Assembly (NCBI GenBank): GCA_028709705.1
Contig: JAQVWL010000005.1
Coordinates: 892 to 64,891 of the forward strand
Direction of reading: 5' to 3'
DNA: 64,000 nt
Source: Clostridia bacterium
GTDB lineage: Bacteria; Bacillota; Clostridia; Christensenellales; UBA1242
The position numbers and the translations under genes are program-made. Position 1 is the stretch's first letter, and the number at the start of each line of letters is the position of its first letter. The notes below the pieces were generated by a model, which saw only the letters and a list, made by a program, of their open reading frames with translations, did no database searches and was not told the DNA's origin. This document shows, piece by piece, positions 1 to 64,000 of this stretch.

Positions 1-468
1 TTCAATTTCGCTAGAAATATAATAGTCCTCTTGCTCTGTTTCACTGCTAGCAAAAATGTAAGGTCTGTAAACATTTTTGACTTCAAATTTTTCAAAAACT
101 TCAACCGCATTGTCCATATGGTCGCTGTCTGGGTGTGTTAAAATAAAATAATCCAAAACATTATATTCTGTGTTTTGGGCAAAAAATTTTTCATCAAGAT
201 ATGTAAACAATTTTTCTTTTGCCGTATTTCTTCCACAATCAATCAAAACACTTTTGCCATCGGGTAGCCTAATAGCAATCGCCTTGCCTTGCCCAACATC
301 AACAAAATGCACCGCAAGGTTGTTTTGATATTCCACAACATAAGTATTTGAATTGACAAAATCAACAAAAGGTTCTTTAAAAAACAAAGTGGATAGCAAA
401 GCAATTGTAAAAACAATAGCAAAAACTATCCTAATATTTATTTTAAATTTTCTTTCGTGAATATTCAT
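1..468 (-). CDS. ComEC/Rec2-type metallo-beta-lactamase-fold membrane protein, N-terminal part (gene runs off window start)
   Basis: Not in the ORF track because there is no stop in the window. The reverse frame is open from the ATG at 468-466. Translation MNIHERKFKINIRIVFAIVFTIALL (TM anchor)...LAVHFVDVGQGKAIAIRLPDGKSVLIDCG...DYFILTHPDSDHMDN carries VDVGQG and HxDxDH motifs typical of ComEC-like MBL domains. Confidence 0.6.
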   Translation of the reverse strand, partial: MNIHERKFKINIRIVFAIVFTIALLSTLFFKEPFVDFVNSNTYVVEYQNNLAVHFVDVGQGKAIAIRLPDGKSVLIDCGRNTAKEKLFTYLDEKFFAQNTEYNVLDYFILTHPDSDHMDNAVEVFEKFEVKNVYRPYIFASSETEQEDYYISSEIE

Positions 469-471
469 ATT

Positions 472-1323
472 TTATTCAATAACCGGCTTGTCAATTTGAT
501 TTTTGAATATGTTTTTTCTGCGTTTTTTTAGCGGGTGCAATGAAAAGATTTTCATAATTTCGGGCATTTTATTTATAGTTTCTCTGTAACCTTCTTCAAT
601 CATATCCAAATACCCTTCCGTTCTGGTTGACCTAAATCTTTTGGTTTCGGGTTTTAAAATTATGTCGGAATATTGATAGCCTTTTACCACATTGCTTTCC
701 ATCAAAATTCGCATACTGCAAGCCAAAACATCTAAAATTTTTGTGCTGTCAGTGCCATAAAGCCTTGACTTGTTGACATCAACACCAACAACATAATCAC
801 AATCAAAAAGTTTTGGAATATCAGCAGGCAAAGTGTTTTTAAGTCCGCCATCGCAAAGCAGTCTGTTGTTATGTTCAACGGGTTGAAATACACCCGGAAC
901 GCAACAACTCCCTGCAACTGCTTTTGCCAAACTTCCTTTTGTTAGACAAACTTCATCGGTTGTTTTTAAATCAACAGCAACTGCGGAAAATGGAATTTTT
1001 AAGTCTTCAATATTTATATCCCCCAAATTTTCGGTTATTATTTCTTCCAAACTTTCCGTTTTTGAAGGCACGAAAACAAGTTTGCTTGTTCTTATGTCTT
1101 TTATTTTCAAATTTTTTGCCAAATCAAATATTTGTTGATAAGTGTAACCAGCACAATAGAAAGCGCCGACCAAACTGCCAGCACTTGTTCCGCAAACATA
1201 ATCAAACTTGATGTCAAATTCTTCAAATGCCTTTAAAGCACCAAGATGAGCAAAACCCCTTGCGCCCCCGCCACTTAAAGCAAGACCTACTTTCAATTTT
1301 TTTTTCTTTTTAAAAAAATTCAT
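472..1323 (-). CDS. patatin-like phospholipase
   Basis: GLALSGGGARGFAHLGALKAF (GGGxRG oxyanion hole), GTSAGS (GxSxG nucleophile) and CDGG (catalytic Asp motif). Confidence 0.85.
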   Translation of the reverse strand: MNFFKKKKKLKVGLALSGGGARGFAHLGALKAFEEFDIKFDYVCGTSAGSLVGAFYCAGYTYQQIFDLAKNLKIKDIRTSKLVFVPSKTESLEEIITENLGDINIEDLKIPFSAVAVDLKTTDEVCLTKGSLAKAVAGSCCVPGVFQPVEHNNRLLCDGGLKNTLPADIPKLFDCDYVVGVDVNKSRLYGTDSTKILDVLACSMRILMESNVVKGYQYSDIILKPETKRFRSTRTEGYLDMIEEGYRETINKMPEIMKIFSLHPLKKRRKNIFKNQIDKPVIE

Positions 1324-1348
1324 TGCATCACACTTACCTTAAAAAAAA

Positions 1349-2155
1349 TTATTCTTTTTTGTCTTCAACAATTATTTCAGGTTGTTCTTCTTCAACTTCT
1401 TCTTTTTCGTTTTCTTGATTTTCAGTTGTTTTTTCAACTGCTTTTTTTGTGCTTGCAACAACTTCTTCAATTTTGTTTTTAAGAACATTTTCAAAATTTG
1501 AATTGTCATTAATTTTTAACAATTTTTTTGGCAAAACAAAAATTATGCCCGCAATTATTACTTGCACCAAGAATGTAACAAATGTGTTCAAAAGCATTTG
1601 CCCAAATGTGAACAAACCAATTTCCCCAAGCATTGTAAAAACAAATGTGTTTGCAAAAAGAATAATGCAGAAAATCAAAAAGTTTTTAAAACTGTCATTA
1701 AATCTTGTAAAAAGTTTTGTGTGTTCCGATATAAAAAACCCAAGCCCCAAAGACAATGCAAACGCAAAAATTGAAATAATAAAAGGCAAAAATGTTGCTT
1801 CCAAAGTTGCCGAAAAAGTTAAGCCACCATATAACCCGACAACAAAACCAAATAGTGTATTAAACAAAGAAATTGCTACTAACACACTAGCAAGTTTTAT
1901 ACCTTCGCTTAAACCATATTTTTTGTAAATCAAGCAAATGGTTAAAAATAATGCAATAATGGAAACAATCGGCACTTCAACAAATGCAGAAAAAAGCGAA
2001 ATAGACATAAATATGTTTACTGGATAATAACTGCAAAGAATCAAATTTATTCCCGCAAAAACATATAAGCCCGTTTTCCCCAAAAATTTTGCACTTAACC
2101 ATAATGCGCCAAACACAATTGCTGTTAAAAATATTAAAATTGTAAAATTTAACAT
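1349..2155 (-). CDS. polytopic membrane protein with acidic C-terminal tail, family not recognised
   Basis: About 6 hydrophobic segments followed by ENQENEKEEVEEEQPEIIVEDKKE. No diagnostic motif seen. Confidence 0.5.
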   Translation of the reverse strand: MLNFTILIFLTAIVFGALWLSAKFLGKTGLYVFAGINLILCSYYPVNIFMSISLFSAFVEVPIVSIIALFLTICLIYKKYGLSEGIKLASVLVAISLFNTLFGFVVGLYGGLTFSATLEATFLPFIISIFAFALSLGLGFFISEHTKLFTRFNDSFKNFLIFCIILFANTFVFTMLGEIGLFTFGQMLLNTFVTFLVQVIIAGIIFVLPKKLLKINDNSNFENVLKNKIEEVVASTKKAVEKTTENQENEKEEVEEEQPEIIVEDKKE

Positions 2156-2314
2156 AAAAAATCAAAACCTCCAATATCAATAATATATTATCAAAAAAAA
2201 ATTTTGTCAAATAAATATAGTCTTTTTGTATTTTAACCAATATTTATCCAAAATTGCAATTTGTTTGACAAAAATATTTTGTAATGCTAAAATTTTTTAA
2301 ATAGGAGCAAAAAA

Positions 2315-2737
2315 ATGATAATTGAAGAAATAAAAAAAGCAAATATTACTGCATTAAAAAACAAAGACACTATTGCAAGAAACATATATTCTGTTGTTCT
2401 TAACAAAATTATGCTTGAACAAATCAAAAAAAGAGAAAAGGGCGAAGAAATGAAAGACGGTGACGTACTTGTTATTTTGCAAAAAGCGTTAAAAGAATTA
2501 GAAGAAGAAAAAGCGGGATATGAAAAAGTTGGAAATAAAGAAAAAGTTGAATATATAAAAACGCAACAAAAAATAATACAAAACTATATGCCCAAAATGC
2601 TAACCGAACAAGAAATTTTTCACATAATTGCAAATCTTGCAGACAAATCTATTGGCAGTGTTATGAAAAAATTTAAAACCGAATATGCCGGCACTTGCGA
2701 TATGAAACTTGTTCAAGAAGTTTTAAAAAGGTTTTAG
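2315..2737 (+). CDS. yqeY: GatB/YqeY domain protein
   Basis: 140 aa. The N-terminus IKKANITALKNKDTIARNIYSVVLNKI... and the length are typical of YqeY. RBS AGGAG lies upstream. Confidence 0.7.
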   Translation: MIIEEIKKANITALKNKDTIARNIYSVVLNKIMLEQIKKREKGEEMKDGDVLVILQKALKELEEEKAGYEKVGNKEKVEYIKTQQKIIQNYMPKMLTEQEIFHIIANLADKSIGSVMKKFKTEYAGTCDMKLVQEVLKRF

Positions 2738-2740
2738 GTT

Positions 2741-3436
2741 ATGAAAGTTTTTGCAATAAGCGATTTACATTTGTCTTTTGGTAGCAACAAACCAATGGAT
2801 ATTTTTGGCGGAAATTGGGAAAATTATTTGCAAAAAATTGTGAGTGATTGGAACGCAAAAGTTGGCGAAGAAGACATTGTTTTAATAGCGGGCGACATAA
2901 GTTGGGCAATGAAACTGGACCAAACTACGGAAGATTTTGATTTTTTGAAGAAACTTAAAGGCAAAAAAATAATAATTCGTGGCAATCACGACTATTGGTG
3001 GGTAAGCATTTCAGGCGTTAGAAACATTTTGCCCGAAAATGTTTTTGCAATTCAAAACGATGCAATCAAGTTTGATGACATAATAATTTGCGGAACAAGG
3101 GGCTGGACCGTGCCAGAAACAACTTTTGAAACCGAGCAAGATGAAAAAATTTTTAAACGAGAAGTTATAAGACTAAACCTAACTTTGCAATCAGCAAAAG
3201 CCTTGCAAAAAAACAACGAAAAAATAATTTGTATGATGCACTATCCGCCAACAAATTCAAAAAAACAACCCAGTGAATTTACTGCACTTTTGGAACAATA
3301 TGGCGTTAATAAAGTTGTTTTTGGGCATTTGCACGGCAAAAAAGTAAAAAACAGTTTGCACTTTTCCATCAATCAAGTGGAATATTTTCTTACCTCCTGC
3401 GACCTTGTTGAAAACAAACTTGTTCGGGTGGAATAG
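2741..3436 (+). CDS. metallophosphoesterase (calcineurin-like)
   Basis: Motifs ISDLHL, GDISW, GNHDYWW and GHLHG. Confidence 0.8.
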   Translation: MKVFAISDLHLSFGSNKPMDIFGGNWENYLQKIVSDWNAKVGEEDIVLIAGDISWAMKLDQTTEDFDFLKKLKGKKIIIRGNHDYWWVSISGVRNILPENVFAIQNDAIKFDDIIICGTRGWTVPETTFETEQDEKIFKREVIRLNLTLQSAKALQKNNEKIICMMHYPPTNSKKQPSEFTALLEQYGVNKVVFGHLHGKKVKNSLHFSINQVEYFLTSCDLVENKLVRVE

Positions 3437-3443
3437 TTTTAAT

Positions 3444-3493
3444 AAAAAAAATTGCCTAGGTCATATTTGGTATGACTTTCGGCAATTTTTTTT
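3444..3493. terminator. bidirectional intrinsic terminator between convergent genes
   Basis: A7-ATTGCC...GGCAAT-T9 outer stem with an inner GTCATA/TATGAC stem. Confidence 0.7.
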
Positions 3494-4763
3494 ATATATT
3501 CAATTCTTTTTCTAAATCAGAATAACTTACTTTTATTCGGTTGTTGGTTTTTCTATCTTCAAAATCATACGTTTTATTGTTGATAAATTCATTTCCAATA
3601 ATAATGATTTTTCTAATTCCAAACAATTCATTGTCTTTGATTTTTTCGCCAAGTGAATAGTGCCTATTGTCAAAACAAACTTTCACGCCTTTTGCTTTAA
3701 GATTGTTATAAAGATTTTCGCCTTCGGCAAGGCAAATTTCATCATTTTTGCAAATAATATTAACATCAAATGCGGAAACGCTATCTTCCCAAATAAGTTT
3801 GCCAAATTTTTTCATTTGATTAACCGCTAGCAGGGCAACAACTCTTGTTATGCCAATTCCATAGCAACCATTCCAATAATATTCCTGCTTGCCTTCTTTA
3901 TTTGTAAACGTTCCGTTCATCATTTTTGCATAGTTTTGGTCGTTTTGAAAAATATGCCCAAGTTCAGTTGCTTTTCTTTTTTCAAATTTTGATTTGTCTG
4001 TGTCTTTGTATTCCCCAAGAACATATTCTTTTAAAGTTTGGTCTTGCAAATCAAAAACTTCTTCGTTAACATAAAGATTGAGTTCATCGTTGCAATAAAT
4101 TGTGTCTTGCCCGTATTCCTCATCAAAAAACATAAATTCGCTTGCAGTTTTTCCGCCCATATCGTTGATAGATTTTATGTTTTTTATGTTATCAAAACCC
4201 AATTCTTTGAAAATTTTGTGATAAGCATCAACCATTTTGGCATAATTTTTTTCCATATTCTCTTTGTTTTCATCAAACGAATATGCGTCCATCATATTAA
4301 ATTCTTTGCTTTTAACGAGCCCGCCTTGGCACCTGATTTCATCTCTAAACTTTGTGCCAATTTGATAGTGAATAAACCCTAAATCTCTATAACTTTTTAT
4401 GTGGTCTTTTACCATTGCAACGCTTAATTCTTCCGCTGTGGGAGAAATAGCGTATTCGCTTTGGCGACCGATGGTTGTAAACATTGTTCCTGATTTAACA
4501 TACTTTTCCCATCTGCCCGATTGCACCCAATAGTTTTTTGGTTGCAAAATTGAATATTGCACTTCCGCACAACCAATTTCATCAAAATGTTTTCTTATTA
4601 TATCTTCAATATTTCGTCTGATTTTTAACAGCATTGTTCCAAAACCAAAACAACCTGCTGCATATTTTTTTAATTGCCCGCTTTGTTCCAAAAATTCACT
4701 TATATAGCAATCTTCTGTGCCAATTGTTTTTTTTGTTCTTAATCCTAAATTTGATAATTTCAT
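3492..4763 (-). CDS. proS: prolyl-tRNA synthetase, short form lacking the INS editing domain
   Basis: Class II motifs: FRDEIRCQGGLVKSKEFNMMDAYSF (motif 2), ISPTAEE and GCYGIGITRVV (motif 3). Start moved to the ATG at 4763, which is preceded by GGGGAG. About 150 aa between motifs 2 and 3 leaves no room for INS. Confidence 0.75.
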   Translation of the reverse strand: MKLSNLGLRTKKTIGTEDCYISEFLEQSGQLKKYAAGCFGFGTMLLKIRRNIEDIIRKHFDEIGCAEVQYSILQPKNYWVQSGRWEKYVKSGTMFTTIGRQSEYAISPTAEELSVAMVKDHIKSYRDLGFIHYQIGTKFRDEIRCQGGLVKSKEFNMMDAYSFDENKENMEKNYAKMVDAYHKIFKELGFDNIKNIKSINDMGGKTASEFMFFDEEYGQDTIYCNDELNLYVNEEVFDLQDQTLKEYVLGEYKDTDKSKFEKRKATELGHIFQNDQNYAKMMNGTFTNKEGKQEYYWNGCYGIGITRVVALLAVNQMKKFGKLIWEDSVSAFDVNIICKNDEICLAEGENLYNNLKAKGVKVCFDNRHYSLGEKIKDNELFGIRKIIIIGNEFINNKTYDFEDRKTNNRIKVSYSDLEKELNI

Positions 4764-5158
4764 TAAATTCTCCCCGCTTGTTTTGTTAAATATTAAAAAA
4801 TACTCTTTTTTCAAAATTTATTTATTAACAATATAAATTATTGAAAAAAAAAAGTCAATATAATATACCATTTCACCAAAATTTTGCCAAATTGAGATTT
4901 TTTTATCCAAGAAAGCACAACTTGGCATATCACCCAAGTGCGTTAGTCTTGCATATCATCAAGCGTTTTCACTTTTGCTATATCATCATAAAACTCAAAT
5001 TTAAGATCTCAAATAAATTGTGTTAAATAAAATGTAACAAAAAATAGTAAAGCATTTTTCTGTTTTGCTAGCAAAAAATTAATTTTGCTTAAACAGTATT
5101 GTATTAGTTTTAAAAATATGCTAAAATTAAGTTAACAAAAATGTTGTGAGGTGGAATT

Positions 5159-5545
5159 ATGGCAGATATAAAATTAAGAGATATTATCAAATTATCTAAA
5201 ATATCGCCAGTGTTGGTGGTTGGTTTGCCAGCCACAATATTTGGAGAAGCAACAGTTATAAATGCAGATATTCCTTCCAAAAACTTGGGGATAGTAAACA
5301 CTGCAAATGGGCTTAAATATCCATCTTGGTTTTTTGAAATTTTAAAAGGAACAGCAAGCCACCAAATTATTATTAATGGCATTGACAAAATTGACAAAGA
5401 AAGCCAGGAAAAATTTTATGAATTATTGAAATACAAAGCAATAAGCAATGTTGAATTGCCACACGATTGCAATATAATTGTTATTGCGGAAAACCTAAAA
5501 AATGTGTCTGCCACAATTTTAAATCATTGCCAAGTAATAAAATAA
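5159..5545 (+). CDS. degenerate mini AAA+/MoxR-like protein (Walker A and B not conserved)
   Basis: VLVVGLPATIFGEA aligns to a hhhhGxPGTGKT Walker A with the Lys lost. IIINGIDKIDKESQEKFYELL sits where hhhDEhxR...Q..LL is expected. IIVIAENL is sensor-1-like. Only 128 aa. RBS GAGGTGG. Confidence 0.45.
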   Translation: MADIKLRDIIKLSKISPVLVVGLPATIFGEATVINADIPSKNLGIVNTANGLKYPSWFFEILKGTASHQIIINGIDKIDKESQEKFYELLKYKAISNVELPHDCNIIVIAENLKNVSATILNHCQVIK

Positions 5546-5552
5546 GAGTTTT

Positions 5553-6889
5553 TTGATGGAAAATAATTTTGATGTTGATTTAATAAAAAAACAAATGCTA
5601 AGGAAGTATCCTTATTTTGGTGCTATAATCAACAACTTAAAATATGAAATTGCAAAAGATAATAGCGGAACCGAAACAGCGGAAACAGATGGCAAAACGA
5701 TTTATTTTAATCCAAATTTTTTAAGCAAATTGCCCGAACAAGAGCAGGTTTTTTGTTTTGCACATGAAGTTAGTCATATTGCACTTGACCACATTATGCG
5801 AAGCAAAGGCAAAAATAAAAAATATGGAACATTGCCACCGATGCGGTTATCAATCAATATTTAAAAAAAGATAATTTGCCAATCATAAAAGGGACAATTG
5901 ACATTCCTGAAGCCATCAATTATGATGCGGAAGAATTTTATGAAAAACTTATGGCACAAGAACAAAAACAACAAAATCAGCAGAGCAAACAACAGGGGCA
6001 AAGTGAAAAGAGCGAAAGCGGACAAGGCGAAAACGAAAGTCAAAGCGGGCAAAACAGCCATTCAATGTGGGAAGACGCAGTAAAGCGCGCCGAAGAAGAA
6101 AAGAAAAACAGCCAAAACAAAAAACAAGATGAAAAACAACAAGAAATTGAAAAAGCAAAAATAAGCGAAAAGCAAACTTTTGAAAACAATGAAAAGGCAA
6201 AAATTAAACGCGCAGAAGAAATAATGAGTAAATTAAACAGCACAAGACGTGGAATGGGTGGCGAAAGCCAAGAAGTTGTTATTGGAAATGTTGGCAAAGC
6301 AGGCAAAGCGGTTGTAAATTGGAAAAAAGTTCTTATAAGAAATTTGGAAATAGAAGATGAACATTGGGGGCATAAATTTTCAGACAAATCAAACGGTTAC
6401 GCTGCCAGGATTGAAGATATTGAATATGATGAGAAAGCAGAAACAGAAATAATTTTAGACACAAGCGGTTCTGTTAGTGTTGATTTGTTGAAAAGTTTTT
6501 TAAGACAGGTTAAAACAGCACTTAAAAACTCAACAATAAAAGTTGGAACTTTTTCAAACGACTTTCACGGCTGGACTGAAATTAAGCGGGAGTCTGACAT
6601 TGATAATCTTAAAATTAGAGTTGGCGGTGGCACGAATTTTGATTCCGCTTCAAAAGCGTTTACAAAGCGAAAAGATGTTAACAAAATTTGCTTTACCGAT
6701 GGCGAAGATTGTGGTGATGCCGGAATTAAAGACAAAAGAAAAGGTATTCTTTGGATAAGTTTTGAAAATTCACATTTTAAACCTGACAATGGCAAGGTTA
6801 TTTTTGTGCACCCCAATTTAATAAATTTAGAAAAAGAAATCAAGAACAAGAAAGGAATTTGTAAAGATACTTATTTACAAGATAAATAA
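5553..6889 (+). pseudogene. putative metallopeptidase (HExxH) + VWA domain protein (DUF2201-like architecture), split by a -1 frameshift in an A-run
   Basis: ORF 5553..5864 carries FAHEVSHIALDH and ends GKNKKYGTLPPMRLSINI*. The -1 frame from 5819 reads KIWNIATDAVINQYLKKDNLPIIKG and runs straight into ORF 5876..6889, which carries a VWA-like ILDTSGSV motif. The shift lies in aaaaataaaaaat (5811-5823). Confidence 0.7.
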
Positions 6890-6963
6890 AATTTGCTTTT
6901 TATAATTACGCCATTAACAATTTTAAAAAAGCCTAAACCGTGATATTCGATTTAGTTTTGCCT

Positions 6964-7046
6964 TGGTGCGGATAGAGGGACTTGAACCCCCACTCGTGAG
7001 AACTAGATCCTAAGTCTAGCGCGTCTGCCAATTCCGCCATATCCGC
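6964..7046 (-). tRNA. tRNA-Leu(TAG)
   Basis: Reverse complement is GCGGATATGGCGGAATTGGCAGACGCGCTAGACTTAGGATCTAG...GGGGTTCAAGTCCCTCTATCCGCACCA. It has a long variable arm, anticodon loop CTTAGGA and an encoded CCA. Confidence 0.9.
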
Positions 7047-7355
7047 AAAAATTGGTGTAAAAAAATTACTAAGATAATATACAACAAATTTTTTTTGTTG
7101 TCAAGTTTTTGCAAAATTTTTTTTAAATAACTATTTTTTCAACTATTGAAAAGTGATAAAAAAAAATTTCTTTGTGTTAATATTCATTTGCACGAATTTC
7201 CTTTTATTTAGTTTTAATCACTAAACATATTAGCACAAATTCGTGCTTTTTTATACTATTTTTTGTTGCAATTAGAATTTCTATCGACCCATCTAAAAAT
7301 TATTATTGACACAAATATTTTTGTATGTTAAAATTAAACTACAAAAAGTTTTAAA

Positions 7356-7886
7356 ATGAAAGAAAAACCTAAACAAGTTATAGACTACGAAAAAAATATA
7401 ATAGATAAAGACAAATTTGAAGTAGTTATTACAAAGTATTACATAATCCCGTATATAGATGGACGCATAAAAGGGAAATTGTCACTTTTGATAAATAATT
7501 ATGACTTGCATGATTTGGGAATTTCAAATAGCAAAATGGTGCCATTGGAAAAACTAGGTGATAAAAATATTTTACCTAACAAAACCATTGCCTTCAAGAT
7601 TGCAAGTAAAATTATTAGAAGAGTTTATAATAACAATAAAGAACTCTTGTCTGTTAAAAAAGAATTTGTAGAATACAATGGCTCCTATTTTGCGGGAAAA
7701 AATTTTGAAATAAATAAATTAGACCCTAGCTTCCCATTGACATATTTTAATAGTCAAACAAACAATAATTATGCCTTTCGATTGGGTTTGAACAAGGAAA
7801 GAAAACGTAAACACTATACTTGCGAAGAATCAAGTTTTGACTTTAAGCCAACTTTGTTGGAAAAGTTGACAGATAGAATCTTATAA
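7356..7886 (+). CDS. hypothetical protein
   Basis: 176-aa ORF with no recognisable motif. Confidence 0.4.
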   Translation: MKEKPKQVIDYEKNIIDKDKFEVVITKYYIIPYIDGRIKGKLSLLINNYDLHDLGISNSKMVPLEKLGDKNILPNKTIAFKIASKIIRRVYNNNKELLSVKKEFVEYNGSYFAGKNFEINKLDPSFPLTYFNSQTNNNYAFRLGLNKERKRKHYTCEESSFDFKPTLLEKLTDRIL

Positions 7887-7906
7887 TTTTTTAAAAAATA
7901 TAAAAT

Positions 7907-8776
7907 TTATTGCCTTGTGCGTTCAAAACTTTTCGCAAATAAATTTTGGGGCATTAACAATTCGGGGGAAATTTGGTTTGTGGTTATCGGATTGCCTGAA
8001 CTAAAATTTACCAATTTTCTATTTTCAAGTTTATAGCTGTGAAAATCACTTCCACCACTTATTTTAAGGTGGTTTTTTTCTGCAATTTTTTTCAAAATTG
8101 GCAATTCCTCGGGCGTTATTTCAGAGTGATATAACTCCAATCCGTCAAGTCCACACGTTTTTAAATTGGTAACTAAATTGTTAAGGTCAAAGTTGTTTAA
8201 CTTGTAATCCATCGGGTGTGCAAGAAACGCCATTGCACCTGATTTATGTATTAAATCAATAATTTCAACCGCATTTTTGAAAGGTTTTTGTACCTTACTT
8301 GCCTTTTGTCTCATTGCTTTGTAAATTGAATTGACATCAAAATTATAATTGTTTTCTTGCAAATAAAAAATTATTCTGCTCGCAGAAATTCCATAATTAT
8401 TTTCAAAAATATTTTGATAAAATTCTCTTGGAATATTTAGTCCATTTTTTTCCAAAACTTGTTTATATATTTTCAATCTTTCAAATTTTGCTTGTCTTAA
8501 AACTGTAAAGTATTGTTTAAGTTCGGGATTTTTAAGGTCAAGTCCATATCCCAAAATATGAATACTTATTTCATCAAATTTTGTTGTAAACTCACAACCT
8601 TTTATTATTTTCAAATTGGTTTCAGAGATTATATTTTCGTAAGCACTGATGCTATCGTGATCGGTAAAAGATATATATTCAGCACCCAATTGCGATGCTT
8701 TTTTCAATATTTCATCAGGGGAATTTTCACCATCAGAAAATTTTGTGTGTATATGTAAATCAACAAATTTGTTCAT
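7907..8776 (-). CDS. PHP-domain phosphoesterase (TrpH/YciV-like)
   Basis: The N-terminus VDLHIHTKFSDGENSPDEIL is the PHP motif. Also FTDHDS, FLAHP and GGSDFH. Confidence 0.8.
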   Translation of the reverse strand: MNKFVDLHIHTKFSDGENSPDEILKKASQLGAEYISFTDHDSISAYENIISETNLKIIKGCEFTTKFDEISIHILGYGLDLKNPELKQYFTVLRQAKFERLKIYKQVLEKNGLNIPREFYQNIFENNYGISASRIIFYLQENNYNFDVNSIYKAMRQKASKVQKPFKNAVEIIDLIHKSGAMAFLAHPMDYKLNNFDLNNLVTNLKTCGLDGLELYHSEITPEELPILKKIAEKNHLKISGGSDFHSYKLENRKLVNFSSGNPITTNQISPELLMPQNLFAKSFERTRQ

Positions 8777-8826
8777 AAAAACATTGTAGCATACTTATTA
8801 GTTTTTGGCAAGGTTTATGAGATTTT

Positions 8827-9828
8827 CTACAACTTTTTTAAGCTAAGATTATTTTCGCTTGTTTTAATTTTTTTATCTTTTTTAATACTTTGTAATTGTT
8901 TTTTTCTTAACTTGTAAATTCTTAAACTTTTGTGTTCTTTTCTAAAAAATTTTCCTATTTTATTCATTAAAGAAATTGTTCTATCAAAAGACAAATTTTT
9001 CATACGCGCCTTATGTTCACGCAAAAAAATTCTATCTGAAACAGATTTTAATTTTTTTATGGAGTTGTTTTTATTTGTAAAAATTTCTTCGCTAATAGTT
9101 TTTCCGTAACGATAACCGCTTTCAAACATTTTTTCAATATTTTCGGTTGTAAAATCATAATGCTTTTTTTCAAAACTGCTTTCAAATGAACAATCCAAGT
9201 CTAGCACCGCAACATTTTCATCATACGAATCAGTTCGATAATCGTAATGTGCATCAAAATGAAGAATTAAAATTAAGTCTAAATCATAATCTTTACAATT
9301 GCGAATGCCTTCTGTTGCGTTGCTATGTTTCAAAAGTGGGTATAATGGAATATTATCGGCCGCACCGCCATCAAAACACAAGTGTTTATATAAAAATTTG
9401 GGGGAACCCGCAAGAATAGGATAACAAACCACCGCGCCAAAAAAGCGTCGCATACTTGAAGTTACTGCTCCGCTAAATCTATAATATACAGGTGAAAAAA
9501 TGGGAAATTTTGTTATATTAACATAAAAAGGAATATAAATTTCATCATTAACTGGGTCAATTAAATTATTAATTGATTTTTTTACAATTTTTTTAATATA
9601 AACATTATATAAAATTTTAAAAAGGCCTTTGCAATTTACTTGTTTATAAATCTCTTTCATCTTTCCAATTTTATTAGTGGCAACCGCATAAGTATTTAAG
9701 GCACCAATTGACGCACCTGAAATTATTTTTATGTCTTTATAATCTATTTTTTCAAAAAGTGCTTTCAAAAAACCTAGTTGATACGCACCTTTACTCATTC
9801 CCCCCGATAGTACTAGCCCAATTTTCAT
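8827..9828 (-). CDS. patatin-like phospholipase (second copy in window)
   Basis: IGLVLSGGMSKGAYQLGFLKAL, GASIGALN (GxSxG) and FDGGAADN (DGG). Confidence 0.8.
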   Translation of the reverse strand: MKIGLVLSGGMSKGAYQLGFLKALFEKIDYKDIKIISGASIGALNTYAVATNKIGKMKEIYKQVNCKGLFKILYNVYIKKIVKKSINNLIDPVNDEIYIPFYVNITKFPIFSPVYYRFSGAVTSSMRRFFGAVVCYPILAGSPKFLYKHLCFDGGAADNIPLYPLLKHSNATEGIRNCKDYDLDLILILHFDAHYDYRTDSYDENVAVLDLDCSFESSFEKKHYDFTTENIEKMFESGYRYGKTISEEIFTNKNNSIKKLKSVSDRIFLREHKARMKNLSFDRTISLMNKIGKFFRKEHKSLRIYKLRKKQLQSIKKDKKIKTSENNLSLKKL

Positions 9829-9960
9829 TTCTTTCTTATATTTTCGCCTTTTTCCGTTTTTAAATTATCGTTTTCAAGGGTTATATCATGATAGAGGAGA
9901 AAAGTTTGGTATGTTTTTTAAATAAAAATTTAATTTTTCCCGCAAAAAAATTTTTGGATT

Positions 9961-10093
9961 GGAATTATATTATTTGCCTTACAAATATAGATATAAAATT
10001 GAACCTTAATTCGCCCAAAGGGCGAATATCATTCACGAAATAAATATTATTGGGATAACAATATCATTGAACCGACAGGTCTAATTTCATTCC
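9961..10093. repeat. intergenic hairpin array, copy A
   Basis: Hairpins TATTTG-CCTTA-CAAATA (9971-9987), ATTCGCCC-AAA-GGGCGAAT (10009-10027) and ATATTATTG-GGA-TAACAATAT (10044-10064). ATATCATT spacers at 10026 and 10061. Shares (A/T)CCTTAATT(C/T)GCC and GAAATAAAT with copy B at 58081. Confidence 0.5.
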
Positions 10094-10123
10094 AAAAAAA
10101 AGCAGAAATTTTTCTGCTTTTTT
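10094..10123. terminator. bidirectional intrinsic terminator
   Basis: A7-AGCAGAAA-TT-TTTCTGCT-T5. Confidence 0.7.
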
Positions 10124-10130
10124 GTTTGCT

Positions 10131-10214
10131 TGCTGGCTCACCCAATGAAAGAGTTGAACGCGTCCTGTGGAAGAATCAAGTCCGGAGGGCCAGAGTGAAA
10201 CGATGGCGTGAACC
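10131..10214 (-). pseudogene. decayed tRNA-Lys-like element (ends GCA, not CCA; arms do not fold)
   Basis: Reverse complement is GGTTCAC...CTTGATTCTTCC...GCGTTCAACTC...GTGAGCCAGCA. The acceptor halves GGTTCAC/GTGAGCC are identical to tRNA-Lys at 10258-10334. CTTGA and GTTCAACTC remnants align to its anticodon stem and T loop. No D or T stems form. Confidence 0.4.
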
Positions 10215-10235
10215 CTTGGGTTCGAATTACGGCTG

Positions 10236-10258
10236 AAAAAAACGCCTTTCGGCGTTTT
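10236..10258 (-). terminator. intrinsic terminator after tRNA-Lys (also works on the plus strand)
   Basis: On the minus strand: AACGCC-GAAA-GGCGTT followed by T7. Confidence 0.75.
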
Positions 10259-10334
10259 GGTGGCTCACCCGGGATTCGAACCCGGGACCCCTTGATTAAA
10301 AGTCAAGTGCTCTAGCCAACTGAGCTAGTGAACC
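10258..10334 (-). tRNA. tRNA-Lys(TTT)
   Basis: GGTTCACTAGCTCAGTTGGCTAGAGCACTTGACTTTTAATCAAGGGGTCCCGGGTTCGAATCCCGGGTGAGCCACCA. Anticodon loop CTTTTAA. Confidence 0.9.
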
Positions 10335-10340
10335 ATAAAA

Positions 10341-10560
10341 ATTTGTTGGCCTTTTGGCTTGTTTTGCTCCGCTTCGCTCCGCAAAAGCATCGCTCTTACG
10401 GCCACAAATTTTTCTTCTAGCGACCATTCGCAAACTCCGCTTTCGCTGGGAGTTTGGTCGCTACTCTTTGTGATTAGCATTTCTTCGAAGTCTTTAAAGC
10501 AGTTTGTTTTTGGTTTTTGCCTTTCGGCAGGTTTCGACATTTTTGTCAAAAACTTCTTGC
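10341..10560 (-). other. GC-rich structured spacer inside the tRNA operon (candidate ncRNA or element remnant)
   Basis: There is no ORF. AATTTGTTGGCC (10341) pairs with GGCCACAAATT (10401). TTTTGC/GCAAAA lies inside that stem. TAGCGACC..AAACTCC-GCTTTCGCT-GGGAGTTT-GGTCGCTA is at about 10419-10463. TGCC-TTTC-GGCA is at about 10518. GC content is far above the local background. Strand assumed from the flanking tRNAs. Confidence 0.35.
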
Positions 10561-10627
10561 AGTCTAACACATAATTAAAATGCTGTCAATAACTAATTTT
10601 AACATTTATATGTGCGTACTTTAAGAA

Positions 10628-10702
10628 TGGCTGGGGTGGCAGGATTTGAACCTACGCATGCAAGAGTCAAAGTCTTGTGCCTTACCGCTTGGCGACACCC
10701 CA
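10628..10702 (-). tRNA. tRNA-Gln(TTG)
   Basis: TGGGGTGTCGCCAAGCGGTAAGGCACAAGACTTTGACTCTTG...GGTTCAAATCCTGCCACCCCAGCCA. Anticodon loop CTTTGAC. Confidence 0.9.
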
Positions 10703-10708
10703 ATATTG

Positions 10709-10783
10709 TGGCTGGGGTACTAGGATTTGAACCTAGGAATGTGGGAGTCAGAGTCCCATGCCTTACCGCTTGGCGATACCCCA
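10709..10783 (-). tRNA. tRNA-Gln(CTG)
   Basis: TGGGGTATCGCCAAGCGGTAAGGCATGGGACTCTGACTCCCA...GGTTCAAATCCTAGTACCCCAGCCA. Anticodon loop CTCTGAC. Confidence 0.9.
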
Positions 10784-10786
10784 TTG

Positions 10787-10864
10787 TGGGGTGAGTAAAG
10801 GGAATTGAACCCTTGGCCTCCAGAGCCACAATCTGGCGCTCTAGCCAACTGAGCTATACCCACC
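10787..10864 (-). tRNA. tRNA-His(GTG) with encoded G-1
   Basis: G-GTGGGTATAGCTCAGTTGGCTAGAGCGCCAGATTGTGGCTCTGG...AAGGGTTCAATTCCCTTTACTCACCCCA. The extra 5' G pairs with C73. Confidence 0.9.
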
Positions 10865-10956
10865 ATATCGGGTTGCTTTTAATAAGGCTTTCCTAAATTA
10901 TTCTAATACCTTTTTTGATTTTTCAAACAATTTTGCTTTTATTTTTTTGAGCAAAG

Positions 10957-11076
10957 AACTTGCCACAGGCAACTTTTCTTGTCCGCCCGTTCGACTCCTT
11001 GCAAATTTGTTTGTCTGCTTTATTCTTACATAACACTTTATGCAATTTCAAGTATTGGTGCGTCTGAAGGGAGTCG
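10957..11076 (-). repeat. 120-bp direct repeat, distal copy: 99 bp of tRNA-Arg downstream flank plus the last 21 nt of tRNA-Arg
   Basis: Matches 11134-11253 with 3 mismatches (period 177 bp). The tRNA-derived part tggtgcgtctgaagggagtcg (11056-11076) breaks inside the T loop. Confidence 0.85.
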
Positions 11077-11133
11077 CTCCGCTCCGAAGTCGTTCGCCAG
11101 AGGTCGTCGCTCGCTATCACGCCGGGGCGGGAA

Positions 11134-11253
11134 AACTTGCTACAGGCAACTTTTCTTGTCCGCCCGTTCGACTCCTTGCAAATTTGTTTGTCTGCTTTAT
11201 TCTTACATAAAACTTTATGCAATTTCAAGCATTGGTGCGTCTGAAGGGAGTCG
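11134..11253 (-). repeat. 120-bp direct repeat, proximal copy (overlaps the 3' end of intact tRNA-Arg)
   Basis: See 10957-11076. The copies are separated by a 57-bp filler of roughly two-thirds GC (11077-11133). Confidence 0.85.
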
Positions 11254-11309
11254 AACCCCTGACCTCTGCCTTAGAAGGGCATTGCTCTATCCAACTGAGC
11301 TACAGACGC
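11233..11309 (-). tRNA. tRNA-Arg(TCT)
   Basis: GCGTCTGTAGCTCAGTTGGATAGAGCAATGCCCTTCTAAGGCAGAGGTCAGGGGTTCGACTCCCTTCAGACGCACCA. Confidence 0.9.
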
Positions 11310-11336
11310 AAGGGTTAGTCGTTTTTTAACAACTAT

Positions 11337-11410
11337 TGGAGCGGGTGAAGGGAATCGGACCCTCGCAGCCAGCTTGGAAGGCTGGAGCTCTACCACTGAG
11401 CTACACCCGC
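11337..11410 (-). tRNA. tRNA-Gly(TCC)
   Basis: GCGGGTGTAGCTCAGTGGTAGAGCTCCAGCCTTCCAAGCTGGCTGCGAGGGTCCGATTCCCTTCACCCGCTCCA. Confidence 0.9.
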
Positions 11411-11478
11411 AAAATTTTGTGTTGTCGTCTTGAAAATTGCAGTCAATTTATTTGTCGTTTCAAAAAGAAACTTCAATT

Positions 11479-11507
11479 AATATATCATAAGCAATTCGCT
11501 TTGTCAA
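11479..11507 (-). promoter_or_regulatory. sigma-A type promoter of the tRNA operon
   Basis: On the minus strand: TTGACA, 17 nt, then TATATT preceded by TGA (extended -10). About 65 nt upstream of tRNA-Gly. Confidence 0.6.
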
Positions 11508-11556
11508 TAAATATATTGCAACATTTTGAAAAAATATTTGAAATTTTTGACCTTAT

Positions 11557-11898
11557 CTATAAAACAATAACAGTAATTCCCATATTGCCTTTGCTTAAAT
11601 CTTCATCATTTGTGCAACTGGGGCAATTGTAAGCCAAAGAAAGCGTTTTTTGGTTTTGTAAAGACCATTCACTTCCGCTTATAATTTCTTTAATAATTTT
11701 TCTTTGTTTTGCTGTCAATAAATATTTTTTCACAGCTAATCTAATTGCACCGCCCTTGCCATGCGAACCATATCCGTGAATAATTTTCATGCCTTTTGTA
11801 AAAGTATGTTTTGCCAAATCAAGTTGGATTTCTAAATTGGCAATAGCCAACTCAACGGTCGGCGAAAACTCTTTTAAATTTATTACAACAAATTCCAC
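11557..11898 (-). CDS. Smr-domain protein
   Basis: IIHGYGSHGKGGAIRLAVKKYL matches the Smr hHGxGxG core. 113 aa, stand-alone. Confidence 0.65.
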   Translation of the reverse strand: MEFVVINLKEFSPTVELAIANLEIQLDLAKHTFTKGMKIIHGYGSHGKGGAIRLAVKKYLLTAKQRKIIKEIISGSEWSLQNQKTLSLAYNCPSCTNDEDLSKGNMGITVIVL

Positions 11899-12001
11899 GA
11901 ATATATTATTTCACAAAAACTGATTTTTGTAAAGTTAAAATAAATAAATAAATTAATAATAATTAATTATTATAAAAAATTAAATTAAAATTAATATTTT
12001 T

Positions 12002-13564
12002 TTAATTTATTTTATTATTTTTTATATATTTTATATAATTTGTAATTCTTTTTTTTATTTCTAAACAATATAAATTGCTTATATTTTTGTCAGTTGTTTC
12101 GACCATTATTCTTATTTTGGGCTCTGTTCCACTTGCCCTGACAATTATTTTGCCCAAAGAACCTAATTTGTTTTGATAAAAAGAAATTAAATTTGAGATT
12201 TGCGAATTATTTAAAATATTTTTATCATTATTGTTTAATAAATTAATATTTTTTGAAATTTGAACATATTTATTTTCTTTCACTGTATTAAAAATATTTT
12301 TGTTTTCCAAATAAACACTTGTCAAAATTCTTGCAGTTAAAATTCCGTCGCTCGAAGGTATATAGTTTTTTAAAATTATATGTCCCGCTTGTTCACCACC
12401 TAAAATATAATTATTTTTTTGCATTTCTTCAATTATATATTTATCACCCACTTGTGTTCTTTTTAAATCTACACCTAATGCTTTAAGTTTGTTTTCTATG
12501 CCTATATTGGTCAGCACGGTTCCCACAACAGTGTTGTTTTTTAATATATTGTTTTTTTTGTAATACCAAGATAAAACATATAAAATTTCATCGCCATCTA
12601 ATTTTTCTCCATTTTTGTTAACCGCTATAACCCTGTCTGCATCACCATCAAACGAAAAACCTAAATCTGCTTTGTTTTTTATTACTTCATTTACCAAAAC
12701 TTCGGGATATAATGCTCCACACTTTTCATTGATATCTCCTTTTGTGTTTATTGCTATTACTTCTGCATATAATTGGTTAAATATTTCCGGTGCAATAACA
12801 CTGCTTGCACCATTTGAACAATCAAGCACAATTTTAATTTTGTCAAAAACGTTGCTGTCAATGTTTTTGATTAGGTCTATATATTCTTTATTAAAACTTT
12901 TGGAATTGATAACTCGACCTTCTCGTGTCTTCTCTCGGATAATATTTTTGTCAAATAATTTTTCTAAATTCAACTCTTGCTTTTCTGAAAGTTTTATTCC
13001 TGTTTTGTCCAAAACTTTTATCCCATTATATTCTTTTGGATTGTGTGAAGCAGAAATAACAACTCCAAAATCGGCCTTTAATTGTTTTGTGTAAAAAGAA
13101 ACGCAAGCGGTTGGAATAATGCCCAAATTTATTATTTCGGCACCATATTTTTTTGCTTCCGAAAAAAATATTTTGGAAATTTCTTTTCCACTATCTCTTG
13201 TATCCATTCCAAAAACTATTTTGGGTGACTTGTCAAAACACAAACTTTTGGCAACATTTTTTATCAATTGCTTTGTTAAGTCTTGTTCAAAAATGCCTCT
13301 TATTCCATCAGTGCCAAAAAATTTTTTTGTTATAGTGTTATCAATTTGAGTTAGGGGAGCAATAATTGAACCCGACTCGATATTACATTTTTTTAAAACA
13401 GATTGATATATGTAAACATTTTCGCCAATAGTGCAATCTTCAATAACACTATCATAGATTTTTGTTGTTTCGGCTATTAAGTTTTTTCCAAAAAATTCGC
13501 AACTTGGAAATTTTGTTTTTAGTTCCAAATTTGAAAAATGTATTAATTCATTTATTTTACTCAT
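12002..13564 (-). CDS. glmM: phosphoglucosamine mutase with an approximately 80-aa N-terminal extension
   Basis: FGTDGIRG, ISASHNPKEYNGIKV, FDGDADR and GGEQAGHI. No in-frame ATG/GTG/TTG lies just upstream of FGTDG, so the extension appears to be translated. Confidence 0.85.
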   Translation of the reverse strand: MSKINELIHFSNLELKTKFPSCEFFGKNLIAETTKIYDSVIEDCTIGENVYIYQSVLKKCNIESGSIIAPLTQIDNTITKKFFGTDGIRGIFEQDLTKQLIKNVAKSLCFDKSPKIVFGMDTRDSGKEISKIFFSEAKKYGAEIINLGIIPTACVSFYTKQLKADFGVVISASHNPKEYNGIKVLDKTGIKLSEKQELNLEKLFDKNIIREKTREGRVINSKSFNKEYIDLIKNIDSNVFDKIKIVLDCSNGASSVIAPEIFNQLYAEVIAINTKGDINEKCGALYPEVLVNEVIKNKADLGFSFDGDADRVIAVNKNGEKLDGDEILYVLSWYYKKNNILKNNTVVGTVLTNIGIENKLKALGVDLKRTQVGDKYIIEEMQKNNYILGGEQAGHIILKNYIPSSDGILTARILTSVYLENKNIFNTVKENKYVQISKNINLLNNNDKNILNNSQISNLISFYQNKLGSLGKIIVRASGTEPKIRIMVETTDKNISNLYCLEIKKRITNYIKYIKNNKIN

Positions 13565-13654
13565 AAAAATATAATATTCTTTTGATAAAATTATAGTGCA
13601 TTATATATTTACAAATTTTTGATTGTATGATATAATTTGGAGAAGGAGTTGGAA

Positions 13655-14038
13655 ATGAATTACAAAAAATTTGGAAATAACAACAAATTGATATGGAAGG
13701 ATAGAAAAAGATGGGCAGGTTTGCCTTTGTCTTTTACCAGATATTTTTTGATTGAAAAAGAAGACCAATGGGTTAAATTCTTTTCTTCGGTTGGTTTGTT
13801 TTCTACCATTGATGAAGAACTTTACTTGTTTCGAGTTTTTGACATAACGGTAACTCAAACATTTTGGAACAAAGTTTTTAATGAAGGAACAATCATTTTG
13901 CATGTAAATGAAGAAAGCAACGGAAAAGTTATCATAAAACGAATTTTAAATCCATATAAAGTAAAAGAAATGATTGCCGATTATGTTGAATTTGAAAAAC
14001 GCAGAAGAGGCTTCAAATTTGCTGAATTTAATACATAA
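13655..14038 (+). CDS. bacterial PH-domain-like protein (tentative)
   Basis: Start moved to the ATG at 13655 (RBS AGAAGGAG, TATAAT at 13631-13636). LYLFRVFDITVTQTFWNKVFNEGTIILHV resembles bPH-type domains. Confidence 0.45.
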   Translation: MNYKKFGNNNKLIWKDRKRWAGLPLSFTRYFLIEKEDQWVKFFSSVGLFSTIDEELYLFRVFDITVTQTFWNKVFNEGTIILHVNEESNGKVIIKRILNPYKVKEMIADYVEFEKRRRGFKFAEFNT

Positions 14039-14042
14039 AATT

Positions 14043-14076
14043 AAACACTAAAAAGTAATTTTTTTTAGTGTTTTTT
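14043..14076. terminator. bidirectional intrinsic terminator
   Basis: AAACACTAAAAA-loop-TTTTTAGTGTTT followed by a T-run, between convergent genes. Confidence 0.65.
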
Positions 14077-16738
14077 ATTTGTTATCATATTTTTTCGTCA
14101 AAGTAATTTTTATAAATTCACTTGCAAATAATGTTAGAATGCAACTCAAAAATATAACAAGCCACTGCAATAGACCAAGCGAAACTAACCCCAGATAAAT
14201 ATGAATAGGGGTTAACGCAATAATTGCCATAATTCCAAAACAGAACAATACTGCAAAAACCGCCCATTTGTTTTTGAAAATGTTGTTTTTAAAAACACTG
14301 CCCTTTGCTCGCATAGAAATAAAGTAAAAAAACTGAATTATGTTTAGTGCATAAAAAGCCATTGACATTGCCACTTTTTCTCCGCCAAAAACAAAATTGC
14401 CAAGCAAAAAACAAGTTAACATTATAATACCTTGAAAAAGTCCCATAATTATTATCGAATGACCCACACCATTGCTAAACAAATTTGCCTTTTTGCTTCT
14501 AGGTTTGGTTGCCATAATATTTTTTTCTGCTGGCTCCAAACCCAAGGCAATAGCAGGCAAAGTGTCTGATATCAAATTTACAAACAGAATTTGAACAGGG
14601 TTCAAAAATATTATTGCCGGAAATAGAATTGTTCCCAAAAAAATTGCTGTTATTTCTGCCAAATTTGCACTAAACAAAAATTGCACTGTTTTTTGTATGT
14701 TGGAATAAATTTTTCTGCCTTCTTCAATTGCTATTATTATTGTTGCAAAATTGTCATCAGTAACAATTAAGTCTGCAACATCTTTGGTTACATCTGTTCC
14801 CGTTATACCCATTCCCACACCTATGTTTGCACGCTTGATACTTGGGGCATCGTTTACGCCATCGCCTGTCATTGCCACAATTTTGCCTTGTTTTTTATAA
14901 CCTTCAACAATTCTAACTTTGTTTTCGGGGCTTACTCTTGCAAAAACAGACACTTTGAAAAGAATTTTGTTAAATTGCTCATCATTCATTTTGTCAATTT
15001 CGGCACCTGTTATCACTTCGTTGTCATTTATTGCCAAACCTATTTGTTTTGCTATTGCTATTGCTGTGTTTTTGTGGTCGCCCGTTATCATAATCGGCCT
15101 TATTCCCGCCGTCTTGCATTTTTCTATTGCTTTTTTTACTTCTTTTCGTGGTGGGTCAATCATACCCGCAAGCCCCACAAATGTTAGATTATTTTCAAAA
15201 TTGCTATCATTGTTTCTAGGCAAAATTTCTTTGTAAGCAAAACCCAAAACTCTTAACGCATTGCTCCCCATTTTGTTGTTTGCGGTTAAAATAACGTCTT
15301 TAAAATAAGAGTTTAATTCCAATTTTTTTCCATTTATCAAAATTGAAGTGCATTGTTTTAAAAGTTCATCAACTGCTCCTTTTGTGTAAACAACACAAGA
15401 TTGATGAAAATAATGCACTGTTGTCATCAATTTTCTGTTCGAGTCAAATGGAATTTCTGCTATTCTTTCAAATTCTTTGTCAACAAATTCTTTTTCTAAT
15501 CCAAAGGATTTTGTATACTCGCAAAGCGCAATTTCGGTTGGGTCGCCAATAAATTTTTCTTCACTTTTGCTAGTGTTGTTGCATAGAAGCATTGCATTAC
15601 TCAAAAACAAAAACTCATTATTTGATATATTCGGTTTTGCTTTTAAATCAAGATTGTTATTATAGAATAATGCTTGTATTTTCATTTTGTTTTCAGTCAA
15701 AGTGCCTGTTTTGTCAGAGCATATAATTTCACAACTGCCAAGAGTTTCTACAGCATGAAGTCTTTTTACTATTGCCTTTCTTTTTGCCAATCGAGCAATA
15801 CCCAAACTCATTATAATAGTTATAACAGCAGGCAAACTTTCTGGTATTGCTGCAACCGCTATTGCAATGGCTGTTAAAAATGCTTCCAAGGGTTCACTGG
15901 GGTTCGCCCAAAATTCTATCGCAAAAGTGACAACACATATTGCCAAAATCAAAAATGTTATTATTTTGCCTATTTGATTTATGCCTTTTTGTAACGGAGT
16001 TTCGTCTTTTTTGCTCTCTTGAAGCATATTTGCAATTTTGCCAATTTCAGTGTTGTGTTTTGTTGCCACAACAACAGCAAGTCCCCGCCCGTTAGAAATA
16101 ACACAACCACTATAAACCATATTTTTTCTTTCAGCAAGAATAGTGTTTTGCCCCAAAACTGCCTTGCTATCTTTTGTTGTTGGAACGCTTTCTCCGGTCA
16201 AAGAACTTTCATCACATTTCAGCATTGAACTTTCAATAAGTCTGCAATCGGCAGGGATTATATCACCCGCTTCAAGAACTATGATATCACCTACAACACA
16301 ATTTTTGCTGGGCATTTTTTTTAATTCACCATTTCTTACAACCTTTGTTTCAGGTTCGGTCATATTTTTTAATGCTTGCAAAGAATTTTCGGCTTTTCTT
16401 TCTTGCACAAAGCCAATAATTGCATTGAGAAGAACAATGCCAAAAATAATAAAACCATCAAGAAGTTCGCTTGATGTTTGCCTAAAAATGGCAATACCTA
16501 TGGAAAGTGCCGATGCAATAAGCAAAATAATTATCATAATGTCAGTAAACTGTAAAAGAAAAACCAAAATCAAGTTTTTCTTTTTTGGTTCTTCTAATTT
16601 GTTTTCGCCGTCTGTTTTTAATTTCGCTTTTGCTGTTATTTCTGACAATCCCCGCTTGTCAACACCCAAAAGTTTTAAACATTCACTTGTTGTTATTGTG
16701 TAAAAATCTTTTTTTATCATAATTTTATTTATATTCAA
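14075..16738 (-). CDS. P-type ATPase, Ca2+-transporting (P2 type)
   Basis: CSDKTGTLTENKM, MITGDH, TGDGVNDAPS and PAD...TGES. About 10 TM segments. Confidence 0.85.
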   Translation of the reverse strand: MNINKIMIKKDFYTITTSECLKLLGVDKRGLSEITAKAKLKTDGENKLEEPKKKNLILVFLLQFTDIMIIILLIASALSIGIAIFRQTSSELLDGFIIFGIVLLNAIIGFVQERKAENSLQALKNMTEPETKVVRNGELKKMPSKNCVVGDIIVLEAGDIIPADCRLIESSMLKCDESSLTGESVPTTKDSKAVLGQNTILAERKNMVYSGCVISNGRGLAVVVATKHNTEIGKIANMLQESKKDETPLQKGINQIGKIITFLILAICVVTFAIEFWANPSEPLEAFLTAIAIAVAAIPESLPAVITIIMSLGIARLAKRKAIVKRLHAVETLGSCEIICSDKTGTLTENKMKIQALFYNNNLDLKAKPNISNNEFLFLSNAMLLCNNTSKSEEKFIGDPTEIALCEYTKSFGLEKEFVDKEFERIAEIPFDSNRKLMTTVHYFHQSCVVYTKGAVDELLKQCTSILINGKKLELNSYFKDVILTANNKMGSNALRVLGFAYKEILPRNNDSNFENNLTFVGLAGMIDPPRKEVKKAIEKCKTAGIRPIMITGDHKNTAIAIAKQIGLAINDNEVITGAEIDKMNDEQFNKILFKVSVFARVSPENKVRIVEGYKKQGKIVAMTGDGVNDAPSIKRANIGVGMGITGTDVTKDVADLIVTDDNFATIIIAIEEGRKIYSNIQKTVQFLFSANLAEITAIFLGTILFPAIIFLNPVQILFVNLISDTLPAIALGLEPAEKNIMATKPRSKKANLFSNGVGHSIIIMGLFQGIIMLTCFLLGNFVFGGEKVAMSMAFYALNIIQFFYFISMRAKGSVFKNNIFKNKWAVFAVLFCFGIMAIIALTPIHIYLGLVSLGLLQWLVIFLSCILTLFASEFIKITLTKKYDNK

Positions 16739-16864
16739 CTTGCATTTTACAAATTACAAATGGGGGAATAAAAAAATATAAAAATTTATTTTTTTTAGTC
16801 TTGTTTTTGCTTTTATTATATGTTATATATAAAATACAATCTATAAAAAGGAAATAATTTACAT

Positions 16865-17314
16865 ATGCAGAAAGAAATGAAAAATTTAAGTTTTTTGGAA
16901 CTGGAGCAACTGGCTTGCCAAAATATTGAAAAATGGCTTGAAAGAGCAACAAATTTAATATATCTAGAAAGAAAAGTGGAGTTTGAAGACTATATTAGCA
17001 AACACATAACTTGCACTTATCAAAGCGACAAAACCGAAGCAGCAATTTGTATTATGGAAAAATTGGCAGAAGAACCAGACATAAAAATTGTTGCCGAATA
17101 TGCCAAAAAGGTCTATAAAAATTTTAAAAACAACGAAGTTGTGGAACTGATTGAGCCAATTGTCACAGTTTTTTCTAAAAGGGGTGTGGAACTTTATGGT
17201 GCCACACACAAAATAAGACCGCGTAATATGTTTGTTAAACACATCGACAATGAAAATCAAATTTATAAAGCAAACGAGCACGCAAGAAAAATTGAAAAAA
17301 CAAGAGAAAAATAA
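16865..17314 (+). CDS. hypothetical protein
   Basis: 149-aa ORF with no motif recognised. Confidence 0.4.
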   Translation: MQKEMKNLSFLELEQLACQNIEKWLERATNLIYLERKVEFEDYISKHITCTYQSDKTEAAICIMEKLAEEPDIKIVAEYAKKVYKNFKNNEVVELIEPIVTVFSKRGVELYGATHKIRPRNMFVKHIDNENQIYKANEHARKIEKTREK

Positions 17315-17361
17315 TGGGTTGTTGTTGCAATGTTTTGTTAATTGTGGTATAAATAAATGTT

Positions 17362-19047
17362 ATGGAATTTAAAAACGAACTTGCAAAATTTGCAGAAGTT
17401 AATGAAAATCAAATCCTCGTTTCACCTAAAAAGGAAATGGGGGATTTTTGTTTGCCTTGCTTTGAGTTTGCAAAACTTTTTAAAAAACCGCCGAACATTA
17501 TTGCAAAAGAATATTTGCAAAAATTAAACACAAAAACTTCAAATTTGATTGGGAAAATGGAAGTTGTTGGCGGGTATCTTAATTTCTTTTTAAACAAAAA
17601 CTTGATAACAAAAGAAATATTAAAAACTTTTGCTGACTTTGACTTTAAATATAAAAACATTGGAAAAGGCAAAACTGTTTGCATTGATTATTGCTCTGCA
17701 AATCTTGCCAAATATCTTCACATCGGGCATATGTCAACAACTGTTATTGGCGAAAGCTTGCAAAGAATTTATAAAACTCTTGGCTACAAGGTTATAAAAA
17801 TAAACTTTTTGGGCGACTATGGCACACCTTTTGGCAAAATGATTGTTGCAATAAAACTTTGGGGCGACATAGAAGACATAAAAAACCGCGGAATTGATGC
17901 AATTCAAGACCTTTATGTTAAATTTGCTAGCAATGAAACCGAAGAACTTATGGAAAAGGCAAGATTTGCTTCAAAGTGCGTTGAAGATAAAGTCGGCGAA
18001 GAATATAAAATTTATAAACTTATTATTGACATTTCTATTAGGGAATGTAAACGGATTATAAATTTGATAGGTATAGATTTTGATGATTGGCGAGGCGAAA
18101 GTTATTATAACGATAAAATGCAACCAATTTTGAACGAATTGCAGGAAAAAAATATTACAAAGGTTGAAAACGGTGCAACTATTGTTGACCTAAATGACTT
18201 TGACCTTTCGGTTGCCGTTATAAAGCGAACTGATGGTGGAAGTATGTATATAACTCGCGACCTTTGTGCAGTTGAAGACAGATACAAACTTTATGATTTT
18301 GATGAAATGCTTTATGTTGTTGCAGTTCAACAAAAATTGCACTTTGCACAACTTTTCAAAGTAGCTGAACTTTTAAAAAAGTCGTATGCAAATAAATTAA
18401 AACATATAAGTTTTGGTATGTTTTCAACTCCCGAAGGCAAAATTGCAAGCAGAAAGGGAAAGCAAGCAATTTTTGTGGATATTTACAAATCCGCTTGCGA
18501 TTCTGCCAACGAGATAATCAAAGACAAAACTTTTCAATATGAAAACAAAAGCACAGTGGCACACAAAGTGGCAAAAAGTGCTATTTCATTTTCAATTTTA
18601 AAGGTTGAAAGAAGCAAAGACAAAATTTTTGACCTTGCAAAAGCAATATCTTTTGACGGCGAAACTGCACCATATTTGCAATACACATATGCAAGATGCT
18701 GTTCTTTAATAAGAAATTTTGAAAAACTTGAAAAAAATTGTAATACAAATATAAATAATAAAGAAAAATTGAACGAAATATATCAAAATTATTTTGACAT
18801 TTTTAAAATTGCAAATTCTTTTCAAGATACCGTTTTGCAAGCAAAAGACAAAGCTGAACCTTGTTTGATAGCAAGAGAACTTTTGGATTTGGCACAAGTT
18901 TTTAATAAATTCTATAACGAAATAAAAATTTTGGATAACAATAATTTTAAGTTAAGCAAAGATTTGATGGAAATTGTTAAAATGGTGAAAACTGTTTTGG
19001 AATTTGGTTTGCCTTTGGTGCTTGTTGATATTGTTTCCGAAATGTAA
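17362..19047 (+). CDS. argS: arginyl-tRNA synthetase
   Basis: CSANLAKYLHIGHMSTTVIGESL (HIGH). Length 561 aa with the terminal ..SEM typical of ArgRS. Confidence 0.85.
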   Translation: MEFKNELAKFAEVNENQILVSPKKEMGDFCLPCFEFAKLFKKPPNIIAKEYLQKLNTKTSNLIGKMEVVGGYLNFFLNKNLITKEILKTFADFDFKYKNIGKGKTVCIDYCSANLAKYLHIGHMSTTVIGESLQRIYKTLGYKVIKINFLGDYGTPFGKMIVAIKLWGDIEDIKNRGIDAIQDLYVKFASNETEELMEKARFASKCVEDKVGEEYKIYKLIIDISIRECKRIINLIGIDFDDWRGESYYNDKMQPILNELQEKNITKVENGATIVDLNDFDLSVAVIKRTDGGSMYITRDLCAVEDRYKLYDFDEMLYVVAVQQKLHFAQLFKVAELLKKSYANKLKHISFGMFSTPEGKIASRKGKQAIFVDIYKSACDSANEIIKDKTFQYENKSTVAHKVAKSAISFSILKVERSKDKIFDLAKAISFDGETAPYLQYTYARCCSLIRNFEKLEKNCNTNINNKEKLNEIYQNYFDIFKIANSFQDTVLQAKDKAEPCLIARELLDLAQVFNKFYNEIKILDNNNFKLSKDLMEIVKMVKTVLEFGLPLVLVDIVSEM

Positions 19048-19063
19048 CTTTAAGGGAAATAAT

Positions 19064-20293
19064 ATGGAAAAAGAAATTTTAGATTTTGTTGATAAATGCG
19101 AAAACAATCTTTCTGACATTTTTAAACACTACAACGAAATTTGCCTTTTAAACCAAGAAAAAGTGCTTACCGCTTTTAGAAATAATCGAATTGGTTTGCA
19201 CCATTTTAATGGTTCAACGGGTTATGGTTATGATGATCAAGGCAGAGAAAAACTTGGGGCTTTGTTTGCCGAAATTTTTGAAGCGGAAGCCGGTGTTGCT
19301 TCTCCGCTTATAACTTGCGGGTCTCACGCAGTTGCAATGGCGTTGTTCGGACTTTTAAAGTCTAACGACACAATGGTTTCCATAACCGGGAAACCATATG
19401 ACACGCTAGACGAAGTTATTTTGGGCGAAAACAATGGCGGGTTTAAAGACTATAACATAAACTATCATCAAATTGATTTAAAAGATTTAAAAATTGATGA
19501 GGAAAAAGTTTACAATTATGTGAAAACTAACAAGCCCAAACTTGTTTTTATTCAAAGGTCAAGGGGTTATGAAATAAGAAAATCACTTTCGGTTTATTAT
19601 ATCAAAAACATTGTTGAAAAAATTAAAAAAATTAGCCCTAATACTTTGGTTATGGTTGATAACTGCTATTGCGAATTTATGGAAAAAGTGGAACCTTGTG
19701 CAATCGGTGCTGATATTTGCGTTGGTTCTTTAATAAAAAACCCTGGTGGAGGAATTGCACCAAGTGGTGGTTATTATGTTGGAACAAAAAAGGCAGTTGA
19801 TTTGATAAGCGGAAGATTTACAAGTCCTTCTCTTCACACAAAAGTTGGTTCTTTTGAAATGGGTTACAGAATGTGGTTTCAAGGCTTGTTTATGGCACCA
19901 CACACCACAAATCAAGCAATTAAGGGTTCATATCTTATTGGCGAAGTTATGAAAAATTTGGGATACGATATTATTCCAAATTCAAACGAATTTAATTTTG
20001 ATATTGTAAAATCTATCAAGTTTAACACAGCAGAAGAACTTATTGACTTTGTTAGAATTGTTCAAAAATATTCGCCTGTCGATAGCGATGCTGTTCCCTT
20101 CCCTTGGAAGTTGCCAGGTTATTCTCACGAAATTATTATGGGTGCCGGCACTTTTGTTCAAGGTGCAACAATGGAACTTTCTTGCGATGCACCAATCAAA
20201 AAACCTTTTTGGGGGCATATTCAAGGCGGGTTAACATACGAACACGTAAAAATTGTTGCAATTCAACTTGCAAAACATTATTGGAAAGGTTAA
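19064..20293 (+). CDS. PLP-dependent methionine gamma-lyase family protein (YnbB / aluminium-resistance family)
   Basis: Start moved to the ATG at 19064 (RBS AAGGGA). NGSTGYGYDDQGREKLGALFAEIF and SLIKNPGGG are typical of this family. Confidence 0.65.
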   Translation: MEKEILDFVDKCENNLSDIFKHYNEICLLNQEKVLTAFRNNRIGLHHFNGSTGYGYDDQGREKLGALFAEIFEAEAGVASPLITCGSHAVAMALFGLLKSNDTMVSITGKPYDTLDEVILGENNGGFKDYNINYHQIDLKDLKIDEEKVYNYVKTNKPKLVFIQRSRGYEIRKSLSVYYIKNIVEKIKKISPNTLVMVDNCYCEFMEKVEPCAIGADICVGSLIKNPGGGIAPSGGYYVGTKKAVDLISGRFTSPSLHTKVGSFEMGYRMWFQGLFMAPHTTNQAIKGSYLIGEVMKNLGYDIIPNSNEFNFDIVKSIKFNTAEELIDFVRIVQKYSPVDSDAVPFPWKLPGYSHEIIMGAGTFVQGATMELSCDAPIKKPFWGHIQGGLTYEHVKIVAIQLAKHYWKG

Positions 20294-20331
20294 ATTATTT
20301 TAAAAAAATTTAAAAATAAAAAAGGAAAATT

Positions 20332-21105
20332 ATGAAAAAACTAAAAAAATTGTGGAATTATTTCACAACCTATGAAAAAATTTGGTATCTTTCTTCTTTT
20401 GGCATAATGGCATTTTTGTTGGCATTTTGCTTTGAAGAAGTAATTTCTGTTGAAGGTGAAGATAGTTTTATTGGAAACACAACATTTGTTATTTGTACAA
20501 TTATGGCAATTTTTGCTTCATTAACTTGTGAACTTTTGATAGCAAAACAAAGTCGTTGGAATTTTATTGTTTCGCTTTTCTTTATTGAAATTTGCGAATT
20601 TGTGATATTTTTATCTCTCGGAGATTTGGCAACCGCTTGTATTTCTCTTTTGTTTTGGATACCTGTTGACATTATCAGTTTTGTTTTGTGGATAAAACAC
20701 AAAGACAAAGAAAAACAAGTGTTAACCAAAGTGAGAAAATTTACTGTAAAGCAAGATATTTTTATTGCAATTGCAGTTTTGACTTTTACAGGCATTGTCG
20801 GTTATCTTTTGCAATTTGTTGGCGGGGAAGAAACTTATGTAGATGCTTGCGTTGCGGCTCTTGGAATGGTTAACGGACTTTTGATTTTGTTTAGGTTTAG
20901 AGAGCAATGGGCAGTTTGGATTTTATATCTTATAGTGGAAGGTATTTTGTGGATACTTAATGGACACTTTATAATGCTAATAAAAACATTTGCACTTTTA
21001 ATTAATTCAACCTATGGTTATATTGTTTGGACAAAATACATAAAAAAACACAAACAACAAGAAGAGAAAAATAATATAATTGAAAAAGAAAAAATAAGTG
21101 CATAA
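20332..21105 (+). CDS. pnuC: nicotinamide riboside transporter PnuC-like membrane protein
   Basis: About 7 TM segments. LIAKQSRWNFIVSLF and W-rich C-terminal helices resemble PnuC. Confidence 0.5.
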   Translation: MKKLKKLWNYFTTYEKIWYLSSFGIMAFLLAFCFEEVISVEGEDSFIGNTTFVICTIMAIFASLTCELLIAKQSRWNFIVSLFFIEICEFVIFLSLGDLATACISLLFWIPVDIISFVLWIKHKDKEKQVLTKVRKFTVKQDIFIAIAVLTFTGIVGYLLQFVGGEETYVDACVAALGMVNGLLILFRFREQWAVWILYLIVEGILWILNGHFIMLIKTFALLINSTYGYIVWTKYIKKHKQQEEKNNIIEKEKISA

Positions 21106-21157
21106 TAAACAAAAAAAATAATTTTATTGTAAAAAATAAAATTATTTTTTTATTTAT

Positions 21158-21829
21158 TTAATTATTTTTTGAAACATTTAAAACCAAACAATTTTTTTGC
21201 AAATCACCTATTATTTTGTTTACCAAATTCAATTTGTTTTTAAATTCATTTTCTGGGGCAAACTGAATCAAGTTTTTTGCATAAGCATATAAATATTTCA
21301 ATTTTTTGTCTTCGCTTATTTGCTTGTTTGCAAGAGCATATAATTTGTTTCGATAGTTAAACATTTCTCTCAAATATTCAACACCTTTATTGGCACGGTT
21401 TTTTGCTTTGTAAACATATTCGCTTGCAATGCAGTCTATGTTTGATATTTTTGATAACATAATAAGGGCAGAATCATAATATTTTTCGCACAAATTGTTT
21501 TGCGGAGAATTTTCAATATTTTCAACTCTTTTATTAAAACCGCTTGCCAATTTCCATGCATGAAGTGCCATAAAATCTCTGGGTTGTTTTACAAATTTTT
21601 TTTCTATTTTAAAAATATTTGAAACAATTTTGGTGTTCAAACAAGTTACTGGTGATAAAGTAGAAAAATAATATTCAATAGATTCTACTTGACCTTGTTC
21701 AGCCAATTTGGTTATTATTTTTTCTAATTCTCGTGTATCTTTTTTTTCTCTTTTATAGCCCAAAATCTTCAAATATATGCTTGCAAATTCATAGTCTATT
21801 TTGGTTAGGAAATTGTTTAAGGTTATCAT
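21158..21829 (-). CDS. hypothetical helical protein
   Basis: 223-aa ORF with no motif recognised. Confidence 0.4.
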   Translation of the reverse strand: MITLNNFLTKIDYEFASIYLKILGYKREKKDTRELEKIITKLAEQGQVESIEYYFSTLSPVTCLNTKIVSNIFKIEKKFVKQPRDFMALHAWKLASGFNKRVENIENSPQNNLCEKYYDSALIMLSKISNIDCIASEYVYKAKNRANKGVEYLREMFNYRNKLYALANKQISEDKKLKYLYAYAKNLIQFAPENEFKNKLNLVNKIIGDLQKNCLVLNVSKNN

Positions 21830-22001
21830 TCACTCTCCTAATTTATATTTTTAGTATATAAATAAATAATTAATTGTCAATTAAATTGACATTTTTTCTT
21901 AATTTTTGATATTTATTTTTATTTATTTTATTTTATTTTTATTTAAAGTTTTACTTTTTTGTAAAATTATGCTATAATTTTTTTAAAATAAGGAGTAAAT
22001 T

Positions 22002-22823
22002 ATGAATATACTTTGGTTTAGAAAACCACAAATAACAGAACCCTTGCATCACGAAGATGAAGACAACTTAAATCTTTCTGATGGGGCGCATATTTTGGTT
22101 AATTGTAAAAATGTCGTTTTGTGTGGCAGTGCTTGCGTTTTGGAAAGCACAGATACTGATTATCTTGAAGTGGGTGGAGCATCAAAAATTCAAATATTTC
22201 ACAACGGACATATCAAAACATTGTGCGGTAAAGCCAAAATTGGAATGGTAAAAACCGGAATTATAGAAAAAATGACTGACAGAGCAATTATTACCACAAT
22301 CAACTTTTGCGAGTTTGAATATGTTAGCGGAAGAGCAAAAATTGGAACTTTTAATAATGGAATTATCAAATTTTTGGACAAAAATGCTTGTATTTCAACC
22401 TTTAATTCTGGCAAAATAATGTTTATGCGTGATAATGCAAAAATTGGCACTTTGATAAGCGGAAAAATTGATGGTATGACAAACAACGCAAATGTCGACA
22501 CAATAATGAATGGTAAAATTGGTTATATGCTTAACAAAGCAAAAATTGGCACAATAAATTTGGGTGAAATTCAAGAAATTTGCGATACAGCGCAAATTGA
22601 CACTCTCAATGATGGTAATATTGTTCACATGATGGGCAACTCAATGATTTATCAACAAATTGGTGGCAATGTAAAAGAAAAAACAGGTCAAGCAATTTTG
22701 ATATATACACAAGAAAGACCAAAAAACAAACTGACCGACCAAATTGAAATGAATATTAACGAAGTGATAATTAAAAAACCAACAAAAAAAGAAAATAGAA
22801 AAGTTTTGGATATTATTGAATAG
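22002..22823 (+). CDS. repeat protein with about 9 tandem 19-20-aa units (predicted beta-solenoid)
   Basis: Units include GKAKIGMVKTGIIEKMTDRA, GRAKIGTFNNGIIKFLDKNA, DNAKIGTLISGKIDGMTNNA, NKAKIGTINLGEIQEICDTA and similar. Strong RBS AAGGAG and a TGCTATAAT promoter upstream. Confidence 0.6.
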   Translation: MNILWFRKPQITEPLHHEDEDNLNLSDGAHILVNCKNVVLCGSACVLESTDTDYLEVGGASKIQIFHNGHIKTLCGKAKIGMVKTGIIEKMTDRAIITTINFCEFEYVSGRAKIGTFNNGIIKFLDKNACISTFNSGKIMFMRDNAKIGTLISGKIDGMTNNANVDTIMNGKIGYMLNKAKIGTINLGEIQEICDTAQIDTLNDGNIVHMMGNSMIYQQIGGNVKEKTGQAILIYTQERPKNKLTDQIEMNINEVIIKKPTKKENRKVLDIIE

Positions 22824-22825
22824 AA

Positions 22826-22848
22826 AAAGCGGGAAATTCCCGCTTTTT
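22826..22848. terminator. bidirectional intrinsic terminator
   Basis: A5-GCGGGA-AAT-TCCCGC-T6 between convergent genes. Confidence 0.75.
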
Positions 22849-25238
22849 TACCTTATTATTTCAATTTGTTTGTCTTTTGCTTGTTTATATTCAATTTCAA
22901 CAACCGTTCCTACTGCCTTTATGTCACTTTCAAACTGCTTAATATCTTCGCCATAACCGCTTAAAACAACTTTTTTGATTTCTTCTTTTAAAGAGATATT
23001 GTTTTCGCTTTTGTATCTTCTTAAAGCAGTGACAACTTCAACCATATCATCGCCTTGTTGTATTATATTTTCTTCAAAATTATTTTCTATTTTTGTTATT
23101 GTGGTTAAATGTATTGAAGGTTCTTTTTCAAATTTTTCAAAAAAATCTTTATAAATTTCTTCGGTTATGTGTGGCATATAAATTGCAAACAATTTCAACA
23201 TTTCTTTTAAAACATTAAACGAAGCAAATTTTGCACTTTCGGTGGCATCTTCACCAAATATTTGTGGATTGTATAACCTTCTTTTTGCAATTTCTATATA
23301 ATTGTCGCAAAAGTTCCAAAAAAATCTTTCAAGTTCCCCTATTGCAAGACCAATCTCATATTTTTCAAAATAATTTTTAAAATATTTTTGCATTTGATTA
23401 AATTTGACAATAATCCACTTGTCTATTGGCAAAAGACTTGTTTGTTTTGGCTTGTAATCTTGCAAAAATGAAAGCACAAATTTCGAGGCGTTCCAAAGTT
23501 TGTTTACAAGCTTTGCACCGTTTTTGAACTCTTCTTCGCTAAAAACTATATCTCTTCCCAAACTGCCTGTGCTTGCCCAATACCTTGTAACATCGGCAGA
23601 TTTTTCACCAATCAATTCTTTTGGCGAAAGTTTTGAATTGGACTTGCTTTTACTTATTTTGTTTTCTTTGTCCGCCATAACAAAACCACTTATCATAACA
23701 TTTTGCCAAGGTAATTGCTTTGTGTGATAAAATGATTTTACAATAGTATAAAAATCCCAAGTTCTTATGATATCGTGGGCATTTGGTCTTAAAGACATTG
23801 GATAAATTTTGCTCATCAAATGGTTTTTTTCGCCCCATTTTGCATTTATAAGCGGGGTGATTGAAGATGTTTGCCAAGTATCAAAAATGTCAATTTCTGG
23901 TATAAACTCACTTGACCCGCATTTGCATTTGTGAAGCGGTTTGTCAGTTATTGGATTTACTGGAAGTTGACTTTCATCTGCAAAAATAATTTCGCCACAA
24001 TTTTTGCAATACCAAACAGGAATAGGGACCCCAAAATATCTTTGTCTTGAAATGCACCAATCTCTGTCAATATTTTCTACCCAATTTGTGTAGCGACTTT
24101 TCATAAAGTCAGGATACCAATTTATTTTTTCGCCATATTCCAAAAATTCTTTTTTGTGATTTAACAAATCAATAAACCATTGTTTTTTTATATTAATTTC
24201 CATTGGTGTGCCACACCTTTCGTGAGTTGAAACAGAGTGAATTATATTTTCTTGTTTAAAAATATAACCTTGGTCTTTTAGGTCCTTAATAATTTCTTCC
24301 CTTGCAACTTTTAGTTTCAAGCCAGCATATTTTCCTGCCAATTCTGTCATTCTACCGCCATCATCAATGGCAGTTTTTATTGGCAATTTGTGTTTTTGTT
24401 GCCACTCTAAATCAGTTTCATCGCCAAAAGTGCAACACATAACCGCACCCGTTCCTTTGTCAAGTGCAACTTTTTCATCTGCCAAAACTTCAACTTGAAA
24501 ATTGTAAAGCGGAACATTTACTTTTTTGCCTATTATTTTTTTATATCTGCTATCATTTGGGTTAACAAAAACGCAAACGCAAGCGGACAAAAGTTCTGGT
24601 CTTGTGGTCGCTATTTCCAACGCACCATTGCCATCTGCAAATGCAAATTTTAAATAATTGAAAATTGAAGGTATTTCTTTGCTTTCAAGTTCGGCTTGTG
24701 CTATTGAAATTCTGCATTCTGGGCACCATATTGCAGGTTTTTCGCCATAATAGGCACAACCATTTTGGGCAAGTTCCAAAAATGATTTTTGGCTTGTTTT
24801 TTGCACTTCGGGATTTACAGTTGAATAAAGCAAATCCCAATCCGCACTGCTCCCCGCTTTGACAAAAATATTTTTAAAATCTTGCTGATAACTTTCCGCC
24901 ACTTCCATACAAATATCTCTAAATTCTTCTCTTGATAATTGATGAGCTTTTATTTTTTTGTCTTTTTCTACCAATCTTTCTGTTGGCAATCCATTGTTGT
25001 CAAAACCAAATGGATAAAAAACATTGAAGCCTGTCATTCTTTTATATCTTGCAACAAACTCTGCCTGAGTGTAAGAAAAAATATGTCCAATATGAATACT
25101 TCCACTTACTGTTGGTGGTGGAGTGTCTATTGAAAAAGTTGGTTTTGATGATAAAAAATCATATTTGTAAATTTTGTTTTTTTGCCAAAATTCCTGCCAT
25201 TTGCTTTCGCTTTCTTTAAAATTATATTTATCTAACAT
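22848..25238 (-). CDS. valS: valyl-tRNA synthetase (short type without the C-terminal coiled coil)
   Basis: IDTPPPTVSGSIHIGHIFSY (HIGH), GFDNNGLPTE and KISKSKSN (KMSKS). Confidence 0.8.
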   Translation of the reverse strand: MLDKYNFKESESKWQEFWQKNKIYKYDFLSSKPTFSIDTPPPTVSGSIHIGHIFSYTQAEFVARYKRMTGFNVFYPFGFDNNGLPTERLVEKDKKIKAHQLSREEFRDICMEVAESYQQDFKNIFVKAGSSADWDLLYSTVNPEVQKTSQKSFLELAQNGCAYYGEKPAIWCPECRISIAQAELESKEIPSIFNYLKFAFADGNGALEIATTRPELLSACVCVFVNPNDSRYKKIIGKKVNVPLYNFQVEVLADEKVALDKGTGAVMCCTFGDETDLEWQQKHKLPIKTAIDDGGRMTELAGKYAGLKLKVAREEIIKDLKDQGYIFKQENIIHSVSTHERCGTPMEINIKKQWFIDLLNHKKEFLEYGEKINWYPDFMKSRYTNWVENIDRDWCISRQRYFGVPIPVWYCKNCGEIIFADESQLPVNPITDKPLHKCKCGSSEFIPEIDIFDTWQTSSITPLINAKWGEKNHLMSKIYPMSLRPNAHDIIRTWDFYTIVKSFYHTKQLPWQNVMISGFVMADKENKISKSKSNSKLSPKELIGEKSADVTRYWASTGSLGRDIVFSEEEFKNGAKLVNKLWNASKFVLSFLQDYKPKQTSLLPIDKWIIVKFNQMQKYFKNYFEKYEIGLAIGELERFFWNFCDNYIEIAKRRLYNPQIFGEDATESAKFASFNVLKEMLKLFAIYMPHITEEIYKDFFEKFEKEPSIHLTTITKIENNFEENIIQQGDDMVEVVTALRRYKSENNISLKEEIKKVVLSGYGEDIKQFESDIKAVGTVVEIEYKQAKDKQIEIIR

Positions 25239-25273
25239 TTTTGCTCCCTAAAACACTAAAAAATTTATGAAAT

Positions 25274-25302
25274 TATTATATAAAAACATTGACAAAATGT
25301 CA
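25274..25302 (-). promoter_or_regulatory. valS promoter
   Basis: On the minus strand: TTGACA, 17 nt, TATAAT. The -35 is one arm of the palindrome TTGACAAAATGTCAA. Confidence 0.55.
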
Positions 25303-25424
25303 AATATATAAATAAATTGTATTTTATATAATTTTTTGCAATAGTTTTTAATTAAAAAATTGTTCTTGTAATATTTATAATTTTAATATATAATAAACTA
25401 AAATAAAAATTAAGGACTTTTTAG

Positions 25425-26753
25425 ATGGAAAACATATTAAAAACAATAACAACAAATAAATTGATATCCGCTGGCGATGTAATAGGTGTTGCAGTAAGTG
25501 GTGGCAGTGATTCAATGGCATTGCTTCACTATCTTAATTCTATTTCAAAAGAAATTGAATTTGAAGTTGTTGCAGTTCACGTTGACCATTGCATTAGAGA
25601 AGTAAGTGCAGAAGATGCTGAATTTGTTGTAAAGTTTTGCAGAAAAAATAATATAAGAGTTTACAAATTCAAAGTAGATGTTCCAAAACTTGTTCTGCAA
25701 AGAAAGCAATCTGTTGAAACCGTTGCTCGTGATGCAAGATATGGTGTTTTTGATGCACTTGTAAAAAAAGATGCAGTTGACAAAATTGCCATTGCACATA
25801 ATATGAAAGACCAAGCAGAAACAATACTTTTAAACTTGTTTAGGGGAACGGGCCTTGAAGGTGCAAGCGGTATGAATGTTGTAAGAGATGAAATATATAT
25901 TCGCCCAATGCTTAACACTTCAAAAAAAGCAATTTTAGATTATATTTTTTTAAACGACATACCTTTTGTTGAAGATGAAACCAACAAAGATAGCACATAT
26001 TCAAGAAATTATATTCGCAATATAATTTTTCCTTTGATAGAAGAAAAATGGACTGGTGCAACACAAAATATTGTAAATTTTGGAAAACAATGTGCCGATG
26101 ACAACAATTATATAAACAATCAAGTTTTTACTGATGCTATTATTTTTGGTGACAAAACCGCCAAAATACCAAACTCTTATTTTCTTTATCACAATGCAAT
26201 AGTTTCAAGGATTATTTTTGACACCTTAAAAAAATTGGGAGTAAAAAAAGATTTGGAAAGAGTGCATATTGAAATGATAAAGGACCTTGCCTTTAACGGA
26301 GAAAATGGTAAAAAAATCAAATTGCCACTTTTTGTTACAATTTACAAAGAATATGATTATGTTACTTTTGTCAACAAGGCAAAAAAAGAAATAGTGCTTG
26401 AAGAACCTTTTGGGTCTGGAACTTTTGAAGTGGAAAATTTTGGAAAAATAACCGTAAAAAGAGTCAAAGATTTTAATCTAAACAAAGGTGAATTGCTTTT
26501 AGACGCAAAAAAATTGCCCAAAGATGCTATTTGGCGTTTTAGGCAAAATGGAGATATCTTTGAAAAATTTGGTGGCGGAACAAAAAAATTGAAAAGTTAT
26601 ATGATAGACAAAAAAGTCCCTAACCGCTTGAGGTCAACAATACCTGTGCTTGCTAGTGGCAATGTTGTCTATGTAATTGCTGGTGTTGAAATTGCTGATA
26701 GTGTGAAACTTGATAAGGGTGCTACCATTGCCACAAAAATCATCGTTTCATAA
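25425..26753 (+). CDS. tilS: tRNA(Ile)-lysidine synthetase
   Basis: PP-loop VAVSGGSDSMALLH. 442 aa. Confidence 0.85.
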   Translation: MENILKTITTNKLISAGDVIGVAVSGGSDSMALLHYLNSISKEIEFEVVAVHVDHCIREVSAEDAEFVVKFCRKNNIRVYKFKVDVPKLVLQRKQSVETVARDARYGVFDALVKKDAVDKIAIAHNMKDQAETILLNLFRGTGLEGASGMNVVRDEIYIRPMLNTSKKAILDYIFLNDIPFVEDETNKDSTYSRNYIRNIIFPLIEEKWTGATQNIVNFGKQCADDNNYINNQVFTDAIIFGDKTAKIPNSYFLYHNAIVSRIIFDTLKKLGVKKDLERVHIEMIKDLAFNGENGKKIKLPLFVTIYKEYDYVTFVNKAKKEIVLEEPFGSGTFEVENFGKITVKRVKDFNLNKGELLLDAKKLPKDAIWRFRQNGDIFEKFGGGTKKLKSYMIDKKVPNRLRSTIPVLASGNVVYVIAGVEIADSVKLDKGATIATKIIVS

Positions 26754-26761
26754 TATTTGAT

Positions 26762-26779
26762 TGTGGAAATGTGGATAAC
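26762..26779 (+). promoter_or_regulatory. 18-nt repeat copy 1 with a perfect DnaA box
   Basis: TGTGGAAATGTGGATAAC. The box TGTGGATAA at 26770-26778 is the reverse complement of TTATCCACA. A degenerate box TGTGGAAAT sits directly upstream. Confidence 0.6.
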
Positions 26780-26866
26780 TAGACTTATAACTCTTGTAAA
26801 TTATTAACTTTTGTACAAAATGCTATAAATTTTATAATTATAGATGTAAATGTATGAATATGCAAG

Positions 26867-26884
26867 TGTGGAAATGTGGATAAC
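26867..26884 (+). promoter_or_regulatory. 18-nt repeat copy 2 with a perfect DnaA box
   Basis: Identical 18-mer 105 bp downstream of copy 1, with a perfect box at 26875-26883. Confidence 0.6.
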
Positions 26885-26907
26885 ATCAAAAACTACTAAA
26901 TAATCAA

Positions 26908-26936
26908 TTGACTTTTTGGTTTTTAGACACTATTAT
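26908..26936 (+). promoter_or_regulatory. hisS promoter
   Basis: TTGACT, 17 nt, TATTAT, about 20 nt before the hisS ATG. Confidence 0.55.
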
Positions 26937-26956
26937 TTATTATAAAGGAAAATTTT

Positions 26957-28246
26957 ATGCAAAAAACAAAGGCAAAAACTCTTGCTGGCTTTTTGGAATT
27001 GGAGCCTAGAAAACAAATTGTTTTTGACAATATGAAAGAAAAAATAAAATCAGTTTTTGAACTAAATGGTTTGTCCCCTATGGATACGCCAATTTTAGAA
27101 TATAGCGAAGTTTTGCTTGCCAAAGCGGGCGGAGAAACTGAAAAACAAATTTATAGATTTACAAAAGGTGAAAACGATATTTGTATGAGGTTTGACCTTA
27201 CTGTTCCATTTGCAAAATATTCTGCAAAATTTGAAAATCAGTTGATTTTTCCTTTTAAAAGATACCAAATAGGCAAGGTTTTTAGGGGCGAAAGAGCACA
27301 AAAAGGTAGATTGAGGGAGTTTTTCCAATGTGATATGGACATAATTGACGAAGGCGAACTTTCTATTTGTGCAGATGCCGAATGTGTTAGTGTGTTAAGT
27401 CAAGTTTTTGAAACTTTAGACTATTTTATCAAAATAAGAATTAGCAATCGCAAACTGCTTGGCGGAATGTTAGATTTTTTTTGTTTGAAAGAACAAACAA
27501 CTGAAATTTTAAATATTTTGGATAAACAAGACAAAATTGGCACAGAAAAAACTTTGGAAGAATTGTTAAAAATAACAGACAAAGCAAAAGAAATTTTGCA
27601 ATTAACTGCTGTTAACACAGTAGAAAAATTGGAAAAAGTAAAAATAAATAATACAGAGTTTAATCAAGGTGTTGCAGAAATTAAACAACTTTTTGAAATT
27701 TTAAAAATTTTAAAACCAAAAAATGAAGTTGTTTTGGATTTAAAAGTAATAAGAGGGTTAGATTATTATACCGGAACAATTTTTGAAGCAAATTTGCTAG
27801 GGTTGGGCGAACCAATATCAGTTAGTGCTGGCGGAAGATATGACAATTTGGCAGAAAATTATTCAAACAAAAAATTGGCTGGCGTTGGCGTTAGCATTGG
27901 TTTGAGTAGACTTTTCGATATTCTTGACAAAAACAATTTGTTGCAATACAAAACAAACACAAAATCACAAGTTACAATTATTCCACTTGGAAACACAACC
28001 AATTTTTGTTTTGATATTTCAAAAACACTTAAAGAAAATAAAATTAATTGCGATGTCTTATATTTTGATAAATCATTTAAAAGCAAACTCAATTATGCTA
28101 ATAGGAAAAAAGTGCCTTACATAATTGTTGTTGGGGAAGAAGAAATCAAAAACAAAACATTTGGTTTAAAAGATATGGAAACAGGTTTTGTTGTTGAAGA
28201 CAAACTTGAAAATTTGATAAAAGTTTTAAGGAATAAAAATGAATAA
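26957..28246 (+). CDS. hisS: histidyl-tRNA synthetase
   Basis: YRFTKGENDICMRFDLTVPFAKY, FRGERAQKGRLREFFQCD and GGRYDNL. Confidence 0.85.
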   Translation: MQKTKAKTLAGFLELEPRKQIVFDNMKEKIKSVFELNGLSPMDTPILEYSEVLLAKAGGETEKQIYRFTKGENDICMRFDLTVPFAKYSAKFENQLIFPFKRYQIGKVFRGERAQKGRLREFFQCDMDIIDEGELSICADAECVSVLSQVFETLDYFIKIRISNRKLLGGMLDFFCLKEQTTEILNILDKQDKIGTEKTLEELLKITDKAKEILQLTAVNTVEKLEKVKINNTEFNQGVAEIKQLFEILKILKPKNEVVLDLKVIRGLDYYTGTIFEANLLGLGEPISVSAGGRYDNLAENYSNKKLAGVGVSIGLSRLFDILDKNNLLQYKTNTKSQVTIIPLGNTTNFCFDISKTLKENKINCDVLYFDKSFKSKLNYANRKKVPYIIVVGEEEIKNKTFGLKDMETGFVVEDKLENLIKVLRNKNE

Positions 28247-28688
28247 AAATTTTTTGATGCCTTTCAAAAAAATAAATTTAACAGAAACATCACCTTTAAC
28301 ACTTGCTTATATTGGTGATGCAATACACACACTTTTTATCAGACAATATTTATTGCAAACAACAATGATAGAAACGGCAAAAAAATTGCACAACACAAGC
28401 ACAAAATTTTGCAGTGCAAAGGGTCAAAGTGAAGCGTTGGATTTTTTGACACCAATTTTGGATAAAGAAGAAAGCGAAATTGTAAGAAGAACAAGAAATC
28501 AAAAAAATCATAATCCACCAAAAAGTTCAGACATTGAACAATACAAAAAAGCGACTTGTTTTGAAGCATTGGTCGGTTATTTATGGGCAAATGATGAAGA
28601 AAATAGATTGAAAGATTTGCTAGATTTGTTTATGGAATTTAAACTAAACAACCAAGATTTTAGAGTTATAAAAAAGGAAAATATATGA
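28239..28688 (+). CDS. mrnC: mini-ribonuclease III
   Basis: LAYIGDAIHTLFIRQYL. Sits before rlmB-sigH as in Bacillus. Confidence 0.8.
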   Translation: MNKNFLMPFKKINLTETSPLTLAYIGDAIHTLFIRQYLLQTTMIETAKKLHNTSTKFCSAKGQSEALDFLTPILDKEESEIVRRTRNQKNHNPPKSSDIEQYKKATCFEALVGYLWANDEENRLKDLLDLFMEFKLNNQDFRVIKKENI

Positions 28689-29410
28689 TTATATATGGCA
28701 AAAATGCAATCAAAGAAGCAATTTTAAGCAATTTGACAATCAACAAATTATATGTTGAAAATGGTGTCAAAGATGAAACGGGTCAAGCAATTTTAAACTT
28801 GGCTAAACAAAATAAAATAAAAATATCTTTTGAACAAAAAAATATTTTGTTTCAAAAATGCCAAACGCCAAAACACCAAGGCTTTGTTGCCGAAACAACT
28901 GAATTTGAATATTGCAAAACAAGTGATATTTTAAACAAAGCAACAAAAAAAGAAGAATTGCCTTTTGTTTTGATATTGGACGGAATTATGGATCCGCACA
29001 ATTTGGGAGCAATTATTAGAACAGCAGAAGCAAGCGGAGTTCACGGAATAATTTTGCAAAAGGATAGGGCGTGTGCAGTAAATGAAACTGTTTTTAAAAC
29101 AAGTGCCGGTGCTTTATCTAATATGCTTATTGCAAGAGTTGTAAATCTTTCAAAAGAAATTGAATATCTAAAAAAACAAGGTTTATGGGTATTCGGCTTG
29201 GAACTTGGCGGGGCTGGAATTTTTAAATCTAATTTGACAGGCCCAATCGCTATTGTAATTGGTAGCGAAGGAAACGGTTTAAAAGATTTGGTAAGAAAAA
29301 ATTGCGACAATATCATCACTTTGCCAATGAAAGGGCAAATAAATTCGCTTAACGCAAGTGTTGCAACGGGTATTGCGGTTTATGAAATTTTAAGACAAAG
29401 GGGAAATTAA
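28685..29410 (+). CDS. rlmB: SpoU/TrmH-family 23S rRNA 2'-O-methyltransferase
   Basis: DPHNLGAIIRTAEASG, IGSEGNGL and SLNASVA motifs. Synteny with mrnC and sigH. Confidence 0.8.
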   Translation: MIIYGKNAIKEAILSNLTINKLYVENGVKDETGQAILNLAKQNKIKISFEQKNILFQKCQTPKHQGFVAETTEFEYCKTSDILNKATKKEELPFVLILDGIMDPHNLGAIIRTAEASGVHGIILQKDRACAVNETVFKTSAGALSNMLIARVVNLSKEIEYLKKQGLWVFGLELGGAGIFKSNLTGPIAIVIGSEGNGLKDLVRKNCDNIITLPMKGQINSLNASVATGIAVYEILRQRGN

Positions 29411-30024
29411 TGCAACAGCAGTTAACTGATGAAGAATTGATGAAAGATTTTAAAAACGGCAATGAAGCAGTTGTTGATTATATTTTGTCAAAATACAAAA
29501 CTTTGGTTAACAGTGTTGCCCGCAGATATTATTTGATTGGTGCAGAGCAAGAAGATTTGGCGCAAGAGGGTATGATTGGGCTTTATAAGGCGTGTATGGG
29601 TTATAAACCAACCGCAAACAATTCTTTTAAAACCTTTGCTTATCTTTGCGTGCAAAGGCAAATTCAAAGTGCCATTAAGATTGCCAACAGGCAAAAAAAC
29701 TTGATTTTGAATAATGCTTTGTCTTTAAATTCTCAAAGTGGACTTGTTTTGCGAAACGGCGAAGATTTGGGCGACACAGAAACTTTTTTATATTTGCCAT
29801 CAAGCGAACCAACACCAGAAAACAAACTTATTGAAAAAGAAGAATACAAAGAAACAATTCAAAAAATAAAAAATGTGCTTTCAAGTTATGAGTTTGAAGT
29901 TTTGAAACAATATTTGAAAGGTTATAAATGCGAACAAATTGCACAAACACTAAAAAAAGATTTTAAAAGCGTAGACAATGCTTTAAGCCGAATAAAAACA
30001 AAACTTGATTTTATAAAAAAATGA
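29410..30024 (+). CDS. sigH: RNA polymerase sigma factor SigH-like
   Basis: YLIGAEQEDLAQEGMIGLYKA...FKTFAYLCVQRQIQSAIKIANRQK closely parallels Bacillus SigH region 2. Confidence 0.8.
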   Translation: MQQQLTDEELMKDFKNGNEAVVDYILSKYKTLVNSVARRYYLIGAEQEDLAQEGMIGLYKACMGYKPTANNSFKTFAYLCVQRQIQSAIKIANRQKNLILNNALSLNSQSGLVLRNGEDLGDTETFLYLPSSEPTPENKLIEKEEYKETIQKIKNVLSSYEFEVLKQYLKGYKCEQIAQTLKKDFKSVDNALSRIKTKLDFIKK

Positions 30025-30026
30025 TA

Positions 30027-30368
30027 TCACATACAATTAACAACAGACAACATAATATCATTGACCGACTTTTTTTCAAGTGAATAAATTATCAGTTTGC
30101 CAACTCTTTTAAAGGCAACTATTTTTTCACTTCGCAAAAGTTGCAGTTGGTGGCTAACTGTTGTTTGATTTATGCCAAGCAGTTTGGAAATGTCATTCAC
30201 GCACATATTGCACATACAAAGGCAAGTCAAAATTCTAAGCCGTGTATAATCTGAAAAATTTTGAAAAAAGCACGCCATTTTAAGCATAGAGTTTTTTTCT
30301 GGCATATATTCCAAAATTTCATTTTTGTTTCTTTCGCTTAACACCAAAAAATTGTTTTTCATATTCAA
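30027..30368 (-). CDS. ArsR/SmtB-family metal(loid)-responsive repressor
   Basis: DYTRLRILTCLCMCNMCVNDISKLLGINQTTVSHQLQLLR is a winged HTH with a Cys cluster at the alpha3 sensing position. Confidence 0.8.
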   Translation of the reverse strand: MNMKNNFLVLSERNKNEILEYMPEKNSMLKMACFFQNFSDYTRLRILTCLCMCNMCVNDISKLLGINQTTVSHQLQLLRSEKIVAFKRVGKLIIYSLEKKSVNDIMLSVVNCM

Positions 30369-30513
30369 ACTCCTTGCAAATTAACATTTATTTATTTTTT
30401 CTCATATATAAAAAAAGTACATAAAAAAAATATTTTTGTCAATGTTTGCATAACACAAGTTTTAAGAAAATTTGCAAAAAAAAGTCAAAAATTGAACTTT
30501 AAGGAGGATATTT

Positions 30514-30717
30514 ATGAATTTTTCACAAGATATTTTATTGGTTTTACTGCTTTCTATTTTTGCACAAAGCACAGGAACGGAACTTTCAACCAACTCTAAC
30601 TACTTACTACTTTTACTTTTAGCGCTTTCTAACCAAAATTGTGGGTGTCCTAACCAATGTTGCACAAATCCCTGCTGTAATCCTTGCGGAAACCCATGTT
30701 GCAACCGCTTTTTTTAA
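30514..30717 (+). CDS. 67-aa peptide with a hydrophobic N-terminal half and a Cys-rich tail (10 Cys in the last 27 aa)
   Basis: Strong RBS AAGGAGG 7 nt before the ATG. The tail is CGCPNQCCTNPCCNPCGNPCCNRFF. Divergent from the ArsR gene and followed by a terminator. Confidence 0.6.
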   Translation: MNFSQDILLVLLLSIFAQSTGTELSTNSNYLLLLLLALSNQNCGCPNQCCTNPCCNPCGNPCCNRFF

Positions 30718-30732
30718 AATATAACACCAATA

Positions 30733-30764
30733 AACAAAACTAGTTTAAAAAAACTAGTTTTGTT
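30733..30764. terminator. bidirectional intrinsic terminator
   Basis: AACAAAACTAGTTT-AAAAA-AACTAGTTTTGTT. Confidence 0.7.
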
Positions 30765-30767
30765 CCT

Positions 30768-31301
30768 TTATTGTTTTGCCATATCTTTTTTCATCAATTT
30801 TTTGTTTTCAATATATTTATATAATTTGATAAAATCAACATAATATGGGTTTTCTTTGTCAAATTTTAAATCAGGTATTGATAGTGTGTTGTCAATAAGG
30901 TCGGGAATATTAGGTTGAAAACCCCAAAGTGGACCTTCTCTTAAAATCATTTCTCCTTTTTCGCTGACAAAAAATTCTGACCACGCAAGAATACTTTTTT
31001 GTGTTGATTCTGGAAGTTTTTCCCAACTGCTCAACTTGTCAATAATACGATTTATTTGTTCTTCTTCATACTTTTCTGATGGTCCATAAACTTTTCCTAA
31101 CAAATATGACAACAAATATTGTGTGTCAAGTTTTTTCTTTTTTTTGATTGCAAAAATAAGAATGCTTGTATTGTCGCAAAACAATTTTTCACAATAATCT
31201 TGTTTTTCTGTGTCTGTTTTTAAGTTTTTGGGGAAATTTATTTCCTTAACAGAATTTGTTAAATTAAAATCAATTTTGGGTGCATAAGGTTTTATTACCA
31301 T
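30768..31301 (-). CDS. hypothetical protein
   Basis: 177-aa ORF with no motif recognised. Downstream partner of 31379..32788. Confidence 0.4.
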   Translation of the reverse strand: MVIKPYAPKIDFNLTNSVKEINFPKNLKTDTEKQDYCEKLFCDNTSILIFAIKKKKKLDTQYLLSYLLGKVYGPSEKYEEEQINRIIDKLSSWEKLPESTQKSILAWSEFFVSEKGEMILREGPLWGFQPNIPDLIDNTLSIPDLKFDKENPYYVDFIKLYKYIENKKLMKKDMAKQ

Positions 31302-31378
31302 ATCTTTTCTCCTTATTTTTTTTATAATTATATCACAATTATTTTTTTTTGTAAAGAGTCAATTTTTTAAAAAAAATT

Positions 31379-32788
31379 TTATTGGGTTTTATCCATTTCA
31401 TTTTCAAACAATTTTTTCAGTTCTTCAAATCTTTTTGGCGCTCCTTGATTTTTTTCATCAATCCTTTCAACAACTAGTGTACTATTTGCTTCTGGCGTTT
31501 CTTCCTTTAATTCTATTATTTCTGTTTTTACGACTGTTGTATTTGTATTTGTTTCCGCCTTCAATACTTCTTCTTTTCTAATATCTCCCAAAAGTTCTCT
31601 CATTTCAACAAATTGACTTTCTATTGATTTGTAAAAATCTTTTTGATTAACTTTTTCTTCTTGTTTTTGCTTTGCTTGCGGTTTAACTTTTTTTTGTGGA
31701 GTTTTCTCTTGGGGTTTTTCGCCTTCCGCCTTTTCTGGAACTGGCTTTTTTTCTCTTAAACCTTCAAAAAATTTTTCGCCAAACAAAGAACTAGTGTTGC
31801 CTTTGGCTTTGGTATCTTCTTTTTTGCTATCGCCTCCACCCTTACTGCCTCCGCCACCACCGCCTTTACTTCCACCACCGCTTCCACCAGGACTTTCGGT
31901 TTTTGCTTTTACGCTAGGTTTTGAAGGGCTTTTTGGTTTTAAATTATTTGTACCCAAAATGCCTTCTTTTTCTTGTTTTAGGTGTTTTTCAATAGTTTTC
32001 AAGTCTTCCAAAAGAGTTGTGCGGGCTTCTTTGATTTTTTTATTTTCTTCTATATCAAATTTACTCTGCAAAATTTCTTCATCAACGATTTTATCCAAAA
32101 TTTGCCTAAAAACCAAAAATTTGTTTTGTGCATTTTTGTCAAGTTGATTTGTTCTAACCAAATTGACAAATTTTTTTACAACTTCATTCCCGTTTTTGGC
32201 AGTTTTTAAAAACTTGAAAATGGCACTTAAATATTTGTTTTCAATATCTTCATTTTCTTTGCAAAAAATAGACCAAATGTCTTGCTTCTTTTTCAATTCA
32301 GTAAACAATTCTATCGGAGGACCAACATAATTTTTTAGGTCAATCTTTCCATTCAATTCTTCTTTGGAAACCAAGTGAAAGGCTTTTTTTACATTAAACA
32401 AGAAATTGTCAGTATTATTTTCTGTTAATTTTGCAAGTTGGGTTGTTATTGAACTTTTATAAATTTTTGCAACTACAAAATCTTCTATCAATTTTAAGGT
32501 TGCCATTTTTTTGTTTTCTGGCAAATCTTCTATTGTTACAACAAAATTAAGTTTGACTTTGTTGACGACAGCAGTCGCTTTGTATTGACTGTCATCTTTA
32601 AACTCTATCAACTTTTGCAAATTTATTAGTTCTTTTATTATTATATCTAAAATAATGTATTCGTTTTTTTCATTAAAATTTCCAACAAGTGAATTTTCAC
32701 ATGCTTCATATTTTTTTGTATCTTTCAAATATTTTGTTGCAAATTCATTCAAAATTTCTTGGTCTGATTTTGTTTCAGCGTTTTCCAT
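31379..32788 (-). CDS. hypothetical protein with a Gly-run and a K/E/P-rich disordered region
   Basis: A 280-aa helical N-domain, then SPGGSGGGSKGGGGGGSKGGGDSKK and a KPQEK-rich segment. Confidence 0.45.
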   Translation of the reverse strand: MENAETKSDQEILNEFATKYLKDTKKYEACENSLVGNFNEKNEYIILDIIIKELINLQKLIEFKDDSQYKATAVVNKVKLNFVVTIEDLPENKKMATLKLIEDFVVAKIYKSSITTQLAKLTENNTDNFLFNVKKAFHLVSKEELNGKIDLKNYVGPPIELFTELKKKQDIWSIFCKENEDIENKYLSAIFKFLKTAKNGNEVVKKFVNLVRTNQLDKNAQNKFLVFRQILDKIVDEEILQSKFDIEENKKIKEARTTLLEDLKTIEKHLKQEKEGILGTNNLKPKSPSKPSVKAKTESPGGSGGGSKGGGGGGSKGGGDSKKEDTKAKGNTSSLFGEKFFEGLREKKPVPEKAEGEKPQEKTPQKKVKPQAKQKQEEKVNQKDFYKSIESQFVEMRELLGDIRKEEVLKAETNTNTTVVKTEIIELKEETPEANSTLVVERIDEKNQGAPKRFEELKKLFENEMDKTQ

Positions 32789-32913
32789 ATAAAACCTCCA
32801 AGCATTTGCTTGGTTCAGTATAACACAAACAAGTTTATTTGTAAATATTTATGCAAAAGTATTTATTTTTTTGGCATTATGTGATATTATGTTAAAAAAC
32901 AAAAAGGTGGTTT

Positions 32914-33690
32914 ATGAAAAAGGAAAGCAATTCAAGAACTTATGCAATTTGGTTGACATTGTTTTTGGCAGTTGTTGCTGTTGTGTTATTTTTTGTTATT
33001 CCAAGAACAGATTATTTCCTTGCATTTAATAATATAAATTCAATAAATGAAAACTACAATTCAACTGACAGTAGCAACAACTCAATAGAAAATTATATAA
33101 TTTATGTTTGTAATTTGAATGGTTTGACAACCACAAATACACAAAGAATAACCGCAGATAATCAAATAAGAGCATCATTGTTTATGTCTAACACTTTTGT
33201 CAAAAAATCGCTTGCTTTTGTTTCTCACAATGCTGAATATAATAGAAATGTTAATCTTCAAAACAACGCAAAAAATGTGCTTTTGAACCAAATACAAAGC
33301 ATACAAAATTATTGCAAAACAACTTTGGCGGTATACTTAAAACCTGAAACAGAAAAAAATCCGACCACCAACAACCAAATTGCAAATATATTTATAAACC
33401 AACTTGAAAATCTTACTTTGGCATTTGCAAATTTTTATAACGCAACAGCACAAATAATTGAAAAAAGTGCCACAAGTTGTATGGAAGTTAACGCCTTGAC
33501 AATTTCCGTTAACTCAAACTTTAATGATTGCATTCAAAGACTTTTAGTTCAAGAAAACATTTCTACGACTACAACACAAAATTTATTAAACACAATAACT
33601 TCAATGTCTGATTCCAATTATTATAAATATTATTTCGACAATTCAGTCACTGTTAGCAATGTAGTTTCTACGTTTAATGCAATTGCATAA
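32914..33690 (+). CDS. hypothetical N-terminally anchored, Asn-rich protein
   Basis: Single TM segment (AIWLTLFLAVVAVVLFFVI), then an N/T/S-rich helical ectodomain. Confidence 0.45.
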   Translation: MKKESNSRTYAIWLTLFLAVVAVVLFFVIPRTDYFLAFNNINSINENYNSTDSSNNSIENYIIYVCNLNGLTTTNTQRITADNQIRASLFMSNTFVKKSLAFVSHNAEYNRNVNLQNNAKNVLLNQIQSIQNYCKTTLAVYLKPETEKNPTTNNQIANIFINQLENLTLAFANFYNATAQIIEKSATSCMEVNALTISVNSNFNDCIQRLLVQENISTTTTQNLLNTITSMSDSNYYKYYFDNSVTVSNVVSTFNAIA

Positions 33691-33706
33691 CCACAAAAGG
33701 AAAAAA

Positions 33707-34648
33707 ATGAAAAAAAGTATATTTTTGTTAATGTTAATAGTTCTGTGTATTCCATTTTTTTATGCTTGCGATAACGACAGCACAATTTGGGTAAAAACTA
33801 ATGCAACTGTAAGTGCTTTTTTGAATGGTGAAACTACGAACTATGACGAATTTATTGAAGGAAATATAACTTTTTCTAGTGAACTTGAAAACAAAAGAGA
33901 TGAAATAGATAGCAAGTTTTATGACTTAATATATTATGAAAATATTTTGGGCACTTGCTTTGTAAACGCCCAAAAGCATATAGGCAGTTTTGCAATAACA
34001 CCCATACAAAATCAAAACAAAGCAACAAGTTTGTGTTTGAAAATAGAAAACTCTTTAAGCAATTTGATTAAAGAAATTGAAAATTTTAAAACTATCAAGC
34101 AAAAATTTTTGGTTGACACAAATAGCCGAAACTATAATGATGTTATAGCATTATCCAAATTGAAAAGTTTTAAAGTTTCTTTTTATAATTTGATAAAAAA
34201 AGCAAATACTTTTAACATAGATTTTACAACTGCATATGCGACCTTGTATGGCGGAATTGTTGACGCAGATATTGCAAATTCAAACACCATTTTTAATTCT
34301 GTTAGTGTTGTTTTTACAGACTTGATAGACACATATATCAAATACGGTTTTGCAGAGTTTGGTGGCGATTGCGCGCAAGAAAATAATTTTTTTGGTAGTA
34401 TTTTGGAACTTAAAGCAAAACTTGAAAGCAGTCAATGCTTGGGTGCAAATTATGCAAATTGGCTAACTATGTATTCAAGTTTTGAAGGCGAAAAAAATAT
34501 ATTTTTAACCGCACTTGCAAATATTGACTTAAACGCAAATAACTCAAACCCCAATGAATTGCAACAAGTTTATTTAAACAAAATAAACAGTTTTGTAAAT
34601 GAAAATGCTACTTTGTTTATCAACCATACCAAACAATTGTTTAATTAA
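33707..34648 (+). CDS. hypothetical lipoprotein
   Basis: Start moved to the ATG at 33707. MKKSIFLLMLIVLCIPFFYAC is a signal peptide plus lipobox Cys. Confidence 0.55.
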   Translation: MKKSIFLLMLIVLCIPFFYACDNDSTIWVKTNATVSAFLNGETTNYDEFIEGNITFSSELENKRDEIDSKFYDLIYYENILGTCFVNAQKHIGSFAITPIQNQNKATSLCLKIENSLSNLIKEIENFKTIKQKFLVDTNSRNYNDVIALSKLKSFKVSFYNLIKKANTFNIDFTTAYATLYGGIVDADIANSNTIFNSVSVVFTDLIDTYIKYGFAEFGGDCAQENNFFGSILELKAKLESSQCLGANYANWLTMYSSFEGEKNIFLTALANIDLNANNSNPNELQQVYLNKINSFVNENATLFINHTKQLFN

Positions 34649-34659
34649 AAGGAAATGAA

Positions 34660-36309
34660 ATGGACAACAAAAAATTAGCAAATTTATTATACCCAAACGC
34701 GAAACCAACAGAGTTTTGGGAAAACAAATATCCAAAAAGAAATCTTCCCAAAGGTGCAGAAGTTACAAGATTTGCACCAAGTCCAACTGGTTATTTGCAT
34801 ATTGGGCATTTTTTTCAAAGCTTGTGTGATATGTTTATTGCCAGAAGCACAAATGGAGTTTTTTATTTTAGAGTTGAAGACACAGACAAAAAAAGAGAAG
34901 TTTCAGACTCAATTGATGTTGCAATTCAAACATTGAATTTGTTTGATATTTTTTATGATGAAGGTGTTTTACAAGGTGGAACAGAAAAGGGAAATTATGG
35001 ACCTTATACGCAAAGTCAAAGAAAAGAAATATATTATTCTTTTGCCAAATATTTGGTTGAAAAAGACAGGGCTTATCCTTGTTTTTGTGAAAAACCTGAA
35101 AATTTTGCAGAAATTTTGGAAAAAAGAAGTGAACAATTAGAAGAAAATGAATTTTTGGAAGAAAAAGATGTTTGTAGAACTTTGAGTTTTGAAGAAATTG
35201 AAGAAAATTTGAAACAAAACAAACCTTTTGCATTAAGATTGAAATCGCTTGGCAATGCAGAAAAAACTTTAAAGTTTGTTGATGAAGTTAAAGGCGAAAG
35301 AGAAATTAGAGAAAATCAAAAAGATATAATTTTGATAAAAAGCAACGGTTTACCCGTTTATGCTTTTGCACACGCAGTTGATGACCATTTGATGAGAACA
35401 ACTTTGGTAGTTAGAGGCGAAGAATGGTATCCATCAGTTTCTGCACACTTGGAACTTTTTGATGCACTTGGTTTTGAAAAAGTAAAATACGCACACAACC
35501 CCGTTATTTGCAAACTTGACGAAAACGGAAACAAAAGAAAAATTTCCAAAAGAAAAGACAAAGAAGCGGATATGAGATTTTTTGTACAAGCGGGTTATCC
35601 CACAAGTGCAATTTTGGAATATCTTTTAAATTTGGCGAACAGCAATTTTGAAATTTGGCGAAAAACTAATCCAAATGCTCGTCTAAGTGAATTTAATTTT
35701 TCTGCAAAAAAAATAACCCCATCGAACCCAATGTTTGATTTTGCCAAACTTAATGACATATCAAAAACAATAATTTCAAAAATGTCTGCCAAAGAAGTGT
35801 TTGAAAATGTTTTGCTTTGGGCAAAAACATTTGACAAAAAATTTTATGAGATTTTGTTAAAAAATTTTATGTATTGCTTTGAAGTTTTTAATATCGACAG
35901 AGAAACTGCAAACCCCCGAAAAGATATTGCAAAATTTGAAGATGTGAAAATTGTTTGGGGTTATATGTTTGAAGAATTTTTTGAAAAAAAATATGAATTG
36001 GAAAAAACAAATCAAACAGATTTGAAAGAAGTTTTGAAAGAATATTGTAATATTTATAACCACAACGACACCAAAGAGCAATGGTTTGACCGTATAAAAG
36101 AAATGTCTGCAAAACTTGGTTATGCAATTGACAACAAACTTTTTAAGCAAAACCCGCAAAACTTTAAAGGTAATGTGGCATTAGTTTGCGAATATATAAG
36201 AATTGCTATAACAGGCAAGAAAAATTCGCCCGACTTGTATTCAATTTGTCAAGTTTTGGGCGAAGAAAAAACAAAAAGCAGACTGCAAATATTGCAAAAC
36301 AAATTATAA
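34660..36309 (+). CDS. gltX: glutamyl-tRNA synthetase (long form)
   Basis: RFAPSPTGYLHIGH (HIGH) and KISKRK (KMSKS). 549 aa. Whether it is discriminating cannot be told from the sequence. Confidence 0.7.
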   Translation: MDNKKLANLLYPNAKPTEFWENKYPKRNLPKGAEVTRFAPSPTGYLHIGHFFQSLCDMFIARSTNGVFYFRVEDTDKKREVSDSIDVAIQTLNLFDIFYDEGVLQGGTEKGNYGPYTQSQRKEIYYSFAKYLVEKDRAYPCFCEKPENFAEILEKRSEQLEENEFLEEKDVCRTLSFEEIEENLKQNKPFALRLKSLGNAEKTLKFVDEVKGEREIRENQKDIILIKSNGLPVYAFAHAVDDHLMRTTLVVRGEEWYPSVSAHLELFDALGFEKVKYAHNPVICKLDENGNKRKISKRKDKEADMRFFVQAGYPTSAILEYLLNLANSNFEIWRKTNPNARLSEFNFSAKKITPSNPMFDFAKLNDISKTIISKMSAKEVFENVLLWAKTFDKKFYEILLKNFMYCFEVFNIDRETANPRKDIAKFEDVKIVWGYMFEEFFEKKYELEKTNQTDLKEVLKEYCNIYNHNDTKEQWFDRIKEMSAKLGYAIDNKLFKQNPQNFKGNVALVCEYIRIAITGKKNSPDLYSICQVLGEEKTKSRLQILQNKL

Positions 36310-36310
36310 T

Positions 36311-36337
36311 AAAAAAATCCTTTTTGGGATTTTTTTA
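36311..36337. terminator. bidirectional intrinsic terminator
   Basis: A7-TCC-TTTTT-GGGA-T7. Confidence 0.55.
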
Positions 36338-36338
36338 T

Positions 36339-36926
36339 TTAGTTATGCAATTTGTTAAAATCGTTTACATTAATCGCAAAGGTAACCAAATCTGTATTAG
36401 CATCATTAAATTGGTCTTTAAGTACCTTTTTTATTTTGGCAATAAATTCATTTCTCATAACCGAAAAAACAATTTCTTTGTTGCTGTTTATTTGCATTCC
36501 CATAAATTCGTTAAAGTCTGCACCGCCACCTCTTGCATCAAAAATTGTCACACCAGATTGACATTCTTTTCTTATGATATCGGCAACTTTTTCGCCCTGA
36601 CCGGCATTTATTATTGCCACAAACATTTTGTTTTCTGTTTCCATTTCATCATCTCCTAAAATCGTGAACATTATTCCATTGTTTGGTTTGTTGTAATTTG
36701 CTAATATATTTTTTAAAATAACTCGTCTGTTTTCTTCGCTAGTTTGAAAAATTATGGCAACCCTTTTATTTTCTGCAAAACCAATGAAATCTAAAAAATT
36801 TGTATTGGTTGTGTAGCCTTTACAGTTTGGAAAAACCATAAAATTTATTTCCAAACTTTTAAGCAAATCAAAAATTTTTTCGGCAATAGTTTCTGTTGTA
36901 ATCAAAAACTCAAAATTATTATTCAA
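36339..36926 (-). CDS. P-II-like (GlnB-fold) protein, apparently tandem domains
   Basis: 195 aa. VAIINAGQGEKVADIIRKECQSGVTIFDARGGG resembles the P-II fold. Overlaps the upstream membrane gene by 8 nt. Confidence 0.5.
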   Translation of the reverse strand: MNNNFEFLITTETIAEKIFDLLKSLEINFMVFPNCKGYTTNTNFLDFIGFAENKRVAIIFQTSEENRRVILKNILANYNKPNNGIMFTILGDDEMETENKMFVAIINAGQGEKVADIIRKECQSGVTIFDARGGGADFNEFMGMQINSNKEIVFSVMRNEFIAKIKKVLKDQFNDANTDLVTFAINVNDFNKLHN

Positions 36927-38382
36927 TTTCGTTTTCCTCCTTTTTTAAAATTTGCTTCTTTTTTAAATTATATATTAAACCAAGTATCTGAATTGTTAAT
37001 ATTGGTAAGGTCGCAACCAAGCCCGCTAAACCAAAACCATACAAAAGTATGTCATTTCCAAGTGCAGTACACATTCCCATACAAATTGGTAAAATAAAAG
37101 CAACAGTCATTGTTCCTGATGCTATACCTCCGCTGTCAAACGCTATAGCAGTAAAAATTTTGGGTATAAAAAAGTTTAGTATCAACATCAAAGCATAAAG
37201 CGGTGCAAAAATATACCACAAACTTATTTTAAATACTATGTGGAAAAAAGTTATAAGGATTGCCAAAGAAACGCCGATTCCAATTGTAATAAAAACTAAT
37301 TTCTTTTTCAAAAAACCTGAGGTAACTTTTTCTATTTGTTGAACAAGTACAACTGTTGCTGGGTCTGTATAAACAATTACCATACCAATCAAAAGTCCAA
37401 AAACAAAAATTATCCAAAGATTTATTCCGCTTGCAATATTTTGACCAATAAAAGTTCCCATTTCAGAAAATCCAAAATAAATACCCGTTAAGAAAAATAT
37501 AAGACCAAGCCCGGCAGTGACAAGTCCAACAACAATTTTTATTGCTTGTTTTAATGGCAATTTTAGCATAGAAAATTGTGTGATTATAAAAGTAATAATC
37601 AAAGGTGAAATTGCAAGACAAACATCTAAAAATTCGTTTTTAAAAATGCCAACAAAACTTGTTGTAAGTTCGCCACTAGAAATTGTGTTAGCGGGTTCGC
37701 CAAAAAGCACGCCCAAAAGCAAAACCGCAATTATTGGACCCGTTGAAGCAATAGCAACTGCACCAAAACTATCTTTTTTGCTGTTTTTGCCTTTTATTGC
37801 ACAAATTCCTATAACAAGTGCAAGTATAAAAGGCACGGTTATTGAACCCGTTGCAACTCCGCCCGCATCAAAAGAAAATCCCAAATATGATTCTGGGCAA
37901 AACATTGCAAGAACAAAAATAATTGCATAAAGAACAATCAAGACCCATCTTAATGAAATGTTTTTTAAAATTCTAAATATCGCAAAGCTAACCAAAAGCC
38001 CGCAACCAATACCAATCAAAGAAAGTAGCATAAATGTTGTAAAAAAAGAACTTATGCCCGTTAATTGCCCCACCAAAACTTGAACATCGGGTTCAGCAAT
38101 TGTTGAAACCATACCAAACAAAAAGCCAAAAAGTATTATTATCCAAACTTTTTTTATTTTCATAAGACTAGATCCTATTGACTCGCCCATTTTTATAACA
38201 CTTTGGTCAACAGATACCAAAAAAATTGCTTGCCCCAAAGACAACAAACCCGCCCCAATTAAAAACTTGACAAAAATTGTGCTATCGTAAGGAATAACTC
38301 CACATAGCAACAATAAAAAAACCAATGCCACTATTGTTGAAGTCGCAAGCAACGAAGAAAAAAATTGCTTTAAAAATTTCAT
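36919..38382 (-). CDS. polytopic membrane protein (DUF1538-like internal duplication), putative transporter
   Basis: About 12 TM segments in two similar halves (..FDAGGVATGSITVPF.. and ..FDSGGIASGTMTVAF..). Coupled to a P-II-like gene. Confidence 0.5.
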   Translation of the reverse strand: MKFLKQFFSSLLATSTIVALVFLLLLCGVIPYDSTIFVKFLIGAGLLSLGQAIFLVSVDQSVIKMGESIGSSLMKIKKVWIIILFGFLFGMVSTIAEPDVQVLVGQLTGISSFFTTFMLLSLIGIGCGLLVSFAIFRILKNISLRWVLIVLYAIIFVLAMFCPESYLGFSFDAGGVATGSITVPFILALVIGICAIKGKNSKKDSFGAVAIASTGPIIAVLLLGVLFGEPANTISSGELTTSFVGIFKNEFLDVCLAISPLIITFIITQFSMLKLPLKQAIKIVVGLVTAGLGLIFFLTGIYFGFSEMGTFIGQNIASGINLWIIFVFGLLIGMVIVYTDPATVVLVQQIEKVTSGFLKKKLVFITIGIGVSLAILITFFHIVFKISLWYIFAPLYALMLILNFFIPKIFTAIAFDSGGIASGTMTVAFILPICMGMCTALGNDILLYGFGLAGLVATLPILTIQILGLIYNLKKKQILKKEENEIE

Positions 38383-38445
38383 TTGTTATATTTTACATTT
38401 AACCAATGTTTTTGTCAAACAGAAAGCATAATAATTGAAACAAAT

Positions 38446-39156
38446 TTACTCTCGGTAGATTAAAATGGAAGCGATAAAGCGAATAAAATATAATATTGAA
38501 ACAACAAGGCTTGCGACATAGGTTTGTGCGGCGGCATTAAGAACAACTTTTGCGCCCTTAACTTCGGTGGTATCTAATGCTCCGCTATCCACTAGGCAAG
38601 TTAATGCTCTGCTTGAAGCATTAAATTCAACAGGCAATGTGACAAGCGATAAAACTACTGACACGCCAAAAAATATTACGCCAGCCCAAAGAAAAACATC
38701 GCCCAAACTTGTGTATGCGCCAAAAGAAAATATCATTCCAATAATAATAAGTGGCCACAAAAGAGTTGAGCAAATATTGCTAACAACAACCAAACTGCTT
38801 CGAATTTTTAAAAAAGCATAGCCATCTGCGTGTTGTATTGCGTGACCTGCTTCGTGTGCGGCAACACCTAATGCGCTAATAGAAGTTGAATTGTAAACAC
38901 TTTCAGACAAACTTAAAGTTTTTGTTTTGGGGTTATAATTGTCAGTCAAGTTTCCGCTTATTGCTTTTATTTCAACATCTGTTATGCCCGCTCTTGTCAA
39001 AATTATTTTGCAAGCATCTTTTGCTGTATAACCTTTTGAACTGTGAACGGTTTTATAAGTATTAAAGGCATTATGCACTTTTGCTTGAACAATAATTGCA
39101 TAAATAAGCCCCGGTAAAACTAAAATTCCCATTATATAATAAGTTAAATAAAACAT
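38446..39156 (-). CDS. YugP-type membrane zinc metallopeptidase
   Basis: GVAAHEAGHAIQH plus N- and C-terminal TM segments. Confidence 0.75.
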   Translation of the reverse strand: MFYLTYYIMGILVLPGLIYAIIVQAKVHNAFNTYKTVHSSKGYTAKDACKIILTRAGITDVEIKAISGNLTDNYNPKTKTLSLSESVYNSTSISALGVAAHEAGHAIQHADGYAFLKIRSSLVVVSNICSTLLWPLIIIGMIFSFGAYTSLGDVFLWAGVIFFGVSVVLSLVTLPVEFNASSRALTCLVDSGALDTTEVKGAKVVLNAAAQTYVASLVVSILYFIRFIASILIYRE

Positions 39157-39223
39157 TTTTTTTCCTTTTTTTATTTTATAGTATATGTATTTATATTATT
39201 TTTGCAAACAAATTATCTATTTG

Positions 39224-39970
39224 TTAAAATATTTTTGTTTTGCGAGTAAGACCTGTCCAAGCAAATATTGCTCTAAAAAAATCTGCTGTGTAAGTTTTTT
39301 TTGCAAGGTTTAAAAACTTTTTGGCAAGAAATAACTCATTTGGACTTAAAATTTGCAAGTCATTTAACAGTTTTAGGGCAATATTTGAAGCATCTTTTTC
39401 CAATTTTATGGTTTGAAATTTTAAAATAAGTGCTATAACAAACGAAACTAAAATTAAACCAAAGCCCAAAATTGCGAAAACGATTTGTTCGGTTAGCAAA
39501 AAATATATTGATATAAAAAACAATGGATAAATTAACAAACCCAAAAACTTAACAAATTTTGACAAGTTATAATTTTTGACCAAAATTTTTGTGTTTTTAA
39601 AATGTTGCACTGCATGCCCAAACTCGTGAGCCACTATGGCAAGTGAAGCAATGTTGTTTCCAAAGGCAATATCACTTGTCAAAGACACTTTGAACTGCGA
39701 AGGCGAGTATGCACCATTTGATTTTATTTCATCTTCTGATTGAACTTCCGTTTTGACCATATTGTTAAAGTTTTTTGCACTGATAAAATTTCCCAAACTT
39801 AACGCATTGCCATCATAAGTCGTTCCTATATTTTTCATTTTTTCATAACCCGCAATATAACTGTCAAACGCATAATTTGCCAATGTTATACCCAACAAAA
39901 CAAAAATGACAAACAAGCCAACTAATATAACTATAATATTTTCACTTATAAACAAAAACAAATTTTCCAC
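39224..39970 (-). CDS. YugP-type membrane zinc metallopeptidase (paralog)
   Basis: AIVAHEFGHAVQH with the same architecture. Confidence 0.7.
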   Translation of the reverse strand: MENLFLFISENIIVILVGLFVIFVLLGITLANYAFDSYIAGYEKMKNIGTTYDGNALSLGNFISAKNFNNMVKTEVQSEDEIKSNGAYSPSQFKVSLTSDIAFGNNIASLAIVAHEFGHAVQHFKNTKILVKNYNLSKFVKFLGLLIYPLFFISIYFLLTEQIVFAILGFGLILVSFVIALILKFQTIKLEKDASNIALKLLNDLQILSPNELFLAKKFLNLAKKTYTADFFRAIFAWTGLTRKTKIF

Positions 39971-39990
39971 TATTTAAGTATATACAAAAA

Positions 39991-40878
39991 TTATTTTTTT
40001 GCAAGAAAATTGAATATATCATTATAAACTTCTACTCTGTTTTTTTCGTGAAGCAAACTGTGTCTTGCCTCGGAATATATAGTCATTTTTGCATTTAGTC
40101 CCGCATTTTTGTAAACTGAATAAAGTTTGAAAACACTTTTGCCAAAACTTCCTATTGGGTCATCACTACCGCTGAAAATTGCAATTGGAATAGCCTTGTC
40201 AATTTTGCCAATATCTTTGTAAAGCGAATAAAGATTTGTGAACAAACTTTCATAAAACGCAGTAGAAAAAGGTATTCGACATAATCTATCACTTCTTAAA
40301 AAATTTTCTTGCTCTTCATCGCTTGTTATCCAACTGTTTTTTGTATAGTTTTTATTATACTTTCCAAACACTTTTCTTTCTATATATCTAGCACATTTTT
40401 CTTTGTTTTTAAATTTGCTAGCAAATTTTACAAGTTTTTCGCCGTACCAAACTTTTGGTTGTTTCATATAAGCGCTTCCAAGCAAAACAAATTTGCTAAT
40501 GTTTTTGTTTTTGGGCATATATGCTTGTGCAATGAACGAACCATAAGAATGACCTATCATATAAATAGGTAGATTGTATTTAGATTTTAGCATACTGCTT
40601 ATGCAAAGTTGGTCATAAACACTTTTGCCAAAAATATCGCCGTCCGCTTTGCCAATTTCGGATATTTTTTTGCAAGTTTTCCCGTGCGCTCTTTGGTCCA
40701 CCATATAAACAACGAAACCTTTTTTGTTTAAAAATTCAGCAAATTGAAAATAAGGTTTGCAATATTCTTGCATTCCGTGAACAAACTGCACAACGCCCTT
40801 TGGTTTTGTTGAAGGTTCAAAAATATATGCGTGTAAAACTATGTCATCATAGCACTTAAATTTTTCTTCTTCCATCAT
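39991..40878 (-). CDS. alpha/beta hydrolase (lysophospholipase-like)
   Basis: VHGMQEY and GHSYGS (GxSxG). Confidence 0.75.
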   Translation of the reverse strand: MMEEEKFKCYDDIVLHAYIFEPSTKPKGVVQFVHGMQEYCKPYFQFAEFLNKKGFVVYMVDQRAHGKTCKKISEIGKADGDIFGKSVYDQLCISSMLKSKYNLPIYMIGHSYGSFIAQAYMPKNKNISKFVLLGSAYMKQPKVWYGEKLVKFASKFKNKEKCARYIERKVFGKYNKNYTKNSWITSDEEQENFLRSDRLCRIPFSTAFYESLFTNLYSLYKDIGKIDKAIPIAIFSGSDDPIGSFGKSVFKLYSVYKNAGLNAKMTIYSEARHSLLHEKNRVEVYNDIFNFLAKK

Positions 40879-41422
40879 TTACCTTTTTAAATTTTTTTAC
40901 CAGAACTCTATTTCCTTGCCTTTCAACAATTATTACCTTTTTGCCCTTTTTTATTGCCTTATCAACCGCTTCTGCATCAATTTCTGAATTGTCTTCAATC
41001 AAAATCACTTTGCCAAAACCTTCTGCTTTTGCGGGTATTTTAACACTTACAACGCCAAGTTCACCAATTTGCCCAAGTGGTGTTCGGTCAAAAAACGCAA
41101 CAATTATGGCAACAATAGCACCCAAGAAAAGCCCCACAAAAATTGAAAGCCAAATTGGCAAGTATATTGAAAGCATAAAAGCAACCGAAGTTGCAATTGT
41201 AAAACAAAATATACTTCCCCTTATTGTAAAAGCATTAAACAAAAATCCATTTACGCTTTCAAAATTTTCTTGGTTGTCGTCTATGTCATCAGTGTTGACA
41301 ATTTTTTTGTGTTTATGAAAGCCGGACAAGGCAAAAATTGCATAGGCAATAATCAAGACAATACCCAAACAACCCATTACAAACAAAATATTTTGGAACA
41401 ATGTTAAATTTTGGAATATCAT
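40856..41422 (-). CDS. NfeD-like membrane protein (tentative)
   Basis: TM segments, then GELGVVSVKIPAKAEGFGKVILIEDNSEIDAEA..VIIVERQGNRVLVKK, an OB-like tail. Confidence 0.4.
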   Translation of the reverse strand: MIFQNLTLFQNILFVMGCLGIVLIIAYAIFALSGFHKHKKIVNTDDIDDNQENFESVNGFLFNAFTIRGSIFCFTIATSVAFMLSIYLPIWLSIFVGLFLGAIVAIIVAFFDRTPLGQIGELGVVSVKIPAKAEGFGKVILIEDNSEIDAEAVDKAIKKGKKVIIVERQGNRVLVKKFKKVNDGRRKI

Positions 41423-41541
41423 ATTTAACTCCTTTATATTTCTAATATAACATTACAAAAAATATTTATCAAATAAAATAAAAAAATTGTTGAAAATAAT
41501 AATTTTGCATTAAACAAAATCAAATAGAATATTTTATTATT

Positions 41542-42300
41542 ATGACAATTTGGATTGCCATATTTTATGGAATTTTGCAAGGAGCAACTGAGTTTTTACC
41601 CGTTTCATCTAGCGGGCATTTGGTTTTGTTTTATAATATTTTTGGTGTTGAATGCAATTTTATTTTTTTTAGTTTGTTATTGCATTTTGCCACGCTTTTG
41701 GCTATAGTAGTTGTTTTGAAAAAACAAATTTGGTTTTTGATAAAAAATCCTTTTTGCAAAAACGCTTTGCAACTTTATTTGGCAACCATTCCAACAATTG
41801 TTATTGTTTTGATTTTTGAAAAATTTTTTAAAAGTGCTTTTACGGGGTTATACCTACCTATTTGCTTTTTAATAACTGCAACATTTCTTTTGATTGCTGA
41901 GTTTTTTGGCAGAAAAAAAACAAAAAATCTTACAACAAAAACGGGGTTAATTATGGGTATTGCACAAGGTATTGCAGTTTTGCCGGGGATTTCAAGGTCA
42001 GGTGCAACAATTTGTGCGGGGCTTTTTTGCGGAGCAAAAAGAGAAGATGCCACCCAATTTTCGTTTTTGATGAGCATTCCAATAATTTTGGCTTCAATGT
42101 GCTATGAACTTCTTGATTGCATAAAAAATGGTATGCCACTTTTTGACACACCAGTTTTTGAAACTTTTGTTTCGTTTGTATTTGCATTTTTTGTTGGTGT
42201 TTTGTGCATAAAATTTATGTTAAAAACTTTGCAAAAAATAAAACTATATTGGTTTTCTATTTATTTAATATTACTTTCAATCCTTTCTTTTGCATTATAA
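41542..42300 (+). CDS. uppP: undecaprenyl-diphosphatase
   Basis: GATEFLPVSSSGHL and PGISRSGATI. Confidence 0.85.
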   Translation: MTIWIAIFYGILQGATEFLPVSSSGHLVLFYNIFGVECNFIFFSLLLHFATLLAIVVVLKKQIWFLIKNPFCKNALQLYLATIPTIVIVLIFEKFFKSAFTGLYLPICFLITATFLLIAEFFGRKKTKNLTTKTGLIMGIAQGIAVLPGISRSGATICAGLFCGAKREDATQFSFLMSIPIILASMCYELLDCIKNGMPLFDTPVFETFVSFVFAFFVGVLCIKFMLKTLQKIKLYWFSIYLILLSILSFAL

Positions 42301-42301
42301 T

Positions 42302-43315
42302 TTATTTTGCAACGATGCTTATTGTTTTTTGCGTGCCATTTTGAACATAAGAAATGTCGACCTTGTCACCTTTATTTAAAGAATAAATTGCTTTTCTAAA
42401 ATCTAGCATATTTGTTATTTTACTAGAATTTATGCCAGTTATTACATCTCCTATATTTAATTCTGCACTTGATATTGGTGAATCTTTTAGTATATCAATA
42501 ATATAAACACCTTTTTCTTGGTCTGTTTGCTCCTTAAACCTTGCAAGTTCGGCATCACAACCAAAAATGCCTAAATTTACTTGCTGAAAATTGTTGTTGG
42601 GAATAATTCTTGCTGTTATTGTTGTTGCTGTTTCAATAGGTATTGCAAAACCAATACCTTCTGCATCTGATGCTTTTAAGGAATTTATTCCAATAATTTT
42701 GCCCATTGAATTTATTAGTGGTCCGCCACTGTTCCCTGCATTGATACTTGCATCGTGTTGAATCAAATTTTGCATATATGTTGTGTAGCCACTGATACTT
42801 TGAATTTCCAAAGTTCTGTTTAACGCACTGACAATACCTTTTGTTACAGTGTGTTGAAATTGCAATGAAATGGGCGTTCCAACTGCCAAAACATCATCTC
42901 CGACCGAAACTTCGCTTAATGGGGAAGTGGCAAGATATGGTATATTTTTTTCTGATTTTATAATTGCAATGTCCAAACTTGAATCACTCCATATCAAACT
43001 AGCATTGCCAATATCTTTGTCTGCAAAATAAACTTTTATTTTTGTTGCACCAACAATTACGTGTTGATTTGTTAAAATATAACCGCCATCTGCAACCGCC
43101 ACACCACTGCCCAAACTAGTTCCATAAGGTAAAGTGGCAGAAATACCTACTATGGCACTTCTTACCACATTGACAACATCGGAAGATGACATTGTGGTTG
43201 TGGAAGATATAAGCCTTGGGGTCATATCAACAGTGTTATCAAGTGCCAAACTTCCACAACTTGAAAAACTTAAAGAAATACATATCAAAAATAAAAAAAC
43301 CACAAATTTTTTCAT
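42302..43315 (-). CDS. htrA: HtrA/DegP-family serine protease with PDZ domain
   Basis: GNSGGPLIN and the catalytic His region TNQHVI. Start moved to the ATG at 43315, preceded by AGGAG. Confidence 0.85.
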   Translation of the reverse strand: MKKFVVFLFLICISLSFSSCGSLALDNTVDMTPRLISSTTTMSSSDVVNVVRSAIVGISATLPYGTSLGSGVAVADGGYILTNQHVIVGATKIKVYFADKDIGNASLIWSDSSLDIAIIKSEKNIPYLATSPLSEVSVGDDVLAVGTPISLQFQHTVTKGIVSALNRTLEIQSISGYTTYMQNLIQHDASINAGNSGGPLINSMGKIIGINSLKASDAEGIGFAIPIETATTITARIIPNNNFQQVNLGIFGCDAELARFKEQTDQEKGVYIIDILKDSPISSAELNIGDVITGINSSKITNMLDFRKAIYSLNKGDKVDISYVQNGTQKTISIVAK

Positions 43316-43347
43316 AAAAATCTCCTGTAAGATTTCCAAATTTGCGG

Positions 43348-44127
43348 TTAAAGTTTAAAAATTGCTCTTGGAACTGTTGTTGCAACATCTATTTTTATAT
43401 TTTTGCCTTCTATTATACCACATTCGCTTAAATAGTTTTTTATGTATTGATATGCAAATTCAGGGGTGTTGTTTTCAGTGCTTAAATGCGACAAAACAAT
43501 TTGTTTGCAACCCATTTGAGCAAGCCAGACAATGGCCTCTGCACAATCTTGATTAGACAAATGCCCCCTCATTCCCAAAATTCTTTGTTTTAAAGTTGCG
43601 GGATAGTGCGAATTTTCTAGCAACATTTTTTTGTCGTGATTGGCTTCCAAAAAAACTAAACTGCTTCCTGCAAGATTTTGGAATATCTCAGAGTTAGTAT
43701 GTCCCAAATCTGTAATAATACTTATTTTTTTTTCACATTCCTTAAAAGTATAACCAGTGCAACGTTTTACATCGTGCGGAAGCGGAACGGTTGACACAGT
43801 TATGTCTTTTATTGCAAAATTAAAATCGTTGAACAATTGAATGTTTAAATTGCATTTTAGCTTGTTCAAAAGCGGTATATATCCATCTTCATGCACAAAA
43901 ATTGCTGTTTTGTGCTTTTTTGCAAAATTTTCTAGACCTTTGATATGGTCATAATGTTCGTGCGTTATCATAATAGCATCAATTTGGCAAGGCTCAACGC
44001 CCAAAAGTTTCAATCTTGTTTCAGTTTCTTTGCAAGAAAGACCAATATCGACCAGTAATTTCGCCGAAGTGCTTTCAATATATGTTAAATTCCCATCACT
44101 GCCAGAAGACAAATTGCAAATTTTCAT
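43348..44127 (-). CDS. YycJ/WalJ-like MBL-fold hydrolase
   Basis: ITHEHYDHIKGL. Sits upstream of htrA as in Bacillus yycJ-yyxA. Confidence 0.75.
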   Translation of the reverse strand: MKICNLSSGSDGNLTYIESTSAKLLVDIGLSCKETETRLKLLGVEPCQIDAIMITHEHYDHIKGLENFAKKHKTAIFVHEDGYIPLLNKLKCNLNIQLFNDFNFAIKDITVSTVPLPHDVKRCTGYTFKECEKKISIITDLGHTNSEIFQNLAGSSLVFLEANHDKKMLLENSHYPATLKQRILGMRGHLSNQDCAEAIVWLAQMGCKQIVLSHLSTENNTPEFAYQYIKNYLSECGIIEGKNIKIDVATTVPRAIFKL

Positions 44128-44246
44128 AAACCAATTATATCACACCGCACAAAAAAAGCAATTGAAATTCCAATTGCAACAAAAAGCATATTTATTTGAC
44201 TATTTTTTGGCGTTGTGATAGCATATATTAACAAAAAGGAGAGATT

Positions 44247-44684
44247 ATGGAGATTTGGATTTGGACAATTATTATAGCAGTTTCTTTGGTTGTTGAATTT
44301 GCAACTATGCAACTAGTTTCAGTGTGGCTTGCTTTGGGTGCATTGGTTGGACTTGTTTTGGCACTTATTGGCGGTATTGGAATTGAAGTTCAAATTGTTG
44401 TTGCTGTTTTAATTGCCGTTGGCTCAATTATTGGTTTGAGAAAATTTGCTTTAAAATTTCTTAACAACAAAAGCGAAGATCAAAAAGCAGAAATGTTAAT
44501 TGGCAAAAAAAGTAAAATTGTTGAAGAAATTGATAATGAAAATTTTGGCACAATTAAAATTAATGGGGTTTTGTGGACTGCTTACGCTGACAAAAAAATT
44601 TTGAAGAATGAAGAAGTTGAAGTCGTTGAAGTTAACGGCAATAAACTGAAAGTTAAAAAAATTGTTATAAAAAAAGGAGAATAA
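44247..44684 (+). CDS. NfeD-family protein
   Basis: 3 TM segments plus an OB tail (GTIKINGVLWTAYA...VEVVEVNGNKLKV). Precedes an SPFH gene. Confidence 0.75.
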   Translation: MEIWIWTIIIAVSLVVEFATMQLVSVWLALGALVGLVLALIGGIGIEVQIVVAVLIAVGSIIGLRKFALKFLNNKSEDQKAEMLIGKKSKIVEEIDNENFGTIKINGVLWTAYADKKILKNEEVEVVEVNGNKLKVKKIVIKKGE

Positions 44685-44687
44685 AAA

Positions 44688-45608
44688 ATGTATATAATTA
44701 TTATATTAGGTATCGTATTATTGTTATTATTTGCGTTGTCGGTTAGAATTGTAAATCAGTCAACCGCCGTTGTTGTGGAAAGGCTTGGTAAATATCACAA
44801 AACGCTTGAAACAGGTGTTCATTTGATTTTGCCTATTTTTGACAGATCGAAAATGCCAATAGTTTTAAAAGAAAAAGTTGCAGATTTTGCTCCGCAACCA
44901 ATCATCACAAAAGATAACGTTACAATGCAGATCGACACAGTTGTATATTACCAAATAACCGACCCAAAACTTTACACTTATGGAGTTGAAAGACCAATCA
45001 GTGCCATTGAAAATTTAACCGCAACAACTCTTCGTAATATAGTTGGCGAACTTGAACTTGACGAAACTTTAACAAGCAGAGATATTGTTAACAGCAAAAT
45101 GCGATTAATTCTTGATGAAGCGACTGACCCTTGGGGAATTAAAATAAATAGAGTTGAATTAAAAAACATTGACCCGCCAAAAGTTATTAGAGAAGCAATG
45201 GAAAAACAAATGCGAGCAGAAAGAGAAAGGCGAGAAGTGATTTTGTTGGCAGAAGGCGATAAAAAGAGCAACATTTTGAAAGCAGAAGGCGAAAAAGAAG
45301 CGGCAATTTTGCGAGCAGAAGCCAAAAAAATTTCATTTATTGCAGAAGCGGAAGGCGAGGCGGAAGCAATCAAAAAAATTGTTGATGCAAATCCAAGTCA
45401 AGCCTACTTAACCCTAAAAGCATTTGAAGCATTGAAAATTGTTGCAGATGGACAAAGCACAAAATTGATAGTTCCTAGCAATATTGCAGACTTGACAAGT
45501 CTTGTTGCCAGCATAACCGAAACCACAAGTCTTGCAAAAGAACCTTATCACAAAAACAACCAAAAAAAAGCGACAATAGCAAGAAAAACTTTGGATAGTT
45601 TGGAATAG
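44688..45608 (+). CDS. SPFH/band-7 (stomatin-like) protein
   Basis: N-terminal TM segment, ITKDNVTMQIDTVVYYQI, and an EA-rich coiled coil. Confidence 0.85.
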   Translation: MYIIIILGIVLLLLFALSVRIVNQSTAVVVERLGKYHKTLETGVHLILPIFDRSKMPIVLKEKVADFAPQPIITKDNVTMQIDTVVYYQITDPKLYTYGVERPISAIENLTATTLRNIVGELELDETLTSRDIVNSKMRLILDEATDPWGIKINRVELKNIDPPKVIREAMEKQMRAERERREVILLAEGDKKSNILKAEGEKEAAILRAEAKKISFIAEAEGEAEAIKKIVDANPSQAYLTLKAFEALKIVADGQSTKLIVPSNIADLTSLVASITETTSLAKEPYHKNNQKKATIARKTLDSLE

Positions 45609-45637
45609 AAAAAATCCCAAAAAATTGGGATTTTTTT
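45609..45637 (+). terminator. intrinsic terminator
   Basis: A6-TCCCAA-AAAA-TTGGGA-T7. Confidence 0.75.
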
Positions 45638-45690
45638 ACTGCATTAAATTAAAAGTTGACAAAAAAAGTAATTTGATATAAAATAATGCT

Positions 45691-46518
45691 GTGGATAAAA
45701 ATTTATTAAATTTAATTATTCAATCAAATGAAAGAGAGATTGATGTTTTAATTGCAAATAGAATAAAAACACTACAACAAAATTGCACTAATCAATTTTT
45801 TTCATACAATTATGATAAAAGCAAAACAAATAGTTTTGGTAGTTTTATAGTTCCCCAAAATTTGATACAAATAAGTGATTATCCTTCTTGGTATATATCT
45901 TTTGATGACCAAAAAAATATTTATTTTCAATTGGCAAAAAACCTCAAAAATAATAGTACCAAAAATATTGCGGATTTCGACTTGATTTGTGATTGCGTAA
46001 GAGATACGGTATATTCAATGGTTGGGCAAACCAATCGTGCGGAAAATTTTGATAGATGCTCAAAGTTTACATTTGAAAAAGATAATGTATGCCCAATTTC
46101 AAACTTTTTTGGAAGAGATATATCCGAGTGTTCCGAAAGAGCAATTATTGCTCACAATTTGTTCAAATTTATGGGTATTGAAAGTTATTTGATGGAAGGT
46201 GTTTTAAATATTAACAACAACCAGCAATTACATAATTATAATATTGTTTACAACGAAGAAAAAGGTATTTTGTTTGATTTGGCTTGCACGCCATACAAAA
46301 AAAATCAAAAGGGCGAGTTGGAAAGAAACCCTGTAATAAAATTTTTAACAAAAAAAGAAATGATAATGTTAAAAGAACAAAGAGATAATATTCAATGTTG
46401 TTTATATTTTGGAGACAAACTTGAACCTGTTTTTTTTGAAATGCCTTCAGGGAAAAAATATAAATTGGAATATGGGCTTTGTACAATAGTTAACAAACAA
46501 ACCGCCTTAAGCAAATAA
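45691..46518 (+). CDS. hypothetical protein, possible transglutaminase-like Cys-His-Asp fold
   Basis: ECSERAIIAHNLFKFMGIESY...LHNYNIVY...ILFD has spacing reminiscent of transglutaminase-like cysteine peptidases. GTG start with no RBS. Confidence 0.35.
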   Translation: MDKNLLNLIIQSNEREIDVLIANRIKTLQQNCTNQFFSYNYDKSKTNSFGSFIVPQNLIQISDYPSWYISFDDQKNIYFQLAKNLKNNSTKNIADFDLICDCVRDTVYSMVGQTNRAENFDRCSKFTFEKDNVCPISNFFGRDISECSERAIIAHNLFKFMGIESYLMEGVLNINNNQQLHNYNIVYNEEKGILFDLACTPYKKNQKGELERNPVIKFLTKKEMIMLKEQRDNIQCCLYFGDKLEPVFFEMPSGKKYKLEYGLCTIVNKQTALSK

Positions 46519-46552
46519 AAAGTGCAAATTGATAAAAATTTGCACTTTTTTT
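46517..46552. terminator. bidirectional intrinsic terminator
   Basis: A5-GTGCAAATT-loop-AATTTGCAC-T7. Confidence 0.75.
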
Positions 46553-49010
46553 ATTCATTTTCGTTATTATCGTTTTCATTTAGTTGTGATAATGCTTCAT
46601 TAAGTTGATTTTTTAATTGTTTTTGATGTTCTTCAAGATTTCTATTTTCGTTTTCAATTTTTTCGTTTAATATTTGAATTTCATCAATAACTTCTTTTTT
46701 GGGTCTGCCCCTACCACGCTTGATAGTTGCGGTTTTTTCTTCGGTTTCAACCTTTGTAGTTTTTGCAGGTCTGCCACGCTTTCCTTTTGTTGCTTTTTCT
46801 TCGGTTTCAACCTTTATTTTTTTAGGTCTACCGCGTTTTCCTGTACTTGTTTTCTTTTCAACACTTCCAGATTCTTCGGTTTTTCTTGGTCTGCCTCTTT
46901 GTTTTTTCTCTTTTGGTGCATCTTGTTCTGAAACAACTTTTCTTGGTCTGCCTGCCTTTCTTTTTGTTGGGGTTTCCAATATTGTGACTTCGGTTTCTTG
47001 TTGTGGTGCGTGATAAGTGGTTCCATCAGCCTCGTACCAACCACCTTTTAGGTCGTGGAAATTGCCATCGGGGTCATAATAACCTTTGTTTGGATAAACA
47101 TAGTTGCCTTTATCATCATAATATGCACCGTTTTCATCAAGTTGTTGTTCTTGGGGCGTTGTTGCTGTTTTAGATTGGTCAACATTTGTTTCCACAAACT
47201 TGCTTTCATCAATAAATTGTTCTTGTTTGGCTTGTTCAATCGGTTCTTCAATTTTTGGGATTTCAACTACCGGTTCTTTTGCTTTAACAATTGTTTCTTT
47301 TGGTGGGTGATAAGTTTTTCCATCTAGTTCATACCAACCGCCAAATTCGTCGTGATAAATTCCTTCGGCATCATAATATGCACCGTTTTTGTAAAAATAG
47401 TTCCCTTTGTCATCAAAATATCCGCCGTTTTCGTCATATACAATTTCTTTTTGCTCGAATTTTGCGTTTTTTGTTTCGGGTATAATTTTGTCTTGCGTTT
47501 CAGTTGTTGGTTCTAAAATATAACCATCATCATCATATTCTTCGCCTTTTTTCTTTTTCCCGCGTCTAACTCTTTTTGTTTCTGCTTGAAGTTTTTTGCT
47601 AAAAAATCCGCCATGTTCACCAACAACTATGTTGTGTTTTTCTAAAATTGCTTTTAAATCTTCGTTTTCTTTTTCTTTTTCAGATATTTTTAAATGCGCT
47701 TCTTCTAATTGTTCTGATATTTCATCTTTCATTGCCAATAATGTGTCTTTTTCTTCTTGGTTTCTTTCTTCGGTTAAAGCAACAACACTTTTATACATTT
47801 TGGTTGAAAATGTTTGATATTCTGCTTTCATTGCTTGTTCAACATATTGTCGTTTTTCTTCCAAGTCTGCTCTTCTGGTAACAATTTCGGTGGTAAGGGA
47901 TTCCATTTCTTGATTAAATCTAATTGTTGCGCCATCGTGGTCTTTTTCAAGTTGTTCTTGTTTTTTTATTTCATCAGATTGTTGTTTTTTGATATAGTTA
48001 TTTTCAATACGATTAGTTGTTTCTTCTTGCTGTTTTCTAAGTCTGTCTATATTTTCCTTGCTGGCTTGCATTTTCTTTTGATAATCTTTTTGGGTGTTTT
48101 CATAGTTTCTTTTTATACTTTCAATTTCACTTTCAAGTTGTTGAATTTCAGACAAAAGTCTTTGCCTTACATTTATATAAGTTTCAGTTTCTTTCATTGC
48201 TCTTTCAAGCACAAGTGTGCCATCTGGTCCAACATTACTAAAATCAAAATTTTCGTGTTCAACGGCATTAAGTCTTGCTTTTTCAAGTTCTTCTTGTTCT
48301 TGTCTTGCTCTTTTTTCAAGATATTCGTTAAGTACTGGAATGCCTTTTCTTATTTCTGATTTTGTAAACAAAACTTCAAAATCTACATATTCTGGCATTG
48401 TTGCAACTGCTTTGTCCATAAATCTGTTAAAGTAGTAAAAATACTGATAAAAAGCACTTAAATTTACATTTTCTCTCGCCCTTAATACCAAAACAAATAT
48501 TGTGTTTAACAAAATAATAACAAGAGGGGTTGCCAAAACTTTTGATATAAAGGTAAAAGTTAATTCAGCAGTGCCAAGACCTGTTAAACCAAACATCAAA
48601 ACAATCAAAGCAAGTGCATTGCTTATTGAAATTAAACTTAAAATGTTTGCTTTAAAGGAACTTGTTTTTAAGGGTTTGTCGATACAGTTATAAGGACTCA
48701 TATAAAAACTGGGAGCATTTTCTCTATATAGCATATATTGATGCCAATGATAACGGAGCAACTTTGGAGTTTTTTTCATTAAATTGTTAAATTCCAATAA
48801 ATTATTAGAATCTATAAACTGGTTTCGGTTTAACCAACCATTTAACTGCAACAATTTTCGTACCATTCTCATTTCATAAGCATAGCGTGACTTTATGATA
48901 AAAAATACAGCCATTAGTATTTCAAAGCCTATACCTACAAAAAATATAAAATCCCACGTTAATCCTGAGAAAAGTTGACTTAAAAAGGCTTGAATATCGT
49001 TTAGAATCAT
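46551..49010 (-). CDS. 819-aa membrane protein: 3-TM ExbB/MotA-like head, long coiled coil, two 45-aa Y/G/D-rich repeats, five AT-hook (RGRP) motifs
   Basis: TM1 at aa 19-40. TM2/TM3 hairpin at aa 123-176 with LMFGLTGLGT. E/K/Q heptad-like region at aa 230-470. DENGGYFDDKGNYFYKNGAYYDAEGIYHDEFGGWYELDGKTYH and DENGAYYDDKGNYVYPNKGYYDPDGNFHDLKGGWYEADGTTYH. AT-hooks: AGRPRK, RGRPRK, RGRPKK, RGRPAK, RGRPKK. Confidence 0.6.
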   Translation of the reverse strand: MILNDIQAFLSQLFSGLTWDFIFFVGIGFEILMAVFFIIKSRYAYEMRMVRKLLQLNGWLNRNQFIDSNNLLEFNNLMKKTPKLLRYHWHQYMLYRENAPSFYMSPYNCIDKPLKTSSFKANILSLISISNALALIVLMFGLTGLGTAELTFTFISKVLATPLVIILLNTIFVLVLRARENVNLSAFYQYFYYFNRFMDKAVATMPEYVDFEVLFTKSEIRKGIPVLNEYLEKRARQEQEELEKARLNAVEHENFDFSNVGPDGTLVLERAMKETETYINVRQRLLSEIQQLESEIESIKRNYENTQKDYQKKMQASKENIDRLRKQQEETTNRIENNYIKKQQSDEIKKQEQLEKDHDGATIRFNQEMESLTTEIVTRRADLEEKRQYVEQAMKAEYQTFSTKMYKSVVALTEERNQEEKDTLLAMKDEISEQLEEAHLKISEKEKENEDLKAILEKHNIVVGEHGGFFSKKLQAETKRVRRGKKKKGEEYDDDGYILEPTTETQDKIIPETKNAKFEQKEIVYDENGGYFDDKGNYFYKNGAYYDAEGIYHDEFGGWYELDGKTYHPPKETIVKAKEPVVEIPKIEEPIEQAKQEQFIDESKFVETNVDQSKTATTPQEQQLDENGAYYDDKGNYVYPNKGYYDPDGNFHDLKGGWYEADGTTYHAPQQETEVTILETPTKRKAGRPRKVVSEQDAPKEKKQRGRPRKTEESGSVEKKTSTGKRGRPKKIKVETEEKATKGKRGRPAKTTKVETEEKTATIKRGRGRPKKEVIDEIQILNEKIENENRNLEEHQKQLKNQLNEALSQLNENDNNENE

Positions 49011-49156
49011 TTAAAAACTCTCCTTTATCCTGCTTAATAAAATTATTATAACACATTATTTTAAAAATAACTAATGTTTTTTTCCTATTTTTTTGCTATT
49101 TTATTAGTATTTTTTTTATTTTATAAATTATCAAAAAAAATAGTAAATATATTCAA

Positions 49157-52100
49157 TTAAATTGTTAATTTAATCAATTTTTGAGTGTATATATTCAACA
49201 AATAAACTTCATCAATCCGCTTGTCCAACACTTTTTCTACCGCCATTTTGTAAAGTTTTAATTGAGTTTGGTATTTATTTATCAACTTATTTTCTTCATT
49301 AATTAAACTATATTTATAATCTATTAAAATATTTTTATCTCCCAATAAAATTAGGTCAATAATACCTTGAATTAATATTTTGTCATTTGCACCATTTTTT
49401 ATTATTTCATTGTGTGGAACATACATCATAAACTTTTGTTCTTTTAATATTTTGTAAAATTTAAATTTTTTTAGCAAAGTTATGCAATCAAAAATTTTTT
49501 CTTTGTTTAATAACATAATTTCTTTTTCTTCAAAATTATTGATTAATAAAGTGGAGATATCGTCCAGTTTTGTAATTTTTTTAAAATCTGCAATTTCTAA
49601 TACCTTGTGATACAAAATGCCAACATCAACATTATTTGTTTGCATTGACTCTGCTATACTAAATGTTTTTGGGAAGTGGTTTTGACTTGTATATGTTTCA
49701 TAAACTTTTTGCGTTAAGGAAGAAACGGAATTTTTTAGGGCTATTTCCGTTTTGTTTGGATATTTAAAATTGAAGTAATTGTTAAATATTTTTACACAAT
49801 CCTTATCGGCTTCGCCAAAAAGGTATTTTCTTTTTTGAGATATTTCGGGCAAAAAATTGTTGTCAAAAATATTTATTGTATAATCTTTTTTGGTTATTTG
49901 TTTGCTTTGATTTATATTTTTTATGTCTTCTTCATCTAATGATTTTACAATTAAATCAAGATAAGTTGATTGGGTGCTTATTTCAAATTCGTTGTCAAAT
50001 TTTTCAAACTGCGTTTCGGTTGTTCCAACAATTATCAAATGGTTTTTTGCTCTTGTAAGTGCAACATATAACAATCTTATCTTTTCTGCAAATTCTTTTG
50101 ACTTGTTTATTTGCTTTAATGCATCAAACATTATCGACATACTTTTTGTGCGTTCTATTTGGTCATAATATTTCAAACCAATGCCATATTTTTGATTTAT
50201 TGTTATTTCTGAATTGGGCTGAGTTTTTGTAAAATCACTGCCCGCATTTACAAAAATAACAATAGGAAACTCCAAACCCTTACTTGAATGAACTGTGGTA
50301 ATATTTACACAATTTTCGCCATCAACAAAGTTTGGTGCATTAATATTTTCTCCATTTTCTTCAACGAAACTTAAAAAGCCACAAATATCATTGTTATATT
50401 CATTTATCAAAAAGTCAGAAACAAATTTTTTTAGTTTTGCCACCTTTTCATTACCATCGTTTTTGGTCAAAAGAAATGTAAAATAGTCAAAATTGTTTAT
50501 AAGTTTGTTTAAAGCAAAATAAGCACCTTGATAATTTATATCAAAAATCAGTTCGTCAATCAATTTTTTAAATTTTGTTATTTTTGACTTGATTTCATCC
50601 TCAATATCATAGTTATTTACGCATTCAAAAAAATATTTTTTGTTATTGCTTGATAACCTAATTTTTGCCAATTCGTTGTATGTCAAACCGCCAAAGACAC
50701 TATGCAGGCAAATCGCCAAAGCATTATCGTTTTGAAAGTTTTTGCACAATTTTAACAAGTTGACAAATATTTGTACTTCGGGTTCATCGTATAAAGATTT
50801 TTTTGTGTTTGCGTAAATTGGAATACCAAAACCAACCAAAACGTTACAAAAATCATCAAAATAAGCCCCACGATTGCTAACCAAAATAGTAATATCTTTA
50901 AACTCGACTTCTTTTTCGGATTTTTTTGAGGGAATATAAATTTTTTTGCCTATCAGTTCTCCTATTTTTTTTGCAACAACAAACGCTTCGTTTTGTGCAG
51001 TGTTTTGCTTGTCATTAAAAAAAGTATGGTTTTTTACACTATAAATTTCAGGAGGAGGTAACAACTCTTGCTTGTTTTGTTTTTTGATAATGTTTATTTC
51101 AACAGTTGGAATATCTTGCCCCAAAACATCTAAATATTGTGCCTGTCCATCAAGGCAAGAACTTTTTTTGTAATCAATTTTGGCAGTTTTTTCTGTCATT
51201 ATAACATTGAAAACTTGATTTACAAAGTCCAAAATTTTTTTGTGACTTCTGTAATTTGAATTCAAAAATTTGACATCTGCATTTATATCTTCACAAAATT
51301 TGTTTTGCATTTCCAAAAAAATGTCCGGCTCGGCTTGTCGAAAACCATAAATACTTTGTTTGACATCTCCGACCATAAAACGATTGTTTATTTTTGAAAT
51401 AGCGGACAATATTTTTTCTTGCAAACGGTTTGCATCTTGATATTCGTCAACAAAAATATTGCTATATTTGCTTTTTATTTGCTCTTGGATTTTTTCATTT
51501 TCTAACAAGTTTAAGGCAAATTTTTCTAGGTCGTTAAAATCCAAACTATTTATTTCGCTTTTTAGTTTTGAAAACTCTGCTTGAAAATCTTGTGTTATTT
51601 CCAGCAAAATCAAAACTATTTCTTTTGTTTCCACAAAAGATTTTTGTATGTTTTCTTTGTTATAATTATAGCTTTTTATTTTATCACAAAATTTTTTCAA
51701 GGTATCTTTTTGATTGTTTATTTCCAAAAGCAAATCTTCATAACCGTTTACTTTGTAGTGTTTATCAAATTGAAAGTTGCTTAAAATTTTGCAGTTATTA
51801 AAAAAATTTTCTTCTGATAAATTTTCTTTAACCATATCAAGTTGGCTCAAAATTGTATTACAATAACCAATGTATTTTTTTATATTTAAAACTTCACATT
51901 GTTTTTGCAATTTTTCAAATTTGTTTTTAAAATGCTTTGCTGTTTCAAAAAAATTTGTGTTCAAAACTTTATAGGCATAATTTTGCGTTACTTCTTTTTC
52001 GTAAAATTGAGTTGCTATTTTTAAACACCAATCATAAGGATTGTCAATTGCGACTAAAAACTTGTTTATTTCTTCTATCATAGAAAATATTGTTTTTTCA

Positions 52101-52588
52101 TTTCGCGTTTTTCCATAAATATTTATTAGTTTTGCCAATTTGTCTTGCTGTTTTTCGTTATAAAGTGCAATAATATTTTTTAGTGCCTGCGATTTTAGTT
52201 TTTGTGCTTTTGTTTCGTCCAACACAACAAAATTGGGGTTGATATTTAAAAACATAAAATATTTTTTTATAAGTTTTTGAAAAAATCCATGCAATGTGGA
52301 TATGTCAGCGGTTGAAACATCATCAATTTGGTCAAGAAGTTGTGAGTTTGTTTGAGATTGCTCATATAACGCACTTATCAGTTTTTGCTTCATTTCCAAA
52401 GCTGAAGCATTTGTGTAGGTCAGAACCAAAATATTTTTTATGTTTTGCTTGTTTTTAACAATCAAGTTTATAATTTTTTGTATCATAACTGTTGTTTTTC
52501 CACTGCCGGCAGAGGCAGAAACAATCAAGTTTTTGTCAAAGCAATTTAAAACTTCTAATTGTTCTTTTTTAAATTCAATTTTGCTCAT
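49157..52588 (-). CDS. addA: ATP-dependent helicase/nuclease AddA
   Basis: ASAGSGKTTVM (Walker A), UvrD-like motifs and a C-terminal nuclease (GIIDLI...DYK). Start moved to the ATG at 52588 (RBS GAGG). Overlaps the addB stop. Confidence 0.85.
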   Translation of the reverse strand: MSKIEFKKEQLEVLNCFDKNLIVSASAGSGKTTVMIQKIINLIVKNKQNIKNILVLTYTNASALEMKQKLISALYEQSQTNSQLLDQIDDVSTADISTLHGFFQKLIKKYFMFLNINPNFVVLDETKAQKLKSQALKNIIALYNEKQQDKLAKLINIYGKTRNEKTIFSMIEEINKFLVAIDNPYDWCLKIATQFYEKEVTQNYAYKVLNTNFFETAKHFKNKFEKLQKQCEVLNIKKYIGYCNTILSQLDMVKENLSEENFFNNCKILSNFQFDKHYKVNGYEDLLLEINNQKDTLKKFCDKIKSYNYNKENIQKSFVETKEIVLILLEITQDFQAEFSKLKSEINSLDFNDLEKFALNLLENEKIQEQIKSKYSNIFVDEYQDANRLQEKILSAISKINNRFMVGDVKQSIYGFRQAEPDIFLEMQNKFCEDINADVKFLNSNYRSHKKILDFVNQVFNVIMTEKTAKIDYKKSSCLDGQAQYLDVLGQDIPTVEINIIKKQNKQELLPPPEIYSVKNHTFFNDKQNTAQNEAFVVAKKIGELIGKKIYIPSKKSEKEVEFKDITILVSNRGAYFDDFCNVLVGFGIPIYANTKKSLYDEPEVQIFVNLLKLCKNFQNDNALAICLHSVFGGLTYNELAKIRLSSNNKKYFFECVNNYDIEDEIKSKITKFKKLIDELIFDINYQGAYFALNKLINNFDYFTFLLTKNDGNEKVAKLKKFVSDFLINEYNNDICGFLSFVEENGENINAPNFVDGENCVNITTVHSSKGLEFPIVIFVNAGSDFTKTQPNSEITINQKYGIGLKYYDQIERTKSMSIMFDALKQINKSKEFAEKIRLLYVALTRAKNHLIIVGTTETQFEKFDNEFEISTQSTYLDLIVKSLDEEDIKNINQSKQITKKDYTINIFDNNFLPEISQKRKYLFGEADKDCVKIFNNYFNFKYPNKTEIALKNSVSSLTQKVYETYTSQNHFPKTFSIAESMQTNNVDVGILYHKVLEIADFKKITKLDDISTLLINNFEEKEIMLLNKEKIFDCITLLKKFKFYKILKEQKFMMYVPHNEIIKNGANDKILIQGIIDLILLGDKNILIDYKYSLINEENKLINKYQTQLKLYKMAVEKVLDKRIDEVYLLNIYTQKLIKLTI

Positions 52589-55500
52589 CTGCGACCTCAC
52601 TTTTATTTTTTTTATTTTCAAAAAATTTTTTGTCCAATAAATATACTTTTTCACGGCATTTTCCGTTAAAGCCACAAAGTGCAAGATAGGGGCAACTTAA
52701 ACAAACGCCTTTTTGCGGAGAAGGTTCAAAACTTCCATCTAACATTTCCTCAATCGCTTTGGTTGCAATTTTTATCGAATATTCGCCCATATTTTGCAAA
52801 GTTTCCTCCTCTATGGAATCTTTTTTCAAATATACTTTTTCGCCATTTTGAATATTTTCTTTACTTGTGCTTATATTGCAAGAAAAAATTTTACTGCTTG
52901 GATTGTCAAAAGTAAGTGAAGGATCCATTGCGGATAAAAATTTTTCATCAAATATACTTTTGCCTTGAAGCATATAGTTTTTGGAATCTTCTTCAATTTC
53001 ATTTTTTATAACAAAATAATAAACTCCGCAAGCTTTTTGTTTTAAATAATTTTTTAGTGCCATCATATAAACAAAAATTTGAATTTTGTTTCCATAATAT
53101 AAATTTGTATCAATACTTTTTTCTTCTTTTCCTGTTTTATAATCTATAACAATAAACATATCATTAAAAAAATCGACCCTGTCAATAACCCCAACAAGTT
53201 TGAAAGTTTGGTTGTTGGCAAACAAGTCAAAAGTTTGGTTTTCACCACCAAAATACACTTCCAAGTTTTGAGGCTTAAACCTTGAAATGTTTTGTGAATA
53301 ATAAAGATATTCACACAAGCGTTTACACTCTTCTTCAAGTACTTTTGCTGACAATTTATTTATTTTTAACAATAATCTATAATTATTTGGATTATTTTTT
53401 ATTATTTTTATTATTATTTTAATTATTTCTTCAATATTTTGTTTGTTATTTTTTATATTTTCTATATATTTATTTTTTGGTTCCAAAAATATATGTGCAA
53501 CTTCGTGCAAAATAATTCCAATATCCTTATTATTCAAAACTGCATTTTCTTTTTCTTTTAACCCAAGTCCATAAACAACATATTGTTGAAAAGGGCAAGA
53601 AAAATATTTTTGTATTTGTGAGATTTTCGTCTTGTTGCTTTTAAAAAACAAGTCATTTGTTTTTTCTAACATTTCTTCCTTGTTTTTATAAAATTTTTGT
53701 ATGTCATTTTTTAAAATATCAAATAACGAATTTAAAACAAAATTATTTGCTATGTTGCTTTGAAAAATTAATTTTAATAATATTTCTTTTGCTTTGTTTT
53801 TAGTTCCACAAAAAACTGCAAAATTTTGAGCAATAACATTTTTGTCTTCATAAACACTTTTTATTAAACTTTCATTGCCTGCTGTTTTTAAGTTTTTTTC
53901 TCCAAATATTTCTAACAAATTTTTCACAAATTCACTAGCAATAGACTTTTGCCCATCGCTTTCGCTAAAACTATATGAAACATACAAATGTTTTTTTGCA
54001 CTTTGCAACGTATTAAACACCTTGAATCTGTTTCTGCGGTTTATCATTTTTACAGTTGGAGTAAGTTCAATTTTGGTAGAAATTTTTTCTATAACATCAT
54101 CGCCAATTATTCCATTGTCTTTTAAATATATTGGCAGTAAATTTTCATTTGCTCCCAAAACAAACAAGTAATCAATTTCTTCAAAAAAACTTGTTGTTGC
54201 ATCGCCAACAAAAATTGAATCTACGCTTATCGGAACAGTTGACATTTCTTGATTTTTTATCACACTTTCAAAAAGTTCTACAAAATCAGAAAACAAAATT
54301 TTGTCTTCGCCAATAGTTTTTTCAAAACTATTTAGCACCGTTTCCAACTTATCAAAAATTTGTATGTAAATTTTTTCTAATTTAATTAACCCTTTATTTT
54401 TAAAATTATTGATTAAATTTATATTAATTTCCTTCAAATTAAATAAAATAATAATATTTTTAATTAAATTTATATAATTTTTAATATTTTTACAATTATT
54501 TTTAATATTTATTAATTCTTTTATATTTTTAAATAATTTATTTTTTATCTGATTTATATTTTCATTTTTTGTTTCTTCAAAAATTGAAGTTGATTGAATA
54601 TTGTATTTTTCAATAAAGTCCAATAAAATATTTTTTTCGTTTTTGTCAAGACCATTAAACTCACTTATAACAAAATTTTGCAAACATTCTTTTTGCATCA
54701 AAAAATTTAAAACCAAAACTATAAAATTTGTTAAAGAAGTTTGCGACAAATTTATATTGGTATCCAAATAAAAGTTAAAATCATATTCGTTAAATACTTT
54801 TTCAATTTCATCTTTGTATTTTTCCAAATTGCCACAAGCAACCGCAATGTTTTTGTATTTTGCGTTTTGGCTAAATATCAAATTTTTTATTTGTTTTGCT
54901 ATTTGTTCGACTTCTTCTTTTATAGTTTGTGTTTCAAAAACAGTCAAAAACTCGCTTTGCAAAATTTGAGGTTTTAGGGCAAACAAATTTTTTTGAATTG
55001 CATTTTGAAATTGGTTTAAATTATTTGTTACCGTTTCCACTGTTAGCAAATACTTATTTTCTTTCGCCAACAAAGTCAATTTGTTAAATATATCTTTTTC
55101 AAAAATAAAATCGTTTGACTGTATGCCGGCTTTTATTACTCCAATAGTTACATTATTTGCTGTTTTTATCAAATTTTTCAAAACTGAATATCCTTGTTTT
55201 GTGAAAGAGTCAAAATTAAGATAAAAAAAGTTATAATTTTTTAAGTCAAGTTGCAAAGTTGCATTTTCTAAAACCGACAAAACATTTGTGCTGTCAAGTC
55301 TATCGTTCAATAATACTTCATATTCTTCAAAAACAATTGCCAAATCTTGCATTTTGTTTTTAAGCAATTCATCTTCGCCAAGATAAGAATTTTTGATTTG
55401 TTCAAAATTGACTTCATTAGATTTAAATTGCATAATAGAGTTGTAAATCTCTTCAATCAACCCGTTATTTATATTTGTGTTAAAATAAACTAATTCATTT

Positions 55501-55799
55501 TTTTTATTTATTAACGCCTTTCGCACCAAAAGCAAACTTTCTTGCTTGCTAACAAATTCAAACGCTAAACCAAGTTTGTCAAAAATTAAATCAGCAAGTT
55601 GCGAAACACCCATAACCGCAATATTAAAAGTGGCAGAAATATCCAAGGTGTCAAAAATCAATTTTTCTATCAACAAAGAACTTCTGTCAGGTACTATTAT
55701 GATATTTTCAAATTCAAAATCAAATTTATCAATAGTCTTTATTGCAGAAATATTTACATCTTTAAAGTTATCGCCAACAATTAATTTTATTTTTTTCAT
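52575..55799 (-). CDS. addB: helicase/nuclease subunit AddB
   Basis: C-terminal nuclease plus Fe-S Cys cluster (C...CLSCPYLALCGF) and position upstream of addA. Start chosen at the ATG at 55799 (MKKIKLIVGDNF). Confidence 0.8.
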   Translation of the reverse strand: MKKIKLIVGDNFKDVNISAIKTIDKFDFEFENIIIVPDRSSLLIEKLIFDTLDISATFNIAVMGVSQLADLIFDKLGLAFEFVSKQESLLLVRKALINKKNELVYFNTNINNGLIEEIYNSIMQFKSNEVNFEQIKNSYLGEDELLKNKMQDLAIVFEEYEVLLNDRLDSTNVLSVLENATLQLDLKNYNFFYLNFDSFTKQGYSVLKNLIKTANNVTIGVIKAGIQSNDFIFEKDIFNKLTLLAKENKYLLTVETVTNNLNQFQNAIQKNLFALKPQILQSEFLTVFETQTIKEEVEQIAKQIKNLIFSQNAKYKNIAVACGNLEKYKDEIEKVFNEYDFNFYLDTNINLSQTSLTNFIVLVLNFLMQKECLQNFVISEFNGLDKNEKNILLDFIEKYNIQSTSIFEETKNENINQIKNKLFKNIKELINIKNNCKNIKNYINLIKNIIILFNLKEININLINNFKNKGLIKLEKIYIQIFDKLETVLNSFEKTIGEDKILFSDFVELFESVIKNQEMSTVPISVDSIFVGDATTSFFEEIDYLFVLGANENLLPIYLKDNGIIGDDVIEKISTKIELTPTVKMINRRNRFKVFNTLQSAKKHLYVSYSFSESDGQKSIASEFVKNLLEIFGEKNLKTAGNESLIKSVYEDKNVIAQNFAVFCGTKNKAKEILLKLIFQSNIANNFVLNSLFDILKNDIQKFYKNKEEMLEKTNDLFFKSNKTKISQIQKYFSCPFQQYVVYGLGLKEKENAVLNNKDIGIILHEVAHIFLEPKNKYIENIKNNKQNIEEIIKIIIKIIKNNPNNYRLLLKINKLSAKVLEEECKRLCEYLYYSQNISRFKPQNLEVYFGGENQTFDLFANNQTFKLVGVIDRVDFFNDMFIVIDYKTGKEEKSIDTNLYYGNKIQIFVYMMALKNYLKQKACGVYYFVIKNEIEEDSKNYMLQGKSIFDEKFLSAMDPSLTFDNPSSKIFSCNISTSKENIQNGEKVYLKKDSIEEETLQNMGEYSIKIATKAIEEMLDGSFEPSPQKGVCLSCPYLALCGFNGKCREKVYLLDKKFFENKKNKSEVADEQN

Positions 55800-55862
55800 A
55801 TTTTGATTATAACAAAAATAAGCAAAAAAAACTACTGTTTTATCAGCAGTTTTTGTTTGCAA

Positions 55863-57431
55863 CTAATCTAAAAGTGCAAGTTCCTTTAATTCTTTTTCTA
55901 TGTCAAGCCTTGGATAAAGCATTTCAACTTCGCCAATTTTTGCTCCATCTTTCAACAATCCAAATTTTGCTATTTGAATAATGTTAACTTCATCTATTCC
56001 AAAAGCATTTAGCACTTTTTTTGCACCTTGTGGCAAAAATGATTGCAACAATACAGTGCCAATTTTTATTGTTTCTAGCAAATTATAAATAACAGTTTTA
56101 AGTCTTGTGTCATTATCTTTTGCCAAATTCCAAGGCATTGTTTGGTCAATATATTTATTTCCAAAACCAAAAATTGAGAATAGTTCAGTTATTGCCTTTG
56201 AAACATCAAATTTTTTCATATATTCCAAAACATTGTTTTTTGCGGTTTCAACATTTTTTATCAGTTCAATATCATCGTTGTTTAAATCTGCTTGTTTTGG
56301 AACAATACTTCCAAAATATTTTTGTGCCATTGTTAAAGTTCTTTTAACCAAATTTCCAAAGTCATTGCAAAGGTCTGTGTTTATTCTTTTCAAAAAGTTT
56401 TCTGTTGAATAAGTTCCGTCAGAACCAAATGGAATTTCTCTTATCAAATAATATCTTACACTATCAACAGAATATCTAGACACCAAAATTCGTGGGTCTA
56501 TAATTTCTTTTACCAAAGAATTTTTGCTTTTTGAAAGTTTTTGCCCACCAAGCAACAACCAACCATGACCATAAATTTGTTTTGGAAGTGGCACATCAAG
56601 TGCCATCAAAAGTGCTGGCCAGTAAATTGAATGGAAACGTACAATATCTTTTCCTATCAAATGCAAATCTGCTGGCCAATATTTTTTGTAATTTGTTTCA
56701 TCATCACTTGCATAACCAATTGCAGAAAGATAATTGAAAAGGGCATCTATCCAAACATAAATTGTATGTTTTGGGTCAAATTCAACAGGAATACCCCATT
56801 TTACACTTGTTCTTGAAACACACAAATCTTGTAAACCGGGTTTTATAAAATTGTTGACCATTTCGTGAACTCTTGAATTTGGTTGCAAAAACTCGGGGTT
56901 TTCTTCATACAATTTTAAAAGTTTGTCACCAAATTCACTCAACTTAAAAAAGTAAGCCTCTTCTTCTTCATATTTAACTTCTCTGCCACAATCAGGGCAT
57001 CTTCCATCTACCAACTGGCTTTCTGTCCAAAAAGATTCGCAAGGCAAACAATAAAGCCCCTTGTATTTTGACTTGTAAATATAACCTTTTTTATATAATT
57101 CATTGAAAACTTTTTGTGCAACTTTTTCGTGATAGGTATCTGTTGTTCTAATAAATTTTGAATAGTCAATGTCAAGCAGTTTCCACAAATCTTTTATATC
57201 TTCAATCATAACATCAAGATAATTTTTTATTTCCATACCTTTTGCTTCTGCGGTTTTGGCAAGTTTTTCGCCATGTTCATCTGTTCCGGTCAAATAAAAA
57301 ACATCCTTGCCAAGCATTTTGTTAAACCTGGCAATGCAGTCTGCAATAATAGTTGAATAACAATTCCCCAAAGTCATTTTATTGCTTGGATAATAAATTG
57401 GTGTTGTTATATAAAATGTATTTTTTTCCAT
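55863..57431 (-). CDS. metG: methionyl-tRNA synthetase (short form)
   Basis: YITTPIYYPSNKMTLGNCY, KLSKSKNS (KMSKS) and a CPxC...CPDC Zn knuckle. Start at the second ATG (57431), 6 nt after GGAG. Confidence 0.85.
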   Translation of the reverse strand: MEKNTFYITTPIYYPSNKMTLGNCYSTIIADCIARFNKMLGKDVFYLTGTDEHGEKLAKTAEAKGMEIKNYLDVMIEDIKDLWKLLDIDYSKFIRTTDTYHEKVAQKVFNELYKKGYIYKSKYKGLYCLPCESFWTESQLVDGRCPDCGREVKYEEEEAYFFKLSEFGDKLLKLYEENPEFLQPNSRVHEMVNNFIKPGLQDLCVSRTSVKWGIPVEFDPKHTIYVWIDALFNYLSAIGYASDDETNYKKYWPADLHLIGKDIVRFHSIYWPALLMALDVPLPKQIYGHGWLLLGGQKLSKSKNSLVKEIIDPRILVSRYSVDSVRYYLIREIPFGSDGTYSTENFLKRINTDLCNDFGNLVKRTLTMAQKYFGSIVPKQADLNNDDIELIKNVETAKNNVLEYMKKFDVSKAITELFSIFGFGNKYIDQTMPWNLAKDNDTRLKTVIYNLLETIKIGTVLLQSFLPQGAKKVLNAFGIDEVNIIQIAKFGLLKDGAKIGEVEMLYPRLDIEKELKELALLD

Positions 57432-57679
57432 TTTTTTCTCCATATGTTTTTATAGCACAAATAAAAAATTTTTGCATTAGTTTTTAAGAAAAAATAAAAA
57501 TTTTATATGTTATTTAACTATAATCATATCATTCTTATCTTCAATCGACATATTGTCAAAAGAAGTTTTTTCCAAAGCGGTAATATCCGTATAAGAAATA
57601 TGAATTAATTTATATTATTCTCCCTTTGCAGTTTTGCAAGATGCAATTAGAATTCTGCGAATAGCTCCACATTTGTTAT

Positions 57680-57958
57680 TTAGTTTGGTAAAATTTTTTC
57701 GGTTTTGTATTCGCTTTTATACAATAGTTCAAGCCAATATTGACTTTCGTGACTTTCTTTAAGCGCAATTTTAAGTTTTGCCACAAAATCATTTTTTCCT
57801 TGTGCATAGTCTGCTTCGTGAATGTTTGCACCAATAGAAGTTGCCGACCTTTGCAACTGGTTCGACATAACACTTTCCTTGTTTTTTAAAGTTTTGCACA
57901 ATTCTATTGTTTTAAGCGCAAACTCTTTTAATAAATTTAAAACCTTATTTTCTCTCAT
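57680..57958 (-). CDS. four-helix-bundle protein (23S rRNA IVS protein / Avd-like family)
   Basis: QLQRSATSIGANIHEADYAQGKNDFVAKLKIALKESHESQYWLELL is the family signature. Start moved to the ATG at 57958. Confidence 0.8.
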   Translation of the reverse strand: MRENKVLNLLKEFALKTIELCKTLKNKESVMSNQLQRSATSIGANIHEADYAQGKNDFVAKLKIALKESHESQYWLELLYKSEYKTEKILPN

Positions 57959-58080
57959 ATATATTTTATAACATATACGAAAACTAAAATCAATTTGAAA
58001 AAGCAATTTGAATTAATAATTTATTAATAAAAAATATAAATGGTCGCAGGGATTTTTTTAGTTGAAAAATTATTATATTA

Positions 58081-58248
58081 AATGCAATTGCTTCGCAATG
58101 CAATATTTTCTGGCGAAAATATGCAATATTGCCTTCGGCAATATGCAATGAAATAAATCCTTAATTTGCCTATTGGCAAATTGCATATGCGTTAGCATAT
58201 TGCATATCCGTAGGATATTGCATAAATCCGCTAGGATTTATTTCATTG
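58081..58248. repeat. intergenic hairpin array, copy B (7 short GC-cored hairpins separated by ATGCAAT/ATTGCAT)
   Basis: Hairpins at 58087-99, 58103-22, 58126-44, 58163-82, 58185-200, 58204-18 and 58222-41. ATGCAAT x4 in the left half, and its reverse complement ATTGCAT x3 in the right half. There is also a 15-bp long-range pairing between 58146-58160 and 58234-58248. Confidence 0.6.
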
Positions 58249-58286
58249 TTAACAAAAAAACTTCTTACGAAGTTTTTTTGTTAACT
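58248..58286. terminator. terminator after tmRNA (bidirectional hairpin)
   Basis: GTTAAC-A7-CTTC-TTAC-GAAG-T7-GTTAAC. Confidence 0.6.
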
Positions 58287-58658
58287 TGGTGGAGACGGGG
58301 AGATTGAACTCCCGTCCGAAAAAGTTGGTTTTTACTTTTCTACATATTTAGTTTATGATATTGTTTTACACTTGAAAAATTAGTTCATAAACAATCTTCT
58401 TAACAAGTGAGTTTTTTTGTTTTCTGTTTTTTTAAAAACTTAAATCAAAAACAGAGTTTCACGAGTTTTGATGCCTTAACTGTTTTCGTGATTTGCAATT
58501 AAGACAAGTTGCTAAGCTGCAACCAAGGCACTAGAAGTGTTAAACCCTCTAATTTCAGAATTATCTGCGTTTATTTTTTTCCTAGAATTTTAGGTAGTAC
58601 TAGGATTTACCATATGCTGTGCATAAAAACCAAACTTCCCCGTCGAAACTTACGCCCC
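58287..58658 (-). ncRNA. ssrA: tmRNA (ssrA)
   Basis: 5' GGGGGCGTAAGTTTCGACGGGG and 3' GGACGGGAGTTCAATCTCCCCGTCTCCACCA. G3:U70 in the acceptor. Tag reading frame at 58568..58512 is ADNSEIRGFNTSSALVAA*. Lies directly downstream of smpB. Confidence 0.9.
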
Positions 58659-58689
58659 CATATAAGAAAGATTATGAAAAACAACAAAA

Positions 58690-59130
58690 TTATATATACG
58701 ATTTTCTTTGCAAGTCTTTTTTTATTGATTTTTCTTTTAAATCTTCTCTTTTGTCAAAAAGTTTTTTGCCTTTGCCAACACCGATTTGCACCTTTACAAA
58801 ATTTCCGCTTAAATACATTTTTAGCGGAAGAATTGTAAAACCTTTTTCTTTTATTTTTTTTTCTAACTTCAAAATTTCTTGTTTGCTAAGCAAAAGTTTT
58901 CGGTTGCGTCGGCTATCTGGAATGAAAACACCCGCTTTTTCATAAGGTTTAATATAAGCGTTTTTCAAAAACACTTCACCATTTTGTACCACAACAAAAC
59001 TTTCGTTAAGACTGACATTTCCGCCACGAATTGACTTAACTTCGCTTCCTTCCAATACAATGCCCGCCTCAATTTCATCTGAAATAAAATAATTGAACCG
59101 TGCTTTTTTGTTAACTGTTATTGTTTTCAT
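58690..59130 (-). CDS. smpB: SsrA-binding protein
   Basis: NKKARFNYFISDEIEAGIVLEGSEVKSIR. Start moved to the ATG at 59130, just after the rnr stop. Confidence 0.9.
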   Translation of the reverse strand: MKTITVNKKARFNYFISDEIEAGIVLEGSEVKSIRGGNVSLNESFVVVQNGEVFLKNAYIKPYEKAGVFIPDSRRNRKLLLSKQEILKLEKKIKEKGFTILPLKMYLSGNFVKVQIGVGKGKKLFDKREDLKEKSIKKDLQRKSYI

Positions 59131-59140
59131 ATCACTTACA

Positions 59141-61222
59141 TTATACATTTTTATTTTTGTTTTGCAAGGGTTTAGTTTTTCTGTTTTTGTTAAAATTTGT
59201 TTTATTGTCAAAATTTCGGTTGTTTTTGTTGCCAAACTTGGCTTTTACTTTTGAAAAACTATTTTTTTCTATAAAAGGTTTTTTATCTGCAAAACTTTTT
59301 CTTGGAACATAAACGGTATTTGCTTCACAAAAATCAATTTGTCTTTTTGGTAAGTCAACTGCAACAACTTTTATTCTTACCTTTTCGCCATAACCGTATG
59401 AATGTTTTTGACCTTTTAAAGTCATTGTGTTTTCAATATAAGAATATTCGTCATCGGGCAAATTTTCTATTCTTATCAAGCCTTCTATTGTGTTTTCAAG
59501 TTCCACAAAAACGCCAAAACTTGTAACACCGCAAATAATACCATCAAAATCTTCGCCAATATGTTTTTGCATATATTCTGCCATTTTTAAGGCATCAATT
59601 TTTCTTTCAGTTTGTTCGGCGCGTTTTTCAGTTAAACTAGACTGCACCGATGCTTCTTCAACAAAAATTTTTAAATCTTTGGCAGATATTTCATCAATTC
59701 TTTTGTTTAAATAATCTTTGATAATTCTGTGAATTGTCAAATCAGGATATCTTCTTATTGGAGAAGTAAAATGACAATAATATGTGCTTGCCAAACCAAA
59801 ATGTCCAAGACATTGTTCGCAATATCTTGCTTTTTGCAAACTCATAAGCAAAACTTTGTTAAGAACTTGCTCATAAGGTTCGCCATCTATTGCCTTTAAT
59901 ATTTTTTGATAATCCATAGGAGTTATATTTTTGGGGAAAACAATAGGATTTAGACCAAGTCCTTCCATAAAAGACACTAGTTGTTGAGATTTTTCATAGG
60001 TTGGCACTTCGTGCACACGATATACAAATGGTACTTTCTTTTCAAAAAAGTGTTCGGCTACCGTTTCATTTGCAACAATCATAAACGCTTCAATCATTTT
60101 GTGTGCAATATTTCTGTCAAGTTTTAGCACATTTAAAAGTTCGCCCTTTTCGTTTATTTCAAAATATGTTTCTGGCAAATCAAGTTCCAAAAAGCCTGCA
60201 TCATCTTTCTTTTTTTCCAAAATTTTTGCTAACTCTTCCATAATGACAAACTTTTGTTTAAGGTTTTGATATTTTTCTTCTGTGTTTTGGTTCTGCATTG
60301 TGGCAAAAACTTTGTCATAGGTCAATCTTGCACAACTTTTGATAACGCTTTCAAAAATTTTGTGGTCTACAACAACGCCATTTTCATCTATTGTCATAAC
60401 ACAAGAAAGAGTCAATCTTTCTACATTTTCATTAAGCGAACAAATACCATTTGACAAACTTGTTGGAAGCATTGGAATTACATAGCCCGGAAAGTACGCA
60501 CTTGTGCCACGAATGTATGCCTCTTTGTCAATCTCGCTATCTTTGGTAACATAATTGCCGACATCTGCTATATGCACGCCAAGTTTGTATTTTCCATCAG
60601 AAAGTTTTTCTATTGAAATTGCATCATCAAGGTCTTTTGAGTCATCTCCGTCTATTGTAAAAATAGTTTCTTTTGTTAAATCGGTACGGTTGATTTTATC
60701 TTTTTCTTGAACTTCTTGCCCAAATTTGTCTGCTTTGTCAATTACTATTTGTGGGAATATTTCAGGAAGATTGTTCATTCTTATAATTGCTTTTTCCAAA
60801 ACACTTCTTTCACTTGCTCTTCCCAAAACTTCTATTATTTCGCCCCTAAGGTTTTCATCTCCGCTTGGTTGTGCTGTAACTTTGGCAACAACTTTGTCGC
60901 CAACATTTGCTTTGTTAAGGTCTTTGCTATTAATCAAAACAACTTTGTGAATTTTGGGGTTGTCGCAAACAACATAATTGCCCATCAACCCATACATCAA
61001 ATTGCCAACAACTGTTTGATTTGCATATTCCAAAATTTTTTTAACTTCTGCCAAATTGGAATTTGCACCTATACTTGTTGTTTCTATTACAACTTTGTCG
61101 CCGTCAAGCGCCCCAAACATTTTTTGCGGAGGAATGAAAAAGTCATCATCATAACCTTCTATGCTTACAAAACCAAAACCTTTGCTGTTTCCTACCAACT
61201 TACCTTCAAAATATTTTCCCAT
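59141..61222 (-). CDS. rnr: ribonuclease R
   Basis: Cold-shock-like N-terminus, RNB motifs (DGDDSKDLDDAIS), S1 domain and a basic tail. Confidence 0.9.
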   Translation of the reverse strand: MGKYFEGKLVGNSKGFGFVSIEGYDDDFFIPPQKMFGALDGDKVVIETTSIGANSNLAEVKKILEYANQTVVGNLMYGLMGNYVVCDNPKIHKVVLINSKDLNKANVGDKVVAKVTAQPSGDENLRGEIIEVLGRASERSVLEKAIIRMNNLPEIFPQIVIDKADKFGQEVQEKDKINRTDLTKETIFTIDGDDSKDLDDAISIEKLSDGKYKLGVHIADVGNYVTKDSEIDKEAYIRGTSAYFPGYVIPMLPTSLSNGICSLNENVERLTLSCVMTIDENGVVVDHKIFESVIKSCARLTYDKVFATMQNQNTEEKYQNLKQKFVIMEELAKILEKKKDDAGFLELDLPETYFEINEKGELLNVLKLDRNIAHKMIEAFMIVANETVAEHFFEKKVPFVYRVHEVPTYEKSQQLVSFMEGLGLNPIVFPKNITPMDYQKILKAIDGEPYEQVLNKVLLMSLQKARYCEQCLGHFGLASTYYCHFTSPIRRYPDLTIHRIIKDYLNKRIDEISAKDLKIFVEEASVQSSLTEKRAEQTERKIDALKMAEYMQKHIGEDFDGIICGVTSFGVFVELENTIEGLIRIENLPDDEYSYIENTMTLKGQKHSYGYGEKVRIKVVAVDLPKRQIDFCEANTVYVPRKSFADKKPFIEKNSFSKVKAKFGNKNNRNFDNKTNFNKNRKTKPLQNKNKNV

Positions 61223-61243
61223 TATTTACTTCCCTTTATTTTA

Positions 61244-61280
61244 AAAAACCCCAAACAATTTTGTATGGGGTTTTAATTTT
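61244..61280 (-). terminator. intrinsic terminator after secG
   Basis: On the minus strand: AAAACCCCA-loop-TGGGGTTTT followed by a T-run. Confidence 0.6.
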
Positions 61281-61290
61281 TTTGTTTGAT

Positions 61291-61602
61291 TTAGATTGCC
61301 AACCAAAAACCTGTTATAAAATACAAAACAATACAAACTGCCAAAATTGAAGCCATCCATATAGTAATTCTTTTCAATTTGCCGTCTTTTGTGTTATCTC
61401 TGTTTTGCGAAAAATAACTTTCACTTGAACCGCCGGATATTGCCGAAGAACCTGCCTGGTTTGCACTTGATTGCATCAAAGTTGTAACAATCAAAACAAT
61501 ACAGCAAATGGTTACAATTGACAACAAGATAAGTCTTATAATTGGAAAAACATTTACCACGAAATCACTAATTGGTGTATCGAACATTAAAATAAAATTC
61601 AT
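61291..61602 (-). CDS. secG: preprotein translocase subunit SecG
   Basis: Two TM segments flanking a Gly/Ser-rich loop (QSSANQAGSSAISGGSS). Gene order secG-rnr-smpB-ssrA. Confidence 0.7.
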   Translation of the reverse strand: MNFILMFDTPISDFVVNVFPIIRLILLSIVTICCIVLIVTTLMQSSANQAGSSAISGGSSESYFSQNRDNTKDGKLKRITIWMASILAVCIVLYFITGFWLAI

Positions 61603-61611
61603 TTTCTCTCC

Positions 61612-61830
61612 TTATACCGATGCCACAAAAACTGCCAAAAATATAAAAACAATTGTTAACAAAATGGGCATAATTTTAAACTTGATTTTGTCTGAATTTA
61701 CATGTATTTTTACAACATTTTTGAAGTTTAGTAAACCCAAAATCAAAAAGATGCCAACAATTAAAATTCTAACAAGTGGGTCAAGTTCAAGTGTAATAAA
61801 ACTGACAATTTGATTGTAAATATCTTCCAA
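61612..61830 (-). CDS. small two-TM membrane protein, hypothetical
   Basis: 72 aa with two hydrophobic helices. Confidence 0.35.
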   Translation of the reverse strand: MEDIYNQIVSFITLELDPLVRILIVGIFLILGLLNFKNVVKIHVNSDKIKFKIMPILLTIVFIFLAVFVASV

Positions 61831-61982
61831 AACATACTCCTAAAAATTATAGTTTTATTATAGTATTTTGTATTATAACCTATAAAATCCCTAAAATCAA
61901 GCATTTGAAAAAATTTTAATTTTTCTTCTTTAACAATATAGTTTGCTTTTGCATAGTATGGTCTAGGCAAAAGGAGGATAAA

Positions 61983-62459
61983 ATGTTTAATTACCCAAAT
62001 CAATATTGCTGTTGTAGGGGTCCAAGAGGTCCGCAAGGTCCACAGGGCCCAATCGGTCCTGCTGGTCCCGGTTTTGAAACCTACGGCAGTTTTTATAACT
62101 CTGCCGAACAATCTTTGACAACAGGAATACCCGTTGCATTGACAACAACAATTACTGCCAACAATTTAGCGTTGGCAGGCAATAGTATTGTCATTCCAAC
62201 AACAGGAACTTATTTAATTAATTACGGCGTAAACACTGTGCCAAACGCAGTTGCCGGAAACAATATTTTTATTGCAATCAACGGAATTGCTGTGGCGGGA
62301 ACACAACGAGCATTAAGTGTTAGCGCTGGCACTTCTTCAAGCACTATCTTGACTTTGACCGCTGGAAATATACTCACATTGATGCCAACTGCGGCAGGAG
62401 TTGCAGTTTCTACTATTGGAGCGCCAACCGCTTTTCTAAGTATAACACAAGTGGCATAA
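61983..62459 (+). CDS. collagen-like (GXY)6 protein with a BclA-type C-terminal beta domain
   Basis: GPRGPQGPQGPIGPAGPG followed by TGTYLINYGV...INGIAVAGT...LTLTAGNILTL...AFLSITQV. RBS AAGGAGG. Confidence 0.7.
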   Translation: MFNYPNQYCCCRGPRGPQGPQGPIGPAGPGFETYGSFYNSAEQSLTTGIPVALTTTITANNLALAGNSIVIPTTGTYLINYGVNTVPNAVAGNNIFIAINGIAVAGTQRALSVSAGTSSSTILTLTAGNILTLMPTAAGVAVSTIGAPTAFLSITQVA

Positions 62460-62471
62460 AAACAAATTTAA

Positions 62472-62512
62472 AAAACACTGTCCATAAAAATTTGACAGTG
62501 TTTTGTTTTTTT
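62472..62512 (+). terminator. intrinsic terminator
   Basis: AAAACACTGTC-loop-GACAGTGTTTT followed by GTTTTTTT. Confidence 0.7.
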
Positions 62513-62765
62513 AATAATACAATAAATTTATTTACTTTCCTTAATTTTTTTAAGTTTTATTGCAAAATATGCCACAGAAGCACCAATCAACAATATTGCA
62601 ATTGGCGGAACAAAAATATGCAATAATGAAAGAAAAATGAGTGTTGTTAGAAAAAATATTTGTAAGAAGAATTAAAATAATATTTATAAAAATTTTTTAC
62701 AATGTTTTAAGTATTAAAAAAAACCATCGTCAACATACTGTTTTCGATGTTTTTTTTATAAATTT

Positions 62766-63266
62766 TTATATTAAATATTTTAATGATTTGTCAATGTCTT
62801 TTTTTAGTTCTTCAAAATTTTTTTCATTGAGTTTGTCAAACTGTTTTAATTTTCCCTCTTCTTTAAGTTTTTTAAAACCAAATTCTTCAATGTAAAAAGG
62901 TTTCTTTTCCAAAATGGAAGTTAACTCTTTTTCCAATTTATCTTTTTGTCCGCCTAAACATATTGTTAAAAAACAATAATTTAAAATATTTGGTTTTTCT
63001 TTTAACAAAAAAGATTTGATTGGAAATGCCAATTTTCCAAACCATACAGGCGAAACAAAAATAATTTTATCATAAATCTCAAAATTTATTTTATATTCTT
63101 TTAGTTTTGGATTTTTTTTAAAAACCAACCCCATAAAAACCGTGGAAAATCCTATTTTCTTTTTTGTTTTAATTTCGAATGTATCACAATTTAACTTTTC
63201 TTTTAAATAATTTGCTAATTTTTGATTATTTCCTGTTAAAGAATAACAGATTGTTAATATTTTCAT
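62766..63266 (-). CDS. flavodoxin-like protein
   Basis: MKILTICYSLTGNNQKLANYL is a flavodoxin-type N-terminal loop. 166 aa. Confidence 0.65.
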   Translation of the reverse strand: MKILTICYSLTGNNQKLANYLKEKLNCDTFEIKTKKKIGFSTVFMGLVFKKNPKLKEYKINFEIYDKIIFVSPVWFGKLAFPIKSFLLKEKPNILNYCFLTICLGGQKDKLEKELTSILEKKPFYIEEFGFKKLKEEGKLKQFDKLNEKNFEELKKDIDKSLKYLI

Positions 63267-63314
63267 AAATCCTCTTAAATTTAAACTATATCATAAAATC
63301 AAAACTAATTTTTT

Positions 63315-63342
63315 TGGAGCTGGTGGCGGGAATCGGACCCGC
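63315..63342 (-). other. orphan tRNA 3' fragment (T arm + acceptor 3' strand + CCA), tRNA-Gly-like
   Basis: Reverse complement is GCGGGTCCGATTCCCGCCACCAGCTCCA. It has the same TCCGATT T-loop and U73-CCA as tRNA-Gly at 11337. No matching 5' acceptor strand (GCTGGTG), D arm or anticodon arm lies upstream. Confidence 0.55.
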
Positions 63343-63575
63343 GCTCTCTTGCTTACCAAATATGATTACAAAACAAAAGAGTTCTGCACTCACCTGCAAA
63401 ACTCTTCATTTCCAGCCACTTTCACGCCATACTTTTTCAAACGGTCTTACGCACTTTCAAAAATCGTGCGTCCTTTTACAGCAGTAAGATCAAAAATCAC
63501 AATTTTTTACTGCCTTTTTCTGTGGTTTGCTGCGTTTTTCTGGTTTATTATTTGTTTGTACAATTTCACCATTTA

Positions 63576-63941
63576 TCAAAAAATAATATTGTGATTTTCT
63601 GCCCAATTATCATCAAATAAATTCGAGAAAGCATCTTCGTACTCCTCTACATCCATAAAACAATAGTTGATTTTTTTATCAAACTCATAAAAACCATCAT
63701 CTACATAAAGCTGACTAAACTCGTTAGTGTTGTGATTTTCTATAAGCGCCTTATAAACAGATGAATCATCAGTTCGATTAACATGATCAAAACACAAAAT
63801 TCTTTCAATATTATCTGTTTCAAATATCACTTCTTTTCTTTCTTTTTTCTTGATTATTAGATGATTATAATATCTTATTATAGCATGCAACCACAATAAT
63901 TCTTTTTTATTATACTCTTCAAAAAAAGATGCTCCGTCCAT
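63576..63941 (-). CDS. hypothetical acidic protein
   Basis: 121-aa ORF with no motif recognised. Confidence 0.35.
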   Translation of the reverse strand: MDGASFFEEYNKKELLWLHAIIRYYNHLIIKKKERKEVIFETDNIERILCFDHVNRTDDSSVYKALIENHNTNEFSQLYVDDGFYEFDKKINYCFMDVEEYEDAFSNLFDDNWAENHNIIF

Positions 63942-64000
63942 TGTTTCAGCTATATCATAATATAATTCTTTTTCATTATATCTTGCAGGTATATAATTGA

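Follow-up and report, generated by a model that had tools for sequence, protein, structure and literature searches.

Does a gene for a small Cys-rich peptide, transcribed divergently from an ArsR/SmtB-type regulator gene, mark a metal sensor and the metallothionein that it controls? The question is raised by a locus of the window, the 64,000-nt stretch of Clostridia bacterium DNA analyzed here, where an earlier note had proposed an unconventional metallothionein or metal-buffering peptide. We consider a new spore-envelope peptide more likely than a metallothionein, because the promoter of the peptide gene resembles a sporulation (mother-cell) promoter. The features of the locus are collected in Table 1.

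Table 1. Features of the regulator-peptide locus, in coordinates of the window.
Feature	Position	Strand	Description
ArsR/SmtB-family winged-helix regulator	30027..30362	-	111 aa from ATG at 30362; alternative TTG start 30368
Candidate sigma-K-like promoter of the peptide gene	30381..30410	+	TTAACA 30381-30386 (AC 30384-30385), 16-nt gap (17 nt from AC), CATATATA 30403-30410
Candidate sigma-A-type promoter of the ArsR gene	30414..30442	-	TTGACA (30442-30437), 17 nt, TACTTT (30419-30414)
Shine-Dalgarno AAGGAGG	30501-30507	+	6 nt 5' of the peptide ATG
Peptide ORF	30514-30717	+	67 aa, encodes MNFSQDILLVLLLSIFAQSTGTELSTNSNYLLLLLLALSNQNCGCPNQCCTNPCCNPCGNPCCNRFF
Peptide N-domain, residues 1-39	30514..30630	+	conserved; two short Leu-rich helices with a Thr/Asn-rich loop between them
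Peptide tail, residues 40-67, and stop codon	30631..30717	+	hypervariable, Cys/Asn/Ser/Gly-rich, 9 Cys, ends RFF
Bidirectional hairpin terminator	30733..30764		14-15-pair stem on both strands; between the peptide gene and a convergent 177-aa gene

The regulator ORF was first read as positions 30027-30368 of the reverse strand. Translation probably starts at the ATG at 30362 rather than at the TTG at 30368, with an AAGGAG located 7 nt upstream of this ATG. The ArsR/SmtB assignment of the earlier note is borne out by scores of 41.4 bits against PF01022 (cut-off 22) and 73.2 bits against NF033788 (cut-off 55), and the nearest solved relatives are SmtB (E 1e-12), followed by CzrA and CadC. The second-best NCBIfam model is NF033789, the SdpR autorepressor, but the score of 53.5 bits falls short of its cut-off of 100 and the regulator is thus not an SdpR member. 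A Y-(M/V)-P motif is conserved in the N-terminal part of orthologues. In the 924-kb genome the regulator is the sole ArsR-family gene, with no paralogue found by tblastn.

The regulator contains the segment TCLCMCNMC, which had been placed at the alpha3 metal-binding position. The segment is present, but in a HMMER alignment only its last Cys matches the canonical alpha3 Cys, SmtB C61, a position that we take, from a manual register, to correspond to ArsR C32. The other three Cys residues lie 3, 5 and 7 residues upstream of the C61 equivalent. The aligned Cys is followed by V-N-D and not by V-C-D-L-C; the regulator lacks the canonical CVC(DLC) thiolate site of the ArsR R773 and CadC type, and keeps the CVxD of the SmtB alpha3N half-site. 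The alpha5 Asp/His/His/Glu site of the SmtB, CzrA and NmtR type is absent, and no His occurs in the C-terminal helix, LIIYSLEKKSVNDIMLSVVNCM. Among orthologues the cluster varies from 0 to 4 Cys, all of them keeping the peptide partner. At least two Cys occur at or just before the alpha3 position in 37 of the 52 orthologues, often as C-x3-C-x2-C, and three pairs (L015, L017 and L026) have no Cys in the alpha3 segment and still keep the peptide. The numbers of Cys in the tail and in the regulator correlate weakly (rho 0.25, p 0.07, uncorrected for phylogeny). The nearest sister-family ArsR orthologue lies in an operon with a CPC-motif P1B heavy-metal ATPase, carrying an HMA domain, directly upstream. 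The regulator may have a non-canonical metal site, and given this ATPase neighbor and the 37 orthologues with at least two Cys, a metal or thiol input may act on members with the Cys cluster.

The divergent peptide gene has the near-perfect ribosome-binding site attributed to it, and GGAGG-type sites precede the ATG in all relatives. Its terminator exists as a hairpin, though not as one of its own, since it is shared with the convergent 177-aa gene. The two Leu-rich hydrophobic stretches pointed out before the tail correspond to a conserved N-domain with two predicted helices. This domain contains 0% Lys plus Arg and 0% Cys and has a mean pairwise identity of 70%, against 37% for the tail; residues M1, L11, L24, N27, L31 and L35 are invariant in alignment A1. 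An AlphaFold2 model places helices at residues 3-19 and 28-42 (pLDDT 71-79) and leaves the tail disordered, the whole being a low-confidence hairpin with a pLDDT of 62. The helices hold 11 and 9 hydrophobic residues and are too short for ordinary transmembrane spans.

The tail holds 9 Cys, one fewer than the 10 first counted. Among 60 relatives, tails contain 2-10 Cys and consist of 19% Cys, 18% Asn, 16% Ser and 15% Gly, with 60% ending in Phe. The Cys residues have no fixed positions, many genera have only 2-3 of them, and the peptide family contains 1 His in 3402 residues. With 9 Cys in 29 tail residues, and 4 Cys in the alpha3 segment of the regulator, the window's peptide and its regulator are the most Cys-rich of their kind. 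By this pattern of conservation, selection acts on the Cys-free hydrophobic N-domain and not on the tail. Membership in a described family unrelated to metals, such as spore coat or RiPP precursor families, had also been considered in the earlier note; scans of Pfam and NCBIfam with the peptide returned 0 families at E<=1, and the YjcZ/tiny transmembrane, SpoVM/CmpA and known coat families are thus among those it does not match.

That the peptide gene is real, as first proposed, is evident from its conservation. Among 1.8 billion representative proteins the peptide forms 41 clusters at 50% identity, and the gene is present as a single copy in 117 of the 151 genomes, and 47 of the 58 genera, of the window's own GTDB family, probably UBA1242 (Christensenellales), whose genomes span 0.7-1.4 Mb. 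A comparison across Clostridia found it in 6/6 genomes of its own family and in 0/293 genomes from 75 other families. The remaining 34 of the 151 family genomes gave no match to the peptide model, which may overlook divergent copies, and since nearly all of these have SpoIVA the peptide does not appear indispensable for sporulation.

The pairing with the regulator, whose conservation in relatives the earlier note had put forward as a check, holds widely. The ArsR gene is divergent from the peptide gene in 27/27 loci with enough sequence and in 44 of 48 species-level loci, four species keeping the peptide without an adjacent ArsR gene. The pair is retained where the flanks are rearranged (L002, L008), and no neighbor other than ArsR is conserved across the loci compared. 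In the window the two genes are separated by about 150 bp (151 bp when counted from the regulator ATG at 30362). The divergent orientation, the shared control region and the conservation in relatives together make this an arrangement of the smtB-smtA type. In the sister family f2, AC-N17-CATA precedes a similar peptide, with two helices and a Cys tail, at two loci where it is paired with the ArsR orthologue, and both genomes encode SpoIVA. The cassette is a lineage-specific two-gene unit of a small-genome, spore-forming gut family.

Upstream of the peptide gene, a tTAACA-N16-CATATAtA consensus recurs at fixed spacing in 30 loci. In the form AC-N17-CATA[TCA][AT] it is found on the peptide strand of 40 of 53 distinct loci (75%), whereas the opposite strand shows it in 0% of cases and shuffled sequences in 2%; of the four loci without a neighboring ArsR gene, three have the strict AC-N17-CATA as well. 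No hexamer frame of the -10 element fits the sigma-A TAnnnT. In C. difficile, sigma-K promoters have AC at -35 and CATATAAT at -10, and sigma-E and sigma-K promoters have the -10 in common and differ at -35, ATA versus AC (PMC3789822). Judged by motif, the peptide promoter has the CATA-type -10 and the -35 AC of a mother-cell regulon, the sigma factors of which are encoded, and this resemblance suggests that it is used by sigma-K. The transcript is predicted to start near 30417 with a leader of about 97 nt.

Other promoters of the family provide a comparison. In 24 of 29 family genomes sigK is preceded by CATA(T/C)A, a box that also precedes yunB; the sigK promoters share the -10 of the peptide promoter but do not have AC at the same spacing, and spoIVA carries a sigma-E-type ATATT-N15-CATACCTT. 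A genome scan with a PWM of the motif gave few matches, including the promoter of hrcA, a sigma-A/CIRCE gene, and a scan with a looser regular expression returned yunB and several orphans. These matches are suggestive and do not make up a regulon.

The regulator gene has a candidate sigma-A-type promoter, and its pattern, TTGAC(A/T)-N17/18-TAC(A/T)(G/T)T, is found again in the relatives L008, L011 and L018. The sporulation-type motif is absent from the ArsR strand. As the two candidate promoters are interleaved, RNA polymerase bound at one should exclude polymerase from the other. A dyad search for an ArsR operator gave no inverted repeat common to the loci. An apparent palindrome (CATATATA...GTACATA, or ATGCACA...TGTCGCAT) was rejected, the promoter boxes being the better explanation.

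Searches of the leader RNA against Rfam gave sub-threshold noise, mostly on the terminator hairpin, and the fold of a 119-nt segment had a z of 0.23, which together lend no support to a riboswitch-like element in this locus. Some clades have small hairpins overlapping the Shine-Dalgarno sequence, and one clade has a ATTTGCGC...GCGCAAAT repeat with G:U-type changes; the window shares neither.

Sporulation genes have been described in UBA1242 (PMC12306168), and we found SpoIVA in 145 of the 151 family genomes. Genome G000 encodes Spo0A, SpoIVA and YunB together with six sigma factors, which include pro-sigma-K, sigE/sigG and sigF. As SpoIVA is nearly universal in the family, a phylogenetic profile of the peptide against sporulation carries no information. 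In a calibration on sigma-K-dependent genes, DpaA matches were weak (101 bits, cut-off 320) and a search of 29 family genomes did not detect YabG. Two regular-expression searches, which constitute weak evidence, found no SpoVM-like ORF.

Three groups of known systems resemble the locus. In the smtB-smtA pair of Synechococcus PCC 7942, too, the genes of an ArsR/SmtB repressor and of a small Cys-rich protein, a metallothionein, diverge from a control region of about 150 bp. The peptide described here, however, has no similarity to SmtA/BmtA and combines a hydrophobic two-helix domain with unconserved tail Cys. Its regulator lacks the alpha5 site and has a variable Cys cluster, although SmtB is the best solved match and its CVxD is kept, and the peptide promoter is sigma-K-like rather than a sigma-A promoter with a 12-2-12 operator. 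SpoVM and CmpA of B. subtilis, CotY/CotZ, CdeC/CdeM of C. difficile and the tiny, hydrophobic, Gly/Cys-rich YjcZ-type proteins are mother-cell sporulation and coat or exosporium proteins that are small with a hydrophobic helix, Cys-rich, or both. The peptide resembles them in its size, its hydrophobic helices and its Cys-rich low-complexity part, and also in its mother-cell-type promoter and lineage-specific distribution. It has no sequence similarity to them (0 NCBIfam/Pfam at E<=1), its spore location is only predicted, and to our knowledge none of them has an ArsR-type partner. In C. difficile, coat genes are sigma-K-dependent (PMC3789822). In the sdpR-sdpI pair of B. subtilis, an ArsR-family autorepressor is controlled through a membrane protein during sporulation delay, so that here too a regulator with no proven metal site is tied to sporulation and has a partner associated with the membrane. 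SdpI, however, is large and polytopic and shares an operon with its regulator, whereas the partner here is a divergent peptide of about 60 residues, and the regulator scores below the SdpR cut-off (53.5 against 100).

The explanation that we favor, tentatively and with somewhat less than an even chance of being correct, is that of an ArsR-gated spore-envelope peptide expressed in the mother cell. The peptide would be made late in sporulation from the sigma-K-like promoter (-35 AC, 17 nt, -10 CATATATA). Its uncharged Leu-rich helical hairpin would mediate membrane association or self-assembly, and the Cys/Asn/Ser/Gly tail, which evolves fast, would be exposed, with cross-links formed by its cysteines. 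It would thus be a minimal part of the spore envelope, in the coat or at the outer forespore membrane, in a lineage without many of the classical coat genes. The ArsR/SmtB protein, made from the interleaved sigma-A-type promoter, would act as a local repressor of the peptide gene and of itself outside the period of late sporulation, with a thiol, metal or redox input in those regulators that carry the Cys cluster. Counting against this explanation are the match of the motif PWM to the hrcA promoter, the different position of AC in the sigK promoters, the 34 family genomes with no peptide match, the shortness of the helices and the lack of a match to known coat or small sporulation protein families; moreover, a sigma-K gene does not obviously need a dedicated repressor.

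Three other accounts were weighed against the spore-envelope peptide. In the one closest to the earlier note, a thiophilic metal or metalloid recognized by the Cys cluster of the regulator lifts the repression of a membrane-anchored, unconventional metallothionein, which then buffers the metal. The divergent smtB-smtA-like layout favors this account, as do the metal sensors SmtB, CzrA and CadC among the closest solved relatives, the retained CVxD, the 9 tail Cys and 4 alpha3-segment Cys of the window, the 37 of 52 orthologues with at least two such Cys, and the sister-family orthologue just downstream of a P1B ATPase. As a function of the whole family, however, it is not supported. The conserved part of the peptide is Cys-free, tail Cys vary in number and position (2-3 in many genera) and His is practically missing; there is neither a metallothionein family match nor, with a hydrophobic N-domain and unfixed Cys, a likeness to SmtA/BmtA-type proteins. 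The regulator has neither the canonical CVC nor the alpha5 ligands, the L015, L017 and L026 pairs persist with zero alpha3-segment Cys, and the Cys counts of the two partners correlate weakly and without phylogenetic correction. Moreover, four species have the peptide without an adjacent ArsR gene, and what is most conserved upstream is a promoter of the sporulation type, with no recognizable metal-sensor operator. We therefore regard this account as unlikely.

An equally improbable account is that of a small membrane protein acting on another protein or on the regulator itself, either by sequestering the repressor as in SdpI/SdpR or as a repressed membrane-perturbing toxin or regulator. The hydrophobic hairpin is indeed the conserved part of the peptide, the pairing is tight with the genome's only ArsR-family gene, the regulator has its conserved Y-(M/V)-P motif, and SdpR is its second-best NCBIfam model. 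That score, however, lies far under the cut-off, the helices are short for membrane spans, and a near-universal, single-copy gene with a strong ribosome-binding site is unlike a toxin; the Cys-rich tail and the sporulation-type promoter would also be left unexplained. Less probable still is a RiPP-like precursor (a bacteriocin, thiazole/thioether peptide or pheromone) with the N-domain as leader and the Cys-rich tail as a core that is modified and exported. A conserved leader-like part followed by a hypervariable Cys/Gly/Ser/Asn-rich part is typical of precursors, and we take the tail composition to resemble that of thiazole/oxazole-modified microcin cores. Yet no YcaO, LanC-like protein or C39 peptidase exporter, and hence no maturase or exporter family for such a precursor, was found in the 99.5%-complete genome; its only radical-SAM proteins are six that we judged by eye to be housekeeping (MiaB, MtaB, RimO, HemW, HemZ-like and NrdG). 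ArsR is the only conserved neighbor, the peptide gene belongs to the single-copy core of an entire family whereas RiPP clusters tend to be patchy, and the N-domain exceeds known leaders by far in hydrophobicity and has no double-Gly site.

A more specific version of the spore-envelope explanation combines several of these elements, and we give it little credence as a whole. The peptide would be an endospore surface or morphogenetic protein unknown until now, Lys-free and trypsin-proof, with a hydrophobin-like hairpin that self-assembles on the outer forespore membrane of a minimal-genome symbiont and is gated by a thiol- or metal-responsive ArsR. Such a peptide might replace missing classical anchors or coat proteins, as a SpoVM-like ORF and YabG were not found, and the ArsR gating would make spore-coat assembly respond to a chemical signal of the gut or of a partner organism.

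Bacteria of the UBA1242 type occur widely in the gut, have genomes of about 1 Mb, seem to depend on partners and have unexpectedly kept sporulation (PMC12306168). In a set of about 850 genes, by a rough ORF count, one would hardly expect a near-universal orphan gene with such strong signals, or the sole regulator of the ArsR type, to be dispensable. A place of the peptide in the spore envelope, if it holds, helps to define a minimal coat and provides a lineage marker for these spores; gating of a sigma-K promoter by ArsR, if real, would tie a stress- or metal-sensor family to the mother-cell program, a new connection. With hardly any Lys and just one Arg, the peptide would be missed by ordinary tryptic proteomics, a blind spot that may account for such proteins having escaped notice.

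The regulator gene and the divergent peptide gene form a genuine, undescribed cassette. Its distribution is limited to a single family of spore-forming gut Clostridia with minimal genomes; a sister family has probable relatives. The peptide gene has ArsR as its divergent neighbour wherever enough upstream sequence is available (27 of 27 loci) and in 44 of 48 species-level loci, and the conservation of the pair that the earlier note proposed to check is thus borne out. The hisS-mrnC-rlmB-sigH block lies on one side of the pair in the window and on the opposite side in another genome (locus L008), and at a further locus (L002) the pair is still together in unrelated surroundings. In four species the peptide gene faces uvrC instead of ArsR; three of these four genomes carry an ArsR-like gene elsewhere. 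No other ArsR-family gene was found in the window's genome, G000.

Examination of the locus confirmed the regulator as ArsR/SmtB-type, with two models above their cut-offs, and the 67-aa ORF with its strong ribosome-binding site. Here the earlier description was correct except that the tail, CGCPNQCCTNPCCNPCGNPCCNRFF, contains 9 Cys and not 10. The hairpin after the peptide gene is also used by the convergent gene. Downstream of the peptide gene lies a block of orphan genes, in which the 469-aa protein has a Gly-rich run and a K/P/E-rich tail. Only 3 of 48 species loci have a homologue of this protein close to the peptide gene, and the block therefore does not belong to the cassette.

Features of the cassette, its surroundings and related loci (window positions unless a contig, C, or a locus from another genome, L, is named)
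Feature	Location	Strand	Details
Peptide gene	30514-30717	+	67-codon ORF, AAGGAGG 6 nt before ATG
ArsR/SmtB-family gene	30027-30368	-	PF01022 41 bits (cut-off 22), NF033788 73 bits (cut-off 55); ATG at 30362 better matched to AAGGAG box than TTG at 30368
Hairpin	30733-30764		14 pairs; serves peptide gene and convergent 177-aa gene
TTAACA	30381-30386	+	peptide-strand signal
CATATATA	30403-30410	+	peptide-strand signal, 16 nt after TTAACA
TTGACA-17 nt-TACTTT	30442-30414	-	plausible regulator promoter
sigH	29410-30024
Orphan block	30768-34648		177-aa and 469-aa proteins (-), 258-aa Asn-rich protein (+)
P-type ATPase	15779-16363	-	892-aa ORF
sigK upstream region	C22, about 173150-173250
Second-best motif match	C2, about 8715	-	outside window
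Spo0A C-terminal domains	C12:1514-1822, C18:8471-8779, C15:9652-9831		outside window
ArsR orthologue downstream of CPC-motif P1B-type ATPase (sister family f4)	L081:1483-3297		ATPase with C-terminal HMA domain, GMCCEHC
Membrane protein and TPR-like protein (sister family f2)	L082:2121-3241, L083:55-1237		membrane protein 210-266 aa; both beside ArsR-peptide pair

The peptide did not match any Pfam or NCBIfam model. A search with its sequence, as had been suggested, using full HMMER against 1.8 billion representative proteins, recovered relatives in 41 clusters, which all share the same N-terminal 40 residues. In a whole-genome search the peptide was single-copy in 117 of 151 family genomes, representing 47 of 58 genera. 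A class-wide sample returned it from 6 of 6 family members and from none of 293 genomes in 75 other Clostridia families. The relatives are metagenome-assembled genomes labelled Christensenella sp. UBA5489, Clostridia bacterium HGM11372, Ca. Caccopulliclostridium and similar names, obtained from human, chicken, sheep and other guts. Genera UBA5489 and HGM11372 were assigned in 2025 to family UBA1242 of the Christensenellales, a family described as having genomes below 1 Mb, as probably depending on partners and, unexpectedly, as carrying genes for sporulation (PMC12306168). Two genomes of sister family f2 encode 53- and 64-residue peptides adjoining an ArsR orthologue. These peptides follow the family plan of helix, acidic/Thr loop, helix and a tail with two Cys, and profile comparison gave co-linear alignments with the family peptides at E = 0.002-0.006; on this basis homology is probable, not proven. 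Both f2 loci also encode the membrane protein listed in the table and a TPR-like protein, which in L082 has an extremely Cys-rich tail, CCNICSGLLCADCCCECMGGDLIACC.

The peptide has two dissimilar parts. The N-domain (residues 1-39; consensus MNFSQDILLVLLLSIFA.AT.T.L.TNTNFLLLLLLAL) has a mean identity of 70%, is 32% Leu and contains no Lys, Arg or Cys in any of 54 sequences. AlphaFold2, run with the family alignment, placed helices at residues 3-19 and 28-42 (pLDDT 71-79) and left the tail disordered. With 11 and 9 residues, the hydrophobic runs are short to cross a membrane, and the N-domain lacks a positively charged start of the signal-peptide type. The tail, of 17-39 residues, has a mean identity of only 37% and is composed of 19% Cys, 18% Asn, 16% Ser and 15% Gly, with 2-10 Cys at positions that are not fixed; Phe is the last residue in 60% of tails, often as part of R-x-F. 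All peptides together (3402 residues) contain one Lys and one His. Given this difference in identity, selection acts mainly on the hydrophobic hairpin; the tail stays open and rich in Cys and can vary freely in other respects.

The closest solved relatives of the regulator are SmtB, CzrA and CadC. The earlier note had placed the cluster TCLCMCNMC at the alpha3 sensor position, which held only for its last Cys. This residue was aligned by HMMER with the canonical alpha3 Cys, SmtB C61, presumably corresponds to ArsR C32 (manual register), and is followed by V-N-D, comparable to C-V-G-D of SmtB; the other Cys lie upstream, and alpha5 contains no His. Among 52 orthologues the alpha3 segment contains no Cys (ILLSIRQMQ, three loci), one (SALAVSEMC and others), two (various), three (SCLAMCDMC, the commonest form, C-x3-C-x2-C) or four (the window's genus). 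The regulator looks like a metal sensor only in part. Given the variable Cys count, most members may have a non-canonical thiolate or redox site, but such a site does not define the pair. The closest orthologue outside the family, from sister family f4 (49% identity), is encoded directly downstream of a CPC-motif P-type ATPase, which suggests a metal-related ancestry. The C-terminal placement of the HMA domain in this ATPase is unusual. G000 itself has three P-type ATPases, none adjoining the ArsR gene; a 793-aa example on contig C5 matches a heavy-metal P1B pump in size.

The window's genome (924 kb, 32% G+C, rated 99.5% complete) encodes Spo0A, SpoIVA (371 bits), YunB (147 bits, cut-off 112) and six sigma factors, including sigH, a sigE/sigG pair, sigF after an anti-sigma gene, and pro-sigma-K. 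SpoIVA was found in 145 of 151 family genomes. In the endospore-programme check of G000, YabG was not found and the match to DpaA was weak (101 bits, cut-off 320). Few genomes that carry a sporulation gene set are as small as G000, in agreement with PMC12306168. The Spo0A C-terminal domain occurs three times; two matches are near-equal (141.6 and 141.5 bits) and on short contigs, and this could reflect duplication, strain heterogeneity or assembly redundancy.

The most conserved signal of the control region, TTAACA-N16-CATATATA on the peptide strand, is common to 30 loci, with fixed spacing and a near-invariant AACA. As these loci had been picked for having CATATA, the re-test was made free of that bias: in the 160 nt preceding the ATG, AC-N17-CATA[TCA][AT] was present on the coding strand of 40 of 53 distinct loci, on the opposite strand of none, and in 2% (maximum 9%) of shuffled sequences. 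Several misses carry the motif just past the 160-nt limit. It falls into two position classes, about 105-135 nt (the window's class) or about 40 nt upstream, and also occurs in both f2 loci and three of four loci without ArsR. The hrcA promoter, too, scored with a PWM of the motif, and the search for an operator shared by all loci found none.

No hexamer frame of CATATATA corresponds to the sigma-A -10, TAnnnT. In C. difficile, sigma-E and sigma-K promoters have a common -10 and different -35 elements (ATA vs AC), and the -10 of sigK P2 is CATATAAT (PMC3789822). Within the lineage, spoIVA has a sigma-E-like ATATT-N15-CATACCTT, the yunB upstream region contains ...CATATATAT, and the family's sigK genes (L101-L129, 29 genomes) are preceded by gtACAAGCAAAATTCGACA and then CATA(T/C)A, the latter in 24 of 29 genomes beside an ACAAGC box. 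This box resembles the B. subtilis SpoIIID site. The peptide promoters of L082 and L083 also contain TTCGACAAA (as its complement TTTGTCGAA), and one family clade has it as TTTGTCG. Based on the absent sigma-A -10, the C. difficile pattern and the lineage boxes, we read the peptide promoter as a putative mother-cell promoter, most like sigma-K. The regulator's own candidate promoter is sigma-A-like, and relatives have TTGAC(A/T)-17/18-TACAGT or TACATT. Elements of both core promoters alternate within about 60 bp, and binding of RNA polymerase to either promoter should therefore block the other.

The best-supported reading, to which we give slightly less than an even chance, is that the mother cell expresses a hydrophobic, Cys-tailed peptide of the spore envelope and that the local ArsR-type repressor gates its gene. 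The peptide would be placed, with its hydrophobic hairpin and Cys tail, in the spore envelope; the repressor may respond to a metal or a thiol. The unconventional metallothionein originally proposed, with the tail as a metal buffer, is compatible with the gene layout and the very Cys-rich copy in the window, but not with the family-wide pattern of a Cys-free conserved part and 2-10 unfixed tail Cys. Metal buffering would be no more than a secondary role in genera with many Cys, the window's among them.

The conserved N-terminal part and the Cys tail also resemble the leader and core of a RiPP-type modified-peptide precursor. However, G000 encodes no YcaO, LanC-like protein or C39 exporter peptidase, its six radical-SAM proteins look housekeeping when their sequences are inspected by eye, and ArsR is the only conserved neighbour. 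Alternatively, the peptide could be a partner at the membrane, titrating the regulator, or a membrane-active peptide kept under repression; among models for the regulator SdpR ranks second, albeit with a score far below its cut-off.

The second-best match to the peptide promoter motif in G000, TTTAACA-N16-CATATAAAA on contig C2, lies 18 nt upstream of a gene for a 114-aa encapsulin-type ferritin-like protein (EncB family, 72 bits, below the cut-off of 90), which may be another late sporulation gene. In one clade (L050, L054, L055, L061, L062, L064) the peptide's 5' leader, unlike that in the window, contains a CCACCAAAAGA..TTTTGGAGG hairpin predicted to pair with the Shine-Dalgarno sequence, which hints at translational control.

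Follow-up and report, generated by a model that had tools for sequence, protein, structure and literature searches.

What kind of element is the ordered array of short hairpins that separates the tmRNA gene from an Avd-like gene in this 64-kb stretch of DNA (hereafter, the window), and does it act as RNA or as DNA? A first-pass annotation had described seven hairpins with mirrored 7-nt spacers at this place and had recognised no known class of element in them.

Architecture of the array and of its flanks

All seven hairpins were read between 58086 and 58240, and the four ATGCAAT spacers of the + strand (R4 to R1 in Table 1) as well as the three mirrored ATTGCAT spacers, i.e. ATGCAAT on the - strand (L3 to L1), were present as first described. 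The seven stems all differ from one another and the 7-nt linker is the sole common unit, while the loops are mirrored by half, TTC/TNNC on the left and GAA/GNNA on the right. Seven copies of the heptamer fall within the 142 nt of the array, and the remaining ~64 kb contain 34 when the two strands are counted together; outside the array ATGCAAT occurs at its chance rate in the window, and simple arithmetic from the window counts gives about 0.08 expected copies for a stretch of 142 nt. When both strands were folded, as the first-pass annotation had suggested, both were far better than their shuffles (z of -9.2 and -9.7 on the two strands; 0 of 200 shuffles as good). Heptamer density and fold z-scores mark the array as a real, ordered element that is not due to chance. 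No second array was found in the 64-kb window.

Table 1. Features of the array and its flanks. Positions are those of the window; spacers and hairpins are named along the - strand.
Feature	Position	Strand	Basis
tmRNA gene (ssrA)	58287..58659	-	ARAGORN; Rfam RF00023, 116.6 bits
hp0, 38-nt perfect palindrome, 17 bp, A7/T7 tracts	58248..58285	.	sequence; forms in both strand folds
Closed domain	58146..58248	-	Gut-1 match, P1 in minimum-free-energy fold, covariation
P1 5' strand, includes degenerate spacer L0 (AUGAAAU, 58246-58240)	58248-58234	-	closed domain
hp1, mutually exclusive with P1	58223-58240, of which 58224-58239 between L0 and L1	-	
L1 spacer	58223-58217	-	
hp2	58204-58218, of which 58206-58216 between L1 and L2	-	
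L2 spacer	58205-58199	-	
hp3	58185-58200, of which 58187-58198 between L2 and L3	-	
L3 spacer	58186-58180	-	
Central hairpin	58182-58163	-	closed domain
P1 3' strand, includes R0 (AUUUCAU, 58154-58148)	58160-58146	-	
Open array, 4 AUUGCAU spacers with 3 hairpins between	58082..58149	-	sequence, spacer positions
R1 spacer	58149-58143	-	
hpE	58126-58144, of which 58128-58142 between R1 and R2	-	
R2 spacer	58127-58121	-	
hpF	58103-58122, of which 58105-58120 between R2 and R3	-	
R3 spacer	58104-58098	-	
hpG	58086-58098, of which 58089-58097 between R3 and R4	-	
R4 spacer	58088-58082	-	
Extended -10-like box TGTTATAAA, end 6 nt before PF05635 ATG	57965..57973	-	sequence
PF05635 gene (23S rRNA IVS protein / Avd-like four-helix bundle)	57615..57958	-	Pfam E 6.7e-21

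The position of the array between the tmRNA and the Avd-like gene, already pointed out in the first-pass annotation, was confirmed and turned out to be the key feature of the locus. The CCA end of the tmRNA, whose 3' end lies at 58287, abuts the hp0 palindrome, which overlaps P1 by one base. A bidirectional terminator had been proposed at this end of the array: the perfect palindrome with its A7/T7 tracts stands, but a simple terminator scan does not list it because the T-run sits inside the stem, and "bidirectional terminator-like hairpin" is our reading of hp0 and not a result. A strong hairpin like hp0 is found directly before the array in 27 related upstream regions (related loci are designated by L and three digits), including L266, L277 and L279, in which there is no tRNA and hp0 has neither A-tract nor T-tract.

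On the other side of the array lies a gene of the PF05635 family, whose relatives are Avd-like and form pentamers of four-helix bundles; the Avd protein of DGRs is related to this family (PMC10053308). The product of the window gene is 100% identical to the NCBI entry "four helix bundle protein [Clostridia bacterium]", and its closest solved structure is 2rld (E 4.9e-25). The ORF is frameshifted in the A-run 57689-57703; one added A gives a protein of 114 aa ending at 57615, homologues being 114-118 aa long. The TGTTATAAA box, which is placed likewise in L252, L253 and L336, may be a promoter giving a leaderless PF05635 mRNA. In other lineages, the gene is preceded by a -35 box of the TTTACA type, an extended -10 box of the TGnTATAAT type and the ribosome-binding site GAGGTGAT. 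Inspection by eye led us to reject spacers that imitate a Shine-Dalgarno (SD) sequence or act as anti-SD towards the ribosome-binding site of PF05635: the GTGA that they share stays the same whatever the type of linker, and an SD is missing in the lineage of the window.

Relationship with the Gut-1 motif

The Rfam search, named in the first-pass annotation as a test able to refute the absence of any known ncRNA class, overturned that view. It gave a full-length match to Gut-1 (RF01706, model positions 1-77) at 58175-58248 on the - strand, with a score of 48.4 bits, which a gathering-threshold scan does not list, the Gut-1 cut-off being 50 bits. The E-value of this match was 3.9e-8 in a 1.4-kb scan and 1.8e-6 across the whole 64 kb, in which Gut-1 is single-copy. 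The left half of the array, read on the + strand, gave a second Gut-1 match (58096-58159, 36.5 bits). Syntenic and related loci scored above the cut-off, from 51.7 to 79.8 bits.

The window array and the motif have in common tandem hairpins (hp1, hp2 and hp3 in the window, with AUGCAAU linkers) split by a conserved purine-UG-N-N-AU heptamer. They differ in the heptamer itself, AUGCAAU in the window versus GUGAAAU or GUGAUAU in the motif, and the window score stays just below the cut-off. AUGCAAU departs from the consensus GUGAAAU at two of its seven positions, and intermediate loci (L253, L336) mix ATGCAAT, ATGAAAT and GTGAAAT. Judged from these sequence features, the window array belongs to the Gut-1 family, in which it is a divergent and AT-rich member.

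Gut-1 was described as restricted to the human gut ("human gut only"), not cis-regulatory and with no gene association (Weinberg et al. 2010, Genome Biol 11:R31, PMC2864571). With their flanks, the 2010 seed loci resemble the window in three more respects: a hairpin precedes the array, P1 pairs over a long range, and the 3' half is mirrored. One of these loci comes after a tRNA 3' end and a terminator. The 77-nt Rfam model spans less than half of the ~170-200-nt element, and the mirrored layout falls outside it. In the searchable literature, a tRNA/tmRNA and PF05635 context of Gut-1 was not found. The motif is thus already known; new are the recurring stable-RNA/array/PF05635 unit and the covarying P1 helix that competes with the first hairpin.

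A long-range helix competing with the first hairpin

The 15-bp pairing that had been noticed between the two ends of the closed domain (P1) is perfect and belongs to the minimum-free-energy fold of both strands. As had also been proposed, it is mutually exclusive with the hairpin next to hp0 (hp1), and both the pairing and this competition are kept in every related locus examined. Compensatory changes in homologous loci, which had been put forward as a test, were seen for P1: in an alignment of the closed domains, 95.7% of the cells were paired and both sides had changed at 5 of 14 pairs, while slid controls reached at most 56%. P1 was also returned independently by RNAalifold. Across related loci, cognate P1 strands pair over 12 bp on average versus 7.2 bp for non-cognate strands. 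These covariation figures refer to the closed-domain alignment, the whole-unit MAFFT alignment being structurally poor; the rest was done by scripts. Kissing between the loops of the two halves was ruled out for the window, where the loops are not complementary.

A recurring unit of stable-RNA gene, array and PF05635 gene

Eighty metagenome PF05635 loci were fetched, and counts were made on the 29 closest ones having upstream sequence. All 29 have a heptamer-repeat element immediately before the PF05635 gene, which is a mirrored hairpin array in 25 and a one-sided or contiguous heptamer-repeat element in 4. A same-strand tRNA gene and a hairpin stand just before the element in 19 of the 29, with at least 11 tRNA identities represented. 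Among 20 PF05635 loci scanned, 12 reached the Rfam cut-off, with 57-80 bits; their matches were without exception on the strand of the gene and immediately before it. Relatives of the window lineage (L252, L253, L336, L338) carry the same unit, L336 lying on contig MSHA01000090.1 of assembly GCA_001940965.1. Behind the tmRNA of a relative whose SmpB is 90% identical, the layout recurs with the spacer ATGATAT/ATATCAT and a score of 51.7 bits; no Gut-1 array was found after the tmRNA of relatives with a 70%-identical SmpB. On this sequence evidence, the array is the middle of a recurring three-part unit made of a stable-RNA gene (tmRNA in the window, the final tRNA of a cluster elsewhere), the hairpin array directly behind a strong hairpin or terminator, and a same-strand Avd-like gene.

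Variants of the unit were also observed. The two halves occur in flipped order relative to the gene in L315, the array abuts the ribosome-binding site and the ATG without room for a promoter in L284 and L263, and the PF05635 ORF of L306 lies within a 23S helix-45 intervening sequence. A scan of genome contigs for three gapped ATGCAAT copies gave no true relative among the matches listed (119 stretches, consisting of chance matches and tandem repeats). A scan of viral contigs with a degenerate linker gave no array among the matches listed; it was saturated with noise and allows no inference on phage carriage.

Strand and nature of the active molecule

On the gene strand, 16 G.A mismatches were counted versus 3 C.T, and 14 G.T versus 8 A.C; a tandem G.A recurs in the first right-half hairpin. 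Within P1 alone, G.T and A.C amount to 10 and 8, which does not decide the strand, and the overall G.T/A.C bias is weak. The mismatch types favour the strand of the tmRNA and PF05635 genes as that of the array, and we infer that RNA rather than DNA is the active form. The terminator-like hairpin on one side and the PF05635 promoter on the other leave the array without its own promoter in most loci, the window among them, and its transcription therefore rests on presumed read-through. Transcription across the array is suggested by L284 and L263, whose arrays abut the ribosome-binding site, and by L306. The architecture of the array is self-reverse-complementary in type, so that a dyad-symmetric DNA site would look alike.

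We consider that the array is a structured Gut-1 RNA produced by tmRNA read-through and functionally tied to PF05635 within the three-part unit, a reading to which we give a probability of about one half. Read-through past the post-tmRNA hairpin would produce transcripts bearing the array on the tmRNA strand. In such transcripts, hp1 would form first and then be displaced by the longer P1, which would close a multi-helix junction in which the AUGCAAU spacers are shown single-stranded, and the 3' tail would consist of hairpins with the complementary spacer between them. The RNA would then act together with the PF05635 gene or protein, either as a repeat scaffold bound by the PF05635 pentamer or as a processing or insulating cassette that keeps the stable-RNA precursor apart from the PF05635 message. 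The latter option has a parallel in 23S rRNA intervening sequences with the same ORF, the RNA of which is cut out by RNase III (PMC4990558). The frameshift of the window ORF also counts against this explanation, as do the missing arrays behind the tmRNA of relatives with a 70%-identical SmpB, the flipped order in L315, the one-sided arrays and some 2010 Gut-1 loci whose downstream flank shows no PF05635 start.

More tentatively, stand-alone Avd-like pentamers could find their cognate nucleic-acid partners in Gut-1 arrays and in the other heptamer-repeat structures upstream of PF05635 genes (one-sided arrays and long heptamer-built stems). The partners would then constitute an unrecognised RNA-protein module on stable-RNA read-through, evolutionarily continuous with the 23S intervening sequences, in which the five subunits of the ring would have their counterpart in about five left and about five right heptamers. 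The orphan Gut-1, in Rfam since 2010 and originating from uncultivated gut bacteria, gains its first testable partner, while PF05635, a very large family in which no role is known for the stand-alone proteins, is now tied to Gut-1. Both are linked to the 3' ends of tRNA/tmRNA genes, and two puzzles become one testable system. In practice, the Rfam Gut-1 model can be extended, and PF05635 neighbourhoods offer a route to many more arrays.

Alternative explanations

GNA triloops are classic stable DNA mini-hairpins, and they are the favoured ones in the array. They would suit a DNA-level element made of polar units (heptamer box plus short palindrome), four one way and four inverted. In double-stranded or extruded form, this DNA would serve as protein-binding operator, insulator or supercoil-handling site, with a BIME-like logic, on the way from a stable-RNA gene of very high transcription to the promoter of PF05635. 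Such a site would lie where the array does, between a terminator-like hairpin and a promoter, the last spacer ending 5-10 nt ahead of the -35 box in several loci; it would also account for the strict dyad symmetry of spacers and loop types, for the orientation flip of L315, and for spacers that are alike within a locus without pairwise compensation, as expected for a common box recognised in trans. We nevertheless hold it to be rather unlikely, as the long-range, asymmetric P1 with its compensatory changes and G.U pairs has no use in double-stranded DNA, the purine-purine mismatches are strongly strand-biased, an array abutting a ribosome-binding site must be transcribed (L284), the hairpins are all different, unlike REP/BIME units, and the related ORF is found inside rRNA transcripts (L306; PMC4990558). 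The array and the ORF could also be a selfish cassette akin to intervening sequences, a hitch-hiker that moves horizontally and inserts right behind the hairpins that end stable-RNA genes, with an array serving its own insertion, excision or processing and no function for the host. The unit follows at least 11 different tRNAs, tmRNA and 5S-tRNA, is patchy among close relatives, is tandemly duplicated in L121, L254, L268 and L274, and shows fast turnover of spacers and hairpins; ORF decay points the same way, in the frameshifted window gene and in the Coxiella IVS under reductive evolution (PMC4990558). L337 and L338 are 99.8% identical from the hp0 3' arm onward and unrelated upstream, but a chimeric assembly could account for the breakpoint of L337. 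Neither a recombinase, a reverse transcriptase, a transposase nor an integrase is found among the neighbours of the window array, which are AddB, MetRS, SmpB, RNase R and SecG. Moreover, a search over 2.5 kb detected no att-type repeat (at least 10 nt) of the tRNA/tmRNA 3' end, either in the window or in 19 of 22 other loci, the 10-12-nt matches of L268, L280 and L297 not being far-boundary repeats of the tRNA 3' end, and an enrichment of the PF05635 subfamily on plasmids or phages was not supported. On balance, a purely selfish origin seems unlikely to us.

The first-pass annotation had further suggested that spacer-spacer pairing could stack the hairpins into consecutive four-way junctions. 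Spelled out, each left spacer would pair in nested order with a right spacer, giving perfect junctions in a fold that would alternate with that of P1. Indeed, the right spacer is the reverse complement of the left one in every lineage, whatever the heptamer (ATGCAAT, GTGAAAT, GTGATAT, ATGATAT, GTGATGT, GTGAAGT), and contiguous heptamer repeats and their complements give one long stem in the PF05635 loci L282, L285, L287, L297, L317 and L321. However, this stack found support neither in covariation nor in energy: among the 15 loci whose spacers are heterogeneous, none favoured the nested assignment over the alternatives and variants were not compensated, and the rod fold reached -42.3 versus -63.1 kcal/mol for the minimum-free-energy fold, with an L3:R1 pairing probability of ~0. 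The spacer pairings also become pseudoknots once P1 has formed, and one-sided arrays exist (L263, L273, L284, L303, L267), which makes this fold quite improbable. Still less credible are two convergent Gut-1 sRNA genes, in which transcription of the left half would use the tmRNA strand and that of the right half would start on the opposite strand, at a promoter placed back-to-back with that of PF05635, and end at the bidirectional hairpin. They would explain why each half is matched by the Rfam model on a different strand (48.4/36.5 bits in the window, 66.8/50.8 bits in L258), why hp0 has both an A-tract and a T-tract and why the loop classes are mirrored. But the tractless hp0 of L266, L277 and L279 cannot terminate the opposite strand, the G.A mismatches of the right half are on the gene strand and not on the opposite one, and scanning gave no convincing opposite-strand promoter.

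Comparison with known systems

In the REP/BIME elements of enterobacteria, short palindromes joined by short conserved linkers follow one another between genes in alternating orientation, the arrays being located after genes or terminators. CRISPR arrays combine direct repeats of ~23-50 nt with non-palindromic spacers of similar length and have cas genes nearby. Tests of both classes came out negative, in agreement with the first-pass annotation. REP/BIME units repeat one sequence in hundreds of copies per genome, whereas every hairpin of the window is different and the element is single-copy in 64 kb; compared with CRISPR, the conserved unit has 7 nt, the variable units are palindromes of 9-20 nt, half of all units are inverted, and the neighbours are housekeeping genes. 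An integrase-borne island would likewise differ from the window, which has no far-boundary 3'-end repeat and no integrase.

In DGRs, Avd acts together with a structured non-coding RNA. The homologous protein, a pentamer of four-helix bundles, is common to both systems; in contrast, the window neighbourhood contains neither a reverse transcriptase nor a template/variable repeat pair, and the array has no DGR counterpart. Many copies of a short single-stranded motif, between or on hairpins, are found in CsrB/RsmZ, in the TRAP-binding leader and in ToxI, and in type III toxin-antitoxin systems the ToxI repeat array is closely followed by the gene of its partner protein. These RNAs may serve as a working analogy for the model in the form in which the array is a protein scaffold, although motif and protein are unrelated here. 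ToxI has identical 36-nt repeats and a terminator after the array, whereas the window units are not identical and the terminator-like hairpin comes before; the window protein belongs to PF05635 and is not a ToxN/AbiEii-type toxin.

Some 23S rRNA intervening sequences carry an S23p/PF05635 ORF (Ralph & McClelland 1993). As in the window, a member of this family lies in or just after a stable-RNA gene, beside an extensively paired RNA element, and the ORF is prone to decay (Coxiella IVS, PMC4990558; the frameshift in the window). The window contains no rRNA in its 64 kb, and its element follows tmRNA instead of being inserted in a 23S gene. Helices 25 and 45 of 23S rRNA are the sites that intervening sequences occupy, with an RNase III-cut stem flanking the ORF, whereas the structured element of the window stands wholly upstream of the ORF, after tmRNA/tRNA, and the ORF has promoter-like boxes of its own.

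A hairpin array of the Gut-1 family adjoins the tmRNA gene

When the sequence of 57400-59200 was read again, seven perfect hairpins spanning 58086-58240 were found, as described in the first-pass annotation, and each of the mirrored heptamers which it had placed between them was present. In the window, the heptamer occurs seven times within 142 nt, compared with 34 times across the remaining 64 kb, from which about 0.08 copies per 142-nt stretch would be expected. Furthermore, both strands of the array folded far better than shuffled sequences (z of about -9.2 and -9.7), none of the shuffles being equally good.

Features of the hairpin array and its flanks
Feature	Position	Strand	Basis or remark
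ATGCAAT spacer	58082, 58098, 58121, 58143	+	sequence
Reverse complement of ATGCAAT	58180, 58199, 58217	+ (strand of reading)	sequence
Perfect 15-bp pairing (P1)	58146-58160 with 58234-58248		sequence
Perfect palindrome, 38 nt, A7/T7 tracts	58248-58285		adjoins tmRNA CCA end
tmRNA gene	58287-58659	-	
PF05635 ORF ('23S rRNA intervening sequence protein')	starts 57958, runs downward	-	E 6.7e-21

The earlier statement that the element belongs to no known class of non-coding RNA had to be abandoned. An Rfam scan by E-value matched the Gut-1 motif (RF01706) to minus-strand positions 58175-58248 (48.4 bits, E 3.9e-8, model positions 1-77), slightly below the gathering score of 50 bits; a scan at the gathering threshold misses the element. 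The plus strand gives a further match (58096-58159, 36.5 bits), and the array is the only place in the 64 kb matched by Gut-1. The element thus belongs, with a score slightly below threshold, to a family that is known but uncharacterised and was published by Weinberg et al. (2010) as an RNA motif of human-gut metagenomes only and graded 'certainly RNA, not cis-regulatory' without further comment (PMC2864571).

The Gut-1 seed loci were read with their flanks from the Stockholm file of that paper (PMC2864571). A strong hairpin lies immediately 5'. The linker GUGAAAU or GUGAUAU then occurs three or four times, with hairpins between the copies; a central hairpin and a segment pairing to the 5' end come next, and in the 3' half the hairpins, three or four in number, alternate with the reverse-complement linker (AUUUCAC or AUAUCAC). 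Seed BAAZ01025322 lies behind the 3' end of a tRNA and a bidirectional terminator. Since the seed loci have mirrored halves, the mirrored layout is a trait of the Gut-1 family, located outside the 77-nt Rfam model.

A long-range helix competes with hairpin 1

The best-supported new feature of the element is the long-range helix P1, in which the 5' arm of hairpin 1, together with the degenerate first spacer (L0), pairs with R0 and a distal copy of the hairpin 1 3' arm. Over 24 units, the mean number of Watson-Crick pairs was 12 for cognate strands and 7.2 for non-cognate combinations. When ten closed domains were aligned, 95.7% of the cells were paired, both-sided changes occurred at 5 of the 14 pairs and slid controls all remained at or below 56%; RNAalifold recovered P1 independently. 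As P1 and hairpin 1 share the 5' arm in every locus, the mutually exclusive folds noticed in the first pass are real and conserved. For the window RNA, P1 with hairpins reached -45.8 kcal/mol, compared with -33.4 kcal/mol for all-local hairpins.

The compensatory changes observed for P1 in relatives were not found for nested spacer pairs. Among 15 loci with non-identical spacers, the nested assignment never beat other assignments and variants were uncompensated; the two halves are complementary through a heptamer shared across the locus, not pair by pair. The proposal that spacer pairing stacks the hairpins into four-way junctions also fared badly energetically, the rod reaching -42.3 kcal/mol against -63.1 kcal/mol for the full minimum-free-energy fold, with negligible pairing probability.

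Arrays lie upstream of PF05635 genes, often behind a tRNA or tmRNA gene

PF05635 is related to DGR Avd (PMC10053308). The window gene (57615-57958, minus strand) is frameshifted within an A-run (57689-57703): as written, the ORF stops at 57680 after 92 aa, and one added A yields a 114-aa PF05635 protein with a family-typical C-terminus. The frameshift may reflect a homopolymer error in the MAG, a pseudogene or slippage. The protein is 100% identical to the NCBI entry 'four helix bundle protein [Clostridia bacterium]'. The wider neighbours of the array are housekeeping genes (AddB, MetRS, SmpB, RNase R, SecG), and no reverse transcriptase, integrase or cas genes were found among them.

The closest homologues of the window protein lie at contig starts, directly behind arrays. 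In one such locus (L253), a 5S rRNA end, tRNA-Asn, a bidirectional terminator, an array (spacers ATGCAAT/ATGAAAT, then ATTTCAT/ATTGCAT), an extended -10 box and the ATG follow one another; L252 begins within the right half of an array closely resembling that of the window, and L336 and L338 show a tRNA 3' end, a hairpin, an array and the gene. A subfamily profile retrieved 80 metagenome PF05635 loci. Among the 30 most similar, 29 have upstream sequence, and in every one of these a heptamer-repeat element lies directly upstream of the gene: a mirrored hairpin array in 25, a left-type-only array in two (L263, L273), a right-type-only array in L267 and a contiguous-heptamer stem in L282. The same detector gave only four chance-like matches in about 240 unrelated loci. 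The Gut-1 gathering score was reached in 12 of 20 scanned loci (57-80 bits), always on the gene strand and just upstream of the PF05635 gene. Other spacers (GTGATGT, GTGAAGT, ATGAAGT, TCGATAT) always had the matching reverse complement in the opposite half.

Of the 29 loci with upstream sequence, 19 also have a tRNA gene on the same strand, which ends 150-870 nt before the start codon. This tRNA is usually the last of a cluster (Arg, Cys, Tyr, Leu, Gln, Ser, Val, His, Thr, Lys or Asn) and is separated by 0-2 nt from a palindrome, immediately followed by the array.

Contiguous heptamers (TTCACT.../AGTGAAT...) were seen upstream of PF05635 starts in L282, L285, L287, L297, L311 and L327, as were those of L317 (GAGAGTT, eight copies) and L321 (GAGAATG). 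With their reverse complements they form one long inverted repeat without interspersed hairpins, a second heptamer-built class belonging to more distant PF05635 genes, often likewise just behind a tRNA and terminator. In L303, 10 or more units of the left type (GAGAAGT/GTGAAGT) lie at 456-700; L284, like L263 and L273, has the left type only, and in L315 the right type precedes the left. A different context is that of L334 (Monoglobus pectinilyticus NZ_OY725736.1, 80876-81193), an unannotated PF05635 homologue between hsdS and hsdR of a type I restriction-modification operon.

Homologues of the window SmpB at 85-90% identity were found on short contigs only. One of them (L121) reaches beyond the tmRNA, where a different A/T-tract palindrome is followed by a window-like layout with other hairpins and another spacer (left half G/ATGATAT, right half ATATCAT); a further unit follows in tandem (Gut-1, 51.7 and 45.2 bits). 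In relatives with about 70%-identical SmpB, the array is absent after the tmRNA, and native terminators likewise adjoin the CCA end. The element is therefore patchy and fast-evolving, and the comparison of L121 with the window indicates that the spacer changes in concert across both halves. In one 70% relative (L246), about 700 nt without a called gene lie behind the tmRNA (3733-4457); its sister contigs have a gene less than 100 nt behind.

Strand and nature of the element

Read on the gene strand, the loops of the left half are TTC (10) or TNNC (19), never GAA or GNNA, and those of the right half are GAA (11), GNNA (7) or GCA/GTA (8), with TTC just once. This mirrored polarity is common to all arrays, including that of the window (58089-58240). 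As the architecture is self-reverse-complementary in type, spacers and loops do not assign a strand. On the gene strand, G.A mismatches outnumber C.T (16 versus 3) and G.T outnumber A.C (14 versus 8), and the first hairpin of the right half contains the same tandem G.A motif (GAGC-loop-GCGA) in L253, L255, L264, L276 and L277. Mismatch types favour the tmRNA/PF05635 strand as the putative functional single strand and are compatible with RNA or single-stranded DNA. By eye, the motif, a tandem G.A/A.G pair, was also seen in L269 and L278; it is kept across lineages with different spacers, and the window hairpin at 58128-58142 is without it.

Several loci argue for an RNA form. The array adjoins the ribosome-binding site or ATG in L284 and L263, leaving no promoter space, a promoter-like box lies upstream of the array in L267, and in L306 the PF05635 ORF (about 2900-3330) lies inside an apparent 23S rRNA helix 45. 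From its sequence, L306, fetched by the same protein profile and flanked by tRNA-Ala and tRNA-Ile upstream and further tRNAs downstream, reads as a classical intervening sequence.

Possible roles of the array

The best-supported reading, to which as a whole we give a probability of about one half, is that read-through from the tmRNA would yield a structured RNA of the Gut-1 family, folded as a P1-closed multi-hairpin junction with a 3' hairpin tail and linked in function to the Avd-like protein encoded downstream. We infer that the array is transcribed, acts as RNA rather than DNA and interacts with the PF05635 protein. The array might be a repeat scaffold for a pentamer, an option supported by Xcc0516, a pentamer of four-helix bundles, and by the five chains of structure 2rld. 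It might also be a processing and insulating cassette, supported by the cutting of stems of S23p-bearing 23S intervening sequences by RNase III (PMC4990558). Neither the extended Gut-1 architecture, nor the P1 switch, nor the unit formed by a tRNA/tmRNA gene, an array and a PF05635 gene, which are the added value of this analysis, was found described in the searchable literature.

Competing with this reading are an operator or insulator acting at the DNA level, two convergent sRNA genes, the four-way-junction stack and a selfish cassette. In most loci, including the window, the array lies between a terminator-like hairpin and the PF05635 promoter boxes (in the window TGTTATAAA, at 6 nt from the ATG; TTTACA, TGnTATAAT and GAGGTGAT elsewhere), so that transcription must be via read-through, a point for caution. 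G-N-A triloops are classic extra-stable loops of DNA mini-hairpins, and the right-half loops of this type make a role as single-stranded DNA possible; the arrays of L284 and L263, which leave no space for a promoter, speak for RNA. The Gut-1 matches on opposite strands of the two halves in the window speak for convergent sRNA genes, the G.A mismatches on the gene strand against them, and the energy of the stack speaks against the stack.

The selfish cassette would be kin to intervening sequences. Att-type duplications were looked for at the window and related loci and not found, nor was plasmid or phage enrichment of the PF05635 subfamily. L337 (from about 447) and L338 (from about 77) are 99.8% identical over 823 nt, starting at the 3' arm of the pre-array hairpin, and unrelated upstream of it, the tRNA 3' end being present in L338 and absent in L337; this breakpoint in the hairpin loop is either a real rearrangement or an assembly chimera.

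Other features of the window

On the minus strand, AAAAAAATCCCTGCGACCAT (58040-58059) lies inside the unusually long 120-nt spacer from array to ATG; it is similar to the 5' arm and loop that hairpin 1 has in other loci (AAATCCC-TTGC-GGGATTT) and, on this likeness, may be left over from a second unit. A match to the Streptococcus sRNA SpF41 over tRNA-Lys (10232-10328, minus strand, 41.9 bits versus 52) is probably a tRNA-driven false positive. Finally, an ORF on the plus strand (61983-62459) contains a collagen-like GPxGPxG run and weakly matches the BclA C-terminal domain (35.7 bits, cut-off 38).
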